Shown one piece after another: positions 1 through 64,000 of a stretch of 64,000 nt of DNA. The DNA is taken from NCBI GenBank assembly GCA_030588745.1, contig JAUUXB010000002.1, forward strand, positions 4,683 through 68,682. The letters are read 5' to 3'. The first letter of the stretch is position 1, and the number at the start of each line of letters is the position of its first letter. The stretch comes from a bacterium. GTDB taxonomy: Bacteria > Patescibacteriota > Minisyncoccia > Minisyncoccales > JANBVM01. Below the pieces are notes generated by a model. The model was not told where the DNA came from and did no database searches. It was given only the letters and a program-made list of their open reading frames with translations. The translations under genes were made by a program, and so were the position numbers.

Positions 1-1053
1 ACGGCTAGAATAGCAGAAGATGCGGTAAGGCCTCTCTATGAACATTTACTTTCAATCGGAAAGAATAAGAAGATAGACCTATTTCTCTATAGTAGAGGAG
101 GAGACGTTAGTATCCCATGGCGCATAGTCAGCATGTTTAGAGAATTCTGTGATGAATTTTCTGTAATAGTGTCTTACAAGGCTCACAGTGCAGCTACTCT
201 AATATCTCTAGGCGCAGACAGAATATTAATGGGGAAGAAAGCAGAACTCGGACCAATAGACCCTACGCTGGTTAAAACAACAGCTGGAGGAACAGCATTG
301 TCTCGACAGGAAATTAGCGTTGAAGATGTAAATTCTTATATTTCTTTCTTAAGAGAGAAGGCAAATATTAATGACCAATCTGCTTTGGCACAAATGCTTT
401 CTATTCTTGCCAATAATCTCACTCCCCTTACCCTCGGAGCCGTGAATCGACAAAGCTCCCATATTAGGTTGGTAGCAAGGAAACTTTTACTTTCACGGAA
501 AGAGAAACTTGAGGAAGAAAAAATAAACTCAATTATAGAAACTCTCACAGAGAGAATTTACTCTCATGGTCATGCAATAGGCAGAAAAGAAGCCAAGGAA
601 ATCGGCTTATCAATTAAAATGCCAGACAAACAGCTGGAAGAAACTTCATGGAATCTCTACTTGAAGTATGAAGATTTCTTAAAGCTTAATGAACCTTTGG
701 ATCCATTAGTTATTTTGACAGGAAGAGAAGAACAGCATTTAGAAAATATTCATATTGGTGTTATAGAAAGTGAGAATAAAACACATGTATTCCCGATACA
801 AGTCGACCTTAAAAGAAAAAGGCAAGTCTCACCCAATTTACAGATAAACCTCAATCTAACATTAAATTTACCTCCAAGCATTAGGCCAGAAAATATTCCA
901 CAGAATACCCAGCAAATCGTACAGCAAATGGTCAACCAGGCCGCTCGAAATCTACAACCACTTGTTCAACAGGAAATCATAAGACAATCACCAGAAATAG
1001 GTTTAGATATGAAAATATATGGAGGTAGATGGCAAAAACATAATCAAGAATAA
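1..1053 (+). CDS. ClpP-class (SDH_sah-like) serine protease, 5' partial
   Basis: Frame is open from base 1; motifs LYSRGGD, KAHSAATLISLGAD and ELGPIDP; Gln-rich C-terminal extension. Confidence 0.85.
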   Translation, partial: TARIAEDAVRPLYEHLLSIGKNKKIDLFLYSRGGDVSIPWRIVSMFREFCDEFSVIVSYKAHSAATLISLGADRILMGKKAELGPIDPTLVKTTAGGTALSRQEISVEDVNSYISFLREKANINDQSALAQMLSILANNLTPLTLGAVNRQSSHIRLVARKLLLSRKEKLEEEKINSIIETLTERIYSHGHAIGRKEAKEIGLSIKMPDKQLEETSWNLYLKYEDFLKLNEPLDPLVILTGREEQHLENIHIGVIESENKTHVFPIQVDLKRKRQVSPNLQINLNLTLNLPPSIRPENIPQNTQQIVQQMVNQAARNLQPLVQQEIIRQSPEIGLDMKIYGGRWQKHNQE

Positions 1054-1056
1054 AAG

Positions 1057-1263
1057 ATGAAAGAAAGACAGGTAAAACTTAACATCAATTTCAGAATCTT
1101 GCCCTTTGGACATGCTTCGGTTGAGATAAAAGATCGTAAGGGAAAAAGAAAAAAAGAAACCCCTCTGTATGCTGAACCGAAAACTTCTAATCTCGAGTGG
1201 ATGGAAATTACTTTTGATGGAATAGATTATATAGTGCCAAAGACAACAGGTGGCTTCTTATGA
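1057..1263 (+). CDS. small hypothetical protein (68 aa)
   Basis: ORF starts 3 nt after the previous stop. Confidence 0.5.
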   Translation: MKERQVKLNINFRILPFGHASVEIKDRKGKRKKETPLYAEPKTSNLEWMEITFDGIDYIVPKTTGGFL

Positions 1264-1335
1264 AGCTAGTTGATGATTAATATTCTGAAGAAAATAATTA
1301 GAAACCAATAAAACATCTCTGTCCCGAAATAAGAA

Positions 1336-1378
1336 ATGCCCATCGCTGGGCTTTTTGGTTTGCCGGTCGGTCTCAAAC
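1336..1378. other. degenerate att-like site (hairpin + GGTTT-N7-GGTC-TCAAAC)
   Basis: GCCCA-TCGC-TGGGC hairpin, then GTCGGTCTCAAAC, which matches GTCGGTCTCGAAC of the 51469 site. Confidence 0.4.
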
Positions 1379-1396
1379 TCAAATAAAATTTGGGGG

Positions 1397-2188
1397 CTAA
1401 GAAAAATGTTTAATAAGTTGGAAAATATAATTAGCGTATTCTGAAAAAATCTGTAGGTTAGCATAGACAACCTTCGCATTTAACTGTTTACCAGTCGGAT
1501 GACCAGCACTGTTTCTATTCAAACGAATAAAGTTAAACACCCCATCAAGATAGGTCTCCCAGTCTCCCTGTAACTCCTTAGGTAAATCTTTTACATCGTT
1601 TACAAGCTCTTGCTTAAATTCTTTATATTGAGTGTAAATAAATCTGTCTTTTATTTTCTTTTCAAATGTTGATTTGCGCATAGCATCTTTAATCCAAGTC
1701 AAATAAGCTTCAATGAGAAGTAACATTAAATTTTCTGAAGCAACCCCTAAGGTTAAAGTAGCAGATAACAGATGCCGCCTATTATAGGCTGTAACAGATT
1801 CGCCAATATAAGCAAGGGTTATATCATCTATATCTGGCACCCTTTCTTTTAATGCTTTTACATATCCTTCTGGGTCATATGGCAACCAATCCTCTTGCTG
1901 AAAAGCTTCTTTACCATATTCGGTAATGCTTAACCATGGGTAGCCACTATTTTTGTCTCCGGGAAGACCGGGGTATAGAAAACCATTGTTTATAAACTCT
2001 TGGACAATTTCTCTAATGATCGAGTAGGTCTCATCGTGTTGATAGCCAGGAACATCTCTAAGAGAATCGCGGAACAAAGAATACAAATTTCCCATTTGTA
2101 TCTTTGGTCTCTTGTAGGGATTGTCAGGAGGGGGAGTCTGTTGTTTAAAGTATTCAATTAATTTATTTTTTATTTCTTCTCTGTCCAT
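1397..2188 (-). CDS. hypothetical protein with C-terminal HEPN-like RxxxxH motif (possible Abi/defence RNase)
   Basis: RNSAGH in a helical C-terminal region; N-terminal region ending in ITEYGK resembles a winged helix. Confidence 0.6.
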   Translation of the reverse strand: MDREEIKNKLIEYFKQQTPPPDNPYKRPKIQMGNLYSLFRDSLRDVPGYQHDETYSIIREIVQEFINNGFLYPGLPGDKNSGYPWLSITEYGKEAFQQEDWLPYDPEGYVKALKERVPDIDDITLAYIGESVTAYNRRHLLSATLTLGVASENLMLLLIEAYLTWIKDAMRKSTFEKKIKDRFIYTQYKEFKQELVNDVKDLPKELQGDWETYLDGVFNFIRLNRNSAGHPTGKQLNAKVVYANLQIFSEYANYIFQLIKHFS

Positions 2189-2201
2189 AAAACTTTATAA
2201 A

Positions 2202-2927
2202 TTATGTTTTTATATTACTACCCGAAACAGCAATCCAAATTTCAAATTTTCCCCATATTACAACATGATATAATGTCGAACCATATATGTCCTCTGCGTG
2301 ATGAACAGTAAAACCGGGACCCCTATTAACCTTAATTCCATTGACCCGCAGGAATGCATTTAATTTTTCTAGTTCTGAATTGATAATATTCCTTACTACC
2401 GGATGGATAGTTTTTATTTTTCTATCATCCTTAATTAATTTATTTTTCAATTTAAATTCTAATCCTCTAACAAGTTTATTAGCAAAAGGATCCAATAACT
2501 TTGATACTGAAACACGAAGCACCATTGATTTGCCGGGGACGGTGGGACCAAAATTTCTCATAAGGCCTTTGGGCACATCTTCTGTGTGTATAGAATCCTT
2601 TATAATCTTTTCGAGATCGGCTCCTTTACGCATTCTGCTTATTCCTTTTTCGGTAGACAATGGAATGAGCTTACGGATAACATCTTCTGAAATGCCAGAA
2701 GCAGCAATGTTCTCAAATCCTACACAGACAGCAATTTTTTTGTATAACTCTTCTTCAATCTTCCCTAATCTGTTATTACACTCAAAGCAAGCAGGGGCAA
2801 CCCATTTCTCAATATCTTTCGGTGTTGAATCTGGGTACCATGATTTTGGAAAAATATGGTCTTTTGTAAGTTCTTCGAAATAATTTAGGCAATAAACACA
2901 GTGTTGATTGTAAAATTTCTTAGGCAT
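2202..2927 (-). CDS. HNH endonuclease domain protein
   Basis: CVYC...TKDHIFPKSW...PACFECNN zinc-binding HNH signature. Confidence 0.8.
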   Translation of the reverse strand: MPKKFYNQHCVYCLNYFEELTKDHIFPKSWYPDSTPKDIEKWVAPACFECNNRLGKIEEELYKKIAVCVGFENIAASGISEDVIRKLIPLSTEKGISRMRKGADLEKIIKDSIHTEDVPKGLMRNFGPTVPGKSMVLRVSVSKLLDPFANKLVRGLEFKLKNKLIKDDRKIKTIHPVVRNIINSELEKLNAFLRVNGIKVNRGPGFTVHHAEDIYGSTLYHVVIWGKFEIWIAVSGSNIKT

Positions 2928-2939
2928 TATGAAAATTTG

Positions 2940-3644
2940 TTACTTAGCGATAGGTCTTTTCTTGTTTTTAAATGTGTAGAAAAGATATGCCACAATTCCT
3001 ATTCCTATAATCCACCCTAAAATAGATCCTTCACCGTTACCTTCTTTAGGAATTTCAGCAGTAAGTTCCTCTGGCGCTGGCAAACCTCTTTGTGGTGCTG
3101 GTGGTTGCTCGCTGGACTCTTCCTTAGCTGGTTGTTCTTCCTCGACAGCGGGCTCCTCGGTTGATTGTTTCTTATCCGGGGGCTGCTCCTCAATTGGTTC
3201 TGGCTTAACGCACTTACCATTAATTAGCTTGTATCCATAATCACACTCGCAACTCTTTGACAAGGTATCGTAGCTTGAATGAAAACCGTATCTATCATGA
3301 CAGTAAATATCAGTATCAATACATTCCCCTTCTGAAGCTATATATCCATAGTTACACTCGCAAGAATCAGAAGAAGAATTATAAGTGGAATGGCTAGGAC
3401 ACTTCGGCGTTGGTTTAGCAGGACACCTTGGATAATAGGGAGCACACTTTGCAGAGAGAGAAGTACCGTCGCAACACATATACCCAACATTAACACCATC
3501 GGGACATTGGTAGGTACAGACTCCACCGTGCCAAGAACAACAACCCCTTCTTGCTTCTACATTATTAATGGGTAATACAGTAAGAAGAAATGGAATAAGA
3601 ATTAATAATGATAGCAGTATCTTTTTCTTAAGTTTTTCTTTCAT
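2940..3644 (-). CDS. secreted Cys-rich surface protein with C-terminal membrane anchor
   Basis: Signal peptide ending VEA, RRGCCSWHGGVC motif, EGF-like CECNYGY/CECDYGY repeats, Pro/Glu linker, TM helix plus basic tail. Confidence 0.8.
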   Translation of the reverse strand: MKEKLKKKILLSLLILIPFLLTVLPINNVEARRGCCSWHGGVCTYQCPDGVNVGYMCCDGTSLSAKCAPYYPRCPAKPTPKCPSHSTYNSSSDSCECNYGYIASEGECIDTDIYCHDRYGFHSSYDTLSKSCECDYGYKLINGKCVKPEPIEEQPPDKKQSTEEPAVEEEQPAKEESSEQPPAPQRGLPAPEELTAEIPKEGNGEGSILGWIIGIGIVAYLFYTFKNKKRPIAK

Positions 3645-3729
3645 GAATGTTTCTCTATTTTTAGAGTAGCTCTATTTTTTATTTTTGCATTACCCAAAAA
3701 AGGAACATTAACTTTTGCATAATCCATCT

Positions 3730-4107
3730 TTAAGAGCCCCGAATAAGTTCTATTAATCGATCTATTTCTTCTTTTGTTGGTTTTTTATTACGTAAAGTCC
3801 TAAAAAAGGCAGGTAGGTATTTTATAGCATTTTTTTCTAACAGAATGTCTCTGGGAATTATACCCTGTGCTATTACTGCTTCATCAATAAACTTTTGGAT
3901 ATTTTCTTTATTTTTTGACATTCCTAGAGCTGTCGCCCACCTTTTTAGTGTTTTTTCATCAGAAGGGGGCGAAATTATACCTCTTTCTATTTTACTCCAG
4001 TTGCTTGGATCGTAATTCACCAATCTACATGCTTTTCTAAGAGTTAATCCTTTTTTGATTCGTAAATCTTTTAAATTTTCTCCGAATTGTTTAAGATTTT
4101 TATACAT
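3730..4107 (-). CDS. XRE-family HTH transcriptional regulator
   Basis: FGENLKDLRIKKGLTLRKAC...SNWSKIERG. Confidence 0.85.
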   Translation of the reverse strand: MYKNLKQFGENLKDLRIKKGLTLRKACRLVNYDPSNWSKIERGIISPPSDEKTLKRWATALGMSKNKENIQKFIDEAVIAQGIIPRDILLEKNAIKYLPAFFRTLRNKKPTKEEIDRLIELIRGS

Positions 4108-4137
4108 ATAATAAAAAATTGATATTAATTCTTGTAT

Positions 4138-4172
4138 TGTGGTATAATTCTACCACACCTGCTAGCCATGTC
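4138..4172 (-). promoter_or_regulatory. promoter of the XRE gene with overlapping palindromic operator
   Basis: TTGACA-16-TAGAAT on the minus strand; inverted repeat TGTGGTA-N6-TACCACA (4138-4157) overlaps the -10. Confidence 0.55.
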
Positions 4173-4279
4173 AATAATGAAGCTGTGGAAAACCTCATCA
4201 TATTCTTGCTTATTTGACAGACCCCATATGCTTCAATAAAGTAAGAATGTAAGAAAGTATTACATTCATCAATAAAAAT

Positions 4280-4522
4280 ATGATTACTATAACTAAAATC
4301 ACAAGCAAAGGACAAATTACTCTTCCAGCTAAATGGAGACGTAATTTTTCCACTAATCAATATATTATTGAAGAAAAAAAAGACAGATTAGAGATAAAAC
4401 CATTGATTCTTAAAGAGTTGTATAAAAAAAACGAATACACTGTTTTTGATGCTATTCGCGACAACAAAGGAAAAGGAATCAAGGCAAAAGATTTAATCAA
4501 AATCTTGAAAAAGACAGTTTAG
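4280..4522 (+). CDS. AbrB/MazE/SpoVT-family DNA-binding protein (antitoxin-like)
   Basis: TKITSKGQITLPAKWR motif. Confidence 0.85.
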   Translation: MITITKITSKGQITLPAKWRRNFSTNQYIIEEKKDRLEIKPLILKELYKKNEYTVFDAIRDNKGKGIKAKDLIKILKKTV

Positions 4523-4662
4523 CATGGACAAAATAGAGGGACTAAAAAAATAACACCCCACTTTTTTTATTATGTGGGGTTTTTTTATAATAAGATTAGA
4601 ACTGGCTTTTTAAAAAGATTTTCCATTAAAAATGCTAAGCCCTCAGAAAGAAAACATATAAG

Positions 4663-5022
4663 TTACTCTTCCCAATCGAGCTGACTTTCAGGAATACCCA
4701 ATGATCTCCCGTAATCTTCAGCTTCTTTTCTTTTTTCTTTATCTCCCTTGTTGTATTTAAAAATCTTTTCAGGAAATATTACATATTCCTTGTTATCTAC
4801 TGAAAAGTTAGCATACCACTTTGGTTTAAGTGAATAACTTAACTTCTCAGCTACTTCATCAGCTCTATTTACTTCTCCTTCAAAATAAATAGCTGTCCAA
4901 ACCTTTGGCTGGTAATCAGCGGCGTTACTAATATTCCAAACATCTGTCTTGGTAATCTCTAATTCTTCCAAGATGCTCTTGTCTTTTAAACTTTCTTTGA
5001 GTAAAAGCCCTTTAAATTTCAT
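4663..5022 (-). CDS. hypothetical protein (119 aa)
   Basis: Clean ORF 9 nt downstream of the glycosylase gene; ends GRSLGIPESQLDW. Confidence 0.75.
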   Translation of the reverse strand: MKFKGLLLKESLKDKSILEELEITKTDVWNISNAADYQPKVWTAIYFEGEVNRADEVAEKLSYSLKPKWYANFSVDNKEYVIFPEKIFKYNKGDKEKRKEAEDYGRSLGIPESQLDWEE

Positions 5023-5031
5023 ATGTTTATA

Positions 5032-6006
5032 TTATAATCTAATCTCTTTTTCTAACCAATCTATTTTTTGAGTTTTTCTCCTCCAAAAAATATCTTCCCA
5101 GATATAGTGAAAAGCTAATTTCTCCCAACCCTTATATTTTTTCCTAAAAAAATCAAGAATTTTTTTGACTGAAACCAACTTCTTATTAAATAATAGTTTG
5201 GACATTATCTTCTGTTCCCAGGGTGGAATAGTTGCTAAATGATCGCAATGATAAAAATCTTCAAACAAAAGATATTCAACAGACGCAGGCCCTATACCAT
5301 AAAGCTTTAACGCTTCTTTCTTCAATTCCTCCCTTTCCATTTTTCTCATTTCAAGCTCATCAATTTCGCCTTTAGTAAACTGTTCACTAATTCTTTTTAA
5401 GAATTTAGTCCTATAACCCAATTTTAAATCTCTCAAAACTTGTTCTGAAACTTTAGCTATTGCTTTTGGTTCCCAAAAAGTAACGAGAGTTTTATTATCA
5501 AACTTAATTTTCTTGCCAAATTCACCAAAAAGATTTTCCAGCATCTGATAAGTTCTCCGAACAGTAGCATTCTGCAAGACAATATAAATAATCAAGGTTT
5601 CGTATAAGGAATTAGCAGCTACTGGTTTCATCCCTCGCCATCTCTTTAATAAGGGTTTAAGAAATTTGTCTTTCTTAAATCTTTTATCAAATTCTGAAAT
5701 ATCTTGTCTTAAATTGAATCTCCACCCTATTTCTGAAACCAAGTTTTGCTTAAATTCTTTTGATAAAACTTCTTTTGAATATACGGTTAATTTTATTTTG
5801 GGCTTAACTATCGTCCCCTTATTTTCTAATTTTAGTCCTAAATACTTTCCTTTCCAAACCATTGTTATCCAGTATTTACCTTTTTCCCATTCATTATCAG
5901 AAGATGGAAAATGCGACGGTTTGTAAATGGTCGCATCAAAATTATAAGGGGAAACTGGTTTCAGTATAGTTGAAAAAGTTTTGTTAAGATTATTTGTATT
6001 TATCAT
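5032..6006 (-). CDS. HhH-GPD DNA glycosylase (AlkA/Ogg-like)
   Basis: YETLIIYIVLQN, LRDLKLGYR and LYGIGPASVE helix-hairpin-helix motifs. Confidence 0.8.
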   Translation of the reverse strand: MINTNNLNKTFSTILKPVSPYNFDATIYKPSHFPSSDNEWEKGKYWITMVWKGKYLGLKLENKGTIVKPKIKLTVYSKEVLSKEFKQNLVSEIGWRFNLRQDISEFDKRFKKDKFLKPLLKRWRGMKPVAANSLYETLIIYIVLQNATVRRTYQMLENLFGEFGKKIKFDNKTLVTFWEPKAIAKVSEQVLRDLKLGYRTKFLKRISEQFTKGEIDELEMRKMEREELKKEALKLYGIGPASVEYLLFEDFYHCDHLATIPPWEQKIMSKLLFNKKLVSVKKILDFFRKKYKGWEKLAFHYIWEDIFWRRKTQKIDWLEKEIRL

Positions 6007-6085
6007 ATTCTTTTATTTTAGCAGAAAAATCGTCTTTTTGACGATTTCTCTATACAATTACACCTAATTATATGCAATTTTATCT

Positions 6086-6112
6086 GCTCCGGGAGACGGA
6101 CTCCGTTAGAAC
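6086..6112. other. att-like site GCTCC-N17-AGAAC
   Basis: GCTCCGGGAGACGGACTCCGTTAGAAC; same spacing as the sites at 49585, 50499 and 51063; hairpin AAATCGTC-TTTTT-GACGATTT at about 6027-6047. Confidence 0.7.
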
Positions 6113-6182
6113 CTGCTTAGTGGATTGAAATAAAAAAAGCGACTTGCTTTTAAGTCACTATAAATAATCTTATACCTTCTTA

Positions 6183-6563
6183 TCACCCGTCTATAGTCTC
6201 TGTATATATGTTCACCTTTCTGGCTGCATCCATAAGTACTGAATCTGGTGCCCAGTTAGAAGAACAAACAACGGTAATTTCTTTTTCTCCACTCAACCTC
6301 ACTAATGCTTTTGTTAAAAATTGGTCTTCATTTTCTACCTCCATCAGCCAAGTAATACTGGGGTAGGGGCTCCAAGAACCATCTTTGTTCTGTATTTCTA
6401 CCTCTTTCAGAAGCATTACTTTCTTTCCTTCTTTCGTTGAAAGATTAGGATCATATTTACAGTGACATGGAAGTAATTCTACGTTATCAGGATCAAAACG
6501 AATAGTAATATCTTTTCTGGGATATCCCCTTAAAAAGTCTTTTGTTCTTACTGCTTTCTTCAT
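6183..6563 (-). CDS. orphan hypothetical protein (126 aa)
   Basis: ORF with GAGGTG SD, upstream TTGATT-16-TAATGT, downstream hairpin with T-run. Confidence 0.7.
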   Translation of the reverse strand: MKKAVRTKDFLRGYPRKDITIRFDPDNVELLPCHCKYDPNLSTKEGKKVMLLKEVEIQNKDGSWSPYPSITWLMEVENEDQFLTKALVRLSGEKEITVVCSSNWAPDSVLMDAARKVNIYTETIDG

Positions 6564-6653
6564 TTAAAAGAACCACCTCATTTTGTTGACTATTTTTACA
6601 TTACTAGCTTTAATTAAAAAATCAAACCACAAATATTTAAAAAACGTAATGCT

Positions 6654-6750
6654 CTAAGGCATAATAAAACATCCAGCCAATAACAAAAAAAGCTATTGCA
6701 AGGTCAAATAGTAAAAAAAGTATGGCCCCTTTTTGATTGTTAACTTTCAT
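6654..6750 (-). pseudogene. remnant of a prepilin-like gene
   Basis: MKVNNQKGAILFFTI* followed by out-of-frame hydrophobic codons; T8 tract. Confidence 0.3.
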
Positions 6751-6758
6751 ATAATTAT

Positions 6759-7439
6759 TTAAAAACCGGCAAAAGTCCTGATTATATCAACAGGAACAAT
6801 GCTTACTATTCCCCAATAATCAATAGTTGCCAGACCCAAGAATTCACCTTTAATGTTAAATAAAGGACTGCCAACCATAGTACTTCTTTCAAGAATGTTT
6901 GTTGAAATCAGGTTTTTGTAAAAATAGGAAACAACCCCTTCATTAACTCCACGGGTAAATTCTTCTACTCCGTAAATTGTTCCAATTAAGAAAATTCTTT
7001 CTCCTGTTTTTATTTTGTTTAAATCAGCAAAACCAACTGTTGGTAAATTATTCTGTTCAAGTTTAATTAAAGCCAGATTATTAGTTAAATCTCTTTTTAA
7101 AATCTGATAAGGGGATGGTTTTCCTTCAACAAAAAATAAGAATTCAGAACCCTGAGGAACCAACTCAGCCAAAGTTACTATCAAACCATCTGAGGTTAGA
7201 ACCATTGCTGAGCCATTGAGTATTTTTTCTTTACTGGTTGTTTTAATACCAACAACTGTTTTTTCAACTTTTTCAACAGCGTTTTCAAGAGCAGTATTTT
7301 CCTCAATAATAATCTCTTTCCTTTCAGTAACATAAACAGGCCTTTCAATAAAATATGGCCAAATAAACTGATTAGCAAAAAGCCCTCCTAAAATACCAAC
7401 AACAAATATTGCTAAAACCTGTAAAACCTTTTTTTTCAT
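6759..7439 (-). CDS. trypsin-like (S1C/HtrA-related) membrane-anchored protein, catalytic motifs degenerate
   Basis: N-terminal TM; GSAMVLTSDGLIVT; STMVGSPLFNIKGE in place of GNSGGPL. Confidence 0.75.
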   Translation of the reverse strand: MKKKVLQVLAIFVVGILGGLFANQFIWPYFIERPVYVTERKEIIIEENTALENAVEKVEKTVVGIKTTSKEKILNGSAMVLTSDGLIVTLAELVPQGSEFLFFVEGKPSPYQILKRDLTNNLALIKLEQNNLPTVGFADLNKIKTGERIFLIGTIYGVEEFTRGVNEGVVSYFYKNLISTNILERSTMVGSPLFNIKGEFLGLATIDYWGIVSIVPVDIIRTFAGF

Positions 7440-7476
7440 ATAACTAAACAGAAATTCTTGGTCTTTTTCTTTGCTT
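7383..7476. repeat. ~90-bp direct repeat, copy 1
   Basis: CCCTCCTAAAATACCAAC...AAACAGAAATTCTTGGTCTTTTTCTTTGCTT, near-identical to 8304-8392. Confidence 0.85.
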
Positions 7477-7607
7477 TATTTCATTTATTTTTGAAACAAA
7501 CCTCATTGTTCTATAACTCTATATTAGATTTTTCTATAAATCTGTCAATTTTTATTCAATAAAAAAACAGTGCTATAATTTGGCACTGCCACGAATTAAT
7601 TATTAAT

Positions 7608-8222
7608 TTATCCCACTAAGTAAAAAGGGCTTTCAAGAACAGACTTGAGAGAAAACCAATTTTCCTTAACACTCTCTTTAATTCTTATGATTTGCCATCT
7701 TCCTCTGAAAAAAATCTTGAAATTCCTGAAGAGGTTTATTCTCATTTCTTTTAAATTTTCCATTTCTTTCAAGCCTTTCTTAAATTCATTTATACTATTA
7801 AGCCAAGAATTTGCTTTACAAACCACTGTTTCTGTTCTTGGCTCTTCTTTTCTATAATTTTCTAGTAATGTGGTTTGAAATTCAAATATAAAGAAACCGA
7901 CAGGAGCATTTATTTCTGGAATCCCTTTTCTTAAACTAGATTTCTCCAAAAGTTTAACAATTTCTTCTAATTCTTCATGACTAAATTCTTCAACGTATTC
8001 AACGTTGGGAATTAAGTCTTGCCCTAACTTAACCTTTTTGTAAAAACCTTTTTTTAAGGTAATGTGGGATGAACTTTCTTCTTTTTGGTAAAAAAATAAA
8101 TCCAAACTACCCATTAAGCCAATGTAATACATTAAGACATAATCTGAAGGATTTATGCTCACAATCCATAAATCTAACTTAAATTCTTTACCAGTTGAAT
8201 CAATAATACCTATCTCACTCAT
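7608..8222 (-). CDS. orphan hypothetical protein (204 aa)
   Basis: AAGGAG SD, TTGATT-16-TAATCT promoter, own terminator hairpin at about 7568-7588. Confidence 0.7.
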   Translation of the reverse strand: MSEIGIIDSTGKEFKLDLWIVSINPSDYVLMYYIGLMGSLDLFFYQKEESSSHITLKKGFYKKVKLGQDLIPNVEYVEEFSHEELEEIVKLLEKSSLRKGIPEINAPVGFFIFEFQTTLLENYRKEEPRTETVVCKANSWLNSINEFKKGLKEMENLKEMRINLFRNFKIFFRGRWQIIRIKESVKENWFSLKSVLESPFYLVG

Positions 8223-8303
8223 TTTTCTCCTTCCTTTTTCAATTTTTAATATCTAATTCAGATTACAAAATTTCAAGAAAAAATCAATCCTTTTCTTCAT
8301 GGA

Positions 8304-8392
8304 CCCTCCTGAAATACCAACAAATATTGCTAAAATCTGTAAAACCTTTTTTATATAATTAAACAGAAACTCTTGGTCTTTTTCTTTGCTTC
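8304..8392. repeat. ~90-bp direct repeat, copy 2
   Basis: Spans the clpB 3' end and a decayed copy of the protease gene start. Confidence 0.85.
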
Positions 8393-11064
8393 ATTTTAAT
8401 TAAATCTTTTGTACTTAAAAATATTATTTTCTCATTTTGAAAATCAATTACTACTCTTTTTTCTTTTTCAAAATCTCCAGAAATAATCTTTAAAGACAAT
8501 GGGTCTAAAATCTTTTTTTGAATCACTCTTTTTAATGGCCTGGCTCCTAAATTTGAGTCAAAACCTTTTTGAGCAACAAAGTCCTTAACCGACTCTGTAA
8601 TTTGAACATCAATATCTTTTTTCCCAAGTCTTTGAACAACTTTTTCAAGTTCAAGATTAACAATTTTCTTAATCTCTGGCTTGTTAAGATAATCAAAAAT
8701 TATGATTTCATCAATTCTGTTCAAAAACTCTGGCCTGAAATCATGTTTTAGGGCTGAAAGCACTTTTTCTCTTAAAGATTCTCTTTGCTTTTTTTCCTCA
8801 TCTCCGCCAATAAAACCTAGTGAAGCCTGCCGGGCAATAATATCACTTCCTACATTTGAAGTCATAATCAAAGTTGCATTTTTAAAAGAAGCTACTCTTC
8901 CTTTTGCATCAGTAAGCCGTCCATCTTCTAAAATCTGAAGAAGAATATTAAACACCTCTGGATGAGCTTTTTCAATTTCATCTAATAGTATTACACTATA
9001 CGGCCTTCTCCTTATCTTTTCAGTTAACTGACCGCCTTCATCATAACCAACATAGCCAGGAGGAGAACCTATCATTTTGGAAACAGTGTGTTTTTCCATA
9101 TATTCTGACATATCTAATCTGACCATTGCGTTTTCATCATTGAACAGGAAATTAGCTAAAGCTTTGGCAGTTTCTGTTTTTCCCACTCCAGTAGGCCCTA
9201 AAAACATAAATGAACCCAATGGCCTATTTTCCTCAGAAATTCCAGCCCTTGCCCGTCTAATAGCATTAGAAATTGCAAGAATAGCCTGTTTTTGACCAAT
9301 AACCCGCCTGCTAATAATGTTCTCCATTTTCTCTAGCTTTTTAACTTCTTTTTCAAGCAATCTTGTTAAAGGAATTCCTGTCCACCTTGAAACTACTTTA
9401 ACAATATCTTCTTCTGTTGCCTCGTCCTTTAAAAGAGGGTTTTTTCCCTGAATTCTTACTAATTTTTTCTCAGCACTTTTAAGTTCTTTTAAAAGCTCAG
9501 GGATTTTTCCATATTTTAACTCAGCTACTTTTTGCAAATTAGCTTCAGAAATCCCTTTTTCAGCTTCAAAGCGGGCATTTTCAATTTCTGATTTAATGGT
9601 TTTAATTTTTACAATCAAATCCTTTTCTGTTTTCCATTTAGTTTGAATTGCTCTTTGTCTTTCTGTTAAATCTGAAAGTTGTCTTGAGATTACTTTAAGC
9701 TTAATTTTGATTCCTTTTTCTTTTTTCAGAGCTTCTTGTTTAATTTGTAATTTATTAATTTCTCTTTTTAAATTCTCTAATTTAGAGGGTTCTGATTCAA
9801 TTTCCAATCTTAAAGCACTCATTGCTTCATCCATTAAATCAACTGCTTTGTCAGGCAAAAACCTGTCAGAAATATATCTAGCAGCTAACTGAACACAAGT
9901 GACTAAAGCAGAATCCTTGATTTTTACGCCATGATGAAGCTCATATTTTTCTTTTATTCCTCTTAAAATTAAAATAGTGTCTTCAATTGAAGGCTCTGCC
10001 ACATAAATTGGCTGAAACCTTCGTTCTAATGTCTGATCTTTTTCAATGTATTTCTGATATTCCTTTATGGTTGTAGCTCCAATTGCGCGCAGTTCTCCAC
10101 GAGCCAAAGCTGGCTTTAAAAGATTTGAAGCATCAATTGCACCTTCAGCAGCTCCTGCTCCAACCAATGTATGAAGCTCATCAATGAATAATAAATACTT
10201 GCCATCAGCCCTATTAATTTCTTTTATAAATGCTTTGATCCTGTCTTCAAATTCACCTCTATACCTTGTTCCTGCTATTAAAGCTCCTAAGTCCATTCCT
10301 ATCACCTCTTTATCTTTCAAGCTCTCAGGCACCTGACCCGTAATAATACGTTGGGCTAAGCCCTCAACAATAGCTGTTTTTCCAACACCTGCTTCACCAA
10401 TTAAAACCGGGTTGTTTTTTCTTCTTCGTGAAAGTATCTGCATTAACCTTCTTATTTCATTCTCTCTGCCAACTACTGGGTCGAGTTTGCCCTTTCTGGC
10501 TAAAGAAGTAAGGTTGCGAGCATATTTCTCAATTACCTGATATTTTGTTTCAGGTTTTGGGTCAGTAATTCTATGACCTCCTCTTAGCTTGGCTAGTTCA
10601 GTTGAAAATATCTGGTAATCTAATCTGCCGAACTGCAAAGAACCAACCTCTGTTTTTGGCTTTAAAAAACTGGCTTTATCCAAGATTTCTTTTGCTTTTG
10701 TATCAGCATCCAAAAGACCTAAGAATAAATGCTCAATAGAAATAAATTCATCTCCCATTCTGCTGGCTTCTTTTTTTGCTTTGTCTAAAATCTTTGCCAT
10801 ATCCTGAGTAAGATAAAGCTGGCCCAGGGTCCGAGGGGTAATGATTGTAGGAATCTTGCCCAAACTTAATTCTGTTTTTTTCTTTAATCCTTCAATGTCA
10901 ACACCAAGCCGTTCAAGAACATTTACAATAATACTTTCTGACTGCTTAAGCAAAACATAAAGTAAGTGCAAAGCATCAATCTGCTGCTGCTCTTTTTTTC
11001 TGGCTAATTCCTGGGCAGACATTATTGCCTCTTGGCTTTTATGAGTAAATTGTCCTCCGTTCAT
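8359..11064 (-). CDS. clpB: ATP-dependent chaperone ClpB
   Basis: Clp N domain, two AAA+ modules ([16 protein letters not shown]), long coiled-coil middle domain. Confidence 0.95.
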
Positions 11065-11152
11065 ATAAATTTATTATAAAATAAAACACGAAAAAATCAA
11101 GCAAAAAGAGCAAAAAACAAAAATTATTCTTTGCTCCTGTAAATATTAACTA

Positions 11153-13243
11153 TTAACTGCTTCTTTCTCCCAAAACCAATGAAATAATTTTTTCTTGTTC
11201 TTCGCTTAAAACCTTTAGAGTTATCTCGTCTTCTGGAGAGTATTTCATAATGATTTTTGCCAAAGTGTTCTTAATTGTTATTTTCTCATTATTAAACTCT
11301 AAAATTATGTCTCCTTCCTTTATCCCAGCATCATCTGCAACTGAATCAGGAAACACAGCTGGTTCTCCCTGAGAGCCTTTTATAACCCAAACGCCATAAT
11401 CAACTGATAAATCATTCTTCTCTTTAATTTCTTCAGTAATTAAAACATATCTTACGCCTAAAAACGGATAAACAATCCTGCCTATGCTTTTAACTTGTTC
11501 AACATCTCTTTTAGCTTTGTTTATAGGGATAGCAAAACCAATACTCTGGCCTTCAAGATCAATGGCAGTGTTAATGCCCATAACTTCTCCTTTTGAATTT
11601 AAAAGCGGACCTCCGGAATTTCCCTTGTTAATAGCTGTATCAGTTTGGATTATGTCCTCTAAGACCTCAACAAAATCTCCGCTTGATGCTTCGATTGTCC
11701 TGCCCAGTCCAGAAATTATACCAACTGAAACAGTATTCTGGTATCTTCCCAAAACATAACCAATAGCAATTGCAGTCTGTCCAATCTGGATTTTATCAGA
11801 ATCTCCAAGTTCCACTTTAGAAAAAGATTCAAAACTCACCTCTCCATCGCTTGTTATTGTTTTTGTCTGGTCAATCTTTAATATTGCTATGTCTTGCAAA
11901 GGGTCTCTGGCCAATACTTTTGCTGGAAACTGCTTGCCACTAGAAACAACAACAGTATAATCTGCCTCGTCGTCTAAAACAACGTGTTTGTTAGTTACAA
12001 TCATGCCATCTTCAGAAACAATAAATCCTGTTCCTCCGCCTATTTCTTTTTTCTCAGTTCCTTTTTGCCTATATTGAGGAACTTTAAAATCAAAAAATGG
12101 TTCAAAGAAAAATTCTTCAAAAGGAGAAATGTAGTATTGTTCCAATACTGGTAAATCTTTTGTGACAATAATACTCACTACTGCTGGTGAAACTTTTTCC
12201 ACCACATTAACAATTGCCTGCTCTTGAAAAGTATAAAGAGATTGCTCCTCTTCATTTTTTTGAGGCCTTGCAATCTCTATATTTAACCTGCTAAAAAAAT
12301 CCTTTATTTCCCAGTAAAAGTAGCTTCCAGAAATTGCGCCTGCTAAAAATCCAAAAACAGATGATGTAAAAATCACCAGAATTAAAAATAAAAAAGCTTG
12401 TTTTTTAGAGAATTTAGCAAATTCTGATTTTACTGGCTTTAAAAGTTTCAATTTTCCTGATTTGAGTTTCGGTAATTTAATTGTTGGAAATTTTATTTTT
12501 GGCAGTTTATACATAGTACTCGTATTATAACCTATTTTATTTTTGATTTTCAATGAATAATCAAATCTATACTGAAAAATATCTGATTTTATTGAACCGA
12601 AAAAAAGCATCCAGAGCCCTGCCAAAATATATCTTAAATAGGTTATTAATCTTCCGTCTTTTTCAAATCTTCTGGCAGACACTAAAACAGGGCTGATATC
12701 AATAAAACCAAATTTACCGTATTTTTTAGCCCTTTTTACATAATCATGATCCTCAGCAAACTTTACTTTTTCATCAAAACCCTTAATTGCCTGATTGATT
12801 TCTTTTTTAACTAAAATAACATTAGTGGCATGAGGTAAAAAACTCTGGCTTAATTTTGCCCATAAATTATATAGCCAGTAAAAGATCTTATCAATTATTT
12901 TTCCCTGAGGATAGATTGGAAAACTTGCTACGCTTAGATTCCTGCTTTTAAAGTTCTCAACAAGATCATTTAAAAACCTAACTGGTAAAGATATAGCGTC
13001 AGCATCTATAAACAAAAATAAATCCCCAGAAGCAATCTTAGCTCCCTCATTTCTTCCTTTGGGCGGCAGACCTCCTTCTGTTATTTTACAGCCAAAGCTC
13101 TTTGCTATTTTAACTGTATCATCTTGTGAATTAGCATCAGCAACAATTATTTCATAGTCCTTAAAGCCTTGATTCTTGATTTCTGTAAGAAGTAAAGGAA
13201 GATATTCTTCTTCATTTAAAGTTGGAATAATAATGCTTAACAT
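11153..13243 (-). CDS. GT2 glycosyltransferase read through in frame into HtrA/DegP protease (trypsin + PDZ)
   Basis: N-terminal LSIIIPTLNEE...IVAD...FIDAD; C-terminal TNKHV, DTAINKGNSGGPL and PDZ; probable second start at ATG 12514. Confidence 0.85.
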   Translation of the reverse strand: MLSIIIPTLNEEEYLPLLLTEIKNQGFKDYEIIVADANSQDDTVKIAKSFGCKITEGGLPPKGRNEGAKIASGDLFLFIDADAISLPVRFLNDLVENFKSRNLSVASFPIYPQGKIIDKIFYWLYNLWAKLSQSFLPHATNVILVKKEINQAIKGFDEKVKFAEDHDYVKRAKKYGKFGFIDISPVLVSARRFEKDGRLITYLRYILAGLWMLFFGSIKSDIFQYRFDYSLKIKNKIGYNTSTMYKLPKIKFPTIKLPKLKSGKLKLLKPVKSEFAKFSKKQAFLFLILVIFTSSVFGFLAGAISGSYFYWEIKDFFSRLNIEIARPQKNEEEQSLYTFQEQAIVNVVEKVSPAVVSIIVTKDLPVLEQYYISPFEEFFFEPFFDFKVPQYRQKGTEKKEIGGGTGFIVSEDGMIVTNKHVVLDDEADYTVVVSSGKQFPAKVLARDPLQDIAILKIDQTKTITSDGEVSFESFSKVELGDSDKIQIGQTAIAIGYVLGRYQNTVSVGIISGLGRTIEASSGDFVEVLEDIIQTDTAINKGNSGGPLLNSKGEVMGINTAIDLEGQSIGFAIPINKAKRDVEQVKSIGRIVYPFLGVRYVLITEEIKEKNDLSVDYGVWVIKGSQGEPAVFPDSVADDAGIKEGDIILEFNNEKITIKNTLAKIIMKYSPEDEITLKVLSEEQEKIISLVLGERSS

Positions 13244-13245
13244 GT

Positions 13246-14235
13246 TTAAAATAATTCTCTGGCTTGCTCCCAGATTTCAATGTTTTCATGTTTCTCTTTT
13301 AACCAAAACCACCATTCAGCTCCCCATAAATAAAACTTGTCTAATCCTGTGTTCTTGGCAAATTCAATGTTTTTATTAAAGCGCTCAAGATTCATTGTTT
13401 TGTCCTGTTCTTCAAAAGAACATTCATAAAGCCGGTCAGGACACCAGGGTTCTGCCTGAAGCTCAACAGAAATTACATCTTTATTGAAAAGCTTTTTAAT
13501 AATCTCTGATTTTCTCCAGTAAAAAACTGGTGGAAAAGGATAACTTATATATGCATTGATTTCTTCTAGCCAGGCTTTTTTATACATAGTTGTTCCAACA
13601 ATATCTCCCATCCTAGCTGCTTCAATCCAGAAAGACCACTCACCACTATCTGAAACTATTATTGGCTTTGTACTGTCAAGCGATTTAATAAACTCAATTT
13701 CCTGCCTTACGAAATTCTTATCAATCCAGGGACATTCTCCAAAAGGAAAAAGGGGTTCATTTTCCGCCATCCAGGCAGTGATTACAGGGCTTTGTTTGTA
13801 TCTTGAAACAATTGTTTCAATTAAGTTCAAAATTCTTTGTTGTTGTTCCTGCTTGTTTAAACTTTCTGCCCAGTCAGGAATATGGCATTCTGGCCAGGAA
13901 CCAGTTTTCATCCCAATCACTAAAACAATATTTGCATTTTTCATTTCTGCCTGTTCAATCTGCCAGTCCAAATCCTCAAAATTAAACTCATTTTCTTTTT
14001 TTTCAAGCAAATCCCAGAACGTAATAAGCTTTATATCTTTTACATTTAAGTCAGAAAGTATTTCTGTATAAGCTTTTCTCCAGTCCAGGCCAAAATTCTG
14101 GGCATGCTTTTGAGAAAAGTTCACGCCAAAAGTTATTTTTTCTGCTTTTGGTGGAGTGCCAATAAAAAAATAACTGATTAAAACAAACAAAATTATTAAT
14201 AAAAAAAATACAATATTTTTATACTTTATTGTCAT
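13246..14235 (-). CDS. membrane-anchored clan GH-A glycoside hydrolase (GH5/GH42-like)
   Basis: N-terminal TM; ENEP acid/base motif; ELQAEPW. Confidence 0.7.
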   Translation of the reverse strand: MTIKYKNIVFFLLIILFVLISYFFIGTPPKAEKITFGVNFSQKHAQNFGLDWRKAYTEILSDLNVKDIKLITFWDLLEKKENEFNFEDLDWQIEQAEMKNANIVLVIGMKTGSWPECHIPDWAESLNKQEQQQRILNLIETIVSRYKQSPVITAWMAENEPLFPFGECPWIDKNFVRQEIEFIKSLDSTKPIIVSDSGEWSFWIEAARMGDIVGTTMYKKAWLEEINAYISYPFPPVFYWRKSEIIKKLFNKDVISVELQAEPWCPDRLYECSFEEQDKTMNLERFNKNIEFAKNTGLDKFYLWGAEWWFWLKEKHENIEIWEQARELF

Positions 14236-14241
14236 AAAACT

Positions 14242-15543
14242 TTATAAGGGAAAGCCAGGGGGCTGGGAAGCTATTTCTTCAATATTAAAAACTCCTCTTT
14301 TCTCAGCTTCAATAAACCCTTCCATTGCTGCTTCAGCAAACCATCCACTTTCAAGTAAATCAAAAAGCCATTCATTAGTGTAATCCGGGTCCTGCTGAAC
14401 AATACCAGAACCAAGCTTTAAAAGCCACTCACGATTATAATGTTCTTGAGAACCAATTGAAGGAGCAATAATAATTGGCAAGCCCAAACCAGTATAAAAG
14501 GAAAGTTCGCTTGGTTTTGTCCATAAAATATCAGATTTTCTTAAAGCTGAATTAAAATCATTAAAATAACCTTGTATGCTATTGTTAAAAATTATTTCAA
14601 CACCTGTTTTCAAACCCAAATTTTCAATACAATTTAAAAAGTAATTCTTAACACGCTCTCTTGTTCCAGCAACTAAGATAAGTTTAAGTTGTTCATTCTG
14701 GATTTCGTTTTTTAAACTTTTAAGAATCTTATAGCCAACTTCTCTCTGGGCGCCTGCTCCTCCCACAGCAAACATAACTGTAAAAATATGGTCTGATTTT
14801 TCAGGCAAATCCCCTACATATTTATCAATTAAAATCTGGTACTGATGAAAATATCTTTTTTTAGGGTCAAGATTCAACAATCTGCATGCCAAATCATGTT
14901 TTAGAATTTCCAAATCCTTAGTGCCAATATTTTCCAAAGGCAAAGGATAACCTGTAAAAAAAATGTTTTCTGGCTTCGCACCATAAAGCTTTAACCTTTC
15001 AACAACTCTTTTGGTTGGTGCAAAATACTTAATCCTGCTTGATTTTGGTTTTAAAGCAGCCCAGGGCCTTGCAATATCAGCATCACAAACAACACAATAT
15101 ATATCACTGGGATAATTAAAAAACTCTGCCATAAAAGTAGGTGTAAAAAAAGTTGAAATAATTGGACGGGGTTTTTCTTTTAATTTTTCAATTAAATGCT
15201 TTCCCCAGCCACCTTTAAATAAAGAATAGATTTTTTTTAAAGAGAAATTGGGTTTTGATAAATCTCTTTTAGGATAAAAGGTAAGGATTCTTTGAAATCT
15301 ATCAAAAACAGAAAAAGAAAATTCCCCAATCAAAGGAACTCTTTTAAATCTTGAAATGGTCTCATAAAGTTTTCTTGTTGATTGCCAGATATTTCTGTCT
15401 TTTTTGGGAATACCTTGATAGTTATTGGCATTAATAATTTCATTTTCAAAAGCCAGATGTTTTAAAGGATAAGCAGTTCTTTGATGACCATAACCCATGT
15501 CAACACTAACAACCCAAACTTTTTGTTTGTCAGAATGATTCAT
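14242..15543 (-). CDS. GT-B fold glycosyltransferase-like protein (MGDG synthase-related)
   Basis: SVDMGYGHQR, GYPLP, WTKPSE, GSQE motifs. Confidence 0.7.
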   Translation of the reverse strand: MNHSDKQKVWVVSVDMGYGHQRTAYPLKHLAFENEIINANNYQGIPKKDRNIWQSTRKLYETISRFKRVPLIGEFSFSVFDRFQRILTFYPKRDLSKPNFSLKKIYSLFKGGWGKHLIEKLKEKPRPIISTFFTPTFMAEFFNYPSDIYCVVCDADIARPWAALKPKSSRIKYFAPTKRVVERLKLYGAKPENIFFTGYPLPLENIGTKDLEILKHDLACRLLNLDPKKRYFHQYQILIDKYVGDLPEKSDHIFTVMFAVGGAGAQREVGYKILKSLKNEIQNEQLKLILVAGTRERVKNYFLNCIENLGLKTGVEIIFNNSIQGYFNDFNSALRKSDILWTKPSELSFYTGLGLPIIIAPSIGSQEHYNREWLLKLGSGIVQQDPDYTNEWLFDLLESGWFAEAAMEGFIEAEKRGVFNIEEIASQPPGFPL

Positions 15544-15604
15544 TGAATTATTTTATCAAAAATTAAAGTGTTATGTAAGTTTTTTAAAAAAGAGGAGGTC
15601 TGTT

Positions 15605-17059
15605 TTAAAAAAGAAATTTCAATTTTTGTCTTTTTTGAATCTTTAAAATTAAAAAACCTAAAAATAGATAAAAGGCAAAAATCCACACAAAAGAAACATT
15701 TTTAAAAATTAAGTTCGTATAAGGAATTTTATAAGAAAAATCAATAATTTTTAAAATATAGGTTAAGATTAACCAAATTGGAAAAGAAAAAATTAATGCT
15801 AAGGCCTGGGAGAAAATCGCTAAAAGAGAAATTGTAAATCCTAAAATAGTGATCATTGGAAGCAAAGGAACAATCAAGACATTAACAATAGGTCCTATTA
15901 AAGGAATTTGACCAAAGTTATAAATCAAAATAGGAAAAGTAAAAGCTTGGGCGCTTAAGGTAGAAGCTAAACTATACCTTAATTCAAAATTATTTGGAAC
16001 TTTTTTAAATAAATTTAAAAATGTTGGCTGTAGATATACTAGTCCCATTACTGCTAAAAAAGAAAGTTGGAACCCTATATCTGCTATCAGCAGTGGATTA
16101 AAAAATAACATTAAGACCGCTGAAAAAACTATTGCCCCTGAAGCGCTGCCAGCTCTTCCAAAGTGCTGGGCTGTTAAAAGTATGATGCCCATTATACCAG
16201 CTCTTATTCCTGAAGCCAGAGCACCAATCATTAAAATATAGGAGATAATTATAATGATTGATAAGTAAAATGCCTGATGTCTCCAAAAGCCCAATGCTAA
16301 AAGAAAGTTTAAAACTAACACAGAAATGATTGTAATATTCATTCCAGAAACAGCAGTAATATGACGAGTACCACTTAAATTAAATTTATTTTTCCATTCT
16401 TCTGAGAAACTATCTTCATCTCCAAATAATAACCCTTCTAAAAGCGCTGATTGAGGCAAAGGAATTATTCTGTTTAAACTTTGTTTTAAACTATTTTTAA
16501 TTGAAAAAAGGGCTTTCATTATCCCATTTCCAAAATCTTTTTCTAATAATCCTATTTTTGGGAGAAACATTAAAGCATAGACTCCTTTTCTTGCCAAATA
16601 ATCCTTATAACTAAAATCTTCAAAGATTGGGGGCTCCTCTAATTTTCCAGCAATCTTTACCTTATCTCCATATTCATATTCAGGATATTTTGAAGTTGTT
16701 ATTAGAATCTTTCCATTGAAATTATCTGGTTGAATTTCAAACTGTTGGCTTTTCTCTTTTTGAACAGGTTGATTAGTGATAATGCTTTCAAAAACAACGT
16801 CTTGATTTATATAATTCTTAAAATCATTATTTTCAATTTTTGACTGAAATAAGTAATAACGCCACATTCCCAAAACTAAAAACAATGCATAAAAACTAAA
16901 AACTGCTATTCTTTTGTATTTCCAGAAAACTGAAATTGGAATTAAAGTAAAAATTAAAAATCCCAGTATTAATAACTGAGAGATTTGAAAAATTAAGCCA
17001 AGAGAGATACCTACAATAAAAGAAAGGCAGAGATACAAAAAGATTTTAGATTTTGTCAT
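15605..17059 (-). CDS. comEC: competence protein ComEC/Rec2
   Basis: GTRHITAVSGMN, RAGIMG, GFQLSFLA; multi-pass membrane. Confidence 0.9.
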   Translation of the reverse strand: MTKSKIFLYLCLSFIVGISLGLIFQISQLLILGFLIFTLIPISVFWKYKRIAVFSFYALFLVLGMWRYYLFQSKIENNDFKNYINQDVVFESIITNQPVQKEKSQQFEIQPDNFNGKILITTSKYPEYEYGDKVKIAGKLEEPPIFEDFSYKDYLARKGVYALMFLPKIGLLEKDFGNGIMKALFSIKNSLKQSLNRIIPLPQSALLEGLLFGDEDSFSEEWKNKFNLSGTRHITAVSGMNITIISVLVLNFLLALGFWRHQAFYLSIIIIISYILMIGALASGIRAGIMGIILLTAQHFGRAGSASGAIVFSAVLMLFFNPLLIADIGFQLSFLAVMGLVYLQPTFLNLFKKVPNNFELRYSLASTLSAQAFTFPILIYNFGQIPLIGPIVNVLIVPLLPMITILGFTISLLAIFSQALALIFSFPIWLILTYILKIIDFSYKIPYTNLIFKNVSFVWIFAFYLFLGFLILKIQKRQKLKFLF

Positions 17060-17115
17060 AATAATTTGACAAAGATTCCTAATCTCTGTAGTTTACTCAA
17101 TGGAGATGATGTTCT

Positions 17116-17346
17116 TTGTCAACAGCAAAAGAAATAAAAGAATTAATAGATAGAATGAATAAGGGTGAAGTAAGTATAGATGAGGGTATAGATGAAATGG
17201 GTGATCTCTTCGGAGAAGAAATTCTAAAAGAGTATAAAAAAGAATATAAAAAGTCTGACTCTCGCCCCGATTACTGGAAGATTGCAATAAAGGGTTTAAA
17301 AAGAATGTTAGAAGAAATGGAAAGAATTGAAGAAACCGAGAAGTAA
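17116..17346 (+). CDS. orphan hypothetical protein (76 aa)
   Basis: TTGACA promoter at about 17066, GGAGA SD, TTG start, downstream hairpin with T-run. Confidence 0.65.
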   Translation: MSTAKEIKELIDRMNKGEVSIDEGIDEMGDLFGEEILKEYKKEYKKSDSRPDYWKIAIKGLKRMLEEMERIEETEK

Positions 17347-17478
17347 CTCAAAAGTTATTTTTTAAAAAACCAGATGTCTACATCTCGGTCTTTTTTTACC
17401 AAGTAGAGAAATTTTGATTTGTTCTGTAAATGATGAAGTTTTTAAAAAGAAAACTTCAGTCAAAATTCTTCTACTGGG

Positions 17479-18189
17479 TTATCTCACCTCACAAACATCA
17501 AAAAAAGGAGAAATAGCTTTTTGGATTTCTAAGAGATATTCTCTGGGATAAGGTCTTAAGTTTTCAAATTCTGGATTTATTGTTTTCTCCCCTTTGAAAT
17601 TCTGTAAATAGTATCTTTTGGCTGGCTTTATCCAATGAACAATTTTCAAGATGTCTTTTTTTCCATGAAGGCCTGGCACCACAGTTGTTCTGAATTCATA
17701 ATCAATTCTGGATTTTTTTAAAATATCAATGCTTTTTTCAATCTTTTTTAAAATATTAGTTTTTAAAACTCCGGATATTCCAATAATCTGAAGGTATTTT
17801 TCTTTTGGAGCCTTAACATCCATTGCCACATAATCTATTAATTTTTTATCAATCAAATGTTTTAAGATTTTAGGATTTGAGCCATTGGTATCAAGTTTTA
17901 TTAAATAACCTAACTTTTTAATCTTTCTAATAAAGCTAGGCAACCGTGCATTTATAGTCGGTTCGCCCCCGCAGACCACAACTGCCTCTAATAACTCTTT
18001 TCTTTGTTTTAAAAAAGAAAAAAAATCTTTATTTGAAATAATTGGCTGAAGCTTAATTTTTTTAGGCAGAACAAGTTCTGATGAATAACAAAAACCACAG
18101 CGAAAATTACAGCCAATTAAAAAAACCGTGGCTGCTAAATGGCCAGGATAATCAATAAGAGTAAGTTTTTGAAGACCGCCAATCTTCAT
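17479..18189 (-). CDS. nrdG: anaerobic ribonucleotide reductase activating radical SAM protein
   Basis: CNFRCGFC, GGEPT, LDTNGS; adjacent to nrdD. Confidence 0.9.
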   Translation of the reverse strand: MKIGGLQKLTLIDYPGHLAATVFLIGCNFRCGFCYSSELVLPKKIKLQPIISNKDFFSFLKQRKELLEAVVVCGGEPTINARLPSFIRKIKKLGYLIKLDTNGSNPKILKHLIDKKLIDYVAMDVKAPKEKYLQIIGISGVLKTNILKKIEKSIDILKKSRIDYEFRTTVVPGLHGKKDILKIVHWIKPAKRYYLQNFKGEKTINPEFENLRPYPREYLLEIQKAISPFFDVCEVR

Positions 18190-18192
18190 AAA

Positions 18193-20331
18193 TTAAGCGT
18201 CGGTTAATGATTGCTTTTTTAATTTAAATTCTTTTCTCTCTTTCCACTCACGCTTTTTGCCGTCATTCCATTGTGACACGGGGCGAATGTAACCGACTAT
18301 CCTGGAATAAACCTCGCATGGCTGCTTGATAATGCATTTTGGACACTGAAAATGTTCTCCTGATAAATAACCATGAGAAGGACAAATTGAAAAAGTAGGA
18401 GTTAGGGTGATATATGGCAAGTGAAAGTTCTCAAACACTTTTTTAATCAATGTCTTAACAGTAGAAACATCAGAGATATTTTCACCCAAAAACAGATGTA
18501 AAACAGTGCCGCCAGTATACTTGCACTGAATTTCATCCTGAAGCTTTAAAGCTTCAAAAGCGTCAGTAGTATAATTAACCGGCAATTGGCTTGAATTAGT
18601 ATAGTAAGGCGTTTTTTCTGTTCCAGCAGCAATAATATCAGGATATTGCTCTTTATCTTTTAAAGCCAAGCGATAGGCAGTGCTCTCAGCTGGTGTGGCC
18701 TCAAGATTATAGATATTATTGGTTTCACTTTGGTATTTAACTAGTTTCTTCCTCATAAAATCCATTGTTTCTAAGGCAAATTTTCTTCCTTTTCGTGAAG
18801 TAATATCCGCACCAATGAAATTAAGCAAGGCCTCGTTCATTCCAACCAGTCCAATAGTTGCAAAATGATTAGCATAATAAGCATTTCTCATTTTTTTAAT
18901 ACTTTCCAGATAATATTTTGAATAAGGATAAAGGCCTTTTGTAATATAGTTTTCCAAAACTTTTCTTTTAATTTCCAAACTTTCTTTTGCCAAATTCATT
19001 ACTCTTTCTAGCCGCTTGAAAAAATCTTTTTTGGTTTTTGATAAATAGCCAATTCTGGAAAGATTGATGGTCACCACCCCTATTGATCCTGTAAGCGCTC
19101 CTGCGCCAAATAATCCTCCTCCGCCACGATTATGAAGTTCTTTCAAATCTAACCGAAGCCTACAACACATACTTCTAACATCCTCTGGCTTCATTTCAGA
19201 ATTAATATAATTAGCAAAATAATTAGTTCCATATTTTCCTGATGCCTTAAAAGCTAAATCATATGCAGGATCATCCCAGGGAAAATCTTTTGTAATATTG
19301 ATTGTTGGAATGGGAAAATGAAATGGTTTTCCGGTTTTATCTCCCTCAAGTATTATTTCATAAAATGCTTTGTTAAGGATCTTCATTTCTTCTTCAAATT
19401 CAGCATAAGTTTCTTTCTGGGGCTTGCCACCAATAATAACAGGCTGATTAGCAAAAGAAGGTGACGGTTTTAAATCAAGAGTAATGTTACTAAAAGGACA
19501 CTGAAATCCTACTCTTGTAGGAACAGCCATGTTGTAAAGAAATTCCTGAAATGATTGCTTAACCTGCTTGTAATTTAAATTATCGTAACGGATAAACGGA
19601 GCAAGCAAGGTATCAAAATTAGAAATAGCAACAGCTCCTGCTACTTCACCTTGAACTGTGTATAAAAAGTTTATTATCTGGCCCAGGGCAACTCTTAAGT
19701 GCTTTGCTGGTTTTGATTCTACTTTGCCTATTACTCCACCAAAACCTCTGATCAAAAGGTCATACAAATCCCAGCCAGAGCAATAAGTACCTAAAGTATC
19801 TAGATTATGAATGTGAAAATCCCCAGACCGATGAGCATCTCTCACTTCTTTGGAATAAACTTTATTGAGCCAATATCTTTTAATGATATATGAAACGCCG
19901 TAGCGATTCAGCCCCTGCAGAGAAAAAGCCATGTTAGCATTCTCCTGAACTTCCCAGTCAAGTTTCCCTAAATATTTATCAATTCTATCCACTGCTTCTT
20001 CGCTAACTTTCACTGCCTCTCTTATTCTTCTGCGCTGTTCTCTGTAAAGAATGTAAGCTTTAGCAGTTTCAACCAAGCCTTCTAAAATTAAAACTTCTTC
20101 AACAATATCCTGAATCTGTTCAACATGAGGAATTTCATCTTTTTTAAAGCGTCTGTCTAATATTTTAATTACCTCTTGAGTTAATTTCTTTGACTTGACG
20201 CCATCACCTTGGCCAGTAGCAGTAATAGCTTTAAAAATTGCATTGGAAATTTTTAAACCATCAAAATCAGTTATTGTCCCATCTCTTTTTTGAACCTTAG
20301 TAGTTTTACTTTTAACAGCTTGTTTAGTCAT
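18193..20331 (-). CDS. nrdD: class III anaerobic ribonucleoside-triphosphate reductase with ATP-cone
   Basis: VQKRDG ATP-cone, RSMCCRL, EATPAE, SRIVGY glycyl-radical loop. Confidence 0.95.
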   Translation of the reverse strand: MTKQAVKSKTTKVQKRDGTITDFDGLKISNAIFKAITATGQGDGVKSKKLTQEVIKILDRRFKKDEIPHVEQIQDIVEEVLILEGLVETAKAYILYREQRRRIREAVKVSEEAVDRIDKYLGKLDWEVQENANMAFSLQGLNRYGVSYIIKRYWLNKVYSKEVRDAHRSGDFHIHNLDTLGTYCSGWDLYDLLIRGFGGVIGKVESKPAKHLRVALGQIINFLYTVQGEVAGAVAISNFDTLLAPFIRYDNLNYKQVKQSFQEFLYNMAVPTRVGFQCPFSNITLDLKPSPSFANQPVIIGGKPQKETYAEFEEEMKILNKAFYEIILEGDKTGKPFHFPIPTINITKDFPWDDPAYDLAFKASGKYGTNYFANYINSEMKPEDVRSMCCRLRLDLKELHNRGGGGLFGAGALTGSIGVVTINLSRIGYLSKTKKDFFKRLERVMNLAKESLEIKRKVLENYITKGLYPYSKYYLESIKKMRNAYYANHFATIGLVGMNEALLNFIGADITSRKGRKFALETMDFMRKKLVKYQSETNNIYNLEATPAESTAYRLALKDKEQYPDIIAAGTEKTPYYTNSSQLPVNYTTDAFEALKLQDEIQCKYTGGTVLHLFLGENISDVSTVKTLIKKVFENFHLPYITLTPTFSICPSHGYLSGEHFQCPKCIIKQPCEVYSRIVGYIRPVSQWNDGKKREWKERKEFKLKKQSLTDA

Positions 20332-20399
20332 AATAATTACATTTTACTTCAACAAAAAAAAACGGTCAAATATCCAGTCAATTCAGTCAAAATTTTAAC

Positions 20400-20408
20400 T
20401 TATCCACA
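20400..20408 (+). promoter_or_regulatory. DnaA box upstream of nrdD
   Basis: Perfect TTATCCACA in the ftsZ-nrdD intergenic region. Confidence 0.55.
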
Positions 20409-20420
20409 GAGTTTAAAAAA

Positions 20421-21365
20421 CTAAAATCCTGTAACAATAACTGTTACTTTTATTTCTCCATTTCTTAGCTGTTCATCCTGAACAGCACCAAAAACAACTT
20501 TTGCTTTTGGATTGATTTCTTTTGTAATTAGTTTGCCAATTTCCTCAATTTCAAACAAAGATATATCCTCACCACCAGAAACATTAAATAAAACTCCTTT
20601 TGCACCTTTTGGCCTGATATCTAAAAGTGGAGAGCTTAAAGCAAGAGCTGTTGCCTCTAATGCTCTTTTTTCACCTTTGGCTGTTCCCATGCCAAAGAGA
20701 ACGCTCCCAGAATTTTTAAGAATTGATTTTACATCAGCAAAATCAATATTCACAATCCCTGGCAGCATAATCAAATCAGAAATTCCTTTAACCGCTTCTC
20801 TTAAAACATCATCACAAAGCCAGAAAGCATTAAGAAGCGAAGTTGTAGGGTCTAAACAATGAAGTAATTTGTCATTTTTAATCACTAAAAGCGCATCAAC
20901 TTTTTGTTGTAATAGCTTTCTGCTATTTTCCGCAATTTTCCTCCTGTAAACTCCCTCAAAGGAAAAAGGTAAAGTGGTAATTGCTACTGTTAAAGCACCT
21001 GTTTTTTTAGCAATTTGAGCAATGATAGGGCTAGCACCACTACCAGTTCCACCTCCCAGTCCTCCTGTAATAAAAATCATGTCAGCGCCTTTTAATGACT
21101 CATAAATTTTATCTTTACTTTCTTTTGCTGCTAATTCACCAACCTGAGGTTTCATGCCTGTTCCTAAGCCCTTGGTTATTTTTTCTCCTATTCTTAATTT
21201 CACATCAGCCTGAATCTTTTTTAAGTCCTGATAATCAGTATTCATTGCAATTAATTCAATTCCTTTAATTCTTGATTTTTTCATTCTTGATATGGCATTG
21301 CCACCTGAACCGCCAACTCCTACTACTTTAATATTTGTTGTTAATTTTTTAATCCTCTTTTTCAT
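20421..21365 (-). CDS. ftsZ: cell division protein FtsZ
   Basis: VGVGGSGGN, GLGGGTGSG, NIDFADV; ends at IVTGF. Confidence 0.95.
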   Translation of the reverse strand: MKKRIKKLTTNIKVVGVGGSGGNAISRMKKSRIKGIELIAMNTDYQDLKKIQADVKLRIGEKITKGLGTGMKPQVGELAAKESKDKIYESLKGADMIFITGGLGGGTGSGASPIIAQIAKKTGALTVAITTLPFSFEGVYRRKIAENSRKLLQQKVDALLVIKNDKLLHCLDPTTSLLNAFWLCDDVLREAVKGISDLIMLPGIVNIDFADVKSILKNSGSVLFGMGTAKGEKRALEATALALSSPLLDIRPKGAKGVLFNVSGGEDISLFEIEEIGKLITKEINPKAKVVFGAVQDEQLRNGEIKVTVIVTGF

Positions 21366-22570
21366 GGAATAAAAATTCTAAATATTTTTTTAATTTTAGA
21401 ACCAAGCTTTTTCCCAAATCCAAAACCCTGTTCTTTTTCTTCCAAATCAGCACCTAAAAGAACCAAACCACAAGCAGTTGCCCAGCTTAAATCTCTTTCA
21501 ATGCCTGTTATTCCTTGTGGTTTGCCTAAAAAACATGGGAGACAGAATTTCTTTTTTGCCAACTTAACAATTTTTGGCAATTTTGCTCCGCCTCCAATTA
21601 AAATCACTCCAGCTGGAAGCCGTTTTTCTTTTGATATTTTCTTAAGTTCCTCATTAATTTGTTCAAAAATTTCTGAAACCCTGATTGCAATAATTTTTGT
21701 TAAGAATTTTTGTGAAAAAATTAAAGGTTCTTCTTCCTCTATTACAACTTTCTTTTTAATATCTCTTCCGCTGAAAACACAGGAGCCGTACTTAATTTTA
21801 ATTCTTTCTGCGCTGTCAATGTCAGTATATAATCCAACAGCAATATCTGAAGTAATATTGTCTGAACCTATGGGTATCACTGCCAGATGAATCAAACTCC
21901 CTTCTTCAAAAACAGCTAGATTGGTAACACCAGCTCCAATATCAACCAAAGCAACACCAAGCTCTTTCTGTTTTTCAGTTAATGATGACCGGGCTGCTGC
22001 CAGAGCAGAAGGCACTAAATCAAGTATTTCCAAATCAGAGTTTAAAATTGCCTGTCTTGTATTTTTAAGATATGGAGAAAATCCTCCTAAAGCCAAAACT
22101 TCTGTCTCTAATCTTACTCCTTCAAGACCAATGGGTTCTCTTATTCCTCTTTCTCCATCAATAATAAATTCTTTTGGTAAAATATCAAAAATTTCCTTGT
22201 TTGAAGGAAGGTTAATTGCCCGAGCTGCCTGCAATACTCTTTGGATGTCTTCTTCAGAAATTTTTCTATCAGCCCTGGAAACAGAAACTAATCCGTGGGA
22301 ACAGGAAGAAAAAATATGACTTCCACTTAAGTTGACATAAACCGAATTAATTGGCCTGCCTAAGTCTTGAGAAACTTTTGAAAAAACATTTTTTAATACA
22401 TCTGATATTTTTTCTACGCTGACTACTGTTCCTTTTCTAATACCATCTGACTCTTCTTTAGTTGTTAAAACTGCCTCTATTACATTTTTCTTTGCGTCCT
22501 TTTTAGTAATTAAAACCTTTACGCTTGAAGACCCTATATCCAAACCGGTTATTATTTTTTTTCTTGCCAT
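21362..22570 (-). CDS. ftsA: cell division protein FtsA
   Basis: GLDIGSS, VDIGAG, GGGAKL actin-fold motifs. Confidence 0.95.
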   Translation of the reverse strand: MARKKIITGLDIGSSSVKVLITKKDAKKNVIEAVLTTKEESDGIRKGTVVSVEKISDVLKNVFSKVSQDLGRPINSVYVNLSGSHIFSSCSHGLVSVSRADRKISEEDIQRVLQAARAINLPSNKEIFDILPKEFIIDGERGIREPIGLEGVRLETEVLALGGFSPYLKNTRQAILNSDLEILDLVPSALAAARSSLTEKQKELGVALVDIGAGVTNLAVFEEGSLIHLAVIPIGSDNITSDIAVGLYTDIDSAERIKIKYGSCVFSGRDIKKKVVIEEEEPLIFSQKFLTKIIAIRVSEIFEQINEELKKISKEKRLPAGVILIGGGAKLPKIVKLAKKKFCLPCFLGKPQGITGIERDLSWATACGLVLLGADLEEKEQGFGFGKKLGSKIKKIFRIFIP

Positions 22571-22577
22571 TTGATTA

Positions 22578-23012
22578 TTAAAAGTATGGGAATAAATAAT
22601 AATTTTCTTTGCCTTTCATTTCTTTTGCTTTTTGCTCTGACTTCTCGTGGCTATAACCTAAAAGGTGTAAAATCCCGTGAATAAGTGCTCTGGATAATTC
22701 TTTTTTAAATAAAAGGCCTAATTTTTTAGCATTTTTTTTGATAAATTGGGGGCAGATAACCACTTCACCTAAGATATTTTCAAATTCTTTTATTTTCCCC
22801 ATAAAATCTTTGGTTTCAGAAAAAGATAAAACATCAGTTGGTTTGTTTTTGTTTAAATACTTTTTGTTTAAACCCCTCATTTCTTTTTCTTTTATAAAAG
22901 CTACTGAAACAATATGTCTTCCTTTATTTTCACCTCTTAAAACAGCTTGGCTAACTTTTTTTAAAAATTTTTTATCAAGAACAAAATCTGTTAGATTGTT
23001 AATCTCAATCAT
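22578..23012 (-). CDS. ybeY: rRNA maturation endoribonuclease YbeY
   Basis: PTDVLSF, HGILHLLGYSH. Confidence 0.95.
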   Translation of the reverse strand: MIEINNLTDFVLDKKFLKKVSQAVLRGENKGRHIVSVAFIKEKEMRGLNKKYLNKNKPTDVLSFSETKDFMGKIKEFENILGEVVICPQFIKKNAKKLGLLFKKELSRALIHGILHLLGYSHEKSEQKAKEMKGKENYYLFPYF

Positions 23013-23014
23013 AA

Positions 23015-23509
23015 TCAGGAAAGCAAATCCTTAACAATTTTTGAAATTAAAGCTCCGCTTGCTTTACCTTTAACTTTTGGCATGAGTCCTGACATCACTT
23101 TTCCCATATCCTTAATGCTTTCTGCTTTTGTTTCTTTGATAACCTCTTTTGCTAATTCTTTAATTTCTTTTTCTTCGAGTTGTTGAGGCATATATGTTTT
23201 TAAAACTTCAAGTTCTTGTTCTTCTTTTTTTACCAAGTCATCTCTTTTACCTTTTCTAAATTCAGCAATCGCTTCTTCTGATTTTTTTGTTTTTAATATA
23301 ATAACATCCAAAATTTCCTCGTCAGTTAAAATACTTTTTTCTTCTAGTTCCTTATCGGTGAAATCTGGATTTTCTTTGCTCAGTTGATATCTTTTTTCCT
23401 TTTCTTTATTAAAAATATCAGTTTTCAATAGTCTTAAAACTGAAACTTCAATTTCTTTTTTTTGTTTTAAAGCATTTTTGAAATCTGTTTCAAGTTTATC
23501 CTTAAGCAT
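23015..23509 (-). CDS. GatB/YqeY domain protein
   Basis: YMPQQL, KDMGKVM, KGKASG. Confidence 0.9.
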   Translation of the reverse strand: MLKDKLETDFKNALKQKKEIEVSVLRLLKTDIFNKEKEKRYQLSKENPDFTDKELEEKSILTDEEILDVIILKTKKSEEAIAEFRKGKRDDLVKKEEQELEVLKTYMPQQLEEKEIKELAKEVIKETKAESIKDMGKVMSGLMPKVKGKASGALISKIVKDLLS

Positions 23510-23542
23510 ACTGATTAAAAAATAAATAATAATTTTTACTAA

Positions 23543-23761
23543 TTATCTTTTTAAACCCAGCTTTTTCATTCTTTGATACTCCTTCCTCTTTTCTTCTCTC
23601 CTTAAAGCTGCTCTATTTTTGAGCTGGCGGGATTTTTTCCTTTGCTTATACTTTTTCTTTCTTGCTCTAATCAAAAGACCGCTTTGTTTAACTCTTTTGC
23701 TAAAGCGTCTTACCAAGCTTTGTGACGTTTCTCTTTCTCTTTTTGTTACTTCTAAAGCCAT
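23543..23761 (-). CDS. rpsU: 30S ribosomal protein S21 (CPR-type)
   Basis: Basic 72-aa protein, LVRRFSKRVKQSG; lies between hit and yqeY. Confidence 0.75.
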   Translation of the reverse strand: MALEVTKRERETSQSLVRRFSKRVKQSGLLIRARKKKYKQRKKSRQLKNRAALRREEKRKEYQRMKKLGLKR

Positions 23762-23785
23762 AATTTTGATTTAATTGTTCAGTAT

Positions 23786-24142
23786 TTATGGTGTTTTTTG
23801 TTCATGCATTTTTTCTTCAGTTTGCCATCCACCCAAAACATGAAGGTGAATATGGTCTATCATTTGTCCTGCGCTTCTTCCAACATTAAATGCTAATTTA
23901 TATCCTTGATCTTTAATTTTAAGTTTTTCTGCAACCTTTTTGGCAGTTAAAATCAAACCTCCAATTAATTCTTTGTCAGTTTCTTTTAAATCGTTTACTG
24001 AATTAATGTGTTTTTTGGGAATAATTAAAACATGGATTGGAGCTCTAGGATTTATATCCTTAAAAGCAATAAATGTTTCATCTTTGTAAATCACTTCTGA
24101 ATTCATTTCTTTATTTATAATTTTGCAAAATATACAATCCAT
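23786..24142 (-). CDS. histidine triad (HIT) nucleotide-binding protein
   Basis: DCIFCKI, HIHLHVLGG. Confidence 0.95.
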   Translation of the reverse strand: MDCIFCKIINKEMNSEVIYKDETFIAFKDINPRAPIHVLIIPKKHINSVNDLKETDKELIGGLILTAKKVAEKLKIKDQGYKLAFNVGRSAGQMIDHIHLHVLGGWQTEEKMHEQKTP

Positions 24143-24155
24143 AAAAAGTAATAAA

Positions 24156-25445
24156 TTATTTTTTAATCTTTTTCTTAATCTCGTTCACCACTTTAACTAA
24201 ATCTACTTCCTGTTGTTTTCCTGTTTTCATTTCTCTTATAATAATTGAATTGGCTAAAGCTTCTTTTTGGCCAAATATTAAACTGTATTGAACACCAATC
24301 TTATTTGCAATATTAAGTTGAACGCTTAAAGAATCACGCCCCAAAGAAGAGTAAAACGGTATCTTTGCTTTCCTGAACTCTTCTGCTAATTTTAAGGTCT
24401 TCCTTTTTGCTAAATTGCCAAGCTGAGCTAAGAATACTTTTGGCTTTGGTTTTTGAGCAGGTTTTAAGGCTCGCTCTTTCATTAAAAGTATTATTCTATC
24501 AATGCCTCCTGCTATTCCTACAGCTGGCGTTGGTTTACCACCTAAAAGTTTTACTAAATCATCATACCTGCCTCCGCCAGCCAAGGCAATAGTGGTTAAT
24601 TCTGAAGAATCTTTCTTTTTTTCTTGAACGAAAAATTCAAAAACTGTGCGAGTATAATAATCTAAACCTCTAACCAAATGAGGGTTTAAATTATAGGGCA
24701 GTTCAAGCTCGTCTAAAAACTCAAGAAATTCTTTAAAATGTTTTCGGCAATCAGAACAAAGATGATCAATTGTCTGAGGCGCTTCTGAAGATATTTTCTG
24801 ACATTTTTCCTGTTTACAATCCAATATTCTTAAAGGGTTTTCTTTAACCTTTCTTTTACAATTAACACACAAATTGCCAGCTCTTGACCTAAGATAGCTT
24901 ACCAAAAGCTTTTTATAATAAGGCCTGCAACAGCTGGCACCAATACTATTTACCTCAATACCTATATTTTTGATTTTAAGGTCTTTAAAAATACTATATG
25001 CAATCTGTACAATTTCAGCATCAATAGCTGAACTTTCTTCGCCTAAAATCTCCAAACCAAACTGCCAGAACTGACGAAATCTTCCAGACTGGGGTTTTTC
25101 ATGGCGAAAATAAGGTCCAGAATGCCAAAGCTTAACAGGTTTAGGTAGATTTTTCATGCCATGTTCTATATAGGCCCTAACAATCGGAGCAGTTCCTTCT
25201 GGTCTTAAAGCCAGGTAATTCCCGCCTTTTGTTCTTAAAGTGAATATTTCTTTTTTAACTATGTCTGTAGAAAGACCTATCCCTTTAGAAAAAAGCTCCC
25301 GCTGTTCCAATATAGGAGTTTCTATTCTTTTGAAACTGTAAGAACCTGCAATATTTTCAACAACAGTATTAATTTTTTCATAATATCCATAATCATCTTC
25401 TAGGATATCATGCATTCCTGTTGGTGATTGAAATTTTAATCTCAT
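24156..25445 (-). CDS. hisS: histidine--tRNA ligase
   Basis: LRPEGTA, FRHEKPQSGRFRQF, RGLDYY, GGGRYD. Confidence 0.95.
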   Translation of the reverse strand: MRLKFQSPTGMHDILEDDYGYYEKINTVVENIAGSYSFKRIETPILEQRELFSKGIGLSTDIVKKEIFTLRTKGGNYLALRPEGTAPIVRAYIEHGMKNLPKPVKLWHSGPYFRHEKPQSGRFRQFWQFGLEILGEESSAIDAEIVQIAYSIFKDLKIKNIGIEVNSIGASCCRPYYKKLLVSYLRSRAGNLCVNCKRKVKENPLRILDCKQEKCQKISSEAPQTIDHLCSDCRKHFKEFLEFLDELELPYNLNPHLVRGLDYYTRTVFEFFVQEKKKDSSELTTIALAGGGRYDDLVKLLGGKPTPAVGIAGGIDRIILLMKERALKPAQKPKPKVFLAQLGNLAKRKTLKLAEEFRKAKIPFYSSLGRDSLSVQLNIANKIGVQYSLIFGQKEALANSIIIREMKTGKQQEVDLVKVVNEIKKKIKK

Positions 25446-25459
25446 AAATTAGTTAAATT

Positions 25460-26002
25460 TTAGTAAGCTGGAGCTTCTATTTTAGCTAAGGCTGTAAATG
25501 GCCAGGCTCTTAAATAGACTTTGCCAACAATAAATTCTTTCAAAAGAGATCCCCAGCGTCTTGAATCAGAAGAAAAAGCCCTATTATCTCCTAATACAAA
25601 ATATTCATTCTCTGACAATGAAGTTTTTATTTCCCCAGTTGTATAACTATCAGACAAATATTCTGATTCATCTAAAACAAACTTTTCACTTCCATTAACA
25701 ATAATTATCTGGCCATTCTCAATAATTACTGTTTCACCTGGAAGTCCGATTATTCTTTTAATATAGCGTTGAGTAGGACTCTGAGGATATTTAAAAACAA
25801 CCACCTCTCCTCTTTGAGGATCTCTGAACCTATAAGTAATCTCATCAACAATTAAATAATCACTATTAAAAAAATTAGGCTCCATTGATATGCCTTGAAC
25901 AAAAAAAGGTTGAAAAATAAAATAACGAACAGGAAACACTATAATAATCGCTAAAATCACTATTTTGATGGTTTCCAATAAAAAAGAGAGAAAGTCTTTC
26001 AT
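25460..26002 (-). CDS. lepB: signal peptidase I
   Basis: GISMEP, YIKRIIGLPGE, GDNRAFSSDSR. Confidence 0.95.
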   Translation of the reverse strand: MKDFLSFLLETIKIVILAIIIVFPVRYFIFQPFFVQGISMEPNFFNSDYLIVDEITYRFRDPQRGEVVVFKYPQSPTQRYIKRIIGLPGETVIIENGQIIIVNGSEKFVLDESEYLSDSYTTGEIKTSLSENEYFVLGDNRAFSSDSRRWGSLLKEFIVGKVYLRAWPFTALAKIEAPAY

Positions 26003-26086
26003 AATATGCTTATTTTACCAGTTTTTTCGTGTTTGGCAAGCTTAAACTCTTGAGTATATTTTAAATTTAAGAAATAATGGATAAAT

Positions 26087-26641
26087 ATGAAAATTATTAT
26101 TGGCTTAGGAAATCCAGAAAAAAAACATGAATCAACCAGACACAATCTTGGCAGATTAATAATTAAAAGCTTTCAAAAAAAAGTTGGTTTTCCTGATTTT
26201 GAATTAAAGAAAAAAATGAAAGCTTTAATTTCTAAAAAAGGAAAAACAATTCTAGCTTTACCTGAAACTTTTATGAATGCTTCTGGTAAATCTGTAAAGC
26301 TGTTAGTTAAAAACTACAAACTAAAAACAAATAATATTGTTGTAGTTCATGATGATTTTGCTCTTGAATTGGGAAAATTAAGAATTTCTAAAAACAGAAG
26401 TTCTGGAGGGCACAAGGGAATTCAATCAATAATCAACGAACTAAAAACAAAAGATTTTATCCGTTTTCGCATCGGAATAAAACCAAAGCGTCAACCTAAA
26501 AACTTAGATAAATTTGTTCTTAAAAAATTTACAAAACAAGAAAAAGAGGTTATAAAAAAAGCTATCAAAGAGTGTGTTAAAGCGCTTGAACTTGAATTAA
26601 AACAAGGATTAGAAAAAGCAATGAACGAATATAATAAATAA
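26087..26641 (+). CDS. pth: peptidyl-tRNA hydrolase
   Basis: IIGLGNP, TRHNLG, PETFMNASG, SGGHKG. Confidence 0.95.
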   Translation: MKIIIGLGNPEKKHESTRHNLGRLIIKSFQKKVGFPDFELKKKMKALISKKGKTILALPETFMNASGKSVKLLVKNYKLKTNNIVVVHDDFALELGKLRISKNRSSGGHKGIQSIINELKTKDFIRFRIGIKPKRQPKNLDKFVLKKFTKQEKEVIKKAIKECVKALELELKQGLEKAMNEYNK

Positions 26642-26731
26642 AAGCGAGATAAATAGAACGGGATTAGACCTATACTAATAAATGTTTTCAGAAAATATAG
26701 ATAGAATAAAAAAAGAAGGTCACAAAGGACC

Positions 26732-26917
26732 CTAATTAGTTTTTAAAATATCCCAAATATCCCGCACGATTCCATATGGCATTGTAATAAACAAAAATCG
26801 CCCTGTGGAAATTATTTCTTTTATATTATCTATCAAACAATCATGTAGATAATCCCAAAAGTCCTCACAACAGACACCATCGACTTGTTTCTCTTCGTCG
26901 ACTTGTTTCTCTTCCAT
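26732..26917 (-). CDS. small orphan protein (61 aa) with tandem EEKQVD repeat
   Basis: AGGAGAGG SD, TTGATT promoter, downstream hairpin. Confidence 0.55.
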   Translation of the reverse strand: MEEKQVDEEKQVDGVCCEDFWDYLHDCLIDNIKEIISTGRFLFITMPYGIVRDIWDILKTN

Positions 26918-27054
26918 TTTAAAATCCTCTCCTTTTTAAAGATACTATATTTTTCGATATCTAAATATAAAACATTTAAACTTAAAAATCAAATGCTTTT
27001 AAAAATTTTAAAATTACTGTTATAGTTTAATAATTATAGACAAAATCAAAGTTT

Positions 27055-29112
27055 ATGAAATTAATAGTCGTTGAAAGTCCAACAAAATGCAAAACTTTAA
27101 AAAAGTTTTTAGGCAAAGATTTCAAAATCTCAGCAACAATGGGACATGTCAGAGATTTGCCGCAAAAAAAACTTGGTATTGATATTGAGCATAATTTTAA
27201 ACCTGAATACAAAACTATTGAAAAAAGAGAAAATACAATAAAAGATTTACAAAAAGAAACAAAAAAAGCAGAAAAAGTCTACTTAGCAATGGATCCCGAC
27301 AGAGAAGGAGAAGCAATTGCCTGGCACTTAAGCCAGGTTCTAAAACTTAAAGACCCAGAGCGTATTATCTTTCATGAGATTACAAAATCAGCAATTGAAC
27401 AAGCCTTAAAGCATCCAAGAAAAACTGATATGAAGCTAGTTGATTCCCAGCAAGCAAGAAGAATTTTAGACAGATTAGTTGGCTATAAATTGTCGCCTCT
27501 TTTATGGAAAAAAATAGCCAGAAGATTATCTGCTGGAAGAGTTCAGTCAGTGACTGTTAGGTTAGTTGCTGAAAGGGAAAAAGAGATTAAAGATTTCAAA
27601 CCCCAGGAATACTGGAGCATTGAAGCTCTTTTTGAAAAAGACAAAAAAGAGTTTAAAGCTTTGCTCATTAAAAAAGACAATAAAACAATTTCAAAACTAG
27701 GGATTGAAAACAAAAAACAGGCAAATAAAATTCTAAAAGATTTAAAGAAAGCTGAGTACAAAGTTGCTGATATAGAAAGAAAAGAAAAAAAGAGGAATCC
27801 CCTTCCTCCTTTTACAACTTCAACTCTTCAGCAAACAGCTTGGAGAAAATTCCGTTATCCAGCAAAACAAACAATGTTTTTAGCTCAAAAAATATATGAA
27901 AATGGTCTTATCACTTATCACAGAACAGACTCCTTAAACCTTTCCCAGCAATCCTTACTTCAAGCTAAAGAATTTATTATTGATAATTATGGGAAGAATT
28001 ACTGGCCAGGATTTTCTAGAAGATATAAAGCAAAAGGAAGGGTTCAAGAGGCTCACGAAGCAATAAGACCAACCTACCCAGAAAAAAGTCCAGAACAATT
28101 ACAAAAAAAATTAAATAAGAATGCTTTAAAAATTTATGAATTGATATGGACAAGATTTATTGCCTGTCAGATGAGCTCAGCTTTATTTAATTCATTGAAA
28201 ATTGACATTGATGCCAAAAATTATTTATTCAGAGCTAATGGACAAACCTTAAAGTTTGACGGGTTTTTAAAAGTTTATGCTTTGAAATTTGAAGAAGCTA
28301 TTCTTCCAGCTCTTGTTGTTAAAGAATTATTAAAATTAAAAAAACTGCTTTCTTTGCAGCACTTTACTCAACCACCACCAAGATATACAGAAGCCAGTTT
28401 AATTAAAACTTTAGAAAAAAATGGAATTGGAAGACCTTCAACATATGCCCCAATACTCTCTACAATTCAATTAAGAAACTATATTGAAAAAGATGAGCAA
28501 AAACGTTTCAAACCAACTGAAATTGGAATTAGGGTCAATAATCTGCTGGTAAATCATTTTCCAAAGATTGTTGATATTGGCTTTACAAAAAAAATGGAAG
28601 AAGATTTAGACGAAATAGCAAAAGGTGAAAAAAAATGGGTTCCAGTAATTAAGGAGTTCTATGAAGATTTTGAAAAAACTTTAAAACAGAAGGAAAAAGA
28701 AATTCCTCATAAAAAGCTAACTTATGAAAAAACAAGACAGAAATGCCCTCAATGCAAAAGCCCTATTGTTATAAAATTAGGAAGATATGGAAAATTCTAT
28801 GCTTGCAGCAATTTCCCAAAATGCAAATACACAAAAACAATTAAAGAAAATGACTTAAAAATAAAGTGTCCTAAATGTAAAAAAGGAGGGGTTGTAGAAA
28901 AGAGAACAAAAACAAAAAAAATCTTTTATGGTTGTTCAAACTGGCCTGAATGTGATTTTGCTACCTGGGATAAACCCCTTACAAAAAAAAGACTTATCTG
29001 GGGCAATAAAACTGTGCAAGAATGCCCTGAATGTAAATCTCCTTTAGTTGAAACTAAAAGAAAGCAGATCAAGTGTTCAAATAAGGAGTGCGGGTATGTT
29101 CAAGAAAAATAG
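27055..29112 (+). CDS. topA: DNA topoisomerase I
   Basis: VVESPTK, DPDREGE, SAGRVQS, ITYHRTD, C-terminal zinc ribbons. Confidence 0.97.
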   Translation: MKLIVVESPTKCKTLKKFLGKDFKISATMGHVRDLPQKKLGIDIEHNFKPEYKTIEKRENTIKDLQKETKKAEKVYLAMDPDREGEAIAWHLSQVLKLKDPERIIFHEITKSAIEQALKHPRKTDMKLVDSQQARRILDRLVGYKLSPLLWKKIARRLSAGRVQSVTVRLVAEREKEIKDFKPQEYWSIEALFEKDKKEFKALLIKKDNKTISKLGIENKKQANKILKDLKKAEYKVADIERKEKKRNPLPPFTTSTLQQTAWRKFRYPAKQTMFLAQKIYENGLITYHRTDSLNLSQQSLLQAKEFIIDNYGKNYWPGFSRRYKAKGRVQEAHEAIRPTYPEKSPEQLQKKLNKNALKIYELIWTRFIACQMSSALFNSLKIDIDAKNYLFRANGQTLKFDGFLKVYALKFEEAILPALVVKELLKLKKLLSLQHFTQPPPRYTEASLIKTLEKNGIGRPSTYAPILSTIQLRNYIEKDEQKRFKPTEIGIRVNNLLVNHFPKIVDIGFTKKMEEDLDEIAKGEKKWVPVIKEFYEDFEKTLKQKEKEIPHKKLTYEKTRQKCPQCKSPIVIKLGRYGKFYACSNFPKCKYTKTIKENDLKIKCPKCKKGGVVEKRTKTKKIFYGCSNWPECDFATWDKPLTKKRLIWGNKTVQECPECKSPLVETKRKQIKCSNKECGYVQEK

Positions 29113-29154
29113 ATTGACGCTTATGCTAAAAATTGATAATTTAAATTCACCTTG

Positions 29155-29237
29155 GCCGAAGTGGTGAAATGGCAAACACGGTAGATTCAAAATCTACTGC
29201 TCGTAAGGGCTTGTGGGTTCAACTCCCACCTTCGGCA
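29155..29237 (+). tRNA. tRNA-Leu(CAA)
   Basis: GCCGAAG/CTTCGGC acceptor stem, GTAGA-TTCAAAA-TCTAC anticodon arm, long variable arm, GGTTCAACTCC T-arm; CCA not encoded. Confidence 0.95.
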
Positions 29238-29246
29238 CTCTAAAAC

Positions 29247-29273
29247 AAAAACGCTTTTTAATCAGCGTTTTTT
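29247..29273. terminator. intrinsic terminator, probably bidirectional
   Basis: AAAACGCT...AGCGTTTTTT. Confidence 0.65.
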
Positions 29274-29287
29274 CTGTTTCGTGTTAA

Positions 29288-30550
29288 TTATCTTTTCTTT
29301 TTTATTACTCTTTTAAATTCTGTATAAAACAGCTTATTATCTTCAATGTTTTTAAAAATAACTGAACTTGGCCCAATCAAACAATCTGAACCAACTAAAA
29401 CTCCCGGCATAAAAGAGCAATTAATTCCTGTTTTTGTATTGTTACCTATCACGCATCCAAATCCTTTTAAGCCAGTTTCAATTTTTTTGTTTTTTACAAC
29501 ACTTTTAATTATTCCTTTGTCAATTCTCATATTGGCAGTAACTGCTCCAGCGCCTAATCTACAATTTTCTCCAATTATGGAGTCTCCAATATATCCTGAA
29601 TGCATGTGACTACCTTCACAAAAAACTGCATTTTTAACTTCTGCATTTGCACCAATTACAACTTTATTTTCTAAATTAGTGTAATCTCTAATTAGGGCAT
29701 TATTTCCAATAATACAATTGTCACCGATATAGCAAGGTCCTTTAATTACTGCATTTTCAAAAACTTTTGTATTCTTGCCAATATATACCTTGCCTTCAAT
29801 AACTGCCTTTTTAGAAATATGAACTGATTTTTTAATTTTTTGTTCTAAAAATTTATCGAACAAATAATTCTTCATTTCAAATAAATGCCAAGGATATTTC
29901 AAGGTAGCAATTTCATGCTTTTGTTTTAAAATTACTACTCTAATATCATTTTCTTTAGCATATTCTGACAAAGCATCTTCAAAATCATAAATGTGCTTTT
30001 TAATTTTTTTGTAGGTTGTAAAAAAACTGGGTTTTAAAATATATGCCCCTACAACTTTAATTCTTGATGGTGCTTTTCCTTTTTTCGGCTTTTCAACAAT
30101 GTCCAAAACCTTACTACCTTTAAGCTTCATTGTCCCAAAAAGCTCTGGAGTTTTTGTTTTTTGTCCAAACAATATTGAATCATAATCTTGACTTTTAATT
30201 TTTCCTTCTTGAACTATTTCATCAATATCTACTTTCTCAGCATTTAAAACTAAAAACCTGTCTTTTAATAAGTCTTTAGCTTGCCAGAGAGCATTTCCCA
30301 TTCCTTTTGCTTTTTTTTGAACCAAGAATTTTTTCTTTACTCCTAATTTGTATTTTTTAAGCTCTTTTTCAACATCTTTTATGGAACTCTGAATAATAAT
30401 TACTTTTGAAATTCCTATTTTTTCCAATCCTTTTAAAGTATAAAAAATCAATGGCTTTCCCATGACTTTTATTAAGCACTTGTTTTTTTTGTTTAAAGGC
30501 CAAAAACGACTAGAATCACCTGCTGCTAATACTACAGCTTGTTTTATCAT
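29288..30550 (-). CDS. bifunctional sugar-1-phosphate nucleotidyltransferase/acetyltransferase (archaeal-type GlmU)
   Basis: [15 protein letters not shown]-transferase domain plus hexapeptide left-handed beta-helix. Confidence 0.85.
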
Positions 30551-31512
30551 ATCAAAGACAAGATTATTTTTACTACTTTATCTGAATCATGAACAATTTC
30601 TCCCGAAGAAGTTATTAAATCTCTTCCAATGAATTTCTTTTTCTTTGCCAGATTTTTGTCGAAATCAATTAAATTTAAAAATTCAGGATGTTTTTTCTTG
30701 TTTGATTTTAATCTTTGAATAGAAGGTCTTTTTGTATTGTAAATCACGTAATCCAGTCCATCCTTAAGATATTTTTCTATTTCATTAGTAAAATCCAAAA
30801 CACTGAAATTATTAGTTTCACCATGCTTTGTCATTAAATTAGCTATATATATTGTTTTAGCCCTGCTTTTTTTAATTACCTCAGACATCCCTTTTGTTAA
30901 TAGAATTTGAAGTAAAGATGAATACAAATCACCTGGTCCAATTACAATTAAATCAGCTTTTTTAATTGCCTCAATTGCTTTTGGATAAGCCTTTGCTTTT
31001 GGCTTTAAGAAAACTTTTTTAATCTTTAATTTCCTATTATGCTTGGGAATATCAATATTAGTTTCGCCAGATATTATCTTGCCGTTTTCCAGTTCTGCAT
31101 AAAGGGTGGAATTGTCCAGCGTTGCTGGTAAAACTTTGTGTTTAATGTTTAAAATCTTGCACATTTCATCACAGATTTTCCCATAATCGTTTTTTGTAGA
31201 AAGCTCTAAGGCGGTAATTAAAAGATTAGCAAAATTATGTCCCTTTAAACCACCTGTTTCAAACCTATAATTTAAAAGGTTTTCTATTACAGGAGAAGTA
31301 TCAGCTAAAGCAATAAATGCTCTTCTGATATCTCCAGGAGAAACAATTCTATAATCTTTTCTCAAGCGTCCGGCTGAACCGCCGGAATCAAGCATTGCGC
31401 AAACAACAGAAATTTCAACTGGATATTTCTTTAAAACAGCTAATACTGCTTTTGGCATAGCATTGCCGCCTCCAAGACAAACTATTCTTTTATTTTTATA
31501 ATTTAACTTCAT
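30547..31512 (-). CDS. YvcK/GlmR (CofD-related) protein
   Basis: [28 protein letters not shown]. Confidence 0.9.
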
Positions 31513-32137
31513 GAGTAATTTTTAAAATTTCTTTTTTAGAAATCTGACCTTTTCTTAAAATTTTGAAACTCTCCATGTCAATTACAGTAGAAGGCAAAGA
31601 TTTTTTTAAATTTCCAGCATTTAAAATTAAATCAGGCTGGTTTTTTTTATCTTCAAATTGTTTTATTACTTCTTTGATTTTTCCTGATGCTTTTTTTCCT
31701 GTAATATTAGCTGACGTTGCTACTAAAGGAACGTCTGTTTTTTTTATTATAACATTTAAAACCTTATAATCAGGAATTCTCAAACCGATTTTTTTATGTT
31801 TACTAATCACTCCTCTTGGAAACTTCAAAGGTTTTGCCTTTAAAACTGCTGTTAATTTTCCAGGCCAGATTTTTTTTAAAAACTTTTCTTGAGACTGACT
31901 AATAAAAGCTATAGTTTTTGCGACTTTAATATTTTTTACAAACACAGGGAACGGTTTATTGGATTTTCTTTTTTTAATTTCAAAAACTTTTTTAACTGCA
32001 GAATAATTTTTAGCATCAGCTATTAAACCATAAACTGTATCAGTAGGGCAAATCACAACCCCTCCTTTTTTAATAATTAAAACAGCTTGTTTTAAAACTA
32101 ATTTTTGATTTTTAAGATTTACTTTTAGAGTTTTCAT
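31496..32137 (-). CDS. tsaC: threonylcarbamoyl-AMP synthase (TsaC/Sua5)
   Basis: PTDTVYGL, WPGKLT, TSANITG, PSTVID. Confidence 0.92.
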   Translation of the reverse strand: MKTLKVNLKNQKLVLKQAVLIIKKGGVVICPTDTVYGLIADAKNYSAVKKVFEIKKRKSNKPFPVFVKNIKVAKTIAFISQSQEKFLKKIWPGKLTAVLKAKPLKFPRGVISKHKKIGLRIPDYKVLNVIIKKTDVPLVATSANITGKKASGKIKEVIKQFEDKKNQPDLILNAGNLKKSLPSTVIDMESFKILRKGQISKKEILKITHEVKL

Positions 32138-32840
32138 TTTTAAAAAACTTAGAAACTCTCATAATGTCTGCTGGGTTACTAAAATCCAGCCAATAGTCAC
32201 TAATTTGTTTCACTTTTACTTTTTTATCCCTTGCCAAAAGATTGATAGCATCAGTTAATTCGTATTCTCCTCTTTTTGAAAGCTTAACATCTTTTAGTTT
32301 ATCGAAAATCTCTGGAGTGAATTTATATAGTCCTATATTTATTAAATTACCAATATGTTTCTTTGGTTTTTCAATTATTTTTTTTAAAAATCCATCCTCA
32401 ATATTTAACACTCCGTATTTTTCTGGATTCTTATGGTTCAAACAAGCCATGTAATTATAATCATCATCAATATTGAAAGCTTTAAAATCTCTTGGAGAAA
32501 AAAGATGGTCTCCATAAACCATTATAAAGTTTTCATCCTTTATAAAATCTTTTACACATTCTAAAGCGCAAGCTGTTCCATACTTTTCTTTCCCTAAAAT
32601 CTCAAACTGATCCACAACACGAACACTATACTTCTCTTTGTTTAAAAACTCCTTTATCTTTTCTTTTTTATATCCTACTACTAAAACCAGTTCTTTGTAT
32701 CCTGCTTTTAAAAGATTATCTAAAAGATAACTTAAAAAAGGAACATTGCAAGTATTAATCAGCTGTTTTGGCTTGTTTTTAGTTAAATGAAGCATACGGG
32801 TTCCTTTTCCCGCAGCTGCAATGATGACTTTTTTAATCAT
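32112..32840 (-). CDS. sugar-phosphate nucleotidyltransferase
   Basis: AAGKGTRM...PKQL, YGD, EKP, RGEYELTD. Confidence 0.9.
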   Translation of the reverse strand: MIKKVIIAAAGKGTRMLHLTKNKPKQLINTCNVPFLSYLLDNLLKAGYKELVLVVGYKKEKIKEFLNKEKYSVRVVDQFEILGKEKYGTACALECVKDFIKDENFIMVYGDHLFSPRDFKAFNIDDDYNYMACLNHKNPEKYGVLNIEDGFLKKIIEKPKKHIGNLINIGLYKFTPEIFDKLKDVKLSKRGEYELTDAINLLARDKKVKVKQISDYWLDFSNPADIMRVSKFFKNENSKSKS

Positions 32841-33032
32841 ATATTTTAAAAACTCTCATTTTTTATACCATAAATCTAAATTGAATCAAGGATAGAATGT
32901 TTAAAATTGCATTTCAATATTATAGAAATTTGACAAAAATTAAAAGGGGTGTTATTTTATCATCACGAAGTGAGGATTAGCTAAAAGCTAACTCAATGAT
33001 CTTTAAAAAATTAATAAAAAAGGTGAAAAAAA

Positions 33033-33692
33033 ATTAGTAGAGATGAAAAAATTATTGAAAATGCGCAAAATTTATATAATCAAGGAGAGTGGTCGAAAGC
33101 AATTGAATTACTCGATACGCTCCTTACAACTCATAATGAAGAGGATGTTGCTGAAGCAAACCGAATAAGAGGTTGGTGCTATTACTACCTTGGGATAAAG
33201 GGTGATGAAAGTAAAAAAAATGAAAATCTTGAGAAAGCTGAAGAACATTTCGAATTAAGCTTAGCGGGAGTTAAAGAAAACGAGGCAAAAGTTTCTGCAT
33301 TAAACGGGCTGGCATTATCTTTGTGGATTCTAGGGAAGAAAGAAGAAGCAAAACTAGAAAGTTTTAAAGCTACGGAAAAATTTCCACAGGAACCTTCTGT
33401 TTGGAATACAAGAAGTATTCTTTGCCGATGGGCAGGAGATTTTGAGACAAGTGTTAATGTCTGCGAAAGAGTCTATCAAACAGCTGTAGCTAAAAAAGAT
33501 TTTAGAACAGCGGGTCACGGTAAACACAATAGAGGAAATGCATTAGTAAAACTAGGGAAAATTGAAGAAGCAAAAGAAGAGTATGAAAAAGCAATAAAGA
33601 TGTACAAGAAATATGAAGGAAAAACCGGAGAAAGCGCGGAATTCCACTTAAAAAGTGTACGACAAAAACTCGCAACTTTAATCATTAAATAG
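33033..33692 (+). CDS. TPR-repeat protein (219 aa), probable ATT start
   Basis: The 33321 ORF frame stays open 96 codons upstream to ATT at 33033, preceded by AGGTG SD and an in-frame TGA at 33024; TPR-like helices throughout. Confidence 0.7.
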   Translation: MSRDEKIIENAQNLYNQGEWSKAIELLDTLLTTHNEEDVAEANRIRGWCYYYLGIKGDESKKNENLEKAEEHFELSLAGVKENEAKVSALNGLALSLWILGKKEEAKLESFKATEKFPQEPSVWNTRSILCRWAGDFETSVNVCERVYQTAVAKKDFRTAGHGKHNRGNALVKLGKIEEAKEEYEKAIKMYKKYEGKTGESAEFHLKSVRQKLATLIIK

Positions 33693-33755
33693 CGCAACCA
33701 AAGCGCTTATTTTTTTATTTGCCAAAAACCAAGATTAAACGTATAATAAGCAATT

Positions 33756-35024
33756 ATGAAAAGGGCATACATAATTAAAGGAAGCAAAAAACCTCTAAAA
33801 GGTGAAGTTGAAATTCAAGGCCACAAAAATGCTGCTGGCCCTATTTTAGCAGCAACCATTTTAACAAAAGAACCATGCATAATTGATAATATACCAAGAA
33901 TAAGCGATATTTTAAATTTCATTGAAATGATAGAGCAGATTGGAGCTGAAGTTAAGTGGCTTAATCCTCATAAAATCAAAATAAGCACAAAAGATATTGA
34001 TGCTAAAAAAATACCGGTAGATTTATTCAGAAGAATGAGGATGTCAGTGCTTTTAATTGCTCCTTTGCTTTCAAGGTTTAAAACATTCAAAGTCCCTCAT
34101 CCTGGCGGAGATAAAATAGGACTAAGACCAATTTCTTCTCATTTAGACGCCTTAAAAGAATTTGGAGTCCAAATCAAAGAACAGCCTGGCTATTATATCT
34201 TTAAAGCACCAACTAAAAAATCAGGAAAAAGAGTAGTTTTAAGAGAATTCTCTGTTACAGCCACTGAAAACATGATGATGTTGGCTAGTGGAATACAAGG
34301 AAAAAGCAGAATTGAAACAGCTGCCTGTGAACCACATGTTCAGGATTTAGGAAGATTCTTACAAAAAATGGGGGCTAAAATCAAAGGTATTGGCACTCAC
34401 ACTGTAAAAATAGAAGGAAAAGAAAATTTAGCTGGAGCAAAACATTCAATATGTCCTGATTTTACAGAGGCTGGTACATTTTTCCTGGCTTTTGCTTTAA
34501 CTGGTGGTGAAGGCAGAATTAAGAATATTGACCCAAGCGCTTTAACGTTTTTCTTGGAAAAAATGAAAGATATTGGAGTAAATTTTGAAGTTAAAAAAAA
34601 TGAAATCATAGTGAAAAAATCAAAAGATTTTAAAGCTGTAAAAATTCAATCACTTCCATTCCCAGGATTTCCTACTGACCTCCAGCCTCAAGCAACAGTT
34701 CTATTAACTCAAGCAAAAGGAAAATCTTTAATCCACGACCCTCTATATGAAAATAGATTTAGCCACTTACAGGAACTAAGAGCAATGGGAGCTGATATTG
34801 AGATTACTGACCCTCATAGAGCTTTAATATTTGGAAAAACAAAATTTATTGCAAACCATATTACTGCTACTGATATTAGGGCAGGAGCAACACTGATTTT
34901 AGCAGCTTTAATTGCTAAGGGAACAAGTAAAATTCATAACGTTCATCAAATTGAAAGAGGTTATGAAAGATTTGATGAAAAGTTGAAAAAATTAGGAGCT
35001 GACATTAAAATTAAAAATCTTTAA
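33756..35024 (+). CDS. murA: UDP-N-acetylglucosamine 1-carboxyvinyltransferase
   Basis: GHKNA, PGGDKIGLRP, SVTATEN, FPGFPTDLQ, DIRAGA. Confidence 0.95.
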   Translation: MKRAYIIKGSKKPLKGEVEIQGHKNAAGPILAATILTKEPCIIDNIPRISDILNFIEMIEQIGAEVKWLNPHKIKISTKDIDAKKIPVDLFRRMRMSVLLIAPLLSRFKTFKVPHPGGDKIGLRPISSHLDALKEFGVQIKEQPGYYIFKAPTKKSGKRVVLREFSVTATENMMMLASGIQGKSRIETAACEPHVQDLGRFLQKMGAKIKGIGTHTVKIEGKENLAGAKHSICPDFTEAGTFFLAFALTGGEGRIKNIDPSALTFFLEKMKDIGVNFEVKKNEIIVKKSKDFKAVKIQSLPFPGFPTDLQPQATVLLTQAKGKSLIHDPLYENRFSHLQELRAMGADIEITDPHRALIFGKTKFIANHITATDIRAGATLILAALIAKGTSKIHNVHQIERGYERFDEKLKKLGADIKIKNL

Positions 35025-35040
35025 AAATATTTCTTCAAAT

Positions 35041-35068
35041 ACAAAACCCGCTTTTAGCGGGTTTTTGT
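35041..35068. terminator. bidirectional intrinsic terminator
   Basis: AAAACCCGC-TTTTA-GCGGGTTTTT between convergent genes. Confidence 0.8.
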
Positions 35069-35082
35069 GCTTGAGAATTAGT

Positions 35083-35949
35083 TTACTGGAACTGCTTTAT
35101 CATTTTCTCCCAATCAACTTCTCTTTTAACTTTATACCAAGGGTCTTTTAATGTTTCTCTTTTCTCTTCAAAGCTTGGTTTGTTTATTTTATAGAACACA
35201 CCAATGGGGATTTTAGCACTCTCATCTAGAGAATAATTCCATTCATGAGCTTTTTTCAAAGCCTCCTCATAATTAGAACTGTCATGATTGTCTAACTTAT
35301 AAATCCTTTCCTCTAAATATTCTTTTGGATTATTGTAAATCAAACAGGGCTGAAGCACATCAACTAAAGCAAATCCTTTATGCATTATTGCTTTTTTAAA
35401 CAATTCTTTTAAATGATCTTTTTCATTGGTATAACCACGAGCCACAAAAGTAGCTCCACTTACCAAAGCCAGTGCAATTGGATTTATTGGTTCTTCTAAT
35501 TTTCCAAATGGAGTTGAACCACTAATGAACCCTTTTTCTGAAGTAGGACTTGCCTGGCCAGTAGTTAAAGCAAAGGTTTTGTTGTTGTGCACAACCATTG
35601 TTAAATCATTATTATAACGGCAGGCATGAATGAAATGAGCCATTCCTTCAGCATAAGTATCACCATCTCCCCCAAAACCAATTACAGTTAATTCTGGATT
35701 GCCTACCTTCATTCCAATACAAGGAGGAATAACCCTGCCATGCAAGCTGTAAAATCCATTAATGTTAATGTAATCAAAAATCTTAGCATGACATCCAATA
35801 CCAGATGCCATTACAATGTTTTTTTTCTTAATCTTGTTCTCTTTCACTAAATCTACTAAAGCATTCTGGATAGCATTCAAAAGCATGAAATTATAACATC
35901 CTAGGCACCAAGTATTAATTTCTTTTGTTTGAAAATCTTGTATTTTCAT
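35083..35949 (-). CDS. 2-oxoacid:ferredoxin oxidoreductase beta subunit
   Basis: WCLGC, SGIGC, GGDGD TPP motif, TGQASPT. Confidence 0.92.
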   Translation of the reverse strand: MKIQDFQTKEINTWCLGCYNFMLLNAIQNALVDLVKENKIKKKNIVMASGIGCHAKIFDYININGFYSLHGRVIPPCIGMKVGNPELTVIGFGGDGDTYAEGMAHFIHACRYNNDLTMVVHNNKTFALTTGQASPTSEKGFISGSTPFGKLEEPINPIALALVSGATFVARGYTNEKDHLKELFKKAIMHKGFALVDVLQPCLIYNNPKEYLEERIYKLDNHDSSNYEEALKKAHEWNYSLDESAKIPIGVFYKINKPSFEEKRETLKDPWYKVKREVDWEKMIKQFQ

Positions 35950-35951
35950 AA

Positions 35952-37595
35952 TTAGAATTGTTTAATCGTATTAATTATTGTTTCAGGAATAAATGGACGA
36001 GCATCATACTGCAATACTTTGTTTTTAATAATATGGCCAGTTTTCTCAGCAATAATATCACCTAGTTGTCCAGTAGCATTATTCTCAACCAATACCACTT
36101 TATCAGAACTCTCAAGCTCTTTTTTAACCATATCAGTTGGAAATGGATTAATGTAAGAAATCTGCATAAACCTATAATCATCTAAATCTTTTAAAGCATC
36201 GAGAATTGCTCCTTTTGTTGAGCCCCAACCAACTATTAAATTCTTTCCTTGACCATAAACACTTACTGGATTTAATTTATTAATCTCATCAGTAATAGTT
36301 TTTTCTTTCTTCAATCTTTTATCAGTCATCTTATTCATCCACTCACCTTCTTCAGTAGTATTTCCATATTCATCATGCTCATAACTTGTGACTTTAATAA
36401 TTGGTCCCTGACCAGGAACAGCACGAGGAGAATTGCCATCTTCTGTAATTTTATACCCCCTATAATCATCTGAGGGGTTTTCAATAATAAACCTATCAGA
36501 ACTAACAGAAGATTTTTCAAGTTTATCAAAAGTATAATCACTTTCTGCTAAATGCTTGTCAGAAACAAGTATAACTAAACTTCTGTACTTATTAGCTAAA
36601 TAAAATGCCTCTTGAGTTCTGATTATTGCTTCCTGAGGATCTCCTGGAGCAACAACGATTCTTGTGAATTCACCTTGGCCAATATTAACTGCAAACTTCA
36701 AATCAGCCTGAGCAGTGTAAGTTGGAACACCGCTAGCAGGACCAGTTCTCTGAGCTAAGTATACAACTAAAGGAATTTCACCCATTCCAGCCAAGCTCAT
36801 TGCCTCACCCATCAAAGCAAACCCTCCTCCTGAAGTTCCAACCATGGCTTTAGCACCAGCAAAAGAAGCACCAAGAGCAGCATTAACAACTGCAATTTCA
36901 CTTTCAAGTTGTATAACTAATAAATTATGATCTTTTTCTTTTGCTGCTAAATGATGCAGGATTGCAGTAGCTGGTGTCATTGGATAAGCAATATACACAT
37001 CAATATTAGATACAATTGCTCCTGTGCTGACTGCTTTACTTCCAGAAATAAAGTATTTTTGACCGTCCAGTGGCTTGAAATCTTCTACTTTTTCTCCAAG
37101 ACCATAGCCTATTTTTGCTGATTCTTTAATTAAATTAATCTTCTTTCCTCCAAATCTTTCTTCTAATTCTTTCATTAAAAAATCTTCAGTCATTCCAAAA
37201 TACTTGAACAGCCAGCCAATTAAAATATCATTCTCTATTACTGGCTTAGCATTTAAGTTTTTTAAGATAGGTTGTATATCAATAGGATAAAACTTTTTTT
37301 CTGTTTTTAAATCCTTATCACCTACAATAAAACCATTTTCTTTTAAACCTTTAGCATGTTTATCAATTGTAGTCTGATCAAGTGCAATAATTAGATCATA
37401 TTTATTGCTGTGGGAATAAACAGGTTTATCAGAGATTTTAATTACATTGAAATTATGACCTCCCCTTATTAATGAAGGATAGTCCCTGTAATTAAAAACA
37501 TAATAACCTGAAGAAGAAAAAACCTCTCCTATAAAGTATGAGGTTACATTGGTTCCTTGGCCCGCTTTCCCTCCAATTAAAATTGTTTTTTCCAT
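35952..37595 (-). CDS. 2-oxoacid:ferredoxin oxidoreductase alpha subunit (fused gamma domain)
   Basis: GGKAGQG, IRGGHN, YPMTPA, TSGGGF. Confidence 0.92.
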   Translation of the reverse strand: MEKTILIGGKAGQGTNVTSYFIGEVFSSSGYYVFNYRDYPSLIRGGHNFNVIKISDKPVYSHSNKYDLIIALDQTTIDKHAKGLKENGFIVGDKDLKTEKKFYPIDIQPILKNLNAKPVIENDILIGWLFKYFGMTEDFLMKELEERFGGKKINLIKESAKIGYGLGEKVEDFKPLDGQKYFISGSKAVSTGAIVSNIDVYIAYPMTPATAILHHLAAKEKDHNLLVIQLESEIAVVNAALGASFAGAKAMVGTSGGGFALMGEAMSLAGMGEIPLVVYLAQRTGPASGVPTYTAQADLKFAVNIGQGEFTRIVVAPGDPQEAIIRTQEAFYLANKYRSLVILVSDKHLAESDYTFDKLEKSSVSSDRFIIENPSDDYRGYKITEDGNSPRAVPGQGPIIKVTSYEHDEYGNTTEEGEWMNKMTDKRLKKEKTITDEINKLNPVSVYGQGKNLIVGWGSTKGAILDALKDLDDYRFMQISYINPFPTDMVKKELESSDKVVLVENNATGQLGDIIAEKTGHIIKNKVLQYDARPFIPETIINTIKQF

Positions 37596-37615
37596 AAATT
37601 TTTTTGTTTTCTTAA

Positions 37616-39424
37616 TTACTCAACAGTTACACTTTTCGCCAAATTCCTTGGTTTATCAACGTCACGGTCAAGTGCTATAGCTATATAATACGCGAAAAGA
37701 TGAAGTGGGATAACTGACAACATAGGAGTTAACATTTCCAAAGTTTTTGGTATATAAATTACATCATCAACTATCTCTTTTATCCTTTCGTTACCCTCAG
37801 TAGCAATTGCAAGAACTGGTCCTTTCCTTACTTTTACTTCTTCAACACCTAAAATCATTTTATCGTATACAGAATCAGAAGGACAGACTGCTATTGTTGG
37901 GAAGTTCTCGTCAACTAAAGCCAAGGGTCCATGTTTTAATTCACCGCTAGCTCCTCCTTCAGCATGAAGATAAGAAATCTCTTTTAGCTTTAGAGCTCCT
38001 TCCAAAGCAATAGGGAAATTATATTTTCTTCCAATAAACCAGAAGTTTTTGAAATCTTTATATTTTTCGGCTATAGCTTTGATTTGTTCTTTATTTTCTA
38101 AAATTTGTTTGGCAAGTTCAGGCACTCTAGCAAGCTCTGAAACAATTCTTTTACCCATTACTAAAGACATATTGCGCTGCCTTCCCAGATAAACTGAAAG
38201 CATTGCTAAGGTTGCAATTTGACCTAAAAACACTTTTGTAGAAGCAACAGCAATTTCAGGACCTGAACGGGTATAAATTCCTGCATCTGTTTCTCTTGCC
38301 TGGGTTGAACCAACAACGTTTGTTATTCCCAAAGTTAAAATATCTTTCTTTTTCAACTCGCCTATCCCTGCCAAAGTATCAGCAGTTTCACCTGACTGGG
38401 AAACAAACACAGCAGCAGTGTTTTTATCAATAATTGGTTTTCTGTATCTAAATTCAGAACCAATCTCTGCTTCAGACAAAATACCAGCGTACTCCTCAAG
38501 CATGTATTTGCCAATTTTTGAAGCATAACCAGCAGTACCACAGGCAACTAAAACAATTCTGTTAATTTTATTTAATCTATTCCTAACGCTATCCAATCCA
38601 CCAAGTCTTACTGTTCCTTCATCAGGAATCAACCTACCCCGGATTGCATTTTCAATTGTTTCTGGCCCTTCCATTATTTCTTTAAGCATGAAATGCTCAT
38701 ATCCTTTTTTCTGGGCATCTTCTGGAGTCCAATCAATAGAAACCATTGGTTTTTCTTTAAGAATAAAAAAGTCCTCTGGCTTTAGAACAGCAACTTCATT
38801 ATCATCTAAAGTAATAACTTGTCTGGTATGGGTTATTATTGCTGATGGATCAGATGCAACTAAAAGCTCATTCTGACCAACACCTAAAATCATTGGTGAA
38901 GATAAACGCGCAGCTACAATTTTCTGAGGCTCTTTTTTAGACATCAAGGCAATACCATATGTTCCTCTTATATCTTTTAAGATTTTTCTAAGTGCTTCTT
39001 CCAAGCTACCATTATAGTTCTCTTCAACCAAGTGGCACAATACTTCTGTATCAGTTTCGCTTGTAAATTTGTGGCCTTTTGAGATTAATTTTTCTTTAAG
39101 CTCTTTATAGTTTTCAATAATACCGTTATGAACTAAGAAAATGTTTTTATCACAGTCAAAATGAGGATGGGCATTTTCATTTGTCACAGCCCCAGTGGTG
39201 CTCCATCTTGTATGTCCAATACCAGTAGTTCCTTCAACGGTTAAATTTGAAAGCTCTTCTGATCTGGAAATTTTACCTATTTTTTTATGAATAAACGGTT
39301 CTTTGTCTTTATTAAAAACGCAAAAACCGTAGCTGTCATAGCCGCGGTATTCCATTCTTCTTAGACCAGATATCAGAATTGGCAGGGCTTGTTTTTTACC
39401 TAAATAACCTATAATGCCGCACAT
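37616..39424 (-). CDS. glmS: glutamine--fructose-6-phosphate transaminase
   Basis: MCGIIG, GHTRWST, SQSGETAD, PRNLAKSVTVE. Confidence 0.97.
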   Translation of the reverse strand: MCGIIGYLGKKQALPILISGLRRMEYRGYDSYGFCVFNKDKEPFIHKKIGKISRSEELSNLTVEGTTGIGHTRWSTTGAVTNENAHPHFDCDKNIFLVHNGIIENYKELKEKLISKGHKFTSETDTEVLCHLVEENYNGSLEEALRKILKDIRGTYGIALMSKKEPQKIVAARLSSPMILGVGQNELLVASDPSAIITHTRQVITLDDNEVAVLKPEDFFILKEKPMVSIDWTPEDAQKKGYEHFMLKEIMEGPETIENAIRGRLIPDEGTVRLGGLDSVRNRLNKINRIVLVACGTAGYASKIGKYMLEEYAGILSEAEIGSEFRYRKPIIDKNTAAVFVSQSGETADTLAGIGELKKKDILTLGITNVVGSTQARETDAGIYTRSGPEIAVASTKVFLGQIATLAMLSVYLGRQRNMSLVMGKRIVSELARVPELAKQILENKEQIKAIAEKYKDFKNFWFIGRKYNFPIALEGALKLKEISYLHAEGGASGELKHGPLALVDENFPTIAVCPSDSVYDKMILGVEEVKVRKGPVLAIATEGNERIKEIVDDVIYIPKTLEMLTPMLSVIPLHLFAYYIAIALDRDVDKPRNLAKSVTVE

Positions 39425-39427
39425 TGT

Positions 39428-41824
39428 TTAAATTACAATGTTTATTAATTTGCCTGGAACGAAAATTATCTTTTTAATACCTTTACCTAATATTCTTTTT
39501 TTAACTTTTTCACGATTTAGTGTCAAATCGCGTGCTTCATCTTCAGAGACATTAGCTTCTACCTTAATTTTATCCCGAACCCTACCATTAATCTGAATTA
39601 TTAAAGTAATTGTTTTTTCTTTTGCCAATTTCTCATCATATTTTGGCCAGGACTGGTTATGAATTGAATCTTTGTTGCCAATTTCTTTCCAAAGCTCTTC
39701 AGTAATATGAGGTGCAAATGGAGCCAGTAGTAATAGCATTCTTTCCACTACATCTTTCCCAATATCATCCTTATTCTTAAAGCCAAAATTAATAAATTCC
39801 ATAAAAGCAGCTATAGCTGTATTAAATTTCATTTTCTCCATGTCAGTTTCTACTTTCCTGTTAAGTTTGTGAATTTCTTTAACAGCCTCTCTGTTACTTT
39901 TTTCATTTTTAAAGCACTGCAAAACCAATTTCCAAACTTTATTTAAAAACCTATTAACGCCTTTTACCCCTTTACTATTCCAGGAAATTGCCTGCTCAAA
40001 AGGACCTATAAACATTTCATAAACTCTTAAAGTATCAGCGCCGTACTCTTTAACAATATCATCTGGATTAATAACATTACCAAAAGATTTAGACATTTTT
40101 CTGCCATCTTCAGCTAAGACAATGCCATGAGAAGTTCTTTTTTGATATGGTTCTGGTTGGGGAACAACTTTAATATCATAAAGAAATTTATAAATAAATC
40201 TGGAGTATAAAAGATGCAAAGTAGTGTGCTCCATTCCACCATTGTACCAATCAACTGGCATCCAATAATCTATTTTCTTTTTATCGGCAATTTCCTTGTC
40301 ATTATTTGGATCAACATATCTTAAATAATACCAATTTGAACCTGCCCAGTTAGGCATAGTATCAGTTTCTCTTTTTGCGCTGCCTTTACATTTTGGACAT
40401 TTAACATTAACCCAATCATTAATAACAGCTAAAGGAGATTCTCCTGTTTCAGTTGGTTCGTATTTCTCAACATAAGGAAGCTCAACTGGTAAATCTTTTT
40501 CTGACACTGGAACTGCTCCACACTTTTGACAATGAATGATTGGAATTGGCTCTCCCCAATAATGCTGACGTGAAAATACCCAATCCCTTAATTTATAATG
40601 AACTTGTTTTCTGCCAAGTTTTCTTTTTTCAAACCATTCAGTAATTTTCTTAATTGCCTCTTTTGATTTTAAATTATTAAACTCTCCTGAATTGACTAAA
40701 GTTCCATATTCAACAAAAGCTTGTTTTGAAACATCTCCTCCTTTTATTACTTCTCTTATCTCTAAATTATACTTCTTGGCAAACTCATAATCACGTTTGT
40801 CATGAGCAGGAACAACCATTACAGCTCCACCACCATAAGTTGCAACCACATAATCACCAATCCAAACAGGAATCTTTTCATTATTAATTGGATTAATACA
40901 ATATGAACCAGTAAAAACTCCTGTTTTTTCTTTTTCTAATTTTGTTCTTTCAAATTCTGTTTTATTCTTTGATTGTTTGATGTATTTCTCAACTTCTTTT
41001 AATTGTTCTTTTTTAACTATTTTTTCAACCAGCTTATGTTCAGGAGCTAAAACAATTGCAGTGCTTCCGAAAATAGTATCAGCCCTAGTAGTAAAAACAG
41101 ATATGATTTCACTGGAATCTTCTATCTTAAAATCAATTTCAACTCCATAACTTCTGCCAATCCAGTCAATTTGTTGAACTTTAATTTTTTCTAAAAAATT
41201 AACTTTTTCTAAATCTTCAATCAACCTATCAGCATATTTTGTAATCTTAAGCATCCATTGTTTTAATTCTTTTTTTGTAACCTGGGCTTTACACCTTTCA
41301 CATTTTCCATCAATAACTTCTTCATTTGCCAAGCCAATTTTGCATGACGGACACCAGTTAATTGGAATTTTTGCCTGATAAGCTAAATTATTTTCAAAAA
41401 GTTTTAAAAATATCCACTGAGTCCATTTATAATACTTAGGGTCAGTTGTATTTACTTCTCTTGACCAGTCAAAAGAAAGACCTAAGCTTTTAAGCTGTCT
41501 TTTAAAATTAGAAATGTTTTGTTCAGTAGCTTTTTCGGGATGAATTCCTGTTTTAATAGCATAGTTTTCTGTTGGCAAACCAAAAGCGTCCCAGCCAATT
41601 GGAAACATTACATTATAACCATGCATTCTATATTTTCGTGAAATTGCATCTAGGGCTGAATAAGACCTGCAATGACCAACATGAAGACCAACTCCAGATG
41701 GATAGGGAAATTCAATAAGAATGTACTTTTTAGGTTTTTTTGAAAAATCTTCAGCTCTATAAAAAACCTTCTTTTCCCAAAACTTCTGCCATTTTGGCTC
41801 TATTTTTTGAGGTTCGTATTCCAT
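39428..41824 (-). CDS. leuS: leucine--tRNA ligase
   Basis: FPYPSGVGLHVGH, GWDAFGLP, KMSKS. Confidence 0.96.
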   Translation of the reverse strand: MEYEPQKIEPKWQKFWEKKVFYRAEDFSKKPKKYILIEFPYPSGVGLHVGHCRSYSALDAISRKYRMHGYNVMFPIGWDAFGLPTENYAIKTGIHPEKATEQNISNFKRQLKSLGLSFDWSREVNTTDPKYYKWTQWIFLKLFENNLAYQAKIPINWCPSCKIGLANEEVIDGKCERCKAQVTKKELKQWMLKITKYADRLIEDLEKVNFLEKIKVQQIDWIGRSYGVEIDFKIEDSSEIISVFTTRADTIFGSTAIVLAPEHKLVEKIVKKEQLKEVEKYIKQSKNKTEFERTKLEKEKTGVFTGSYCINPINNEKIPVWIGDYVVATYGGGAVMVVPAHDKRDYEFAKKYNLEIREVIKGGDVSKQAFVEYGTLVNSGEFNNLKSKEAIKKITEWFEKRKLGRKQVHYKLRDWVFSRQHYWGEPIPIIHCQKCGAVPVSEKDLPVELPYVEKYEPTETGESPLAVINDWVNVKCPKCKGSAKRETDTMPNWAGSNWYYLRYVDPNNDKEIADKKKIDYWMPVDWYNGGMEHTTLHLLYSRFIYKFLYDIKVVPQPEPYQKRTSHGIVLAEDGRKMSKSFGNVINPDDIVKEYGADTLRVYEMFIGPFEQAISWNSKGVKGVNRFLNKVWKLVLQCFKNEKSNREAVKEIHKLNRKVETDMEKMKFNTAIAAFMEFINFGFKNKDDIGKDVVERMLLLLAPFAPHITEELWKEIGNKDSIHNQSWPKYDEKLAKEKTITLIIQINGRVRDKIKVEANVSEDEARDLTLNREKVKKRILGKGIKKIIFVPGKLINIVI

Positions 41825-41882
41825 ATTTTATTTTTCATCTTATCCTCTAATTTTTAATTTGTAAACTTGTTATAATGGAATT

Positions 41883-42980
41883 ATGAAAACTGCTTTAATT
41901 TACAGCCCGGAATTAAAAAACTATAGTTTTGGCAAAGGACACCCCTTTACAAGTGAAAGGTTTGAGAATTTTATTAATTTTGCAAAACAAAAACTTCCTA
42001 ACTTTAATGAAGTTTTTGAAGAAATTATTCCTGAATCTGCTACAGAAAAGGATTTAAAATTAGTTCATAGTCAAGAATATATTGAAGCAATATCCAAAGC
42101 TTCAAAAGGTATTATCTTGCCTAATATTTTCCAATACACGACAACAGATAATCTTGATCCTTCAACTGGTTATATCCCAAAAGGAATACATGAAGCTGGC
42201 AAAATAGCAGTAGGTACTTCTTTAAAAGCTAGTGAATTAGTCTTTAAAGGAAAGTTTAAGAAAGCTATATCTTTGGGTGGCGGACTCCACCATGCAAAAA
42301 GAGAAAAAGGGGAGGGTTTTTGTATATATAATGATGTAGCTATTTGTGCTAAAGAATTACTTAAAAAAGGATTAAAAAGAATCTTAGTTTTAGATACAGA
42401 TGCTCACGCAGGCAATGGAACTTCTGAAACTTTCTATAATGAAAATAAAGTTTTATTTATTGATATTCATCAAGATCCAGCAAGTTTGTATCCTGGAACA
42501 GGATTTTTGAATGAAATAGGCGAAGGCAAGGGAAAAGGTTTTACAATTAATATTCCTCTTTCGCTAGGAGCTAGTGATAAATCCTATGAATATGTATTTG
42601 AAGAAATTATTTTTCCGATAGCTAAAGAATTCAAACCAGAAATTATTATAAGAAATGGGGGTTCTGACCCTTATTTTGGAGACGGTTTAACTAATCTTGG
42701 GTTAACTTTAGATGGGTTTAGAATAATTGGAGAAAAAGTACGGATTTTAGCTAAAGAGGTTTGTGATGGTAAAGAAATTGACCTTATAGCTTCAGGGTAC
42801 AACCAAAAGGTTTTACCTATAACATGGCTTTCTTTAATTTCAGGCCTTTTGGATTTAAAAATAAAATTAAAAGAACCTCAAAAGTTAATCTTTCCAAAAG
42901 ATTTCAAGTTAAAAGAAACAAAAGAGATAGTAAAGGAATTAAAATCTCTTCTTAAAAACTATTGGAGGTGTTTTAATTAA
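41883..42980 (+). CDS. histone deacetylase family protein (AcuC-like)
   Basis: GGGLHHA, GFCIYND, DTDAHAGNGT, YPGTG. Confidence 0.92.
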   Translation: MKTALIYSPELKNYSFGKGHPFTSERFENFINFAKQKLPNFNEVFEEIIPESATEKDLKLVHSQEYIEAISKASKGIILPNIFQYTTTDNLDPSTGYIPKGIHEAGKIAVGTSLKASELVFKGKFKKAISLGGGLHHAKREKGEGFCIYNDVAICAKELLKKGLKRILVLDTDAHAGNGTSETFYNENKVLFIDIHQDPASLYPGTGFLNEIGEGKGKGFTINIPLSLGASDKSYEYVFEEIIFPIAKEFKPEIIIRNGGSDPYFGDGLTNLGLTLDGFRIIGEKVRILAKEVCDGKEIDLIASGYNQKVLPITWLSLISGLLDLKIKLKEPQKLIFPKDFKLKETKEIVKELKSLLKNYWRCFN

Positions 42981-43817
42981 CTAAATATTAAAAAGCTCTC
43001 TGGCGTTTTGAGTTGTAATTTCAGCTAATTTTTCGAAGCTGATTTTTTTTACTTTGGCAATATGCTCTGCAATATATTTTACAAAAATAGGTTCATTACG
43101 CTTAGCTTCAACACCTTTTGGAACTAAATAAGGACAATCTGTTTCAATTAAAATCTTGTCTAAAGGGGTTATCTCAATAACTTTTTTAAAATCAATACCT
43201 TCAATGTTTTTAAAAATTATTCCATTAAAACCAATGTAATATCCTAAATCCAAATCTTTTTTAATATCATCAACAGTGCCAACAAAACTGTGAGCAACTG
43301 CTTTTTTAGGTCTTAAATCAGGATTCTCGGATAAAATTTTAAATAAATCATTGTTGGCCATACGGCAGTGAAAAATCACTGGTAAATTCAATTCTTTTGC
43401 CAATTTTAATTGTTGTAACAATAATTCTCTCTGTTTATCTTTAAATAATTCTTTTTTCTTTTTAGTTTTTGGCTTCCAATAATAATCCAGTCCAATTTCA
43501 CCAATGGCTACTACTTTTTTAGAACTTGCCAAGCTTTTGTATCTCTCATAATCAAATTCTTTTTCATAATTCTCTCCTTCCAGTTTGTCAGGTTTTAGTT
43601 TTATTAATCCTGTATCTAAGTTTATAGGATGAAGACCAATTGAAGCTGATATTCCTTTTTCAGAACTTTCTGCAATTTCTACTGCTTTTTTTGAGGTCTT
43701 AAAATTACTCCCAACATTTATCATCCAGACATTATTCTCTAAACATTTTTTGATTACCTTTTCTCTGTCTTTTTCAAAAGCCCTAAAATTTAAGTGAGCA
43801 TGGGTATCAATTAGCAT
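42981..43817 (-). CDS. tatD: TatD-family DNase
   Basis: DTHAH, GEIGLDY, HCR, ETDCPY. Confidence 0.93.
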   Translation of the reverse strand: MLIDTHAHLNFRAFEKDREKVIKKCLENNVWMINVGSNFKTSKKAVEIAESSEKGISASIGLHPINLDTGLIKLKPDKLEGENYEKEFDYERYKSLASSKKVVAIGEIGLDYYWKPKTKKKKELFKDKQRELLLQQLKLAKELNLPVIFHCRMANNDLFKILSENPDLRPKKAVAHSFVGTVDDIKKDLDLGYYIGFNGIIFKNIEGIDFKKVIEITPLDKILIETDCPYLVPKGVEAKRNEPIFVKYIAEHIAKVKKISFEKLAEITTQNARELFNI

Positions 43818-43905
43818 ATAATAGTTATTTTATCTAAATACAGAATCTTTTCAATTTAAAAAAAAAGAAGTCATTTAATGACTAATAGAACGGATCTATA
43901 TTTTT

Positions 43906-44298
43906 TTAAAAATTATTATTCTCTTCTTTGAAATCTACTCTGGGGACTTCCAAAAAGTCTAAGTTATAAGTTAAACAAAAGCCTGTTATTAGCTTAAGAT
44001 CAGCTGTGGTGGGATTGCGTAAAATAAATTCATTCAATTTAGTCCTAGGTATTGCTTGGAAGAAAACAATAGGATTTTCTCTACCCCACAAAACCCAGTG
44101 TCTCCAGTATTTCATGTTCTCAAGTTCCTCTTTTGCATCCTCGTCCTCGGCTGCTTTTTTTTCTAACTCCTTAGCCTTTTTTTTCTTTTTTATATAATCA
44201 GTAAAGTACATTTTCTTAAAAATTTCTAATAATTTTGAAGCTTCCCCGCTAGAGTATTCAAAGATTTCTAATCTTTCTTTCTTTTTGTCCAATTTCAA
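43906..44298 (-). CDS. orphan hypothetical protein (130 aa)
   Basis: GGAGGT SD with TTG start; TTGACT upstream; terminator-like hairpin downstream. Confidence 0.65.
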   Translation of the reverse strand: MKLDKKKERLEIFEYSSGEASKLLEIFKKMYFTDYIKKKKKAKELEKKAAEDEDAKEELENMKYWRHWVLWGRENPIVFFQAIPRTKLNEFILRNPTTADLKLITGFCLTYNLDFLEVPRVDFKEENNNF

Positions 44299-44442
44299 TT
44301 ACCTCCTCTTTGATTTTTAATTATATTATTATGAAATTGCTAAACTCACCCTATCACACAATATCCCTGAAAGTCAAGAGTTTTAGAGAAAATAAAAAAA
44401 GAGGGTGTTTACCACCCCTTTAATAATTTTGAATGTTCTCCT

Positions 44443-44754
44443 TCATATCTTCAACTTCAAATTCCTTTTCAGTGTTTCTAAATTTTTTTTCTCTTTCTCG
44501 ATAAGTAAATTTAAATAGTAAGCCTCCGAAAAGCATTTACCATTATTTTTCCTTACTGTCGTAACAATTAGATATTTTTCTTCAGACGAGAGACTATAAG
44601 TATCTTCTCCTTGATTAGCTGAATTATTCTTTGTGTTAACTGGCTTTATTTTCTTCCATTTCCCTTCCTGACATGAAAGTACAATAGTCTGCGCATTGTG
44701 TCCTCCTACTCTCCCTCTTCCAAAACTAACTTTTATTATTGGAATCCTATTCAT
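44443..44754 (-). CDS. orphan hypothetical protein (103 aa)
   Basis: AGGAGG SD; long structured leader upstream. Confidence 0.65.
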   Translation of the reverse strand: MNRIPIIKVSFGRGRVGGHNAQTIVLSCQEGKWKKIKPVNTKNNSANQGEDTYSLSSEEKYLIVTTVRKNNGKCFSEAYYLNLLIEKEKKNLETLKRNLKLKI

Positions 44755-44890
44755 TTTTTATTTTAACCTCCTGCCTTATAGCGGTGAATTAGCCACCAAA
44801 CATTTATGGTAAGCTTAAATCCTTGATGGACAAATCGTCGCCATAAGACTTTCAAACCAATCTCCTAATTTTGAAAGAACTACAATATAA

Positions 44891-44925
44891 ATTAAAACCT
44901 CCCAGTTTGGCTGGGAGGTTTTAAT
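44891..44925 (-). terminator. attenuator terminator hairpin
   Basis: Perfect 15-bp stem ATTAAAACCTCCCAG / CTGGGAGGTTTTAAT with 5-nt loop. Confidence 0.8.
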
Positions 44926-44945
44926 AGCTTTTTATTTATTTTGAA

Positions 44946-45068
44946 TTATAATTTCTCTTTTACTAAAACTCCCAACCAATGAGTTCTCAGGACAATGATA
45001 ACATTCCAAACACTGTTGGTTAGAAAATCAATATTAATCTTACTTTTTGTTTTTGATAAATTTAACAT
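44946..45068 (-). CDS. putative 40-aa leader peptide
   Basis: MLNLSKTKSKINIDFLTNSVWNVIIVLRTHWLGVLVKEKL*, between a TTGACA/TATCTT promoter and the terminator; its 3' end is complementary to the terminator 5' arm. Confidence 0.55.
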   Translation of the reverse strand: MLNLSKTKSKINIDFLTNSVWNVIIVLRTHWLGVLVKEKL

Positions 45069-45166
45069 TTCTCAAAATTAATCATTTTAGTCCTGTTTTT
45101 AAGATAACAAAGGAGATAAATGATGTCAAGAACTTATCTATAAATTAGCGAAATAAAAATAAAAAA

Positions 45167-46654
45167 TTATCTAAGATTTAATCTAGGGAACAAAGGTTTT
45201 CCTTTTTTTATAGTAAAGACGCATTTTTTCTCATCAGATTCTAATCCAATTTGGCATAATATCTTTTCAGAAGTTTCAGGCATAAAAGGTTCTAATATTT
45301 TAGTAATTTCAGAAATAGTATAAAGCAAACATAAAATGCAGATTCTCTGTTCTTTGTTTTCTTCCCAGAGCTTATTCTTTTCAATATATTGATCGCAAAA
45401 ACTAATTAATTCCCAAATTGAGATTAGAGCTTCATTAAATTTATATTCTTTTAAAGCTTTTCTATATTTTTCCTGAGCTTTATCAATTTTCTTCTGGAAA
45501 TCTGTATTTTTAACTTCCTCAATTTTCAAAATTTCAGTTTTTATTTCTAATTTCTCTGCCAAACTTAAAACCCTTGACACTAAATTACCAAGCCCTTTTG
45601 CTAAATCAGAATTATACCTTTCTTCAAATCTTTCATAAGTAAAGTCACCGTCTTTAAATGGAGAGATTTCGCGCAGGAGAAAATATCTAACTGCTTCTGT
45701 GCCATATTTTTCAACTAACTGATAAGGATCAATAATATTCCCTAGGGATTTTGAAATCTTTTCACCATCAATAGTTATATATTCATGAATAAAAATTTTA
45801 TCGGGCCAAGGTAAATCAGCTGATAAGAGTATTGCTGGCCAGTAAACTGTATGAAATCTCAAAATTCCTTTGCCAATAACGTGTAGTTTATTCTTGTGAT
45901 TAACCCACCAGTCATTAAATTTATTCTCATCGCTTCCGTAACCTAGGGCAGTAATATAGTTTGCCAGTGCGTCAAACCAAACCCAGATAATTTGACCAAG
46001 ATCACCAGGAACTGGAATTCCCCAACCATGAGCCCTTTCTTTTGAGCGGGAAATACAAATATCTTTTAATCCTGAATTAATGAAACTTAATGTTTCATTT
46101 TTTCTAGTTTCCGGAATAATTTTAATTTTATCTTTTTCAATAAGTTCTTTTAATCGATTTTGATATTTTGAAAGCTTAAAAAAATAATTTTCTTCTTCAA
46201 TTAGCTCTGGCTTCTTCTTATGCTCTGGACACAAACCATTAACAAGTTCATCTTCTGTATAAAATTCCTCACAACCAACACAATAAAGTCCTTTGTACTT
46301 TTTCTTATAAATATCTTTTTTGCAAGCCAGCCATAACTTTTCAGCTCCTTTTATATGGCGCTTCTCAGTTGTCCTAATAAAATCATCAAAGCTTAAATTA
46401 AGTGCTTTTTTAAGGCCCTTAAAGGTTTCTGCATTTTTATCAACAAATTCTTTTACTGGAACATTAGCTTTTTCTGCCGCTTGAGCATTTTTCAAGCTGT
46501 TTTCATCGGTCCCAGTTAAAAACAAAACCTCCTCACCCAATGCTCTATGATGCCGAGCTAAAACATCTGCCTGGATTTTCTCCAGAGCATGACCAATGTG
46601 AGGTTCTGCATTTACATAATCTATTGCTGTTGTAATAAAAAACTTGTTTTTCAT
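45167..46654 (-). CDS. metG: methionine--tRNA ligase
   Basis: YVNAEPHIGH, GTDENS, KISKS. Confidence 0.95.
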   Translation of the reverse strand: MKNKFFITTAIDYVNAEPHIGHALEKIQADVLARHHRALGEEVLFLTGTDENSLKNAQAAEKANVPVKEFVDKNAETFKGLKKALNLSFDDFIRTTEKRHIKGAEKLWLACKKDIYKKKYKGLYCVGCEEFYTEDELVNGLCPEHKKKPELIEEENYFFKLSKYQNRLKELIEKDKIKIIPETRKNETLSFINSGLKDICISRSKERAHGWGIPVPGDLGQIIWVWFDALANYITALGYGSDENKFNDWWVNHKNKLHVIGKGILRFHTVYWPAILLSADLPWPDKIFIHEYITIDGEKISKSLGNIIDPYQLVEKYGTEAVRYFLLREISPFKDGDFTYERFEERYNSDLAKGLGNLVSRVLSLAEKLEIKTEILKIEEVKNTDFQKKIDKAQEKYRKALKEYKFNEALISIWELISFCDQYIEKNKLWEENKEQRICILCLLYTISEITKILEPFMPETSEKILCQIGLESDEKKCVFTIKKGKPLFPRLNLR

Positions 46655-46731
46655 GTTAGTTCACTACTTTTTAATCCTTATATAAAAATCAGCCCATTTC
46701 AAGGCCTACTTCTTACTGATGAAGAATAATT

Positions 46732-47757
46732 TCAGCTAACCAAACCATCTTTTTTCCTTTCCTGCATAAAATCTCTTAAAAATTCGTAAATTATACTTGT
46801 TAAGGGAATTGATAAAATTGCTCCCAAAAATCCTGCTAATCTTCCACCAACAAGCACAGCTATTAAAACTAAAATGGCAGGTAGTCCAACCAATCTTCTA
46901 GTTAAAATTGGAGTTATAATATTTCCCTCTATCTGCTGAATTAAAACAAAGGCCAGTAAAACAAACAGGGCTTTAAACCAGGAATCCAAAGCTGCTAAAA
47001 TAGTAATTATTGTGCCAGCAAAAATAGGACCTAAAACAGGAATAATATCCATTATTCCTGCAAACAAGCTTAGCATTGATGCATAGTTCACATTAAGAAC
47101 ATTTAAAGTAATATATGAAACCAATCCAACAAATAAACTGCTTAAGATCCTTGTTCCAAACCAGGCAGCCGTTTTATTCTGACATCTTTGCAATAAATCC
47201 TGAAAATATTCTTCGCTTCTTTTTGGAGACAGAGCTTTAATTGCTTTTTTAACCTCTCTATCTTCCATTGAAAAGAATATGGCAATAGCAAAAATAGTAA
47301 CTGTTGAAAAGATTCCTCCAAAAATAGAAATTAAAACTCCAAAAATACTTGAAGATGCTTTTATTAACCAATCCTGCAATGCTAATGTAAAGGTTTCAAA
47401 ATTCTCAAAGGCTTCCAGTCCTAATCCTCTTAAAGGAGGGGATAGTTTCCCAAAATATTGAGGAAAGAGCTGGGCAAACTGCTGTATTTCAAACACAAAA
47501 ACAGGCACTGTCCAGTACAGAATAAAACTCAGCAGTGCAAACACACTAACATAAACAAAAAGCGTAGCTATAACCCGGGGGATTCTTCTTCTTTCTAAAA
47601 AGTCGATTACTGGATTAAACAATATGGAAATAACTAAAGCAAAAATAACTGAAACTAAAATATCCCTTATTGAATAAAGGGTGTAAAAAACCAAAATAGC
47701 AATGCTGATTTTTAGAATTGTCCCCCAGGATATATCTAAAACTCTCTCATCTTCCAT
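46732..47757 (-). CDS. AI-2E family transporter
   Basis: Multi-pass membrane protein; IPVLGP, QQIEGNIITP, GAILSIP. Confidence 0.9.
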   Translation of the reverse strand: MEDERVLDISWGTILKISIAILVFYTLYSIRDILVSVIFALVISILFNPVIDFLERRRIPRVIATLFVYVSVFALLSFILYWTVPVFVFEIQQFAQLFPQYFGKLSPPLRGLGLEAFENFETFTLALQDWLIKASSSIFGVLISIFGGIFSTVTIFAIAIFFSMEDREVKKAIKALSPKRSEEYFQDLLQRCQNKTAAWFGTRILSSLFVGLVSYITLNVLNVNYASMLSLFAGIMDIIPVLGPIFAGTIITILAALDSWFKALFVLLAFVLIQQIEGNIITPILTRRLVGLPAILVLIAVLVGGRLAGFLGAILSIPLTSIIYEFLRDFMQERKKDGLVS

Positions 47758-47765
47758 AATTTAAA

Positions 47766-49028
47766 TTAAAGTTTTAAAATCTTTTTAAATTTCTCTTTAT
47801 TATTAAATGGACCAATTAAAGCTAAGTTTAATTTCTGCGGCTGAAAAATATCTTTAGCAACCTTTAAAATATCGTTTGAGCTAACTTTATCAACTTTCTT
47901 AAAAATTTCTTTTAAGGTTAAAATCTTTCCCTCTAAAAGCTCTTGATTGGCAAAAAATGAAGCCAAAGCATCAGAGGGTTCCAACAGAAGCGCTGTTTTT
48001 CCTTTAACATAGTTCTTTGCTTTTTTTAATTCTGAAGCAGGAACTTTTTGTTTTGAAATTTTCTTGTATTCTTCAAGAACTGCTGAAATTACTGTTTCTA
48101 CTTTTTTATTATCCACTCCAATCTGGGTAAGTAAATAACCAGAATCAGGATTTGCTTCAGAAATAGTGCTGATGTAATAAGCTATACCCAGCTTCTCTCT
48201 TATTTTAACAAATAAACGGGAACTCATCATTCCTCCCAAAATAACAGCTAATAGTTTTTGAGCATATTTTTGAGCATGGAATAAATTATATGCCCTTGTC
48301 CCTAAACATAAATGGGTCTGGTCAGTTTTTCTTGTTTGAATGATTATTTCTGGCTCTGATTGTCTTTCAACAACTGATTGTTTTTTTAATGGCTCATCTT
48401 CTTTTATTCTTGAAAAGTATTTTTTAACCTTTTTAACTGCCAAATTACTGTTTATATTCCCGGCAACACAAACTATTGTATTTGACGCCACATATTGCTT
48501 ATCCATGTAATCAACTAGTTTTTTCCTTGTCATATTGGAAATATTCTCTTTTGTTCCAATAATATCCCAACCAGCAGGCTGGTCGCCATATAAAAGCTTA
48601 GACCATAATACATGAACATAAGTCATTGGGTGATCCAAACGCATATTAATTTCTTCAGTAATTACTCCTTTTTCTTTCTTTATTTCTTTAGAAGGCAAAG
48701 TAGAATTTAAAAAGATATCAGAAACCCAGTCCAGAGCAGTATCAAATTGGGTTGAAACTGTCTTGGCATAATATCCTGTGCACTCTTCTGAAGTAAAAGC
48801 ATTGTAAATTCCACCAATCTTATCCATAGTCTCGGCAATTGCTAATGTAGTTGGTCTTTTTTTTGTTCCTTCAAAATACATGTGTTCTAAAAAATGAGAA
48901 ATCCCATTAATATCTTTTTTCTCATACTTAGAGCCGGTTTTAACTAATACCAATACTGTCACAGCTTCTGTGTTTTTTTGAGGAACAATGATAATCCTTA
49001 AACCATTCTTAAGAGTTGTTTTAAACAT
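47766..49028 (-). CDS. M16 (pitrilysin-family) zinc peptidase
   Basis: HFLEH, NAFTS, GGMMSSRLF...REKLG. Confidence 0.93.
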   Translation of the reverse strand: MFKTTLKNGLRIIIVPQKNTEAVTVLVLVKTGSKYEKKDINGISHFLEHMYFEGTKKRPTTLAIAETMDKIGGIYNAFTSEECTGYYAKTVSTQFDTALDWVSDIFLNSTLPSKEIKKEKGVITEEINMRLDHPMTYVHVLWSKLLYGDQPAGWDIIGTKENISNMTRKKLVDYMDKQYVASNTIVCVAGNINSNLAVKKVKKYFSRIKEDEPLKKQSVVERQSEPEIIIQTRKTDQTHLCLGTRAYNLFHAQKYAQKLLAVILGGMMSSRLFVKIREKLGIAYYISTISEANPDSGYLLTQIGVDNKKVETVISAVLEEYKKISKQKVPASELKKAKNYVKGKTALLLEPSDALASFFANQELLEGKILTLKEIFKKVDKVSSNDILKVAKDIFQPQKLNLALIGPFNNKEKFKKILKL

Positions 49029-49218
49029 AGTTAATATTTATATTTTAGCAAAAAACCGCTCGATTGGCGATTTTTTACTAGCTCCAGTGACAGAACTCTT
49101 CATTTGTTAAAACTATGAATGGGCACAATAAATAGGTGATTGCCACACCATCAAAGCAATCAAAAAGAAAAACACCCATTCTGGGTGATTTCTTTTATTT
49201 GATTTACTGAATTAATTC

Positions 49219-49416
49219 TTAAAGGCGGGTTACGTTTGTTGCGTTAGGACCCTTTGGAGAATCAACTTTTTCGAAAGATACTCTATCACCTACTTTTAAC
49301 TCTTCGTAGGTTACGCCCTTAAGTTCGTTGCTATGAAAGAATAAATCTTTCTCTTCACCATCAACGGTAATAAATCCAAATCCTTTATCTGTAAGATTTT
49401 TAATTGTTCCTTCCAT
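49219..49416 (-). CDS. cold-shock protein
   Basis: KGFGFI RNP1, LFFH RNP2, KGPNATNV; TTGACC-17-TAATAT promoter, ~100-nt 5' UTR, terminator. Confidence 0.95.
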   Translation of the reverse strand: MEGTIKNLTDKGFGFITVDGEEKDLFFHSNELKGVTYEELKVGDRVSFEKVDSPKGPNATNVTRL

Positions 49417-49710
49417 GATTGTGATATAAATTAATTAATGTTTTAAGATTTTATCTCAAAGCTTAGTTCCTTGAATAAGTTCGACTAAATTTTTATCAGG
49501 CAACTATCTTATATGAACAATATTAACATCTAAAAAATAATTGGTCAACCAAAAAACCGCCCAAGAGGCGATTCTTTGAATTTGGCTCCGGGGATGGTAC
49601 AATATTAGAACTTGGTTTATGGAAGGATTTTCTACAGTCAAATCAATTCAATTATCATTTTAAAGTCTAAAAGAATAAAAAAGAGAGAGTTTCCTAAAAG
49701 GTACTCTCTT

Positions 49711-50307
49711 TTATCGGATTTCAGAAAATTCAACTCGTTCGATAGAACTCTCCAGGAAAATAACGCAGGAGATATAATCACTGAGGGCTAAAATAGCTCC
49801 GAAGTTATTTTCTTCAAAAAACCTCTTATGTGATGGAAATCCAAAGTGTTTCATTTTTTCCTCTAGAAACTCTCCTCTACTATTTTTCAACTCTCGCCAT
49901 GTATTTTCTTTGCCTCTTTCATTCCACGAGTTCAATATATCTCTGTGGAATGGATTGTTTGGATCAAAAAGGAAATATCCTCTTCGGAAGTAAAATCGTA
50001 CAATGAAAATCGGCAAATGAGCAAAACTAAAAGTGTTACAGGGGGCAAATAATGCCGTCCAAATACCTGGGTAATTTCCCTTAGTAATCCATTCTTGAGG
50101 AACTCTTCCAAATTGTTTCCACTCTTCTTGCATTTTTTCAAAATGTTCTCGTTCATGAACTCTATGAAAATAACCAACTTGGTTATATTGAGATAACTCA
50201 ATTCTATTTGAAGTGGTTAATAGTTTATAAGTTTCCTTCCACAGCTTACTTCTCCATCTTGTATAATCTTGCTTTAAACCCAACCAATCAATAACCTTTG
50301 ATTCCAT
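49711..50307 (-). CDS. orphan hypothetical protein (cassette cargo)
   Basis: AGGAGG SD favours the ATG at 50307 over 50325; own promoter and terminator. Confidence 0.65.
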   Translation of the reverse strand: MESKVIDWLGLKQDYTRWRSKLWKETYKLLTTSNRIELSQYNQVGYFHRVHEREHFEKMQEEWKQFGRVPQEWITKGNYPGIWTALFAPCNTFSFAHLPIFIVRFYFRRGYFLFDPNNPFHRDILNSWNERGKENTWRELKNSRGEFLEEKMKHFGFPSHKRFFEENNFGAILALSDYISCVIFLESSIERVEFSEIR

Positions 50308-50628
50308 GAGTGATAACCTCCTCATCTAATATAAAGTTGTTAATTTTCTACCCGTTTATCTTACAAGAATTTAACAAAAAATCAACCCCAAACAAAAAAA
50401 ATTGCTAATTTAGCGAAAAGTTCTAGTCCTACTCTGGGTTAAGGAAAAAACCTGCCAAAATAGCAGATTTTTAAATTCAAGTTCTAGCAAAAAGTGGGGC
50501 TCCCCTTATTGGACGCGTTCAGAACCATTGATTGGAGAGAAATTCGGGAAAATCTTAGAGAAATAGAATCTTTATTAGTAAGGAATTAAAATAAAAAATG
50601 GTGCTTTTTTGCACCAATTGACTTTAAT

Positions 50629-50949
50629 TTAATCATACATTTTTTCTAACTCCTTCATATCTTTTTCTGCATAGTCCTTGCCAAGCAGTGTTAGTTTATA
50701 ACCTCTTCCTGTTTCTTCCACTAAACAGTGTCGTATCATATCCACGATCACTTCTTGAACTTCGTCACTGTAATCAGACTGGTATCCAAAATCAATTAAC
50801 TCAAATCTCTCTTTATCTTCCTTTTTCATTTTCTTAACCTCTCTGTGAATATAAAGGGAGTCAAGTTCTCTATTTCTTTCTATAAGTTTCAAAATTATAC
50901 CAGTGAGGAGATTTCTAATTTCCTTAAAAACTGGGGTATAAATTGTCAT
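50629..50949 (-). CDS. small winged-helix-like protein (cassette cargo)
   Basis: YSDEVQEVIVDM...LVEE...YKLTLLGKDY resembles a wHTH; GGAGG SD. Confidence 0.6.
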   Translation of the reverse strand: MTIYTPVFKEIRNLLTGIILKLIERNRELDSLYIHREVKKMKKEDKERFELIDFGYQSDYSDEVQEVIVDMIRHCLVEETGRGYKLTLLGKDYAEKDMKELEKMYD

Positions 50950-51030
50950 TTCTATCCCTCCGATTGATATTATTTTTAAATTTAATTTTCTACCTTGCTT
51001 CTACTCAATCTTTTGAGTTTTGTCAAACTA

Positions 51031-51058
51031 AAAACCCGAGAAACAATCTCGGGCTGAA
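51031..51058. repeat. 28-bp hairpin repeat, copy 1
   Basis: AAAACCCGAGAAACAATCTCGGGCTGAA. Confidence 0.9.
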
Positions 51059-51136
51059 CAGAGCTCCGGGTCTTGGACGATGTTAGAACCTGTTTTGAAA
51101 TAAAAAAAATGGCCGATAGATAAATCATACGGCTTT

Positions 51137-51376
51137 TTAACTTATTATTTTTCCTTCGTTAAGAGCTTTTATCTTCTCGTCCATCTCTTTATTTTGTATT
51201 GCTGTTTGAAATGGAAACAAAGCTTTTTCCATAAACTTCTTTGCTACCATTGCGGTAAGATAGTCGGTTTCTTCTTTGCTGCCGTCAGAACTATCCAAAA
51301 TAATGCTATCTGCAGCACTAACTGCACCTTCAACTATTTTATTTCGTCTATATTCTATTTCTTGCCATTTTTCCAT
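51137..51376 (-). CDS. orphan hypothetical protein, about 79 aa (cassette cargo)
   Basis: AGGAGG SD favours the ATG at 51376 (MEKWQ). Confidence 0.6.
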   Translation of the reverse strand: MEKWQEIEYRRNKIVEGAVSAADSIILDSSDGSKEETDYLTAMVAKKFMEKALFPFQTAIQNKEMDEKIKALNEGKIIS

Positions 51377-51437
51377 TTTAAGGTTCAACCTCCTTTTATT
51401 TAGTAACCTTAGCATGCCAAATTAAATCAAAAAAGTC

Positions 51438-51465
51438 AAAACCCGAGAACCAATCTCGGGCTGAA
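51438..51465. repeat. 28-bp hairpin repeat, copy 2
   Basis: AAAACCCGAGAACCAATCTCGGGCTGAA; 27 of 28 bases identical to 51031-51058. Confidence 0.9.
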
Positions 51466-51610
51466 TTTGCTCCCCTAGTCGGTCTCGAACCTGTGGTTTA
51501 AAGGAAAATTAAGGGGTTTTCCAGGGTATCCCGCAATGCCTCTCGGTCGGGGCTCTTTTAAGCTAAAATGAGACAAATGAGACAGTGCTAAGGGGTATGG
51601 AAATTGTGTC

Positions 51611-52147
51611 TTATTTCTCAATTTCCTTAGCTAACTTTTCAAGCCCGAATCCATTTATTAATTCTATCTCTATGAGACTATCTTTAGCAAAAACTTTTCC
51701 ATCTTCTGTAAATTCACCAGTGGTGACAAAAAATCCTTTTTCGCCTTTTTCTTTGTTAAGATCTTGAATGGAACCAGCAAACTCTCTTACCTCTTTTGGT
51801 AGAACTTGATTTTTTCTTTTGCATTGAATAAAAAATCTTTTTCCATCCTTAAAGGCAATAACATCGATACCCTTATCTCCTGACCCACCAACCACTTTTG
51901 TTTTATATCCTAAACCCTCAAAGATAATGGCGACAATTCTCTCAAATTTTTTATGATTCATTGTTTTCCATTCAATCAATCTTTTGTGTTTCTTAAGCCA
52001 TTTTTCATCAAGCCATTTACTAATATATGACTTGGCTATGGAAATGACTACGGGGGTACTAAGTGCGATAACCCAAAACCACCAAAATGGTTTTATGAAA
52101 GTTATCCAAGGTGTTCTTATTGGTTCCGTATAATCAATGTGGATCAT
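51611..52147 (-). CDS. membrane-anchored Mrr-like restriction endonuclease
   Basis: N-terminal TM; FERIV...GDKGIDVIA...IQCKR...VTTGEFT. Confidence 0.85.
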   Translation of the reverse strand: MIHIDYTEPIRTPWITFIKPFWWFWVIALSTPVVISIAKSYISKWLDEKWLKKHKRLIEWKTMNHKKFERIVAIIFEGLGYKTKVVGGSGDKGIDVIAFKDGKRFFIQCKRKNQVLPKEVREFAGSIQDLNKEKGEKGFFVTTGEFTEDGKVFAKDSLIEIELINGFGLEKLAKEIEK

Positions 52148-52182
52148 TTTTTATTTTCTTAATTTTTTCTTTCATGGATTTT

Positions 52183-53064
52183 TCATTTTCCTATTTCAAT
52201 TTGAGAAGGGTTTTTTAGAATGATTTCCGGCCTGTCTTCATATTCCTTAATTTCACCCTTAATTCTAACTGTTTTTTGAGAATAATAGTCCTCTGGACTC
52301 TGAACAAACTTATATTGGTCTGAACTAAAAATTACACTAACAAAACATTGGTTAGGATATGATTTTTCGAAATTTAAAAAGACTGTATTAGTTTTTGATC
52401 TATAAGTATCAACAATCTTCCCCTCAATAATTATTTCTTTTCCTAAATAATTTCCTGCCTGACAAGCGCCAACAATTTTTAATCCTGTTAATTCAGAAGT
52501 TAATTTTTCCCATCGAAACCCAATCTTTTCATCTTCTTCTATTATTCTCTCGCCCCATTTACAGCCAACTTTATTTTCTATGGCTTCTCTTTCTGCTTGA
52601 GCGATTTCTTCTTTATACTTCACATCTTCTGGAGAGAAACGAGCCACCGCTAATCCTTCTTTAACCAATTCCAGACTAATATTCTGATCGCTAAGAAAAA
52701 CATATCTCAAATATCGACACCATTGATCTTGATCTTCTTTTCCTTTTTCTAATTTTACCTCTTTGTTTAAAATCAACTCTTCTAACGCCTGTTTGGCTTC
52801 TTCATAACAAGGATGTCCTCTTTCATCGGCATCAATTCCTAAAATTCTAACTGAATAACCCCCTTCTATCATAAAAGTATCGCCATCAATAACCTTAGTT
52901 GTTAATTTTAAGGCCATATCGGAAAGCTCAGGAATACTTACACAATTCCCATCTTCACCATTATGGTTTTTCTCTCGATTAGAAATTATTATCGCTCCTC
53001 CAATAATTAAGGCTCCGACAATAATTGCCAAGAATATTCTGTTTTGTTTAAAAAATTCTTTCAT
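52183..53064 (-). CDS. thermonuclease (SNase) with C-terminal OB-fold, membrane-anchored
   Basis: VIDGDT, VRILGIDADE, RYLRYV, LVKEGLA; C-terminal FLNFEK...GEIKEYEDRPEII; start at ATG 53064. Confidence 0.88.
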   Translation of the reverse strand: MKEFFKQNRIFLAIIVGALIIGGAIIISNREKNHNGEDGNCVSIPELSDMALKLTTKVIDGDTFMIEGGYSVRILGIDADERGHPCYEEAKQALEELILNKEVKLEKGKEDQDQWCRYLRYVFLSDQNISLELVKEGLAVARFSPEDVKYKEEIAQAEREAIENKVGCKWGERIIEEDEKIGFRWEKLTSELTGLKIVGACQAGNYLGKEIIIEGKIVDTYRSKTNTVFLNFEKSYPNQCFVSVIFSSDQYKFVQSPEDYYSQKTVRIKGEIKEYEDRPEIILKNPSQIEIGK

Positions 53065-53072
53065 TTTTAACC

Positions 53073-53861
53073 TTATTGATCCCAAATATCTTCTGTGAAA
53101 TTTAAAACTTTTACAATGGGCTTAATCCCTGCTTCCCTTATTATTTCTTTCAATATGGGTTGTTTAGAGATAAAGTTAGCCACTGGAGGACTACTTTTAT
53201 AATAAAATTTCACAAATTTCTTTCCTAAATTAGTTTTTAAAAGAAACGCATCTCTAAAATCTCTTAAAATATCAATTTCTGGAGCTAGCGGAGTTCCATA
53301 TGCGGCAGTGGCAATAAAACAACCTTCTTCGTCTCTGGATTCTGTTTTATATCGAGTATTAGCTTCCGAAGTAGATTCTCTCCAAAAACCCATTCCGAAG
53401 ATTTTTCCAGTATCTGTATCTTTCATAACCAAGAAATAAATTCTATTCCCGTCCTTCATTTTATAATACATAAGTATAGTTCCTAACCTTTCTTCAAGAT
53501 AAGGAGTTCTGCCCTCCACCCCTTCTTTTAATACATTCAACCCCCATATTTCATCTATTAAACTCAATGCAAATTGTGTCGTATTTTGTTCTGTCGGCTC
53601 CAAAAGAGGTTCAAAAGTTGCGCCATATTGACCTGTTTCCTCATTTTTACCTAGATACACATCAGCTAAACCATACCATTTTCCAAGGAATTGAATTTCT
53701 TCACTAACAGAAGAAGCGAAAACAGTCTCTTGTGACTTTATAGTGAATCCAGTTTGAGTTTTCAATCTGAAATCATTTAAGATGAGAATTATTAACAAAA
53801 CTAGCACAAAAATAATGCTTCCAAAAATTATTTTCCTATTTTTCTTAATTTTCTCTTTCAT
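53073..53861 (-). CDS. membrane protein with CFI-box-CTERM domain
   Basis: GCFIATAAYG...LRDFRD...FYYKSSPPVA. Confidence 0.85.
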   Translation of the reverse strand: MKEKIKKNRKIIFGSIIFVLVLLIILILNDFRLKTQTGFTIKSQETVFASSVSEEIQFLGKWYGLADVYLGKNEETGQYGATFEPLLEPTEQNTTQFALSLIDEIWGLNVLKEGVEGRTPYLEERLGTILMYYKMKDGNRIYFLVMKDTDTGKIFGMGFWRESTSEANTRYKTESRDEEGCFIATAAYGTPLAPEIDILRDFRDAFLLKTNLGKKFVKFYYKSSPPVANFISKQPILKEIIREAGIKPIVKVLNFTEDIWDQ

Positions 53862-53865
53862 AGAT

Positions 53866-54717
53866 TTATCCCGCTTTCTCTCTTAGCCCCTCGATCATAT
53901 ACTTTAAGATAAGACCAGAAAACGGCTCTTCATATTTTCTATCATCTATAGTAACAGTTAACTTTGCTAATTTTTCAGACCATATAAAATATTGCGTCTT
54001 TTGTTTTCTTTCTCTTCTTAACGCTATCCCATCACTGTATGAGTCTATAGAAATAATCTTGTCCAAATTCACGCTTAATGTCCTTTTTTGCCCAGTAAAA
54101 ACAATTCTTTTGTTCGTAAGGGTAAACATACCTTTGTCTATAACTCTTATTTCTTCGCGGGATTCACTTTTTGAACCAAAAGCCCCAACTCTAAAATAGA
54201 CTCCTTTTGCCACCCTAAAACTTGGACCACCATAACCACCACTACTTACTCTTACCGAACGTGGTTCTTTTAATGAAATATTTGGAAGTACACATCTAAG
54301 TTCTTCGTCCTTTTTTAAAAGGATAGGTGATGGTATCCCTATAAACTTTATAGGCGCTTTTCCTTCTCTTATTGCATTCATCCATTCTTCCATATCTGCT
54401 TCCTTTTGTTTAACATCTGACATTCCGCCATTGGCTATATTTTTCCATTCTCTCGCGGTTAAAGTCTGGTTTCTGTATTCCTGCCAAATTAGACTAGATG
54501 CGTCTTGAACTTTAGAAAGCTTATGCTTTTCTCCACGTCTAGCAAAGATTGCATCACATTTATTACACTCAAAACTCTTAATGGTTAGTAAGCCAAATAT
54601 CTTCTTCCTGATGGTTTCTATTAGTTGTCCAGACTTGCATACGGGGCACTTTGTAAGCCAAGAGGTTCCAATAGGATTACCATGGTCATTTAATGTTTTC
54701 TTAATTTTTTCTTCCAT
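53866..54717 (-). CDS. zinc-ribbon plus PH-like domain protein
   Basis: CPVC/CNKC; GGPSFRVAKGV; DKGMFTLTNKRIVF; likely start at ATG 54717. Confidence 0.7.
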   Translation of the reverse strand: MEEKIKKTLNDHGNPIGTSWLTKCPVCKSGQLIETIRKKIFGLLTIKSFECNKCDAIFARRGEKHKLSKVQDASSLIWQEYRNQTLTAREWKNIANGGMSDVKQKEADMEEWMNAIREGKAPIKFIGIPSPILLKKDEELRCVLPNISLKEPRSVRVSSGGYGGPSFRVAKGVYFRVGAFGSKSESREEIRVIDKGMFTLTNKRIVFTGQKRTLSVNLDKIISIDSYSDGIALRRERKQKTQYFIWSEKLAKLTVTIDDRKYEEPFSGLILKYMIEGLREKAG

Positions 54718-54721
54718 AGAT

Positions 54722-54952
54722 TTATTCATTAACACCATTTTTTCTTAGACACATTTTATAATAAACCTCGTAATCATCGAGCTTAAATTTACCTTCGGCA
54801 CAAGTAGTACATTTTTCAATAGCTTTTTCTACTGCTATATTATGACAATTAGAATAAATTTGTGATGGTCTTATCTAACACCAATAAAAAGCACCACCAA
54901 CGATTAAGATAATAATTGCTATCCACCAATATTCCTTAATTTTTTCTTTCAT
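54722..54952 (-). pseudogene. small membrane-anchored Cys-rich protein with an in-frame TAG at codon 26
   Basis: MKEKIKEYWWIAIIILIVGGAFYWC*IRPSQIYSNC...YYKMCLRKNGVNE; TAG at 54875-54877. Confidence 0.75.
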
Positions 54953-54972
54953 AGAGCTTTATGAAGTGCTTC

Positions 54973-55188
54973 TCAGTCAGAAGCCCCCTCTCTTATTTGT
55001 ATGACACAGGTTTGAATACAAGCACTTTTGTCGCTACTGCAATACTCATCACAACCGCACCTTCTTTTACATCTTTCGATAGGATCACCTGTGTATTTAT
55101 ACCAAATCAAATAACCAACAGTGATTGTTAGTGATAATAAAGATAAGGTAATAAGAATAAGGCAAATTATTTTGATTTTTTCTTTCAT
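54973..55188 (-). CDS. small membrane-anchored Cys-rich protein
   Basis: MKEKIK + TM + CKRRCGC...C...C...C. Confidence 0.75.
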   Translation of the reverse strand: MKEKIKIICLILITLSLLSLTITVGYLIWYKYTGDPIERCKRRCGCDEYCSSDKSACIQTCVIQIREGASD

Positions 55189-55326
55189 AGTGTTTCTTTA
55201 TCTTCAAAATAACCTTATTTAAAACAAAATTCAAGCCAAAATTAAAAACCCGATAAAGTCGGGTTGATAATGCTTCTCGGTCGCTCGAACCGAGCACTAG
55301 CCTGCTCCGGCGATAGGACTCGAACT

Positions 55327-56727
55327 TTAACGCTCAATTTTCTCTTTTAAAAATTCAACTAGCTCTTTGATTTTTATCCTAACTTGTTTTGTTGTATCCC
55401 TATCTCTAATAGTAACATCATTTTGCTTTAAAGAATCGTAATCAATGGTAATACAGTATGGAGTTCCTATTTCATCTTGAGAATAATAACGTTTACCAAT
55501 ATTACCTCTGTCATCCCAGGCAGTAGAAAATTCAGGCTTTAATATCTCATAAACTTGTTTGGCTTTCTTAACTAATTCTGGTTTGTTAGCCAACAAAGGA
55601 AATACTGCTGCTTTATAAGGCGCTAAATAAGGTTTTAATTTTAAAACGATGCGTTCTTCTTTTTTTCCTTTCTCTTCAGAATAAGCATCCAACAAGACTG
55701 TTAAAAAAGACCTGTCCATTCCAAATGTTGGCTCTACAACGTGAGGAATGAATTTTTCTCCTGTTTCTTTGTCTGTGTAACGTAAATCAACTCCTGATTT
55801 TTCCATATGGTTTTTTAAATCAAAATCAGTTCTATAAGCCAGCCCATAAAGTTCTTTAAAGCTTCCGAAAGGAAAACTATATTCTAAATCTTCTGTTTTT
55901 TTGGAATAATGAGACCTTTCTTCATCTGTGTGCTCCCGCCATCTTAGATTGTTTTTATTTACACCCAATATTTCAGTAGTCCATGTCCACATTTCTTTTT
56001 TCCAGTAATCAAATAATTTTTCCCATTTCTGTTTTTTAGGATTAAAGAAATATTCAAACTCAGAAAGATTAAACTGAAGAGTGCGGAAAATAAAATTACC
56101 TAGACTAATTTCATTTCTAAAAGCAGGGCCTGATTGAGCCAAGCCAAAAGGAAGGCCGGGCGATAAAGAATCTAGAACATTTTTAAAATTAACAAACATG
56201 CCTTGAGCAATTTCTCCTCTTAAATAAGCTAAAGACTTATTCTCAGGAACAATACCAATATGGGTTTCAAACAAAAGATTGAATTTTCTTGGTTTGGTCC
56301 AATCAAAAGCCCCGCAAGACGAACAAACAAGTTTTTCTTTATCAATAATGTTTTTAATTTCTTCAACATCGAAACCTTCAACTTTTATCTCATTTCCTTT
56401 TTTCTCAAAATGGTCTTCAATTAAGTGATCAGCTCTAATTCTGCTTTTGCATTTCTTACAATCAACTAAAATATCTGTAAAACTATTAGTATGACCTGAG
56501 GCCTCCCATACTCTAGGACTCATAATAACTCCTGAATCAAGTCCATAAATATCTTCTCTATTATTAACAAAATGTTTCCACCAAAGATTTTTAATGTTAT
56601 GTAAGAGTTCAACACCCAAAGGCCCATAATCATAAGTATTTGCTAAACCACCATATATCTCAGAGCCTGGAAAAACAAAACCTCGTCTTTTCGCTAATGA
56701 TGTAATTTTTGCCATTTTATCAGCCAT
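55327..56727 (-). CDS. glyQS: glycine--tRNA ligase (alpha2 type)
   Basis: IYGG, DYGPLG, LRGEIAQG, FRNEI, EPTFGMDR, IGKRY. Confidence 0.95.
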   Translation of the reverse strand: MADKMAKITSLAKRRGFVFPGSEIYGGLANTYDYGPLGVELLHNIKNLWWKHFVNNREDIYGLDSGVIMSPRVWEASGHTNSFTDILVDCKKCKSRIRADHLIEDHFEKKGNEIKVEGFDVEEIKNIIDKEKLVCSSCGAFDWTKPRKFNLLFETHIGIVPENKSLAYLRGEIAQGMFVNFKNVLDSLSPGLPFGLAQSGPAFRNEISLGNFIFRTLQFNLSEFEYFFNPKKQKWEKLFDYWKKEMWTWTTEILGVNKNNLRWREHTDEERSHYSKKTEDLEYSFPFGSFKELYGLAYRTDFDLKNHMEKSGVDLRYTDKETGEKFIPHVVEPTFGMDRSFLTVLLDAYSEEKGKKEERIVLKLKPYLAPYKAAVFPLLANKPELVKKAKQVYEILKPEFSTAWDDRGNIGKRYYSQDEIGTPYCITIDYDSLKQNDVTIRDRDTTKQVRIKIKELVEFLKEKIER

Positions 56728-56729
56728 AT

Positions 56730-58397
56730 TTATTGAATTGTTCCATTAGTTATTGTTGGGTCATTTGGCAAGGAAGTATTAACAGCTGGAGCTGAGCTTT
56801 TAATTATGGTTTGGGTCCAGCTATCTTCAGCTGTAATCTGTACTTCATTAATTATATTAGGAATTTGACCTCTTTGATACACAGCAGGGGTAAATGAAAT
56901 CTGAAAAGCAATTGTTAAAGGTGGTTCTGTAACTCCAACCCCTCTTGCCAAATCGCCTGCTAACCAGACAATTTCTCTTGATTGAGAATCAAAGGTAAAT
57001 TTCTCAAATTCTGGTTCAGGAAACACTCTGCCAGTTAATTCTATGTTTTGAGGCAAAATTGCCTTTACTTTTGCATTTTTAATATCTGAATAATGATTCC
57101 TTATATGCCACATAATTGTATAAGTGGTAGCTTCACCTACCTGCAACGGAACAGGACCAGAATTGCCAAAAACTTCATCCTGAAAATATGCTTTTTGGTC
57201 TATTCCAAGTTTTGAACCAATTTTTGTAACAAATTCTTCTTTAACCTGCCCAATAAATATTTTATTTCTTAAAACAGGATTTTTAACACTGCCTAAATCA
57301 TCTTTTAATTTTATGAAGAAATCAACCTTTCCTTCTTCTGTTGGAATTAAATATTGAAGGTCTGGAACTCTTCTCCAGTCAAAAACAATAGAGTTGTCGC
57401 CTGCTTGAAAACTTCCATAATCAGATTTTATTGTTTGAAAATCAAAAGCTTCTCCTTCTAACTGATTAATCATAAATAAATTACTTACACTATCTTCTCC
57501 CACATTTTTAAAGTAAATCTCATAATGGAGCCAATCACCAGGCACAGCAACATATTGAGGGTTTCCATTAATTTCCTGCCTGATGTAAAGAGAATGTCTA
57601 ACCACTTCCACTCCTTTTGTAGCTTCTTTTAAAACAATGAACTCACCGTTCTTCCAAACACCCAACTTAGCTTTAAAAACTTTTGCTTCTCCTAAATCTC
57701 CAGAAAGCCTGCCTGAGATTTCAATTCTTCCTCCTTCTGATTTATTTAAAACAGGGATTTCCCATTCTGTCTGCTCAATTGATTTAGGAGTGGAGCTTAT
57801 AAATTCAAAACCAAATGGATATTCAATCTGGCATCTCAAATTAGTTAAAAGATGTTCAATATTAGAGAAATAATTAATCCGAAAAACAAAATCTTTGCCC
57901 GATGCAATCTTAGAAGGCAAATCAAAATCAAATACTAAAGGAGCTGACTTAATCTGGCTGGTAAAGTCAGAAGATAGCTGGTATCTTGCTTTTAAATCTT
58001 TTGGCCTATAACTCAAAGATGCTTTAGTAATTTTAATATCTCCCTCTTTTCCCAAAATACTTATTTTAAATGAAAATGTCTTTTCTTCGCCCGGATAAAT
58101 TGCTTCGCCCAATTCTTCTGGACCTAAAATCTGTCTTTCAAAAAACTCTCCGTCTTTTAAAGAATATTCAGGCGCCTCGAAAACAAGTTCTGGATTATCT
58201 AAACGAAACTCTCCTTTGTTTCTATACCTTACAACATACTCTACTTCCTCACCTAAAGTGATTTCAGATGGTCCAAAAATATCCAATCTTAAAAGTTCTT
58301 TTGAATAAACGTTTTTTTGCCAATTCCAAATAAACCAGGTTGTTCCTGCTAAAATAACTATAATAATGAAATAATTTAAAATCTTTTTCATATTCAT
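56730..58397 (-). CDS. membrane-anchored beta-rich (DUF11/Ig-like) protein
   Basis: N-terminal TM, repeated beta-sandwich segments, NSGPVP..VGEATTYTI. Confidence 0.7.
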   Translation of the reverse strand: MNMKKILNYFIIIVILAGTTWFIWNWQKNVYSKELLRLDIFGPSEITLGEEVEYVVRYRNKGEFRLDNPELVFEAPEYSLKDGEFFERQILGPEELGEAIYPGEEKTFSFKISILGKEGDIKITKASLSYRPKDLKARYQLSSDFTSQIKSAPLVFDFDLPSKIASGKDFVFRINYFSNIEHLLTNLRCQIEYPFGFEFISSTPKSIEQTEWEIPVLNKSEGGRIEISGRLSGDLGEAKVFKAKLGVWKNGEFIVLKEATKGVEVVRHSLYIRQEINGNPQYVAVPGDWLHYEIYFKNVGEDSVSNLFMINQLEGEAFDFQTIKSDYGSFQAGDNSIVFDWRRVPDLQYLIPTEEGKVDFFIKLKDDLGSVKNPVLRNKIFIGQVKEEFVTKIGSKLGIDQKAYFQDEVFGNSGPVPLQVGEATTYTIMWHIRNHYSDIKNAKVKAILPQNIELTGRVFPEPEFEKFTFDSQSREIVWLAGDLARGVGVTEPPLTIAFQISFTPAVYQRGQIPNIINEVQITAEDSWTQTIIKSSAPAVNTSLPNDPTITNGTIQ

Positions 58398-59143
58398 TAA
58401 ATTTGTCCACTTATTTCTAGGATAAAAGATAAATAATGTTTTGAAAACTCCTCTAAATCTTTTAAGTCTTTATCATTTATTTTTAATCTAGAAATTACCT
58501 CTAGTTTTTTCTCACTGATAAAACGTATTATTTTAATTGTTTCTGGACTCACTAATATATCTGATTTATCTTTTGAAAGGCAATTTTTACAAATTATACC
58601 TTGTTTTTTAGGGCTAAAATAAATACTCTCAGGTTTTAGTTTTTCTTCACAAGCCAAACAATTATATAAATCAGGCCTATAACCTAAAACAGATAAAAAT
58701 TTCCAGAGAAAATAATAATAAATTATTCTTGTGTTTTTAAAACTTCTGTCATCTAATTTTCTAAAAACCTCTAACAATAAATTCCAAATATTTTCATCTG
58801 ACTCTTGCCCTTTAATTAAATCATCTAAAACCTGTCTAATGCTGTGGGTTATATCAAGTCTTTTTAAATCTTCCCTTAAATTTTTAAATTTTTCAATTGC
58901 GATTGCATCTGTTAATGTCTTGTAATTCTTTCCTTGGATAAATTCAATTTCTGATAAATAAAAAATCTCAATCCCTGATTTTAATTTTGAAGTCATCTTA
59001 CGTATTGCTTTTGCTAAAATCTCTAATCTTCCAAAATCCTTTGTATAAACACTAAATAGCTGATCAGCTTCTTTTCTATCCACCTTTCTGAAAATAATAC
59101 CTTGGGTCCTATAATGAACGAACATTCTATTTTTGAAGTCCAA
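58397..59143 (-). CDS. recO: DNA repair protein RecO
   Basis: EADQLFSVYTKDFG...AKAIRK, LGYRPDL, CLAC...ICKNC. Confidence 0.9.
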   Translation of the reverse strand: MDFKNRMFVHYRTQGIIFRKVDRKEADQLFSVYTKDFGRLEILAKAIRKMTSKLKSGIEIFYLSEIEFIQGKNYKTLTDAIAIEKFKNLREDLKRLDITHSIRQVLDDLIKGQESDENIWNLLLEVFRKLDDRSFKNTRIIYYYFLWKFLSVLGYRPDLYNCLACEEKLKPESIYFSPKKQGIICKNCLSKDKSDILVSPETIKIIRFISEKKLEVISRLKINDKDLKDLEEFSKHYLSFILEISGQI

Positions 59144-59567
59144 AAAGTTTTTTTAGTGCTTCACGCTCTTTTTTTATCACAGACTCTTCTGGTGTACCCC
59201 TAAACGAAGATTGTTCCTTGCCTAATTTTTTATATATAGCCCTAATATCACCTGGGTTGAAAGTAGTTTTGTTTGGTGGCAGTAAATTTTTAAGTTTTTC
59301 TGCAAATTTCTTTCTTTGCGCTTCACCCATTTGAATATTAGTGTCTTTATAAAAATCTTCTCTACCTTTTAATATCCCCATCAAAGATTTTTTCTCAAAA
59401 AATTCTTGCTTTTTAAGAACACTTGAACCAGTAGTTCCTTTTGGAACTTCTGTCTTTTTAACTTCCGGTTTTTTTGCCTTTGGTGGTAAGCTATATTCTC
59501 TTGGTGGCCCTTGTGGCTCACCCCACATTTTTCGTCCAAATTGTCCGCTTTTATTTTCTAAAACCAT
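59127..59567 (-). CDS. hypothetical protein (146 aa)
   Basis: ORF within the ileS-recO operon. Confidence 0.6.
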   Translation of the reverse strand: MVLENKSGQFGRKMWGEPQGPPREYSLPPKAKKPEVKKTEVPKGTTGSSVLKKQEFFEKKSLMGILKGREDFYKDTNIQMGEAQRKKFAEKLKNLLPPNKTTFNPGDIRAIYKKLGKEQSSFRGTPEESVIKKEREALKKLFGLQK

Positions 59568-59582
59568 AATTATATATATAAA

Positions 59583-62500
59583 TTAGTTCCCGACCTTTTT
59601 AATAAATAATTGTATTTTTTGACCATTAATACTTAATTCTTTCCCTTTTTTTAATCCCTTAACCAAATCCAAATCTTTTGCTTTTGTTTCTTTAATAATT
59701 ATTTTTTCTTTTCTTAATAAAAGCTCGCTCATATCATGTTCTGCTTTAAACTGAATTATAATAATATCTTTTGGAGTCAGTTTTTGTTTTTTTCTTGCTT
59801 CTTGAATATTTCTAATCACCTCTCTTACTATTCCTTGTTCTTGTAACTGCTTGGTAATTTTTGTGTTAAGCTTTATTTCTTTTCCAAAACCAACATTTAA
59901 AACATTAACTTCTTGCTTAATTAAATCCAAAAGCTCATTTTCATTTTTTAATTCTTTATCCTTAATAATTAACTCCTGTAATGCCTGTCTTACTTTAATT
60001 CCATGCTTTGCTCTTTCAGCTAAAGCTTGGGTAACAATTTCCCGAGTTTTTTCCATTTTCTTATTCAATTTTTCATCAACAGATTTTTCAGTTGTTTTGG
60101 GCCAATCTTCTAAATGAACTGAATCTTTAATTTTAAACCCTGCTTTTTTAAAATCCTGATATATGTATTCAGTAAAAAAGGGAATAAAAGGAGCTGATAG
60201 CTTTATTGTCTGAAAAATCACAAAGCTCAAAGTTCCAGCAGCATCTTTTAATTCCATATCAGTTTTTGGCTGTTGGAATCTTTTTCTAGATCTTCTAATA
60301 TACCATAAAGAAAGTTCATTCATAACAAATTTTTCAATGCTTCTAGCTGCACCAGTTATATCATAATTTTCTAGCAATTTAGTGGTTTTTACAATCAGTT
60401 CATTAAGTTTAGAAATAATCCATCTGTCTAAAATATGCTTGGAAGGTGGATTTTTAAAACTTAAGGATTCACCATCAGTGTAAGTTTTTAAAAAAACATA
60501 GGAATTCCATAAAGGAAGAATGAATTTCCTTAGACTATTTTCTGGTTCTTTTTCTGAAAACAGCTTTGAATCACCGGGCTGATTAACAGTGTAAAATGAC
60601 CACCTTAAAGCATCAGTTGAATATTTTTCAATAATATGCCATGGATCAATTATATTTCCTTTTGATTTTGACATTTTTTCACCTTTTTCATCCAAAATAT
60701 GACCCAAAGAAACAACGTTTTTATAGGATGGTCCTTTTCCAAGCAAAGTAGAGACAGCAAGTAAAGTATAAAACCAGCCTCTTGTTTGGTCTATTGCTTC
60801 ACAGATATAATGAGCAGGAAATTGCTTGTTTTCATCAATAAGCTTTTTATTTTCAAAAGGATAATGATATTGAGCAAAAGGCATTGCTCCTGAATCAAAC
60901 CAGCAATCTATTACTTCAGGAACTCTTTCCATTAAAGCCCCGCAACCAGAGCACTGAAATTTCACATTATCAATATAAGGTCTGTGTAAATCCATCTCTA
61001 GGTTTTTATTAAAAGGCAATACTCTAAATTCTATCTCTTCCAGTTTGCCTGTTTTCATTTTGTTTCCTTTTTTACGCCAGTTTAAAATTTTTTCAAGAGA
61101 CCAACCCTCTAAAGTTTTTTTAAAAACACCTAAAGGAAGTTCATGAGAAACAATTAAAATATTTTTTCCTTTATACTTTTTATCAATCTCTTTTAAAAAG
61201 TTGTACATTCTTTTTTTCAAATCTTTCACGCTTTCACCTCTGGGAGCTTTTGTTTCAGTCAAATTTCCTTTTTTTTCAAAATACTCCCAAACCAGCCCAG
61301 GTGCTTTACCATTAAAAGTACCAATATCAAATTCCCTTAATCTTTTGCTGAATTTAAGTGAAGCTTTAGTTGTTTCAGCTATAATTTCAGCAGTTTGTTT
61401 TGTTCGCAGTAAGTCTGACGAAAAAATTAAATCCAAATCCATTTTTGCCAATTTATCTCCTGCTTTTTTAGCTTCTTTTTTTCCTTTATCAGTTAAAGGG
61501 CAGTGAATTTTCTCAGGCCAGCATGAAGTAACTCCTTTTGCCTGTTTTATACTCTCACCATGACGAATTATAAAATAATTGTTGTTGCTAAACTTCTGTT
61601 TTAACAAATCACTAATACCGCCAATTACCACCTGATTTTTACAATGAGCGCACTGCCAAACAGGAAGAGGAGTCCCCCAATACCTTTCTCTTGAAATTGC
61701 CCAGTCCTTAACCTCTCTTAACCATTCGCCAAATCTTCCTTTTTTAAGATAAGACGGATACCAATTTATTTTTGCATTATTAGCAATCAAATCCTTTTTA
61801 ACTTTTGTCATTTCTATAAACCAGCTTTTTTTTGCGTAATAAAGAAGCGGTGTTTTGCATCTCCAGCAAAATGGATAATCATGTTCATACAATTCTTGCT
61901 TGAACAACAACCCTCTTTCTTTTAAATCCTCAATTATTAAAGGGTCAGCTTCTTTAAAATACATTCTTGCCCATTTTTCAACATTTAATCTAAACCTCCC
62001 TTCATCATCAATGTTTAATAAAATTGGCAGTTTATTCTTTCTTCCAACCTCCATATCATCTATTCCATAAGCAGGGGCAATGTGAACAAGACCTGTTCCT
62101 TCGTCCAGAGAAACAAAATCTCCTCCAATAACTTTGTAGGCATTTCTTGAAACCTCATCTTCTGCTGGATATAGGGCTTCGTATCTTAAATTAAACAAAT
62201 CTTTTCCTTTGAATTCACCAACAATTTCACCCTTAAGGTCCAAATTCTTAATTCTTTCTTTTGCTAATATTAAATACTCATCATTAACTTTAACTTTTGC
62301 ATAAACCAATTTAGGATTTACTGCTACAGCTACATTACCAGGCAATGTCCAGGGAGTAGTTGTCCATACCAAAAAAGAAGTATTTTTAAAATTAGGGCTA
62401 ATAATCTTGAATTTAATAAAAACTGATGGTTCTTTTATTTTTTTATACCCCTGAGCCACCTCATGGCTTGAAAGAGGAGTTCCACACCTAGGACAATATG

Positions 62501-63020
62501 GAACAACTTTAAAATCTTGAATCAAAAGTTTCTTTTGCCAGATTTGCTTTAATATCCACCACAATGATTCAACATACTCAGAATTATAGGTGATATAAGG
62601 ATTATCTATATCCACCCAATAACCAATTTTTTCTGTTAAATCTACCCAGGCCTTTGTAAAATTCCAGACAGATATTTTGCATTTTTTATTAAATTTAGAA
62701 ATACCATATTTTTCAATATCTTTTTTTGATTTTAAGCCAAGCTTTTTTTCAATCTGAAGCTCAACTGGCAAACCATGTGTATCCCAACCACCTTTTCTTA
62801 AAACCCTAAAACCCTTCATTGTTTTATATCTACAAATTATATCTTTAAAAACCCTGGCTAAAACATGATGAAGTCCTGGAGGAGCATTAGCAGTAGGAGG
62901 ACCTTCATAAAACACAAAATCACGAGCTTTAGCTCGTTGTTGTATGCTTTTTTCAAATATCTTTTTATCTTTCCAGAACTTTAAAACTTTTACTTGCTTT
63001 TTAGGTAAGTCTAGTTTCAT
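59583..63020 (-). CDS. ileS: isoleucine--tRNA ligase (type 2) with inserted histidine phosphatase domain
   Basis: YEGPPTAN, GWDTHGLP, WTTTPWT, DQTRGWF, KMSKS; RHGES...SHE insert. Confidence 0.95.
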   Translation of the reverse strand: MKLDLPKKQVKVLKFWKDKKIFEKSIQQRAKARDFVFYEGPPTANAPPGLHHVLARVFKDIICRYKTMKGFRVLRKGGWDTHGLPVELQIEKKLGLKSKKDIEKYGISKFNKKCKISVWNFTKAWVDLTEKIGYWVDIDNPYITYNSEYVESLWWILKQIWQKKLLIQDFKVVPYCPRCGTPLSSHEVAQGYKKIKEPSVFIKFKIISPNFKNTSFLVWTTTPWTLPGNVAVAVNPKLVYAKVKVNDEYLILAKERIKNLDLKGEIVGEFKGKDLFNLRYEALYPAEDEVSRNAYKVIGGDFVSLDEGTGLVHIAPAYGIDDMEVGRKNKLPILLNIDDEGRFRLNVEKWARMYFKEADPLIIEDLKERGLLFKQELYEHDYPFCWRCKTPLLYYAKKSWFIEMTKVKKDLIANNAKINWYPSYLKKGRFGEWLREVKDWAISRERYWGTPLPVWQCAHCKNQVVIGGISDLLKQKFSNNNYFIIRHGESIKQAKGVTSCWPEKIHCPLTDKGKKEAKKAGDKLAKMDLDLIFSSDLLRTKQTAEIIAETTKASLKFSKRLREFDIGTFNGKAPGLVWEYFEKKGNLTETKAPRGESVKDLKKRMYNFLKEIDKKYKGKNILIVSHELPLGVFKKTLEGWSLEKILNWRKKGNKMKTGKLEEIEFRVLPFNKNLEMDLHRPYIDNVKFQCSGCGALMERVPEVIDCWFDSGAMPFAQYHYPFENKKLIDENKQFPAHYICEAIDQTRGWFYTLLAVSTLLGKGPSYKNVVSLGHILDEKGEKMSKSKGNIIDPWHIIEKYSTDALRWSFYTVNQPGDSKLFSEKEPENSLRKFILPLWNSYVFLKTYTDGESLSFKNPPSKHILDRWIISKLNELIVKTTKLLENYDITGAARSIEKFVMNELSLWYIRRSRKRFQQPKTDMELKDAAGTLSFVIFQTIKLSAPFIPFFTEYIYQDFKKAGFKIKDSVHLEDWPKTTEKSVDEKLNKKMEKTREIVTQALAERAKHGIKVRQALQELIIKDKELKNENELLDLIKQEVNVLNVGFGKEIKLNTKITKQLQEQGIVREVIRNIQEARKKQKLTPKDIIIIQFKAEHDMSELLLRKEKIIIKETKAKDLDLVKGLKKGKELSINGQKIQLFIKKVGN

Positions 63021-63110
63021 GTGTATATATCTAAAATATCACTTTAGATTGTTTTTTTCAAATAAAAAAACCTGTACAAAGCACAAATTCAATTACAAAA
63101 AACTAAGAAA

Positions 63111-64000
63111 TTACATTTTTTCAGGAGCCAAAATTGCCATTAAGTCAAAGGTTTCTTTAAGCACAGTTTTAGTTGCCAAAATTAAAGCTATTCTAGCCTG
63201 CTGTAACTTTTCATCCTCAGCCAAAACCCTGCAGTCTTTATAGAATTTATGGAAAACAGTAGCTAAATCAATCATGTATTGAGGCAGTCTTTGAACTTGA
63301 TAATCATTGGCTGTGTCTTCAATTATTTCTGGAAATTTAACAAGTTCTTTTATTAATTTAATTTCAGAAGAATGTTTTAGCAAAGAAAAATCAGGTCTTG
63401 TTTTTTTTGCTTTTGTTTTTCTTAAAATACTGCAGATTCTTGCATAAGCATATTGAACATAATAAACCGGATTTTTCTCTGATTGCTCTTTGGCTAAATC
63501 TAAATCGAAATTTAAATGAGTATCTGCTGATCTTGTTAAAAAAAAGAATCTAACAACGTCTTTGCCCACCATATCAATTAAATCATCCATTGTTACATAA
63601 CGGCCTGCTCTTTTTGACATTTTTAATTTCTTTTGTTTCTCAAAAAGGGTGACGAATTGCAGAAGAACAATATCAAGTTTCCCCTTATAACCAAGAGCCT
63701 CAACAACTGCCTGAAGACCAGCTACATCTCCATAATGGTCGGCTCCCCAAATATTAATCACTTTGTCAAACTTTTTGTCTTTAAATTTATACTCATGAAG
63801 AGCCGTATCTCCTGCCAAATATGTTTTCCATTTATTTGATTTTACTATTACTCTATCTCTATCATCACCATATTGTTTTGATTTAAACCATAAAGCTCCT
63901 TCTTTTTCGTATAAAAAGCCTTTTTTCTTTAATTTATCTATTACCTTATCAACTAATCCAGACTTATGAAAATTTGTTTCTGAAATCCATTCATCATATT
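63111..64000 (-). CDS. argS: arginine--tRNA ligase, 5' partial
   Basis: Frame open to the window end; WGADH, KMSKRAG, NPVYYVQYAYARI, APEKM. Confidence 0.95.
   Translation of the reverse strand, partial: YDEWISETNFHKSGLVDKVIDKLKKKGFLYEKEGALWFKSKQYGDDRDRVIVKSNKWKTYLAGDTALHEYKFKDKKFDKVINIWGADHYGDVAGLQAVVEALGYKGKLDIVLLQFVTLFEKQKKLKMSKRAGRYVTMDDLIDMVGKDVVRFFFLTRSADTHLNFDLDLAKEQSEKNPVYYVQYAYARICSILRKTKAKKTRPDFSLLKHSSEIKLIKELVKFPEIIEDTANDYQVQRLPQYMIDLATVFHKFYKDCRVLAEDEKLQQARIALILATKTVLKETFDLMAILAPEKM

What the first reader, a model, noticed from the sequence alone, without database searches (positions are those of the whole stretch)
49050..55326. Recombinase-less tandem array of gene cassettes delimited by tRNA-3'-like att sites (integron-like system)
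Seen: six sites follow an A-run + hairpin and start with GCTCC (49081, 49585, 50499, 51063, 51469, 55304). Three are exactly GCTCC-N7-G(G/T)AC-N6-AGAAC (49585, 50499, 51063). Two are GCTCC-N7-GG(A/T)C-TCGAAC (51469, 55304), and 49081 is a decayed version. Each small unit (about 500, 910, 560, 410 bp) holds one minus-strand gene with its own terminator and a TTGA -35 at the unit's right end, mostly abutting the next hairpin; the last unit (about 3.8 kb) is an operon. No integrase is present in the window. Established: GGACTCGAAC...GCTCC read on the minus strand (GTTCGAGTCC...GGAGC) is a tRNA T-arm/acceptor end, a classic integration target. Inference: non-autonomous mini-elements were integrated one after another by a recombinase acting in trans, building an integron-like array with sites unrelated to attC.
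Basis: partly seen in the sequence, partly recalled or inferred. Interest (0 to 1): 0.9.

Follow-up and report, generated by a model that had tools for sequence, protein, structure and literature searches.

The report
Gene-cassette array at tRNA-Asn-like sites
Between two housekeeping genes of a tiny-genome (CPR) bacterium lies a fast-changing row of small gene units, each ending in a short copy-like version of the end of the asparagine tRNA gene, which look like the docking scars of serine-recombinase mobile elements that load new genes into these minimal genomes.

Summary
All six sites exist at the stated coordinates: 5 match GTTCNRRN{8,13}SSGGAGC on the minus strand, and a 6th match lies at 6086, against 0.01 expected.

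Site 55304 is a 22-nt copy of the 3' end of the genome's own tRNA-Asn. In the three same-genus genomes the glyS–M16 interval holds different genes (about 1.7, 3.2 and 25.6 kb, against 6.2 kb here). Synteny breaks at GGAGC.

The 27-nt sites are the element-side (P) arm of the attP of large serine recombinase (LSR) elements that integrate at the tRNA-Asn 3' end:
- Autonomous elements in two relatives run tRNA-Asn|LSR…cargo…27-nt site.
- The arm encodes the LSR C-terminal tail; the window's remnant is at 50500–50589.
- The 27 vs 22 nt spacing equals the 5-bp attP/attB shift published for LSRs.

Whole cassettes recur in other genera with these boundaries. The motif forms arrays of up to 8 units in many CPR genomes, some of which have no serine recombinase.

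Verdict: a site-specific accretion array of recombinase-less units. It resembles an integron in layout only. Movement in trans is plausible but unproven. It is a new variant of a known kind, and I found no description of it in print.

The parts
55327..56727 (-). glyS-like gene (466 aa), the conserved flank. Its stop codon abuts the first site.
Evidence: ORF. It is 83-88% identical in protein to three same-genus genomes.
55304..55325 (-). Type A site: a 22-nt copy of the tRNA-Asn 3' end (T-loop to discriminator), GTTCGAGTCCTATCGCCGGAGC. It has B-type (attB-like) spacing and anchors the array.
   Evidence: It differs by 1 mismatch from the true tRNA-Asn at C23:7589-7610. The same fragment follows the glyS stop in G001 and G002.
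55269..55303 (-). Module X, a 35-nt trailer with a T-arm-like hairpin (CTCGG TTCGAGCGA CCGAG). It also follows the true tRNA-Asn, and recurs after other sites in three genera.
   Evidence: It is present after the tRNA-Asn of G000 but not of G001 or G003.
55247..55265 (-). Hairpin plus T-run (terminator-like) that opens unit 1.
51611..55188 (-). Unit 1 cargo, five co-directional ORFs: 71 aa; 290 aa; 262 aa with a CFI-box-CTERM domain; 300 aa SNase-like nuclease; 178 aa Mrr-like nuclease.
51469..51587 (-). Type B element. The 22-nt site GTTCGAGACCGACTAGGGGAGC lies at 51469-51490, with about 100 nt of conserved upstream sequence holding TGTCTCATTT repeats. At least 7 copies occur in 5 genomes. 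Its function is unknown.
   Evidence: Homology to other copies ends at GGAGC.
51440..51462 (-). Hairpin plus T-run that opens unit 2.
51137..51415 (-). Unit 2 cargo: a 92-aa ORF with no family match.
51063..51089 (-). Type C site (27 nt, P-type spacing): GTTCTAACATCGTCCAAGACCCGGAGC.
51033..51055 (-). Hairpin plus T-run that opens unit 3. It is 91% identical to the hairpin at 51440-51462.
50629..50949 (-). Unit 3 cargo: a 106-aa ORF with no family match.
50499..50525 (-). Type C2 site (27 nt): GTTCTGAACGCGTCCAATAAGGGGAGC.
50500..50589 (+). Remnant of the 3' end of a large serine recombinase gene, on the strand opposite to the cargo. It reads LPLLDAFRTIDWREIRENLREIESLLVRN followed by a stop.
   Evidence: It is homologous to the C-terminal tails of the full-length LSRs of L215 and L205. 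The 100-nt block is conserved in G002 and G063.
50452..50466 (-). Short hairpin plus T-run that opens unit 4.
   Evidence: Read from the sequence. The scan did not call it.
49711..50325 (-). Unit 4 cargo: a 204-aa ORF with no family match, with its own terminator-like hairpin at about 49665-49710.
   Evidence: No relative was found in metagenome contigs.
49585..49611 (-). Type C site (27 nt): GTTCTAATATTGTACCATCCCCGGAGC. The identical 27-mer occurs in G003, G008, G061 and G063, and a second time in this genome (C18) with unrelated flanks.
49557..49571 (-). Hairpin plus T-run that opens unit 5.
   Evidence: Read from the sequence.
49173..49548 (-). Unit 5: a promoter-like TTGACC-17-TAATAT (49548-49520), the cold-shock protein gene (49219-49416) and its own terminator (49187-49173).
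   Evidence: It is 93% identical in DNA to a cassette in the array of G008, another genus.
49081..49098 (-). Decayed site (GAGTTCTGTCACTGGAGC). Synteny with G001 and G003 resumes here.
49056..49070 (-). Hairpin plus T-run just upstream of the M16 peptidase gene. The same arrangement precedes this gene in G001 and G003.
47766..49028 (-). M16 peptidase gene, the conserved flank.

Best explanation
Window 49,050-55,326 is an insertion hot spot built by site-specific recombination at sequences that mimic the 3' end of tRNA-Asn.

Anchor and units. The anchor is a 22-nt tRNA-Asn 3' fragment fused to the stop codon of glyS. Downstream, on the minus strand, lie five units. Each has the layout: terminator-like hairpin, promoter-like sequence, co-directional cargo gene(s), and a closing 22- or 27-nt GTTC...GGAGC motif.

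What the 27-nt motifs are. They are the element-side (P) arm of the attP site of large serine recombinase (LSR) elements whose attB is the tRNA-Asn 3' end. In those elements the LSR gene runs across attP. Integration therefore leaves the last 15-35 codons of the LSR gene, together with the P arm, at the far end of the element.

How the array grows. Successive integrations next to the anchor push older units outward.

Shown:
- the identity of the sites;
- hypervariability of the locus, with breakpoints at GGAGC;
- autonomous LSR elements with exactly these ends;
- a tandem of two such elements;
- cassettes shared between genera with these boundaries.

Inferred:
- that the window's own units arrived this way;
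- that they lost the LSR module, or never had one;
- that they can still be moved by an LSR supplied in trans, or through alternative attL x P-arm excision.
For: 1. Sites are non-random and tRNA-derived.

2. The glyS-M16 interval differs in all four same-genus genomes: 6.2 kb here, 3.2 kb in G001, about 25.6 kb in G002 and about 1.7 kb in G003, with different genes. Site-like sequences sit at both borders in each.

3. Of 100 inter-genome alignments of at least 150 nt among the fetched loci, 12 end within 10 nt of a GGAGC end in both partners. None does when the ends are shifted.

4. A HAM1/RdgB-like cassette (a name I give from the first residues, untested) is 90% identical in DNA between G001 and G008. 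In G001 it sits directly after the true tRNA-Asn; in G008 it sits inside an array. Homology starts just after the preceding GGAGC and ends at its own GGAGC, and the flanks are unrelated. Neighbouring core genes (dnaG/rpoD region) are only 72-74% identical.

5. LSR elements in G002 (11.3 kb) and G139 (13.9 kb), from different families of the order, have the structure: tRNA-Asn GGAGC | LSR on the opposite strand ... cargo ... 27-nt site. The LSR ORF overlaps the tRNA end by 13 nt. Both LSRs have the Resolvase, Recombinase and Zn_ribbon_recom domains.

6. 28 metagenome contigs hold the GGAGC|LSR-side junction. The left arm is tRNA-Asn-like with 22-nt spacing in 15 (one of these is a 3' fragment only) and a 27-nt type C2 arm in 6. 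In L209, tRNA-Asn | LSR element | type C2 | second LSR element form a tandem. In L205 and L215 the LSR ORF reads through the junction into the C2 arm (559 and 564 aa, against 535 aa when integrated).

7. The type C2 arms encode LPLLDAFRT(I/V)(D/N)W..., homologous to those LSR tails. 45 of 49 sites of 26-27 nt keep L[PR]..D..RT in that frame.

8. The shared GGTTC box lies 5 bp further from GGAGC in the P-type arms (27 nt) than in tRNA-Asn (22 nt). This is the shift of the zinc-ribbon-domain motif between attP and attB reported for LSRs (PMC3783163, passages read).

9. 58 of 83 sites are followed within 90 nt by a hairpin plus T-run, against 58 of 1000 random windows. Array ORFs run 168 with the sites and 45 against them.

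10. The motif forms arrays in many genomes of the order. By my count from the table, 51 of 151 genomes have at least 4 matches, against 5 of 151 for the control pattern. G044 holds two arrays of 8.
Against: - There is no LSR in the window. This genome's single LSR sits at tRNA-His on another contig.
- Among the 17 genomes with at least 7 matches, only 9 have any serine recombinase, against 64 of 151 overall. The single-contig, array-rich G008 and G044 have none, and only one Xer-like tyrosine recombinase each.
- The units' left ends (after GGAGC) are not conserved and do not resemble the LSR-side P' arm. I found no dyad symmetry around GGAGC in rebuilt attP and attB. Canonical LSRs need two half-sites and do not reuse attL or attR.
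- For the csp cassette, homology with G008 starts at the T-run of the upstream hairpin and stops at csp's own terminator, not at GGAGC.
- No excised circle or empty site was seen. Contig joints at the sites had sides under 35 nt and fit cross-matches between repeats.
- The type B element (22-nt spacing, 100-nt extension) is not explained by the LSR-tail reading.
Confidence: 0.65

Rival explanations
1. A true integron-like capture system. The recombinase-less units are the normal mobile form: they excise as circles and reinsert at any GTTC...GGAGC site. An enzyme supplied in trans does this, either an LSR of a transient element or an unrecognised recombinase, and it needs only the conserved left arm.
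For: - Cassette-precise homology between genera.
- Arrays of 8 units with near-identical 27-mers and different cargo in G044, a genome without a serine recombinase.
- An identical 27-mer with unrelated flanks in five genomes.
- Strong co-orientation of cargo with sites.
- L058 shows foreign 52% GC phage-like DNA joined exactly after GGAGC of a 27-nt site.
Against: - No circular junction was seen.
- There is no conserved right arm.
- No candidate enzyme is present in G008 or G044 other than one Xer-like protein.
- Some recombinase-less units are visibly deletion remnants that still carry the P' stub (L195, L197, L199).
Confidence: 0.2
2. The sites are only fossils. Full LSR elements integrated long ago and decayed in place. 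Present variation arises from ordinary homologous recombination, after DNA uptake, between the short conserved repeats (P arms, terminator hairpins), not from site-specific movement of the small units.
For: - The csp cassette's boundaries lie at hairpins, not at GGAGC.
- Decayed sites occur at 49081 and in G003.
- LSR-deleted junctions are seen in L195, L197 and L199.
- Many array-rich genomes have no LSR.
Against: - The repeats are 22-33 nt, short for RecA-type exchange.
- The HAM1/RdgB-like cassette follows a tRNA in one genome and a 27-nt site in the other, and the two left flanks share little sequence.
- The 27-mers are near-identical within G044's arrays, which is unlike old, decaying scars.
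Confidence: 0.12
3. The motif works as RNA. It would be a tRNA-like 3'-UTR element before the terminator of each transcript, for example a processing or protein-binding signal, and its position at unit borders would be a by-product.
For: - It lies just upstream of a terminator-like hairpin in 58 of 83 cases.
- The type B copies show a short acceptor-like stem with one compensatory change.
- Module X is a T-arm-like hairpin.
Against: - No Rfam family matches.
- There is no intact T-arm or acceptor pairing in type A or C sites.
- There is no shared fold: alifold of type B gave -10 kcal/mol with few pairs.
- Synteny and cassette breakpoints fall exactly at the motif.
- The motif is the coding 3' end of an LSR gene on the other strand.
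Confidence: 0.03

Closest known systems
SCC composite islands and ccr-less pseudo-SCC elements of staphylococci (CcrAB/CcrC large serine recombinases at the 3' end of rlmH/orfX). Recalled; not read here.
   Same: LSR-driven integration at the 3' end of a conserved gene. Tandem arrays are separated by short direct att repeats. Some units lack the recombinase and are thought to be moved in trans. The LSRs here score best against the CcrB and XisF models, but far below the cut-offs.
   Different: The target is a tRNA-Asn 3' end or its ectopic fragments. The units are mostly 0.4-2 kb (median site spacing 1054 bp) instead of tens of kb. attP overlaps the LSR gene's own 3' end. The hosts are CPR bacteria with genomes of about 0.6 Mb.
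Site-specific accretion of integrative elements and CIMEs (cis-mobilisable elements) at tRNA genes in streptococci. Recalled; not read here.
   Same: att-flanked units without recombination genes lie in tandem with autonomous elements at a tRNA 3' end. The newest insertion is next to the tRNA.
   Different: Those systems use tyrosine integrases and identical direct repeats. Here the arms differ (22 against 27 nt) in the way LSR attB and attP differ.
Tycheposons and tRNA-anchored genomic islands of Prochlorococcus (bioRxiv 10.1101/2020.12.28.424599; passages read).
   Same: Streamlined genomes. Islands lie next to tRNA genes. Tandem elements are separated by partial tRNA copies, and remnants with further partial tRNAs are scattered through the islands.
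   Different: According to the passages read, tycheposons carry their own integrase and replication genes, occur at 1-2 per genome, and the repeats are partial tRNAs. Here there are regular arrays of recombinase-less mini-units closed by a conserved non-tRNA 27-nt arm. I could not see that paper's supplement, which lists its tandem examples.
Integrons and CALINs (clusters of attC sites lacking an integrase). Features recalled.
   Same: Arrays of small, co-oriented cassettes of mostly unknown function. Each ends in a recombination site. Cassettes are shared between distant hosts. Arrays occur without a nearby integrase.
   Different: There is no IntI, no attC-type imperfect palindrome and no common Pc promoter. 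The units carry their own promoter-like and terminator sequences.
Phage large serine integrases such as A118/LI (PMC3783163; passages read).
   Same: The domain set matches. The outer (zinc-ribbon-domain) motif lies 5 bp closer to the crossover in attB than in attP, which is mirrored by the 22 and 27 nt spacing of GGTTC to GGAGC.
   Different: No half-site dyad symmetry was detected. Integration next to an already integrated element occurs (L209). The int gene is split by integration.

Membership tests
Integron | An IntI-type tyrosine recombinase next to the array | tested here: not met
   The genome's only tyrosine recombinase is on contig C26. It is XerC/XerD-like, and only its C-terminal 70 residues touch the integron-integrase models, far below the cut-off.
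Integron | attC sites: an imperfect inverted repeat with R''/R' core boxes at the cassette's 3' end | tested here: not met
   The best inverted match of the 10-nt box within 160 nt downstream has the same distribution as upstream, over 82 sites.
Integron | Promoterless cassettes expressed from a common Pc | tested here: inconclusive
   Units start with a terminator-like hairpin and promoter-like hexamers. The promoter scan of the region is not above its shuffles (27 found against 27.9 expected), and there are no expression data.
LSR integrative element (att sites) | A large serine recombinase gene (Resolvase + Recombinase + Zn_ribbon_recom) inside the element | tested here: not met
   Not met for the window's units: there is no hit on contig C2. 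Met for the related autonomous elements in G002, G139 and metagenome contigs.
LSR integrative element (att sites) | Hybrid attL/attR ends: host arm | element arm at one end, element arm | host arm at the other | tested here: met
   G002 and G139 have tRNA-Asn|P' at the LSR end and a 27-nt P arm at the far end. The window has the P arms only.
LSR integrative element (att sites) | The outer binding motif lies 5 bp closer to the crossover in attB than in attP | tested here: met
   From GTTC to the GGAGC end is 22 nt in tRNA-Asn and 27 nt in type C arms. The rule comes from PMC3783163. Only the left arms could be tested.
LSR integrative element (att sites) | Two related half-sites (imperfect dyad) around a central dinucleotide | tested here: not met
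   No dyad above background in rebuilt attP and attB (best 10-14 of 26 over many centres). The right arms are not conserved.
LSR integrative element (att sites) | Recombination activity on these sites | not testable with these tools
   This needs an in vivo or in vitro assay.
tRNA-anchored island with tandem elements (tycheposon-like / accretion) | A full tRNA at one end, partial tRNA copies between and after the units | tested here: met
   Met at the tRNA-Asn loci of G000 (C23), G003 and G044. At the window's locus only a 3' fragment fused to glyS is present; there is no full tRNA.
tRNA-anchored island with tandem elements (tycheposon-like / accretion) | Each unit carries its own integrase | tested here: not met
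   None of the five window units carries one.

The most novel reading that the evidence does not exclude
CPR bacteria of this order may run a recombinase-in-trans gene-capture system that works like an integron but is built on serine-recombinase chemistry. Promoter-bearing mini-cassettes would carry only the 27-33-nt P arm (AAACAGGTTCTAAC-N4-GTCC-N7-GGAGC). They would be excised and inserted as units at tRNA-Asn and at ectopic tRNA-Asn 3' fragments placed behind housekeeping genes. This would give 0.5-0.7 Mb genomes a dedicated, exchangeable accessory-gene rack shared across genera.
Probability: 0.25. Interest if true: 0.9.

Novelty: new variant of a known kind. Interest (0 to 1): 0.72.

Why it matters
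CPR/Patescibacteria have minimal genomes and few recognised mobile elements, so how they gain and swap accessory genes is poorly understood.

This locus points to a concrete route that recurs across the lineage. It comprises tRNA-Asn-targeting serine-recombinase elements, plus long arrays of recombinase-less mini-cassettes closed by a conserved arm. Cassettes (csp, HAM1/RdgB-like) are shared between genera at 90-95% DNA identity, while core genes are far more diverged.

It also yields testable attB/attP pairs for a new LSR clade whose gene spans its own attP. That is of practical interest for genome engineering.

The 33-nt motif is a simple marker for finding hypervariable islands in CPR assemblies. 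Contigs tend to break at these sites.

Three full-text searches listed no paper describing such arrays in CPR. I saw only the listings and the starts of the abstracts.

Tried and rejected
Rfam scan of 47-58 kb at E up to 10: four weak, unrelated hits and nothing tRNA- or tmRNA-like. ARAGORN finds no tRNA or tmRNA at the sites.

Terminator hairpin as a genome-wide uptake-type repeat: rejected. ATCGCC...GGCG[GA]TTTT occurs only 6 times in the genome.

attC-like pairing of the GGTTCTAAC box with a downstream inverted copy: rejected.

Dyad symmetry of rebuilt attP and attB: none found.

RNA fold of the type B element: a weak consensus, with one possible compensatory pair. Not pursued further.

Sequencing runs: only assembled contigs were available.
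- The site blocks have summed depths several-fold above the cargo.
- Many contigs diverge exactly at the site edges (49586/49621, 50499, 51063-51096, 51467-51575, 55276-55325).
- This shows only that the sites are repeats with many contexts.
- The joints (for example 49618 to 51075) have sides of 21-34 nt and fit cross-matches between site variants. The 'goes back' joint 51463 to 50498 does not have the sequence expected of a circle of these units.
- No excision or empty site can be claimed or denied.
- Parts without cover in runs X2, X3 and X5 are not evidence.

Metagenome search with the 204-aa cargo protein: 42 pattern matches, none confirmed.

Viral contigs: 13 stretches matched the 16-base core, but 12 lack GGAGC and lie in coding DNA, so they are chance matches. 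Only L058 has a full site.

Strict type C pattern across the phylum: 3 of 401 genomes including this one.

Serine recombinase as a constant companion of arrays: not found (9 of 17 array-rich genomes against 64 of 151 overall).

Xer as the enzyme: considered, because it is the only recombinase in G008 and G044. I saw no dif-like dyad in the motif; this rests on reading the sequence, not on a test.

I looked for a distal P-type arm of this genome's tRNA-His LSR element and found none with a simple pattern.

Full report
**Observation**

The region was read directly. Position 49081 holds a decayed copy.

On the minus strand the sites read GTTC...GGAGC. The pattern GTTCNRRN{8,13}SSGGAGC has 6 matches in the window, against 0.01 expected from shuffles. 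The sixth match, at 6086, lies outside the finding. Genome-wide there are 15 matches, against 1 for the backwards control.

The genome is 626 kb in 30 contigs, 32% G+C, and 95.6% complete.

**What the sites are**

ARAGORN finds 43 tRNAs. Only tRNA-Asn(GTT) on contig C23 ends in GGAGC. Window 55304-55325 differs from its last 22 nt at one position. The similarity runs on through about 30 nt of the tRNA's trailer (94% over 51 nt). The fragment starts at the T-loop, lacks the 5' half of the T-stem, and directly follows the glyS stop codon.

I distinguish three kinds of site:
- Type A: copies of the tRNA-Asn 3' end, 22 nt from GTTC to GGAGC.
- Type B: GTTCGAGACCGACTAGGGGAGC, also 22 nt, preceded by about 100 conserved nt with TGTCTCATTT repeats.
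- Type C: 27 nt, with the consensus AAACAGGTTCTAACATCGTCC-N7-GGAGC. This includes a C2 subtype, CCAATCAAYGGTTCTGAACGCGTCCAATARGGGGAGC, that carries a 100-nt conserved extension.

In this genome the sites cluster in a few places: the window; downstream of the true tRNA-Asn (C23); and on C18, C21 and C26.

**The locus is hypervariable and breaks at the sites**

Three same-genus genomes were found through GlyS (83-88% identity). Synteny with the window runs up to 49084 on the M16 side and from 55268 on the glyS side. Between these points the content differs:
- 6.2 kb in the window;
- 3.2 kb in G001;
- about 25.6 kb in G002;
- about 1.7 kb in G003.

All four genomes have a tRNA-Asn-like fragment near glyS and a site plus hairpin just before the M16 gene.

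Downstream of the true tRNA-Asn the four genomes also differ, and homology stops 0-3 nt after GGAGC. Over all fetched loci, 12 of 100 inter-genome alignments of at least 150 nt end within 10 nt of a GGAGC end in both partners. None does after the ends are shifted.

**Cassettes move between genera**

A unit with a 184-aa ORF is 90% identical in DNA between G001 and G008, which is another genus of the same family. I call it HAM1/RdgB-like from its first residues; I did not test this name.
- In G001 it directly follows the true tRNA-Asn. In G008 it lies inside an array, after a type C site.
- The shared stretch begins just after the preceding GGAGC and ends at the unit's own GGAGC.
- The flanks are unrelated on both sides.
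- Neighbouring core genes (the dnaG/rpoD region) are 72-74% identical between these genomes.

The window's csp unit is 93% identical to a unit in the same G008 array, although GlyS of the two genomes is only about 50% identical. Here the shared stretch runs from the T-run of the upstream hairpin to csp's own terminator. The sites themselves are not included, which speaks against a single fixed boundary.

The 27-mer of site 49585 occurs unchanged in G003, G008, G061 and G063. It also occurs a second time in this genome (C18), with unrelated flanks.

**Spread**

In 151 genomes of the order, 130 have at least one match, as expected from tRNA-Asn itself. By my count from the table, 51 have four or more, against 5 for the control pattern, and 17 have seven or more, against 0 for the control.

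G044 has two arrays. One follows a full tRNA-Asn. The other follows a tRNA-Asn 3' fragment fused to the end of a gene whose product starts like a GAPDH (a name from the first residues, untested). Each array holds eight sites 0.5-2 kb apart, with near-identical 27-mers, each followed by a similar hairpin.

Statistics across the fetched loci:
- Median site spacing is 1054 bp, with quartiles 699 and 2696.
- 58 of 83 sites are followed within 90 nt by a hairpin plus T-run, against 58 of 1000 random windows.
- ORFs inside arrays run with the sites in 168 cases and against them in 45. Weighted by length this is 35,524 against 6,046 aa.
- Cargo families are diverse, and no recombinase recurs among them.

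Their record titles are almost all Patescibacteria/CPR: Nealsonbacteria, Parcubacteria, Paceibacteria, Moranbacteria, Levybacteria, Curtissbacteria, Yanofskybacteria and others. A few carry other labels.

A strict pattern hit only 3 of 401 genomes drawn across the phylum, a sample with few members of this order.

**The recombinase link**

The window has no recombinase. The genome has one Xer-like tyrosine recombinase (C26) and one LSR (C20). The LSR's ORF overlaps the 3' end of tRNA-His by 10 nt.

In G002 a 535-aa LSR lies on the opposite strand directly after tRNA-Asn, overlapping it by 13 nt. The element ends 11.3 kb further on in a 27-nt site.

G139 belongs to another family of the order. 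It has an orthologous LSR and a shared 209-aa protein in the same arrangement, with different cargo and a 27-nt site 13.9 kb away. All three LSRs have the Resolvase, Recombinase and Zn_ribbon_recom domains.

I then scanned metagenome contigs for GGAGC followed by the first 16 nt of the LSR-side arm and found 28 contigs. Their left arms are:
- tRNA-Asn-like with 22-nt spacing in 15, one of which is a 3' fragment only;
- a 27-nt type C2 arm in 6;
- a decayed fragment in 2;
- an AT-rich arm of another kind in 3;
- cut off by the contig end in 2.

Three results from these contigs matter most:
- L209 shows tRNA-Asn | a 9.6-kb element with an LSR of the type found on this genome's C20 | type C2 arm | the LSR side of a second element. 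This is a tandem in which the newer element lies next to the tRNA.
- In L205 and L215 the LSR ORF reads through the junction into the C2 arm and ends there (559 and 564 aa).
- In L195, L197 and L199 the 65-nt LSR-side stub is kept but the LSR gene is gone. So recombinase loss by deletion does occur.

**The arm is the end of the LSR gene**

The tails of the read-through LSRs (...LLPVLDAFRMVNWKKIKEEV... and ...LLPIGNLFRTVNWQQVKQDL...) are homologous to what every type C2 arm encodes on the strand opposite to the cargo. In the window, 50500-50589 (+) reads LPLLDAFRTIDWREIRENLREIESLLVRN followed by a stop.

Of 49 sites of 26-27 nt, 45 keep L[PR]..D..RT in that frame. This count is not independent of the DNA conservation.

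The reading explains three things: the 100-nt conserved extension of type C2, the shorter extension of type C, and why the motif sits at the far end of each unit.

**Fit to LSR att-site geometry**

In the passages I read of Rutherford et al. 2013 (PMC3783163), the zinc-ribbon-domain motif lies 5 bp closer to the central dinucleotide in attB than in attP, at positions 11-19 against 16-24.

Here the shared GGTTC box lies 22 nt from the GGAGC end in tRNA-Asn and 27 nt from it in type C arms. Both place the crossover inside or next to the invariant GGAGC. That agrees with breakpoints at 0 to +3.

Against this reading:
- I found no dyad symmetry.
- The sequences to the right of GGAGC are not conserved.
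- Canonical LSRs should not reuse attL, yet L209 shows that insertion next to a resident element happens.

**Most likely history of the window's array (inference)**

A tRNA-Asn 3' fragment behind glyS served as an ectopic docking site. Units were added by LSR-type recombination at GGAGC, with the newest next to glyS.

The hairpin at each unit's start replaces the terminator that integration displaces. The LSR-side arm of the autonomous elements also starts with a hairpin plus T-run.

The LSR modules may have been lost in either of two ways:
- by deletion;
- by excision that used an internal P arm. This would leave recombinase-less units with exact GGAGC borders.

Whether the units still move, using an LSR from a transient element, is open.
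- Among the 17 most array-rich genomes only 9 have any serine recombinase, against 64 of 151 overall.
- The single-contig genomes G008 and G044 have none, and just one Xer-like enzyme each.

**Cargo of the window's units**

The cargo consists of the following:
- a cold-shock protein;
- three small proteins with no family match (204, 106 and 92 aa);
- an operon with an Mrr-like nuclease, an SNase-like nuclease, a CFI-box-CTERM protein and two unknowns.

**Comparison with what is known**

Layout and scale resemble an integron or a CALIN, but the defining parts fail: IntI, attC and Pc.

The process resembles three known systems:
- tandem accretion at tRNA genes;
- tycheposon islands (passages read);
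- most closely, staphylococcal SCC composite islands with ccr-less units (recalled).

What is new:
- the CPR host range;
- the very small and numerous units;
- the conserved 27-33-nt arm, which doubles as the LSR gene's 3' end;
- ectopic tRNA-fragment anchors behind housekeeping genes.

Three full-text searches listed no description of this in CPR (listings only).

**Limits**

- Only assembled contigs could be laid on the window, so excision is neither shown nor excluded.
- The type B element and modules X and Y remain unexplained.
- Gene names given from the first residues were not tested.

Noticed in passing
window 6086-6112 (-) and about 70 nt downstream of it on the minus strand (window about 6010-6085): A seventh site of type C (GTTCTAACGGAGTCCGTCTCCCGGAGC), far from the array. 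It is followed by a strong promoter-like module (TTGCAT-17-TATAGA-like; 'GATAAAATTGCATATAATT...GTATA') and a hairpin. The same module follows tRNA-Asp on C21 and sites on C18 and in G003 and G008.
   Followed up: partly
window 51469-51587; also G000 C21:77178-77324, C23:9381-9469; G001, G002 (two copies), G003, G063: The type B element is about 90-150 nt long. It has direct and inverted TGTCTCATTT repeats, a -10-like TAAAAT, a conserved AGCCCCGACCGAGAGGCATTG start and a tRNA-like end. It is neither a tRNA nor an Rfam family. It may be the arm of another integrase or a small RNA.
   Followed up: partly
window 55269-55303; G000 C23:7611-7645; G001, G008, G063: Modules X and Y are 34-nt T-arm-like hairpins (CTCGG TTCGAGCGA CCGAG plus AGGCAT). 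They are optionally inserted between GGAGC and the terminator hairpin: present after the tRNA-Asn of G000, absent in G001 and G003. G044 has a different palindromic module at the same position.
   Followed up: no
G000 contig C20:1130-5900 (L047): This genome's only large serine recombinase (492 aa) overlaps the 3' end of tRNA-His by 10 nt. It is followed by two ORFs of about 375 aa. This is probably a separate integrated element; I did not find its far end.
   Followed up: partly
L058 (IMG/VR contig, 14.8 kb), first 124 nt in site orientation: An AT-rich cassette end with a full 27-nt site is joined, exactly after GGAGC, to about 52% G+C DNA with phage-like ORFs (named from their first residues only). 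It is either a prophage docked at a type C site or an assembly chimera.
   Followed up: partly
window 51700-54900, run X2: Several contig pieces of run X2 match the operon unit with 0-5 differences, while its listed piece on glyS differs at 17 of 255 positions. This hints that the same unit sits in a more distant background. The table of pieces may be cut, so it is a hint only.
   Followed up: no
L033 (G001), locus coordinates about 17200-17400, between glyS and M16: G001's version of the interval starts with a structured, G+C-rich leader before a two-gene operon. By eye it looked riboswitch-like; I did not scan it.
   Followed up: no
window 53073-53861 (-): A 262-aa protein with a CFI-box-CTERM domain (NF041770, 94.6 bits) sits in the operon with a secreted-type SNase-like nuclease and an Mrr-like nuclease. 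This may be a surface or DNA-scavenging or defence set.
   Followed up: no

Follow-up and report, generated by a model that had tools for sequence, protein, structure and literature searches.

Repeated sites in a Patescibacteria genome as probable insertion scars that keep the displaced tails of large serine recombinases

We analyzed a 64,000-nt stretch of a Patescibacteria genome (hereafter, the window), in which a set of short repeated sites is very probably composed of attL-type scars of small mobile elements, which use a large serine recombinase (LSR) to insert at the 3′ tips of tRNA genes. We favor this reading because the sites appear to run from a left flank that resembles sequence downstream from tRNA genes, through a GCTCC crossover, into an attP-type right arm with a displaced LSR tail. 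The original prediction took them for attP right arms that supply the last codons of a recombinase gene. The arms are indeed in the frame of LSR tails, but the sites are not intact attP, and it is on the left, where the flanks look tRNA-downstream-like, that the prediction had to be revised.

The sites, their reading frame, and their flanks

Four exact matches to GCTCC-N15-TYAGAAC occur in the window (6086, 49585, 50499, and 51063), all on the plus strand, versus 0.01 expected; four or more were seen in 0 of 100 shuffles. A second, inverted copy of the site was found neither on the minus strand of the window nor in the element on contig C20 of the same genome. The whole genome (626 kb) has seven exact matches, versus one for a reversed control pattern, and approximately 15 looser copies with a longest enclosing frame of no more than 53 aa. 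Read from CTC, the window copies give LRETDSVRTCLVD, LRGWYNIRTWFMEGFSTVKSIQLSF, LPLLDAFRTIDWREIRENLREIESLLVRN, and LRVLDDVRTCFEIKKMADR, each closed by a stop codon. There is no start codon at the common left edge, and the stop-to-stop frames are 21–33 aa. These translations, with their shared register, start-less frames, and nearby stops, are identical to those originally reported. The features of interest in the window are as follows.

6013..6085, plus strand: left flank of putative scar 1; reverse complement of the genome's post-tRNA-Asp module (AT-rich box and terminator hairpin)
6086..6128, plus strand: putative scar 1; GCTCC crossover core, attP-type right arm, and displaced LSR tail LRETDSVRTCLVD, with TGA at 6126-6128
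49081..49097, plus strand: putative degenerate scar GCTCCAGTGACAGAACT, internally deleted; a hairpin resembling a tRNA terminator lies just before it (flank z 8.4-8.8)
49085..55268, minus strand (cargo genes): hypervariable interval, bounded by the M16 peptidase gene and glyS
49585..49663, plus strand: putative scar 2; GCTCC core, right arm, and tail LRGWYNIRTWFMEGFSTVKSIQLSF, with the stop at 49661-49663
50499..50589, plus strand: putative scar 3, of the long-tail class; GCTCC core, right arm, and tail LPLLDAFRTIDWREIRENLREIESLLVRN, with the stop at 50587-50589
51063..51123, plus strand: putative scar 4; GCTCC core, right arm, and tail LRVLDDVRTCFEIKKMADR, with the stop at 51121-51123
51469..51491, plus strand: fragment GCTCCCCTAGTCGGTCTCGAACC with tRNA-type (attB-type) spacing; no tRNA is called there
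55272..55326, plus strand: tRNA-Asn piece; reverse complement of the native tRNA-Asn downstream flank and the last 22 nt of tRNA-Asn (55304-55326)

Three of the related pieces (49081-49097, 51469-51491, and 55304-55326) were not among the sites first listed; the second and third have the spacing of a tRNA. The last of them, at 55304-55326, is the form that the original prediction called "xDSN"; it is fused to the glyS stop codon, and the same arrangement is found in a related genome (G001).

Homology among the copies begins abruptly at GCTCC. Upstream, the copies are unrelated to one another (column entropy ∼1.8 bits), and there is no conserved left half-site. Downstream, the variation is codon-like. 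Among 23 long-tail copies (66 nt), the differences at the three codon positions number 1846, 1319, and 2207, and the synonymous fraction is 0.289 in the frame given above versus 0.208 and 0.111 in the other two, a fraction matched by 1 of 500 column shuffles. Stops in the long-tail copies number four in this frame and 24 and 46 in the others. The original prediction was to fall if the sites varied without codon-position bias; because variation among the copies shows such a bias, it stands on this point. Several copies are truncated or stop early: two of 24 long tails, the window copy at 49081, and those at C20:8445 and C18:42899, which lack the head. A word-index protein search with the 41-aa frame around a divergent tail (P0001, labeled "longer") returned no match.

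Judged by alignment, the left flanks of the scars do resemble the sequence downstream from tRNA genes. The match is strongest for the flank of scar 1 (local alignment z 26.8, with the tRNA-Asp downstream flank on contig C21 of the same genome, G000), followed by those of the pieces at 55304 (17.9), 51063 (12, with the tRNA-His downstream flank of G008), 49081 (8.8), and 49585 (7.6). The flank of site 50499 matched none of the six tRNA flanks tried. The hairpin in the left flank of scar 4 recurs upstream of scars in G001, G002, and G008, and scar 2 is identical over its first 34 nt to a copy on contig C18 of G000 and over its first 33 nt to a copy in G008.

On the right, the spacing is informative. 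With the G of GCTCC counted as nt 1, the GAAC of all four window sites begins at nt 24, versus nt 19 in antisense tRNA-Asn and tRNA-His (as read by eye). For the LI integrase, PMC3783163 describes a motif for the zinc-ribbon domain that is shifted by 5 bp between attP and attB half-sites. The 5-nt offset between scars and tRNAs matches this shift, and we infer that GAAC is the zinc-ribbon motif.

Recombinase ends and the tRNA junction

The site tails are homologous to LSR C-termini. When a profile of 21 long tails was searched against 1.84 billion proteins (E ≤ 1e-3), 111 of the 116 matches were no longer than 113 aa, almost all of them junk ORFs. However, four of the proteins matched (P0029, P0113, P0114, and P0077) carry the LSR C-terminal region, and P0114 used as a query led to 18 full-length proteins of 487–571 aa. 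The domains PF00239, PF07508, and PF13408 are all present in 17 of these and only the first two in the other; an A-R-V-S motif near the N-terminus is invariant in the parent LSRs. Tails of the DxxRT type end three of the 18 (P0118, P0119, and P0134), tRNA-antisense tails of the DSN type end at least six (P0123, P0124, P0125, P0128, P0130, and P0133), and five stop directly after L-R/P-x. The long-tail class of scar 3 was found attached to intact LSRs (P0118, P0119, and L128). Short tails such as those at 6086 and 51063 occur on few LSRs only (L153 and the end of P0077), and the LRGWYNIRT tail of site 49585 was seen on none of the LSRs examined.

To place these ends in genomic context, we used 80 loci from 438 relatives, 77 of them with an LSR ORF; the ORF is complete within the locus in 70, and exclusion of three that are short or broken leaves 67 usable. 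In 50 of the 67, the LSR ends in, or reads through, an antisense tRNA gene (tRNA-Asn 35, tRNA-His nine, tRNA-Gln three, tRNA-Asp two, tRNA-Leu one). The remainder comprise seven with an antisense T-loop or DSN end without a called tRNA, three with DxxRT tails, and seven others. Of 20 LSR loci from relatives, 13 behave likewise. Thus both kinds of end that the original prediction proposed looking for among Patescibacteria LSRs, L[RP]xxDxxRT and L[RP]xxDSN, were found, the second of them overlapping antisense tRNA genes.

The two tail types alternate at one junction, with the crossover within GCTCC. This is seen in a pair of near-identical LSRs (L128 and L129) that lie 9.3 kb apart on one contig and are identical through ...CCAGCCATGCTCCC. 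After GCTCCC, L128 continues into LPLLDAFRTVEW... (a DAFRT tail) and L129 into antisense tRNA-Asn. A search of IMG/VR with the LSR alignment yielded 23 mostly distant loci, five of which read into an antisense tRNA; a single protein represented by three of the loci (L187-L189) has an LLCNIRT... tail and no tRNA nearby, and would fit a free attP, a fit too thin to count.

The original prediction spoke of a missing recombinase C-terminus. The recombinase itself is missing from the window, which has no LSR gene, but not from the genome, where the sole match to P0119 (E ≤ 1e-5) is an LSR on another contig (G000 C20:1195-2703) that ends ...KCSDLGG (then stop) inside antisense tRNA-His. A scar on that contig, C20:9089, has TTGGGT (ACCCAA in reverse complement) in common with the LSR/tRNA-His junction, read in one and the same frame, and a terminator comes after it. 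The genome's own LSR thus shows the exchange of tails at tRNA-His. The synteny from tRNA-His to HtrA on C20 is retained in G008, with only ∼0.4 kb and one scar in between.

How the scars may have arisen, and alternatives

In the model that we propose, the LSR gene would lie at the edge of its element and read outward across its own attP. Because the gene crosses attP, the right arm (P′) would encode the last 12–35 LSR residues, from L-[RP]-x-x-D-x-x-R-T onward. Integration would join the body of the LSR to the antisense tRNA, producing an L[RP]xxDSN... tail or an early stop. P′, carrying the tail codons now cut off from their gene, would come to lie at the element's opposite end, beside the tRNA's downstream sequence (usually a terminator). 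Each scar would therefore keep the displaced codons with which the enzyme had ended. With further insertions at the same tRNA, presumably in succession, older scars would be pushed outward, and the old recombinase genes would by some route be lost, leaving an array of same-strand scars with cargo genes between them.

Scars do cluster on one strand, and arrays end at tRNA-Gln in G007, tRNA-Asn in G003, and an LSR beside tRNA-Asn in G002. It counts against the model that no intact tRNA lies beside the window array, just the 22-nt tRNA-Asn fragment at glyS, and that nothing tRNA-like was found near 6086. ARAGORN and Rfam call a single tRNA in the window, tRNA-Leu at 29155; a permissive Rfam scan of 48900-55400 found none, and no tmRNA is called in the genome. 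Within the genus, the scar region of the window is hypervariable: between the M16 peptidase gene and glyS lie 6.2 kb in this genome, compared with ∼1.8 kb in G003, 3.2 kb in G001, and 25.6 kb in G002, and G008 has the two genes side by side. The cargo genes of the interval are all on the minus strand, antisense to the scars, and include cspA, an Mrr-like nuclease, an SNase-like nuclease, and several without assigned function. Also against the model, the array in G008 takes in ordinary housekeeping genes (YceG, a sigma factor, and Ham1).

The units between window scars are single genes (0.4–1.5 kb), with no LSR gene or remnant among them, and matches to the scar profile and to LSRs number 11 and one in G000, 18 and zero in G008, and 10 and zero in G007. 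Because scars far outnumber LSRs and no remnants lie between them, simple tandem accretion needs either repeated clean loss of the recombinase or some other movement of LSR-less units. The second option leads to the alternative that survives best, although we think it unlikely: that the sites are active, integron-like cassette sites, with recombinase-less one-gene units moved in trans by an LSR encoded elsewhere. Arrays confined to one strand, in which each unit holds a single gene that runs antisense to the sites, would suit such a system, as would the excess of scars over LSRs (few or none), the recurrence of the same flank hairpins upstream of scars in four genomes, and the arrangement in G008 and on C21 of G000, where a tRNA is followed by an LSR-less unit with its own terminator-like flank. 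In addition, genera that share only 73% identity in their core genes have a scar stretch of 33-34 nt without a single difference. However, cassette sites of this kind are hard to reconcile with the lack of a conserved left half-site upstream of GCTCC and with the several copies that are truncated or stop early. Further, recombination of attL with attL without a directionality factor is not known for large serine integrases (PMC3783163 and PMC5499577), and no excision product was seen.

Metagenome contigs from four runs, placed on 47800-55400, show depth peaks and loose ends at the edges of scars (49586, 50499, 51063, 49618, 51095, and 55308). Some join the tRNA-Asn flank and GCTCC to a DAFRT-type arm. 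These joints have sides of 21-34 nt, probably stem from other organisms or from repeats, and cannot serve as evidence of excision. It should also be noted that the G007 and G008 arrays contain copies of the cspA unit (49186-49564) that share 93-94% identity with it; this was not counted as cassette transfer, given that a conserved cold-shock gene and its leader could explain the identity.

For comparison with integrons proper, attC sites consist of inverse-core and core sites (RYYYAAC ... GTTRRRY) that bracket an imperfect palindrome. The copies here, read by eye, have a single AGAAC box, an unconserved GTT (GTT, ATT, or TTC), and no complementary partner nearby. The attC reading was dropped because the tails proved to be the ends of LSR genes. 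REP/RAYT elements, IS200/IS605 ends, dif/Xer sites, DGR template repeats, group I/II intron boundaries, and tmRNA-like tagging were also set aside as mismatches in anatomy.

It is very improbable that the sites are displaced 3′-end fragments of tRNA genes, the classic signature of tyrosine-integrase islands. Their first 7-16 nt do mimic the antisense 3′ end of tRNA-Asn or tRNA-His, and true tRNA-Asn fragments exist (at 55304 in the window and in G007), but beyond approximately nt 16 the sites depart from any tRNA and have the 5 extra nt before GAAC. Moreover, no pairing is seen between the 5′ strand of the resident tRNA-His and the acceptor-like parts of the scars at C20:9089 and in G008. Scarcely plausible is an RNA function on the gene-sense strand, whether as a small RNA or 3′-UTR element between two terminators or as a tRNA-like processing signal. 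Two terminator-like hairpins bracket each site on that strand, with a T-loop-like GGTTCTAAC within, but the second terminator is explained as the tRNA-downstream module, the codon-like conservation is on the opposite strand, and the same sequence forms the in-frame end of LSR genes; Rfam finds no family at the gathering threshold (chance-level matches only at E ≤ 10), and ARAGORN calls nothing at the sites. Least credible of all are small protein genes encoding peptides of 13-35 aa: the frames are open, they vary with codon bias, and some copies have an in-frame TTG, GTG, or ATG nearby, but a conserved start codon or ribosome-binding site is absent, homology sets in abruptly at GCTCC with unrelated sequence upstream, public predicted ORFs over the sites vary in length and N-terminus, and descent from LSR genes explains the codon bias.

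Relation to known systems and significance

The LSRs discussed here have the same PF00239, PF07508, and PF13408 set as known large serine integrases (A118/LI, phiC31, Bxb1, and SPbeta) and, like them, short sites. The outer motif of the attP type is 5 nt further from the center than that of the attB type, as is reported for LI (PMC3783163). What sets them apart is the position of attP, within the 3′ end of the recombinase gene, and the use of tRNA 3′ tips as targets. A 2014 reference work knew of no serine-family integrase that uses tRNA genes (PMC4383910), the word "tRNA" is absent from a preprint on large-scale LSR discovery, and we found no description in the literature of Patescibacteria serine recombinases that read through attP into tRNA genes. 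Arrays of integron cassettes share the same-strand units of one gene plus a site, the hypervariable chromosomal region, and the excess of sites over recombinases. In contrast, the sites here lack the inverted-repeat architecture of attC, they run antisense to the genes, and the associated enzyme belongs to the serine recombinases. Islander-type islands marked by tDNA fragments share the adjacency to a tRNA gene and a short tRNA-like repeat at the far side, which here is not a copy, but an attP arm that mimics the tRNA end and can be read as a recombinase tail.

The targets of archaeal SSV-type elements are tRNA genes. Their "suicidal" tyrosine integrases likewise have the recombination site within the gene and leave an orphaned piece at the other end of the element (PMC8371274); that gene is split into N and C halves and inactivated, whereas in the LSRs the exchange would be confined to the final 12-35 residues, outside the conserved domains. 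The same review places gene-disrupting recombinases only in archaea (PMC8371274); the LSRs here are bacterial. In myxophage Mx8 (IntP/IntX), the integrase coding sequence contains attP; upon integration the gene acquires a different 3′ end, and the properties of the enzyme change (PMC6070905). That attP-in-gene design is the same, but the Mx8 enzyme is a tyrosine recombinase with another fold and chemistry and is known from a single phage, whereas the trait occurs in most of the LSR family examined (50 of 67). The design of both systems, an ORF that extends across attP and a gene end that changes on integration, is thus present in LSRs. Because the enzyme is a serine and not a tyrosine recombinase, the elements are not members of the Mx8 or SSV families, and the likeness is one of working only.

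The suggestion that tail exchange on integration acts as a directionality switch is retained as a conjecture. A broader version, which we regard as speculative and rather improbable, is that the LSRs of a large Patescibacteria family would have the conserved 12-35-residue tail only in the free element (or when reading into another element's arm) and tRNA-antisense residues in its place once inserted. The tail might then be a built-in sensor of state that biases integration versus excision without a separate directionality factor, and recombinase-less arrays might be a working cassette platform, served in trans, that builds the hypervariable islands found in these very small genomes.

Under the scar interpretation, the odd "orphan peptide" repeats of ultra-small bacterial genomes would be explained as a readable record of past insertions. 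Because each scar would preserve the tail of its recombinase, the history of insertion at tRNA hotspots may be read even where the enzymes are gone. The finding would add tRNA genes to the targets of serine integrases, and would provide a serine-recombinase counterpart to the Mx8 and SSV designs. Given that their short attP/attB pairs should be fully predictable from genomes, these LSRs are natural candidates for tests of tail exchange and directionality.

Orphan peptide tails in the window

The window contains four copies of the pattern GCTCC-N15-TYAGAAC, all on the plus strand, against 0.01 expected. The sites and the peptide classes that they encode are as follows.

6086, plus strand: short tail class, LRxLD[DE]VRTC[FL]...
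49585, plus strand: third tail class, LRGWYNIRTWF
50499, plus strand: long tail class, LPLLDAFRT[IV]DWxxIRExLxxL...
51063, plus strand: short tail class

A fourth class (LGLxDDFRTLxW...) lies just beyond the window edge. Read from CTC, all four copies translate exactly as in the original prediction, each is ended by a nearby stop, and none has a shared start codon. The source genome comprises 626 kb in 30 contigs (the window being C2:4683-68682) and holds seven exact copies, versus one for the reversed control pattern, as well as about 15 looser copies, in which every stop-to-stop frame is 53 aa or shorter. Homology among the copies has a sharp left edge at G|CTCC, and the sequence 5' of GCTCC is unrelated from copy to copy (column entropy ~1.8 bits). 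The first 34 nt of site 49585 match a copy on contig C18 of the same genome, and the first 33 nt a copy in the genome of a relative (G008). Every copy sits between opposite-strand genes and is flanked on both sides by terminator-like hairpins of that strand.

The sites had been predicted to supply recombinase codons, and their variation does show a codon-position bias. In 23 long-tail copies compared over 66 nt, differences per codon position number 1846/1319/2207. The synonymous fraction is 0.289 in the predicted frame (versus 0.208 and 0.111 in the alternative frames), a value matched by 1 of 500 column shuffles, and there are four stops in that frame compared with 24 and 46 in the others. 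The per-column conservation profile has the same codon-like pattern.

Recombinase genes that carry the tails

When 1.84 billion representative proteins were searched with a profile built from 21 long tails, 116 matched at E≤1e-3; of these, 111 are no longer than 113 aa and represent spurious small reading frames predicted across such sites. Among 14 matches that we read, P0029, P0113, P0114, and part of P0077 have a conserved ...EKRQLLNFLLQN..GKKL.F.L..PF... region 5' of the tail. Searching with P0114 among longer proteins gave 18 proteins of 487-571 aa that are, by domain content, ordinary large serine recombinases (LSRs): 17 combine resolvase, recombinase, and zinc-ribbon domains, and the remaining protein lacks the zinc ribbon. 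Both of the expected endings, L[RP]xxDxxRT and L[RP]xxDSN, are present among these full-length proteins. P0118, P0119, and P0134 have the DxxRT tail; P0123, P0124, P0125, P0128, P0130, and P0133 have L[RP]xxDSN..., which is the typical antisense-tRNA reading; and in five proteins a stop comes directly after L-R/P-x.

An alignment of the recombinases, with the copy from the source genome, was scanned against species-representative genomes, yielding 438 relatives. The best 80 of these loci were examined, nearly all labeled Patescibacteria or kin. An LSR ORF is present in 77, complete within the locus in 70, and three of the 70 are short or broken, leaving 67. The expectation that DSN-type tails overlap antisense tRNA genes held, with 50 of the 67 frames ending in or crossing an antisense tRNA gene that ARAGORN detects (Asn 35, His 9, Gln 3, Asp 2, Leu 1). 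Another seven have an antisense T-loop or DSN without a called tRNA, three have DxxRT tails (loci L128, L153, and L161), and seven end otherwise. Likewise, 13 of 20 loci of more distant LSRs in relatives end in or cross an antisense tRNA (Gly, Ile, Leu, Pro, Arg, Asp, and others).

Two loci show the exchange of one tail for the other. L128 and L129 are LSR genes 9.3 kb apart on one contig, in the same orientation, and their DNA is identical up to and including ...CCAGCCATGCTCCC. L129, which adjoins tRNA-Asn, continues with AGGGCTGGACTCGAACC, the antisense tRNA (LPGLDSNQ...); L128 continues with CTTGCTGGACGCGTTCAGAAC, encoding LPLLDAFRTVEW.... Going by sequence, this is the arrangement predicted for tandem insertion, in which the inner LSR would read into the tRNA and the outer LSR into the right arm of the next element. 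This divergence point and the sharp left edge of site homology put the crossover within GCTCC(C). That the same tails terminate LSRs, and are swapped at L128/L129, supports the claim that the window sites are attP right arms bearing recombinase tail codons, stranded as insertion scars, the peptide being a displaced serine recombinase end.

Counted from the G of GCTCC, each of the four window sites has the start of GAAC at nt 24, compared with nt 19 in antisense tRNA-Asn and tRNA-His and in 35 tRNA-Asn ends read by eye. For a Listeria phage integrase, the zinc-ribbon-domain motif is described as 5 bp nearer the center in attB than in attP (PMC3783163). The 5-nt offset fits an attP-type arm in the site and an attB-type arm in the tRNA, although we infer which bases the domains would touch.

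The only LSR of this family in the source genome (C20:1195-2703, 59% identity to P0119) ends ...KCSDLGG* within antisense tRNA-His. A same-strand scar 7.9 kb away (C20:9089) has TTGGGT in common with it, in the same frame, and continues GLIRDAFRTIDW..., followed by a terminator on the tRNA-sense strand. Because its tRNA-like part shares ACGGGA with tRNA-His and the acceptor bases differ, that part is an element-borne mimic rather than a displaced tRNA end. The order tRNA-Lys, tRNA-His, HtrA, tRNA-Arg is kept in G008, where the ~0.4 kb from tRNA-His to HtrA has room for a single small gene, alongside one scar; the distance is 8.8 kb in the source genome.

Flanks, arrays, and cargo

The head GCTCCGG matches the antisense 3' tip of tRNA-Asn (contig C23: GCTCCGGCGGTAGGACTCGAACC). 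At window 55272-55326, the antisense last 22 nt of tRNA-Asn and its native downstream hairpin are fused to the glyS stop (z 17.9), an arrangement also found in relative G001. The flank of site 6086 is an antisense copy of the module after tRNA-Asp on C21 (z 26.8), and the flanks of 51063, 49585, and a further scar at 49081 resemble the downstream terminators of tRNA-His (z 12), tRNA-Asn (z 7.6), and tRNA-Asp (z 8.8), respectively. For site 50499, none of the six tRNA flanks tried gave a match. The pair of terminators around a site is thereby explained as one of the cargo gene and one tRNA-downstream module. The AT-rich box and terminator after tRNA-Asp are present in at least three copies in the source genome: two on C21 (16175-17500), one immediately behind tRNA-Asp and the other 1.2 kb farther along, past two scars, plus one in the window (6013-6085); therefore such modules travel with inserted units. 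At locus L063 (relative G007), tRNA-Gln is followed ~75 nt on, in the same orientation, by a 3' piece of tRNA-Asn that retains its native flank, so attachment-region pieces of one tRNA can land beside another.

A profile of 12 tails, searched in six frames of the source genome and 40 relatives, matched 22 of the 41 genomes at E≤1, with a best match at E≤1e-3 in 12; at the latter threshold the open frames that hold matches are all 97 aa or shorter. Matches cluster by strand (about 12 in G008:653-670 kb, seven in G002:41-49 kb, six on G034 C32, and five on G038 C3). In the G008 array an opposite-strand gene precedes each site, and housekeeping genes are among them. The array of G007 (plus) ends at tRNA-Gln (minus), scars on G003 C5 (minus) come after tRNA-Asn (plus), and those of G002 are on the same strand as an LSR reading into tRNA-Asn at 28 kb. 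In the source genome, scars lie downstream of tRNA-Gln (C26), tRNA-Asp (C21), tRNA-Asn (C23), and tRNA-His (C20).

The interval from the M16 peptidase gene to glyS is hypervariable (~1.8 kb in G003, 3.2 kb in G001, 6.2 kb in the window, and 25.6 kb in G002, the genes being adjacent in G008). Window cargo includes a cold-shock protein, Mrr-like and SNase-like nucleases, and several proteins without a family. The Mrr-like nuclease (Pfam Mrr_cat, E 5e-27; PADLOC PDC-S02 and ZorD-like nuclease domain) and the SNase-like protein adjoin within this interval (51611-53085), and the pair may be defense cargo. cspA and its upstream region (49186-49564) are 93-94% identical to copies inside the G007 and G008 scar arrays, compared with just 73-75% for neighboring core genes; a cassette may have moved, or the gene and its leader may simply be very conserved. 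Several cargo genes start with common N-terminal codons (MKEKIKK...; 52148-52183, 54696-54730, and 54930-54952), the DNA for which recurs in relatives. Within 51469-51600, the tRNA-spaced fragment GCTCCCCTAGTCGGTCTCGAACC precedes a ~110-nt repeat that occurs in many places in G001, G002, G007, and G008. In G008, a TnpB/OrfB_IS605 gene lies just past the scar array end (L045:10612-11853).

Scars without recombinases

Scars greatly outnumber LSRs (11 to 1 in the source genome, 18 to 0 in G008, and 10 to 0 in G007). No LSR remnant was found in the units between scars, which are single genes, and there is no intact tRNA beside the window array. On C21 and in G008, an LSR-less unit with its own terminator-like flank lies after the tRNA. 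Three alternatives may account for this: clean and frequent loss of recombinase genes, movement of LSR-less units with help in trans, or excision of composite pieces between noncognate scars. Some decay is visible, with early stops in two of 24 long tails, loss of the head in some copies, and an internal deletion in the scar at 49081, consistent with inertness of at least a subset of the scars. In four metagenome runs, contigs accumulate over the scars and show loose ends where the scars border other sequence; some join a tRNA-Asn flank and GCTCC to a DAFRT-type arm, these joints being short-sided and possibly from other organisms.

An attP within the recombinase gene has parallels among tyrosine enzymes. 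In myxophage Mx8, as described, integration gives the integrase gene a new 3' end and an altered enzyme (PMC6070905), whereas the enzyme here is a serine recombinase. In archaeal SSV-type viruses the integrase gene is split, and a review regards enzymes of this kind as confined to archaea (PMC8371274). Our literature searches found no published account of a serine-recombinase version, and a preprint on LSR discovery does not mention tRNA. The possible use of tail exchange as a directionality switch has appeal, since conservation of the long tail as protein extends past the ~27-nt DNA arm. To this LSR design the window adds the recombinase-less side, in which arrayed orphan tails record earlier insertions.

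Follow-up and report, generated by a model that had tools for sequence, protein, structure and literature searches.

Ultra-small Patescibacteria have tiny genomes with highly variable accessory islands, and how they take up and express foreign genes is poorly understood. A 64-kb window (the whole stretch of DNA that we analysed) contains an operon in which unrelated genes begin with the same sequence, encoding MKEKIK. Why should unrelated genes share a start, and does it serve translation, recombination or both? An earlier note on this DNA proposed that the start guarantees translation and acts as a site for inserting and shuffling surface-protein cassettes.

Results

A start sequence is repeated within a six-gene unit

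The sequence ATGRAAGARAAAATYAAR occurs in five exact copies on the minus strand within 3 kb (52175–55188), where 0.01 are expected by chance and none of 100 shuffles reach five (Table 1). Its 30-nt version forms the largest direct-repeat family of the window, with six copies including the one at 3622–3651. An independent contig of the source run covers 51963–55304 with zero differences, so the copies are not a binning or assembly artefact.

At five of the six positions where the earlier note had placed the shared start (55188, 54952, 54717, 53861 and 52175), we read it directly. The sixth, 53064 (ATGAAAGAATTTTTTAAA), was rejected as a copy, the common part being only ATGAAAGAA. The start region at 53064 is also matched beside a match to the SNase gene in another genome, G020 (query 2337–2403, 81%). 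Both TAA-ATCT-ATG junctions are present, at 54724–54715 and 53868–53859, and the similar start of the first left-hand island gene is indeed a diverged copy, whose 234-aa product begins MKEKLKK before a hydrophobic stretch. In contrast, 52175 is not the gene start that it had been taken for. The ORF of copy 5 overlaps, out of frame, the true start of the Mrr-type nuclease gene at 52147 (MIHIDY), which is kept in G007 without the motif.

Past the shared start, most of the cargo proteins are unrelated, as had been claimed, but the gene at 54952 and the first island gene on contig C23 are paralogues (45% over 42 aa, E 8e-9). The 54952 gene carries an in-frame TAG at 54877–54875, after 25 codons. 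The 262-aa membrane protein matches no Pfam family. Promoter-like sites in the unit number 13, compared with 14.2 in shuffles, and none lies on a copy. The order of genes 2–6 is the same in a related strain (run X2).

Table 1. Copies of the start element, genes of the unit and island boundaries in the window
Feature	Position	Strand	Description
Copy 1	55166..55195	-	ATG 55188, cactATGAAAGAAAAAATCAAA; AGAAACACT upstream in place of TAAATCT; in-frame start of 71-aa Cys-rich membrane peptide, the unit's first gene
Copy 2	54930..54959	-	ATG 54952, ctctATGAAAGAAAAAATTAAG; starts 76-codon small membrane/Cys protein gene
Copy 3	54695..54724	-	ATG 54717, atctATGGAAGAAAAAATTAAG, TAA-ATCT-ATG; in-frame start (MEEKIKK) of 283-aa zinc-ribbon protein
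Copy 4	53839..53868	-	ATG 53861, atctATGAAAGAGAAAATTAAG, TAA-ATCT-ATG; in-frame start of 262-aa membrane protein
Copy 5, orphan	52134..52182	-	ATG 52175, atccATGAAAGAAAAAATTAAG; 13-codon ORF, ends TGA 52136-52134
Diverged copy	3622..3651	-	ATGAAAGAAAAACTTAAG, ATG 3644; 87% of 30-nt reference; starts the left-hand island's first gene
Six-gene unit	51611..55188	-	Single strand, gaps 4-20 nt; order: 71-aa peptide, 76-codon peptide with TAG, 283-aa zinc-ribbon protein, 262-aa membrane protein, SNase, Mrr_cat nuclease
SNase gene, unit gene 5	53064 (own start)	-	293 aa, membrane-anchored, PF00565; start not a copy
Mrr_cat nuclease gene, unit gene 6	52147 (start)	-	178 aa, PF04471
Left island boundary	55275..55325	-	23-nt copy of tRNA-Asn 3' end + GGCTAGTGCTCGGTTCGAGCGACCGAGA, directly after glycyl-tRNA synthetase gene
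Terminator-like hairpin after left boundary	55265-55247	-	
Right island boundary	51469..51553	-	GCCCCGACCGAGAGGCATTG ... GGTTCGAGACCGACTAGGGGAGC
Terminator-like hairpin after right boundary	51462-51440	-	

The element is sharply bounded and conserved at the nucleotide level

The element is about 31 nt long and strand-specific, reading AATAA-ATCT-ATGAAAGAAAAAATTAAG-AAAA. Divided into codons (AATAA-ATCT-ATG AAA GAA AAA ATT AAG-AAAA), it consists of a stop, a 4-nt spacer, an ATG and six codons. Conservation was scored on the flanks of 64 distinct copies, and the edges are sharp: outside the 22 nt used for the search, only AATAA at −5 to −1 (64–88%) and AAAA at +22 to +25 (66–88%) are conserved, and the sequence beyond is at background. 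The element always contains the ATG and always points in the direction of the downstream gene. Upstream of the ATG it reads AATAAATCT, with no Shine-Dalgarno core. Folding the five window copies gave 0 to −3.6 kcal/mol with z-scores of at least −0.12, no better than shuffles, and revealed neither dyad symmetry nor a hairpin.

Conservation at a synonymous site, which the earlier note had suggested looking for, is found at codon 6. This codon is AAG in 14 of 22 matches of relatives, compared with 21.5% AAG usage in this genome (p 2.5e-5, the related genomes being non-independent samples). Of 17 contexts in relatives, 8 have the non-coding ATCT. Judging from the ATCT, the AAG preference and the conservation of the 22-mer, the nucleotide element is under constraint, and not just the peptide.

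The element lies in accessory islands of Paceibacteria

The boundary pair that encloses the unit (Table 1) also flanks islands on contigs C21 and C23. In the window, repeats resembling a tRNA 3' end form an array (55325, 51490, 51089, 50525, 49611 and 6112), of which the element-bearing operon is the first unit. These repeats bound the units; the start element is unrelated to them in sequence and stands inside the unit, at gene starts.

The 626-kb genome holds eight exact copies, five in the window and three in a second island on contig C23, and both islands are bounded by the same tRNA-Asn-like repeats. When up to two mismatches are allowed, 9 of the 10 matches genome-wide belong to island regions, three in all, on contigs C2 and C23. 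MKEKIK is the only start hexapeptide common to at least three of 646 crude gene calls. With all exact copies confined to two islands and no other hexapeptide recurring three times, the shared start is neither an AT-rich bias of gene starts nor a core-gene motif. On both the window and contig C23, the last copy is an orphan. A Shine-Dalgarno-like 4-mer is found at 81 of the 646 crude gene starts, which makes Shine-Dalgarno-independent starts the norm in this genome.

Across the order, 44 of 401 genomes match the 22-mer with at most one mismatch (67 matches, and no match of the reversed control). The other genomes of the order that were searched carry 0–4 copies each, compared with eight here. 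Exact copies occur in 37 stretches among 185,579 species genomes, nearly all in records with Patescibacteria-type labels. The element belongs to accessory-gene islands of Paceibacteria (Patescibacteria), and this genome is Nealsonbacteria-like. Among 63 copies, flank homology is limited to 14 upstream and 10 downstream homologous pairs. Such conservation of the element across families, with flanks that are not conserved, points to purifying selection on the site itself.

Fused and orphan copies

We found 34 of the 64 distinct copies fused in frame to unrelated genes, and the remaining 30 are orphans with ORFs of at most 35 codons. A regulatory leader peptide or uORF would have a conserved short peptide or a stalling sequence ahead of the gene that it regulates; the orphan ORFs span 7–32 codons and show no conservation past MKEKIKK. 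For 19 of the 30 orphans, the next long ORF begins 26–60 nt behind the ATG, which would fit coupling, although short distances would yield this figure anyway. Behind some orphans lies no gene but a terminator-like hairpin or promoter-like hexamers. The cargo does not consist specifically of surface proteins, as the earlier note had supposed. An N-terminal hydrophobic segment is present in 18 of 32 in-frame products and absent from 14, which include a GNAT, a macro domain and P-loop kinases.

Homologues of two cargo genes lack the motif. None of the 119 homologues listed for the 283-aa protein starts with M[KE]EKIK, and most of those listed have an extra N-terminal zinc ribbon where the element stands here; the nearest genomic relatives of this gene belong to other phyla. 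In the case of the GIY-YIG gene on contig C23, Nitrospirota homologues start MNLRRDIKS, where this genus has MKEKIKI-PKEIISLY. The MKEKIK start is a graft on foreign genes. On the element side the fusions are constant, whereas the cargo 5' end varies, and native ATG or leader codons are sometimes kept (MKEKIKK-MRTSII, MKEKIKKIRNFTK-MDIKIR).

Homology between islands ends at the element

Comparing contig C23 of G000 with G001 revealed a block of approximately 96% identity. It begins some 15 nt ahead of one copy and ends with the final base of the next, and the sequence beyond it is unrelated on either side. The GIY-YIG gene has one copy on each side in both. The expectation that breakpoints in relatives map to the motif is borne out by all three informative comparisons. 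In these pairs, one-sided homology reaches the element and stops exactly at its edge. They number only three, from two genome pairs, however, and their breakpoints fall on gene boundaries, which is where the gain or loss of a gene would be expected to break homology in any case. The idea of a shuffling site is supported insofar as homology ends at the element, but we could link no recombinase to the element, and the assembled contigs of the runs show no joint between copies. In the window, each of the five copies differs by 1–2 bases, so that they give no sign of recent exchange among themselves. Their identical stretches are also short by the standards of RecA-type recombination.

The genome has one tyrosine recombinase (the sole PF00589 match, on contig C26) and one serine recombinase, both on contigs other than those of the copies. 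In other genomes, recombinase families are absent from the 140 neighbouring proteins of copies that were scanned (140 of 241 ORFs). Of the genomes with the element, 21 of 44 have a homologue of the large serine recombinase, compared with 146 of the 357 other genomes, which is no association. The complete genomes G001 and G007 carry copies with no serine recombinase homologue at E 1e-10 or better.

Discussion

We give an even chance to the reading that the element is a functional start or junction module whose copies also serve as exchange points, in the manner of the PeSL cassettes of phages. The element would give the preceding gene a stop and then, after a spacer of 4 nt, an ATG with six codons that are A-rich and unstructured. 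It thereby probably acts as a ready-made Shine-Dalgarno-independent site at which ribosomes start or restart. Genes arriving in an island would land directly behind a copy, with two possible outcomes. Either the gene is fused in frame and gains MKEKIK(K), or it retains its native start, which lies between a few and about 35 nt further on, and the copy remains as a short upstream ORF. Because their function would preserve them, the copies would stay near-identical, and neighbours that are otherwise unrelated would have no other stretch of identity. The copies would therefore serve as points of gene gain, loss and replacement through homologous or short-homology recombination. The claim that the start guarantees translation agrees with its grafting on foreign genes and with the orphans that have a long gene close behind, but translation from the element, like recombination within it, is something that we infer from the sequences. 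A grafted start module would explain how new genes can be translated without evolving signals of their own. The element is a candidate for a compact Shine-Dalgarno-independent initiation signal, and it offers a sequence tag for finding such islands.

The element might instead be a signal of translation or regulation only, serving either as an optimal initiation pad or as an operator through which a translational repressor or small RNA controls acquired genes, and the breakpoints would then reflect whole-gene exchange. We regard this as rather unlikely, even though the invariant ATG and direction, the in-frame fusions, the 19 further copies with a gene close behind, the lack of structure, the conservation without conserved flanks and the lack of a linked recombinase all agree with it. 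What it leaves unexplained is the origin of a single 31-nt sequence ahead of unrelated genes by the dozen, including some that stem from other phyla; some process that joins genes to the 3' edge of the element would still be required. A pure translation role also fails to explain the orphans before a terminator-like hairpin or promoter-like hexamers, which have nothing to translate, and no candidate regulator was found. Alternatively, the element could be the dedicated, integron-like site of a putative site-specific recombinase, with the start codon inside and promoterless, startless ORFs inserted behind. The sharp bounds and near-exact conservation across families, the constant junction with variable cargo 5' ends, the same-orientation arrays that include orphans (also as last copy) and the nesting in tRNA-anchored arrays would suit such a site. 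Against it, the element has no dyad symmetry or hairpin, unlike attC, dif and typical att cores, and the searches for a nearby integrase, for a recombinase among the 140 neighbouring proteins scanned (of 241 ORFs) and for an association with the serine recombinase were all negative, so that we find it unlikely. The same doubt applies to a Paceibacteria gene-capture system of an undescribed kind, in which the recombination site holds the translation start (stop, spacer, ATG, six codons) and a putative trans-acting enzyme inserts the ORFs behind it, in frame or coupled. If that were true, genes from foreign phyla would be expressed as soon as they arrive, in a cell that makes little use of Shine-Dalgarno sequences, and orphan copies would be empty or terminal sites of the array.

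Two further explanations carry far less weight. Shared ancestry, through diverged paralogues or a duplicated signal-peptide n-region in a multigene surface-protein family, is very improbable. Two of the small membrane peptides are true paralogues, and the hydrophobic segments directly behind MKEKIK(K) fit a positively charged n-region; nevertheless, this reading is largely refuted by the 14 products that have no such segment, the motif-free homologues, the copies that start no long ORF, and conservation at the nucleotide level, including the non-coding ATCT and a minority synonymous codon. It is even harder to believe that the islands' homing endonuclease genes (GIY-YIG and HNH) have the element as their target or leave it as a by-product. 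Copies flank the GIY-YIG gene on contig C23 and in G001, and HNH genes adjoin copies on C23 and in the window's left-hand island, but an HNH or GIY-YIG match (E 1e-5 or better) is found in none of the 140 neighbouring proteins (of 241 ORFs) scanned at other copies, and most copies flank other genes.

The preferred start and exchange module can be set beside several known systems. Integrons have an IntI-type tyrosine recombinase beside the array, and CALINs are arrays without the integrase. Their attC sites, imperfect palindromes of 57–141 nt, follow the ORF on its 3' side and recombine in hairpin form. The likeness lies in genes of one orientation split by a repeated site, with accessory cargo mostly of unknown function; the five window copies likewise mark successive gene starts on one strand, in a unit without an excess of promoter-like sites. 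In contrast, the element is 31 nt long and unstructured, forms the 5' end of the ORF, and has no IntI that we found. The vsa and vpma surface-lipoprotein loci of Mycoplasma have conserved 5' ends or recombination sites, and DNA inversion by a dedicated recombinase moves one promoter among silent paralogues. There too, many genes of one locus that otherwise differ share a short conserved sequence at the 5' end or close by, which is used for recombination. Our copies, in contrast, are direct repeats at the starts of genes that are not paralogues, and they have no known recombinase.

Closer parallels come from phages. PeSL (promoter-early stem-loop) cassettes of T4-type phages are short, conserved expression signals that recur in one orientation in hypervariable regions, where they separate non-essential genes; close relatives differ by insertions, deletions and replacements whose ends fall at these repeats, and mini-circles were demonstrated (Arbiol et al., 2010, PMC2839356). 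The likeness is that a functional motif doubles as a substrate for shuffling, as we propose for the element, and here too breakpoints lie at the repeat: in a small sample, all three one-sided pairs end at the element, and two copies bound the G000/G001 block. PeSL is described there as a sigma-70-like promoter with a terminator hairpin, and the element has neither; it contains a start codon and six codons that become protein sequence. PeSL resides in phage genomes, whereas the element resides in bacterial chromosomes and is known from assembled sequence. If recombination at the element were confirmed, the PeSL principle, in which the expression signal is also the shuffling site, would apply to cellular genomes as well as to phages.

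Start-associated sequences (SAS) of Cluster K mycobacteriophages are asymmetric 13-bp sequences with an AGGAG core, located 3–7 bp upstream of the start, and their function is thought to be translational but is unproven (Pope et al., 2011, PMC3203893). SAS resemble the element in having several copies per genome, in one orientation, at starts of genes of different families within one genome group. The element differs in its length of about 31 nt, in having no Shine-Dalgarno core, in including the ATG and at least 18 coding bases, and in being often orphan. With about half of the copies being orphans, gene callers will set starts wrongly or call spurious peptides at these sites.

A shared start element in the six-gene unit

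The six-gene unit (51611–55188, minus strand) consists of co-directional genes that run from 55188 to 52134 with gaps of 4–20 nt. An earlier note claimed that these otherwise unrelated genes share one start sequence (MKEKIK). The shared unit is an element of about 31 nt that leads from AATAA-ATCT through the ATG to AAAA and encodes MKEKIK(K). Five of the six sequences it quoted are exact ATGRAAGARAAAATYAAR matches, against 0.01 expected by chance. Taken as a 30-nt repeat, the element forms a larger direct-repeat family than any other in the window; a sixth copy, which has diverged, lies at 3622–3651. An independent assembly of the source run yielded a contig that spans 51963–55304 with zero differences, which rules out an assembly artefact.

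Features of the six-gene unit and tRNA-3'-end-like repeats in the window
Feature	Position	Strand	Description
Gene 1		minus	71-aa Cys-rich membrane peptide
Gene 2	start 54952	minus	76-codon relative, TAG-interrupted
Gene 3		minus	283-aa zinc-ribbon protein
Gene 4		minus	262-aa membrane protein
Gene 5	start 53064	minus	membrane-anchored SNase
Gene 6	start 52147	minus	Mrr-type nuclease, own start MIHIDY
tRNA-3'-end-like repeats	55325, 51490, 51089, 50525, 49611, 6112	minus	GTTC.A....GGAGC

Other parts of the claim need correction. The SNase start has only ATGAAAGAA in common with the motif and is not a copy; its start region is also matched in another genome (G020), beside a SNase-gene match. The copy at 52175 is not the start of the nuclease gene; it opens a 13-codon ORF in a different frame. 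In G007 the nuclease's own start is conserved; homology there reaches only about 9 nt upstream of it, and the motif is absent. Gene 2 and the first gene of the second island, on contig C23, are paralogues, and therefore not every protein behind the element is unrelated to the others.

In gene 2, which encodes a small membrane/Cys protein, we notice an in-frame TAG at 54875–54877 (minus strand), which is present in the source-run contig too. Its counterpart in the C23 paralogue is a Gln (FQWRP), and alignment by eye places it opposite the N-terminal Gln of the homologue at locus L054 (FQIRP); past the TAG, the frame is open for 50 more codons. A recent CAG-to-TAG change, read-through or a variant might account for it.

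The element is concentrated in islands and conserved as a nucleotide unit

The genome of the window (G000) comprises 626 kb in 30 contigs, with about 32% G+C. Eight exact matches occur in it, five in the six-gene unit and three within 800 nt on C23. Allowing up to two mismatches gives 10 matches, nine of which lie in three island regions (the window's contig C2, and C23) and one on C26. MKEKIK is the sole hexapeptide start that occurs at least three times among 646 gene calls, which are greedy ORF picks and make all figures built on them rough. The copies are thus concentrated in islands rather than equally frequent at core gene starts, and an AT-rich start bias is rejected on both counts. A Shine-Dalgarno-like 4-mer is found at −18 to −4 of only 81 of the 646 crude starts; AAAT, AATT and TAAT are the tetramers seen most often upstream.

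In 60 relatives, a degenerate pattern gave 22 occurrences against 5 for the reversed control, and the non-coding ATCT lies directly upstream in 8 of 17 contexts. Codon 6 is AAG in 14/22, compared with 21.5% of Lys codons in G000 (p 2.5e-5, which overstates the case because related genomes are not independent). With at most one mismatch, the 22-mer ATCTATGAAAGAAAAAATTAAG is present in 44 of 401 genomes sampled from the order, across many families; it has 67 matches (reversed control, 0), and G000 holds the most per genome, with 7. Exact matching across 185,579 species genomes returned 37 stretches, nearly all labelled Patescibacteria, Parcubacteria, Paceibacteria, Minisyncoccia or Nealsonbacteria, the remainder being a few short contigs binned elsewhere. 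Viral contigs hold 0 exact copies, and a viral origin is rejected. The 64 distinct copies were ascertained by pattern, which makes their inner 22 positions conserved by design; in the flanks, conservation is limited to −5 to −1 (AATAA) and +22 to +25 (AAAA), with background beyond. The literature searched gave no description of such a start module in Patescibacteria.

Copies on foreign genes and breakpoints at their edges

Comparison with homologues of two cargo genes indicates that the motif is a graft. Residues 12–283 of the 283-aa protein, used as the query, recovered 134 relatives, and an M[KE]EKIK start is found in 0 of the 119 listed (the window's own aside), most of which begin with an additional zinc ribbon, MKVKCPKCGF.... 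Its closest genomic relatives come from unclassified bacteria, Atribacteria, WOR-3 and a methanogen. Likewise, the closest relatives that the C23 island's GIY-YIG gene has beyond its genus belong to Nitrospirota and Zixibacteria, whose proteins start MNLRRDIKS..., versus MKEKIKI-PKEIISLY in the Nealsonbacteria protein.

A block with about 96% identity, running through this GIY-YIG gene, is common to C23 and genome G001, which belongs to the same genus. The block starts about 15 nt before one copy and ends at the final base of the next, and the genes flanking it differ on both sides. In an all-against-all comparison of 400-nt flanks (63 of the 64 copies had enough flank), 12 pairs are homologous upstream only and 8 downstream only. 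The predicted breakpoints at the motif in relatives are found: homology running up to the element stops at its edge in 3/3 pairs, two from G000/G001 and one from G181 and another MAG, a small sample in which the breakpoints are gene boundaries too. None of the matching assembled contigs listed shows a joint between copies. Contigs from run X2, another sample with a related strain, give no cover over 54884–55151, which has no bearing on exchange. Other contigs match only 52147–52181 with unlike flanks; they are element copies of other community members.

Use of the copies

A long ORF begins at 34 of the 64 copies; at the other 30 (orphans), the ORF has at most 35 codons. An upstream ORF of at least 50 codons abuts 28/64, and the commonest junction is TAA-ATCT-ATG (12 copies). 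In 19 of the 30 orphans, 26–60 nt separate the motif ATG from the start of the next long ORF, which often overlaps the orphan stop or begins within a few nt of it; a few orphans are followed by a terminator-like hairpin or promoter-like hexamers instead. Several orphans read MKEKIKK-stop and then at once a second (A)TCTATG start (L005/L096, L080, L081 and L013 at 2071), where the junction looks duplicated.

A Pfam family was assigned to 9 of 29 in-frame products scanned out of 33, the rest being an orthologue or covered in a separate scan. The families are trypsin-like peptidase, S49 peptidase, HEPN/AbiU2, AAA_33/zeta-like kinase, GNAT, DnaA-like ATPase, macro and DUF2752. An N-terminal hydrophobic segment is present in 18/32 products. 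In some fusions, the native ATG or a few codons of the leader remain after the motif; the element side of the junction is therefore constant, and the cargo side varies. In four loci of other genomes, the element directly follows another conserved stretch, about 40 nt long (ATAGTGAGTAGCAGGGTGGGGTAAAATAA...). In L072 and L085 (6308), the two are followed by a small protein family, MKEKIKKILFxIAExGTVxWA, and in L098 and L101 (7458) the stretch is followed by an orphan copy.

In other genomes, the setting of the copies is accessory and rich in defence and nuclease genes. In 140 of 241 neighbouring ORFs scanned, recurrent families are SNase (3), DUF6804 (4), HEPN-type domains (3) and NYN (2), together with restriction-modification and toxin-antitoxin parts.

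Possible mechanisms

The element is near-identical between families, and its flanks are almost never alike, which argues for purifying selection on the element rather than recent spread. We propose that it is retained for an expression function, probably Shine-Dalgarno-independent (re)initiation, and that the copies, as the only sequence that neighbours share, would act as exchange points. The PeSLs of T4-type phages (PMC2839356) follow the same logic of a shared expression signal as exchange point, and the start-associated sequences of Cluster K mycobacteriophages (PMC3203893) are alike in position.

A dedicated site-specific system acting at the element is possible. The copies are unstructured, and a hairpin or attC-like site is rejected. 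G000 encodes one tyrosine and one large serine recombinase, on other contigs. Serine recombinase homologues occur in 21/44 element-bearing genomes and 146/357 others, so there is no association with the element, and no recombinase, transposase, HNH or GIY-YIG family was found among the 140 scanned neighbours. A linked recombinase is rejected on these grounds. A purely regulatory operator is also possible; a promoter is rejected, with no promoter-like site on any copy and no excess of such sites. An expression element doubling as an exchange point is the most economical reading, because the copies are unstructured, promoter-free, recombinase-unlinked and near-identical amid unlike flanks.

Island boundaries and the tRNA-tail array

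Both motif-bearing islands and a motif-free third island (contig C21) share one pair of bracketing sequences, each followed by a terminator-like hairpin. One boundary is the final 23 nt of tRNA-Asn, then GGCTAGTGCTCGGTTCGAGCGACCGAGA, and on C23 it comes after a real tRNA-Asn gene; the opposite boundary is GCCCCGACCGAGAGGCATTG...GGTTCGAGACCGACTAGGGGAGC. Beyond the glycyl-tRNA synthetase gene, further tRNA-3'-end-like repeats, mostly with a terminator hairpin behind them, mark off small units, including a cold-shock protein gene, and thus the six-gene operon is the first unit of an array. Besides tRNAs, no Rfam family reaches gathering scores in the window and C23. A suspected complementarity between motif and right boundary, a 9-nt match by eye that is not kept on C23, was dropped.

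A run X2 contig (depth 37, with a shorter side of 34 nt) runs straight from the left boundary into sequence just before the right one (55277 / 51575), omitting 3701 nt, the 3.7-kb unit. The contig probably derives from a related organism, and the joint may be an empty or differently filled site. Near copies in other genomes, a regular expression for the G000 boundary finds 7/57 copies within 1.5 kb (8 matches against 5.4 expected), and other tRNA tails may be in use there.

The stretch CTCATTTGTCT(C/T)ATTTT recurs just before right boundaries in G000 (C2, C21) and also precedes a Mrr-type nuclease fragment in G007 (L015, 5850–6100), where a boundary-like sequence cuts the fragment off at 45 codons. 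In the left-hand island, two gene starts (7432–7487 and 8347–8402) carry copies of a 56-nt direct repeat that are 89% identical. On C26 of G000, a boundary-like repeat and a 2-mismatch motif copy (13282 and 14292) lie about 6 kb from the sole tyrosine recombinase gene (20127–21128).
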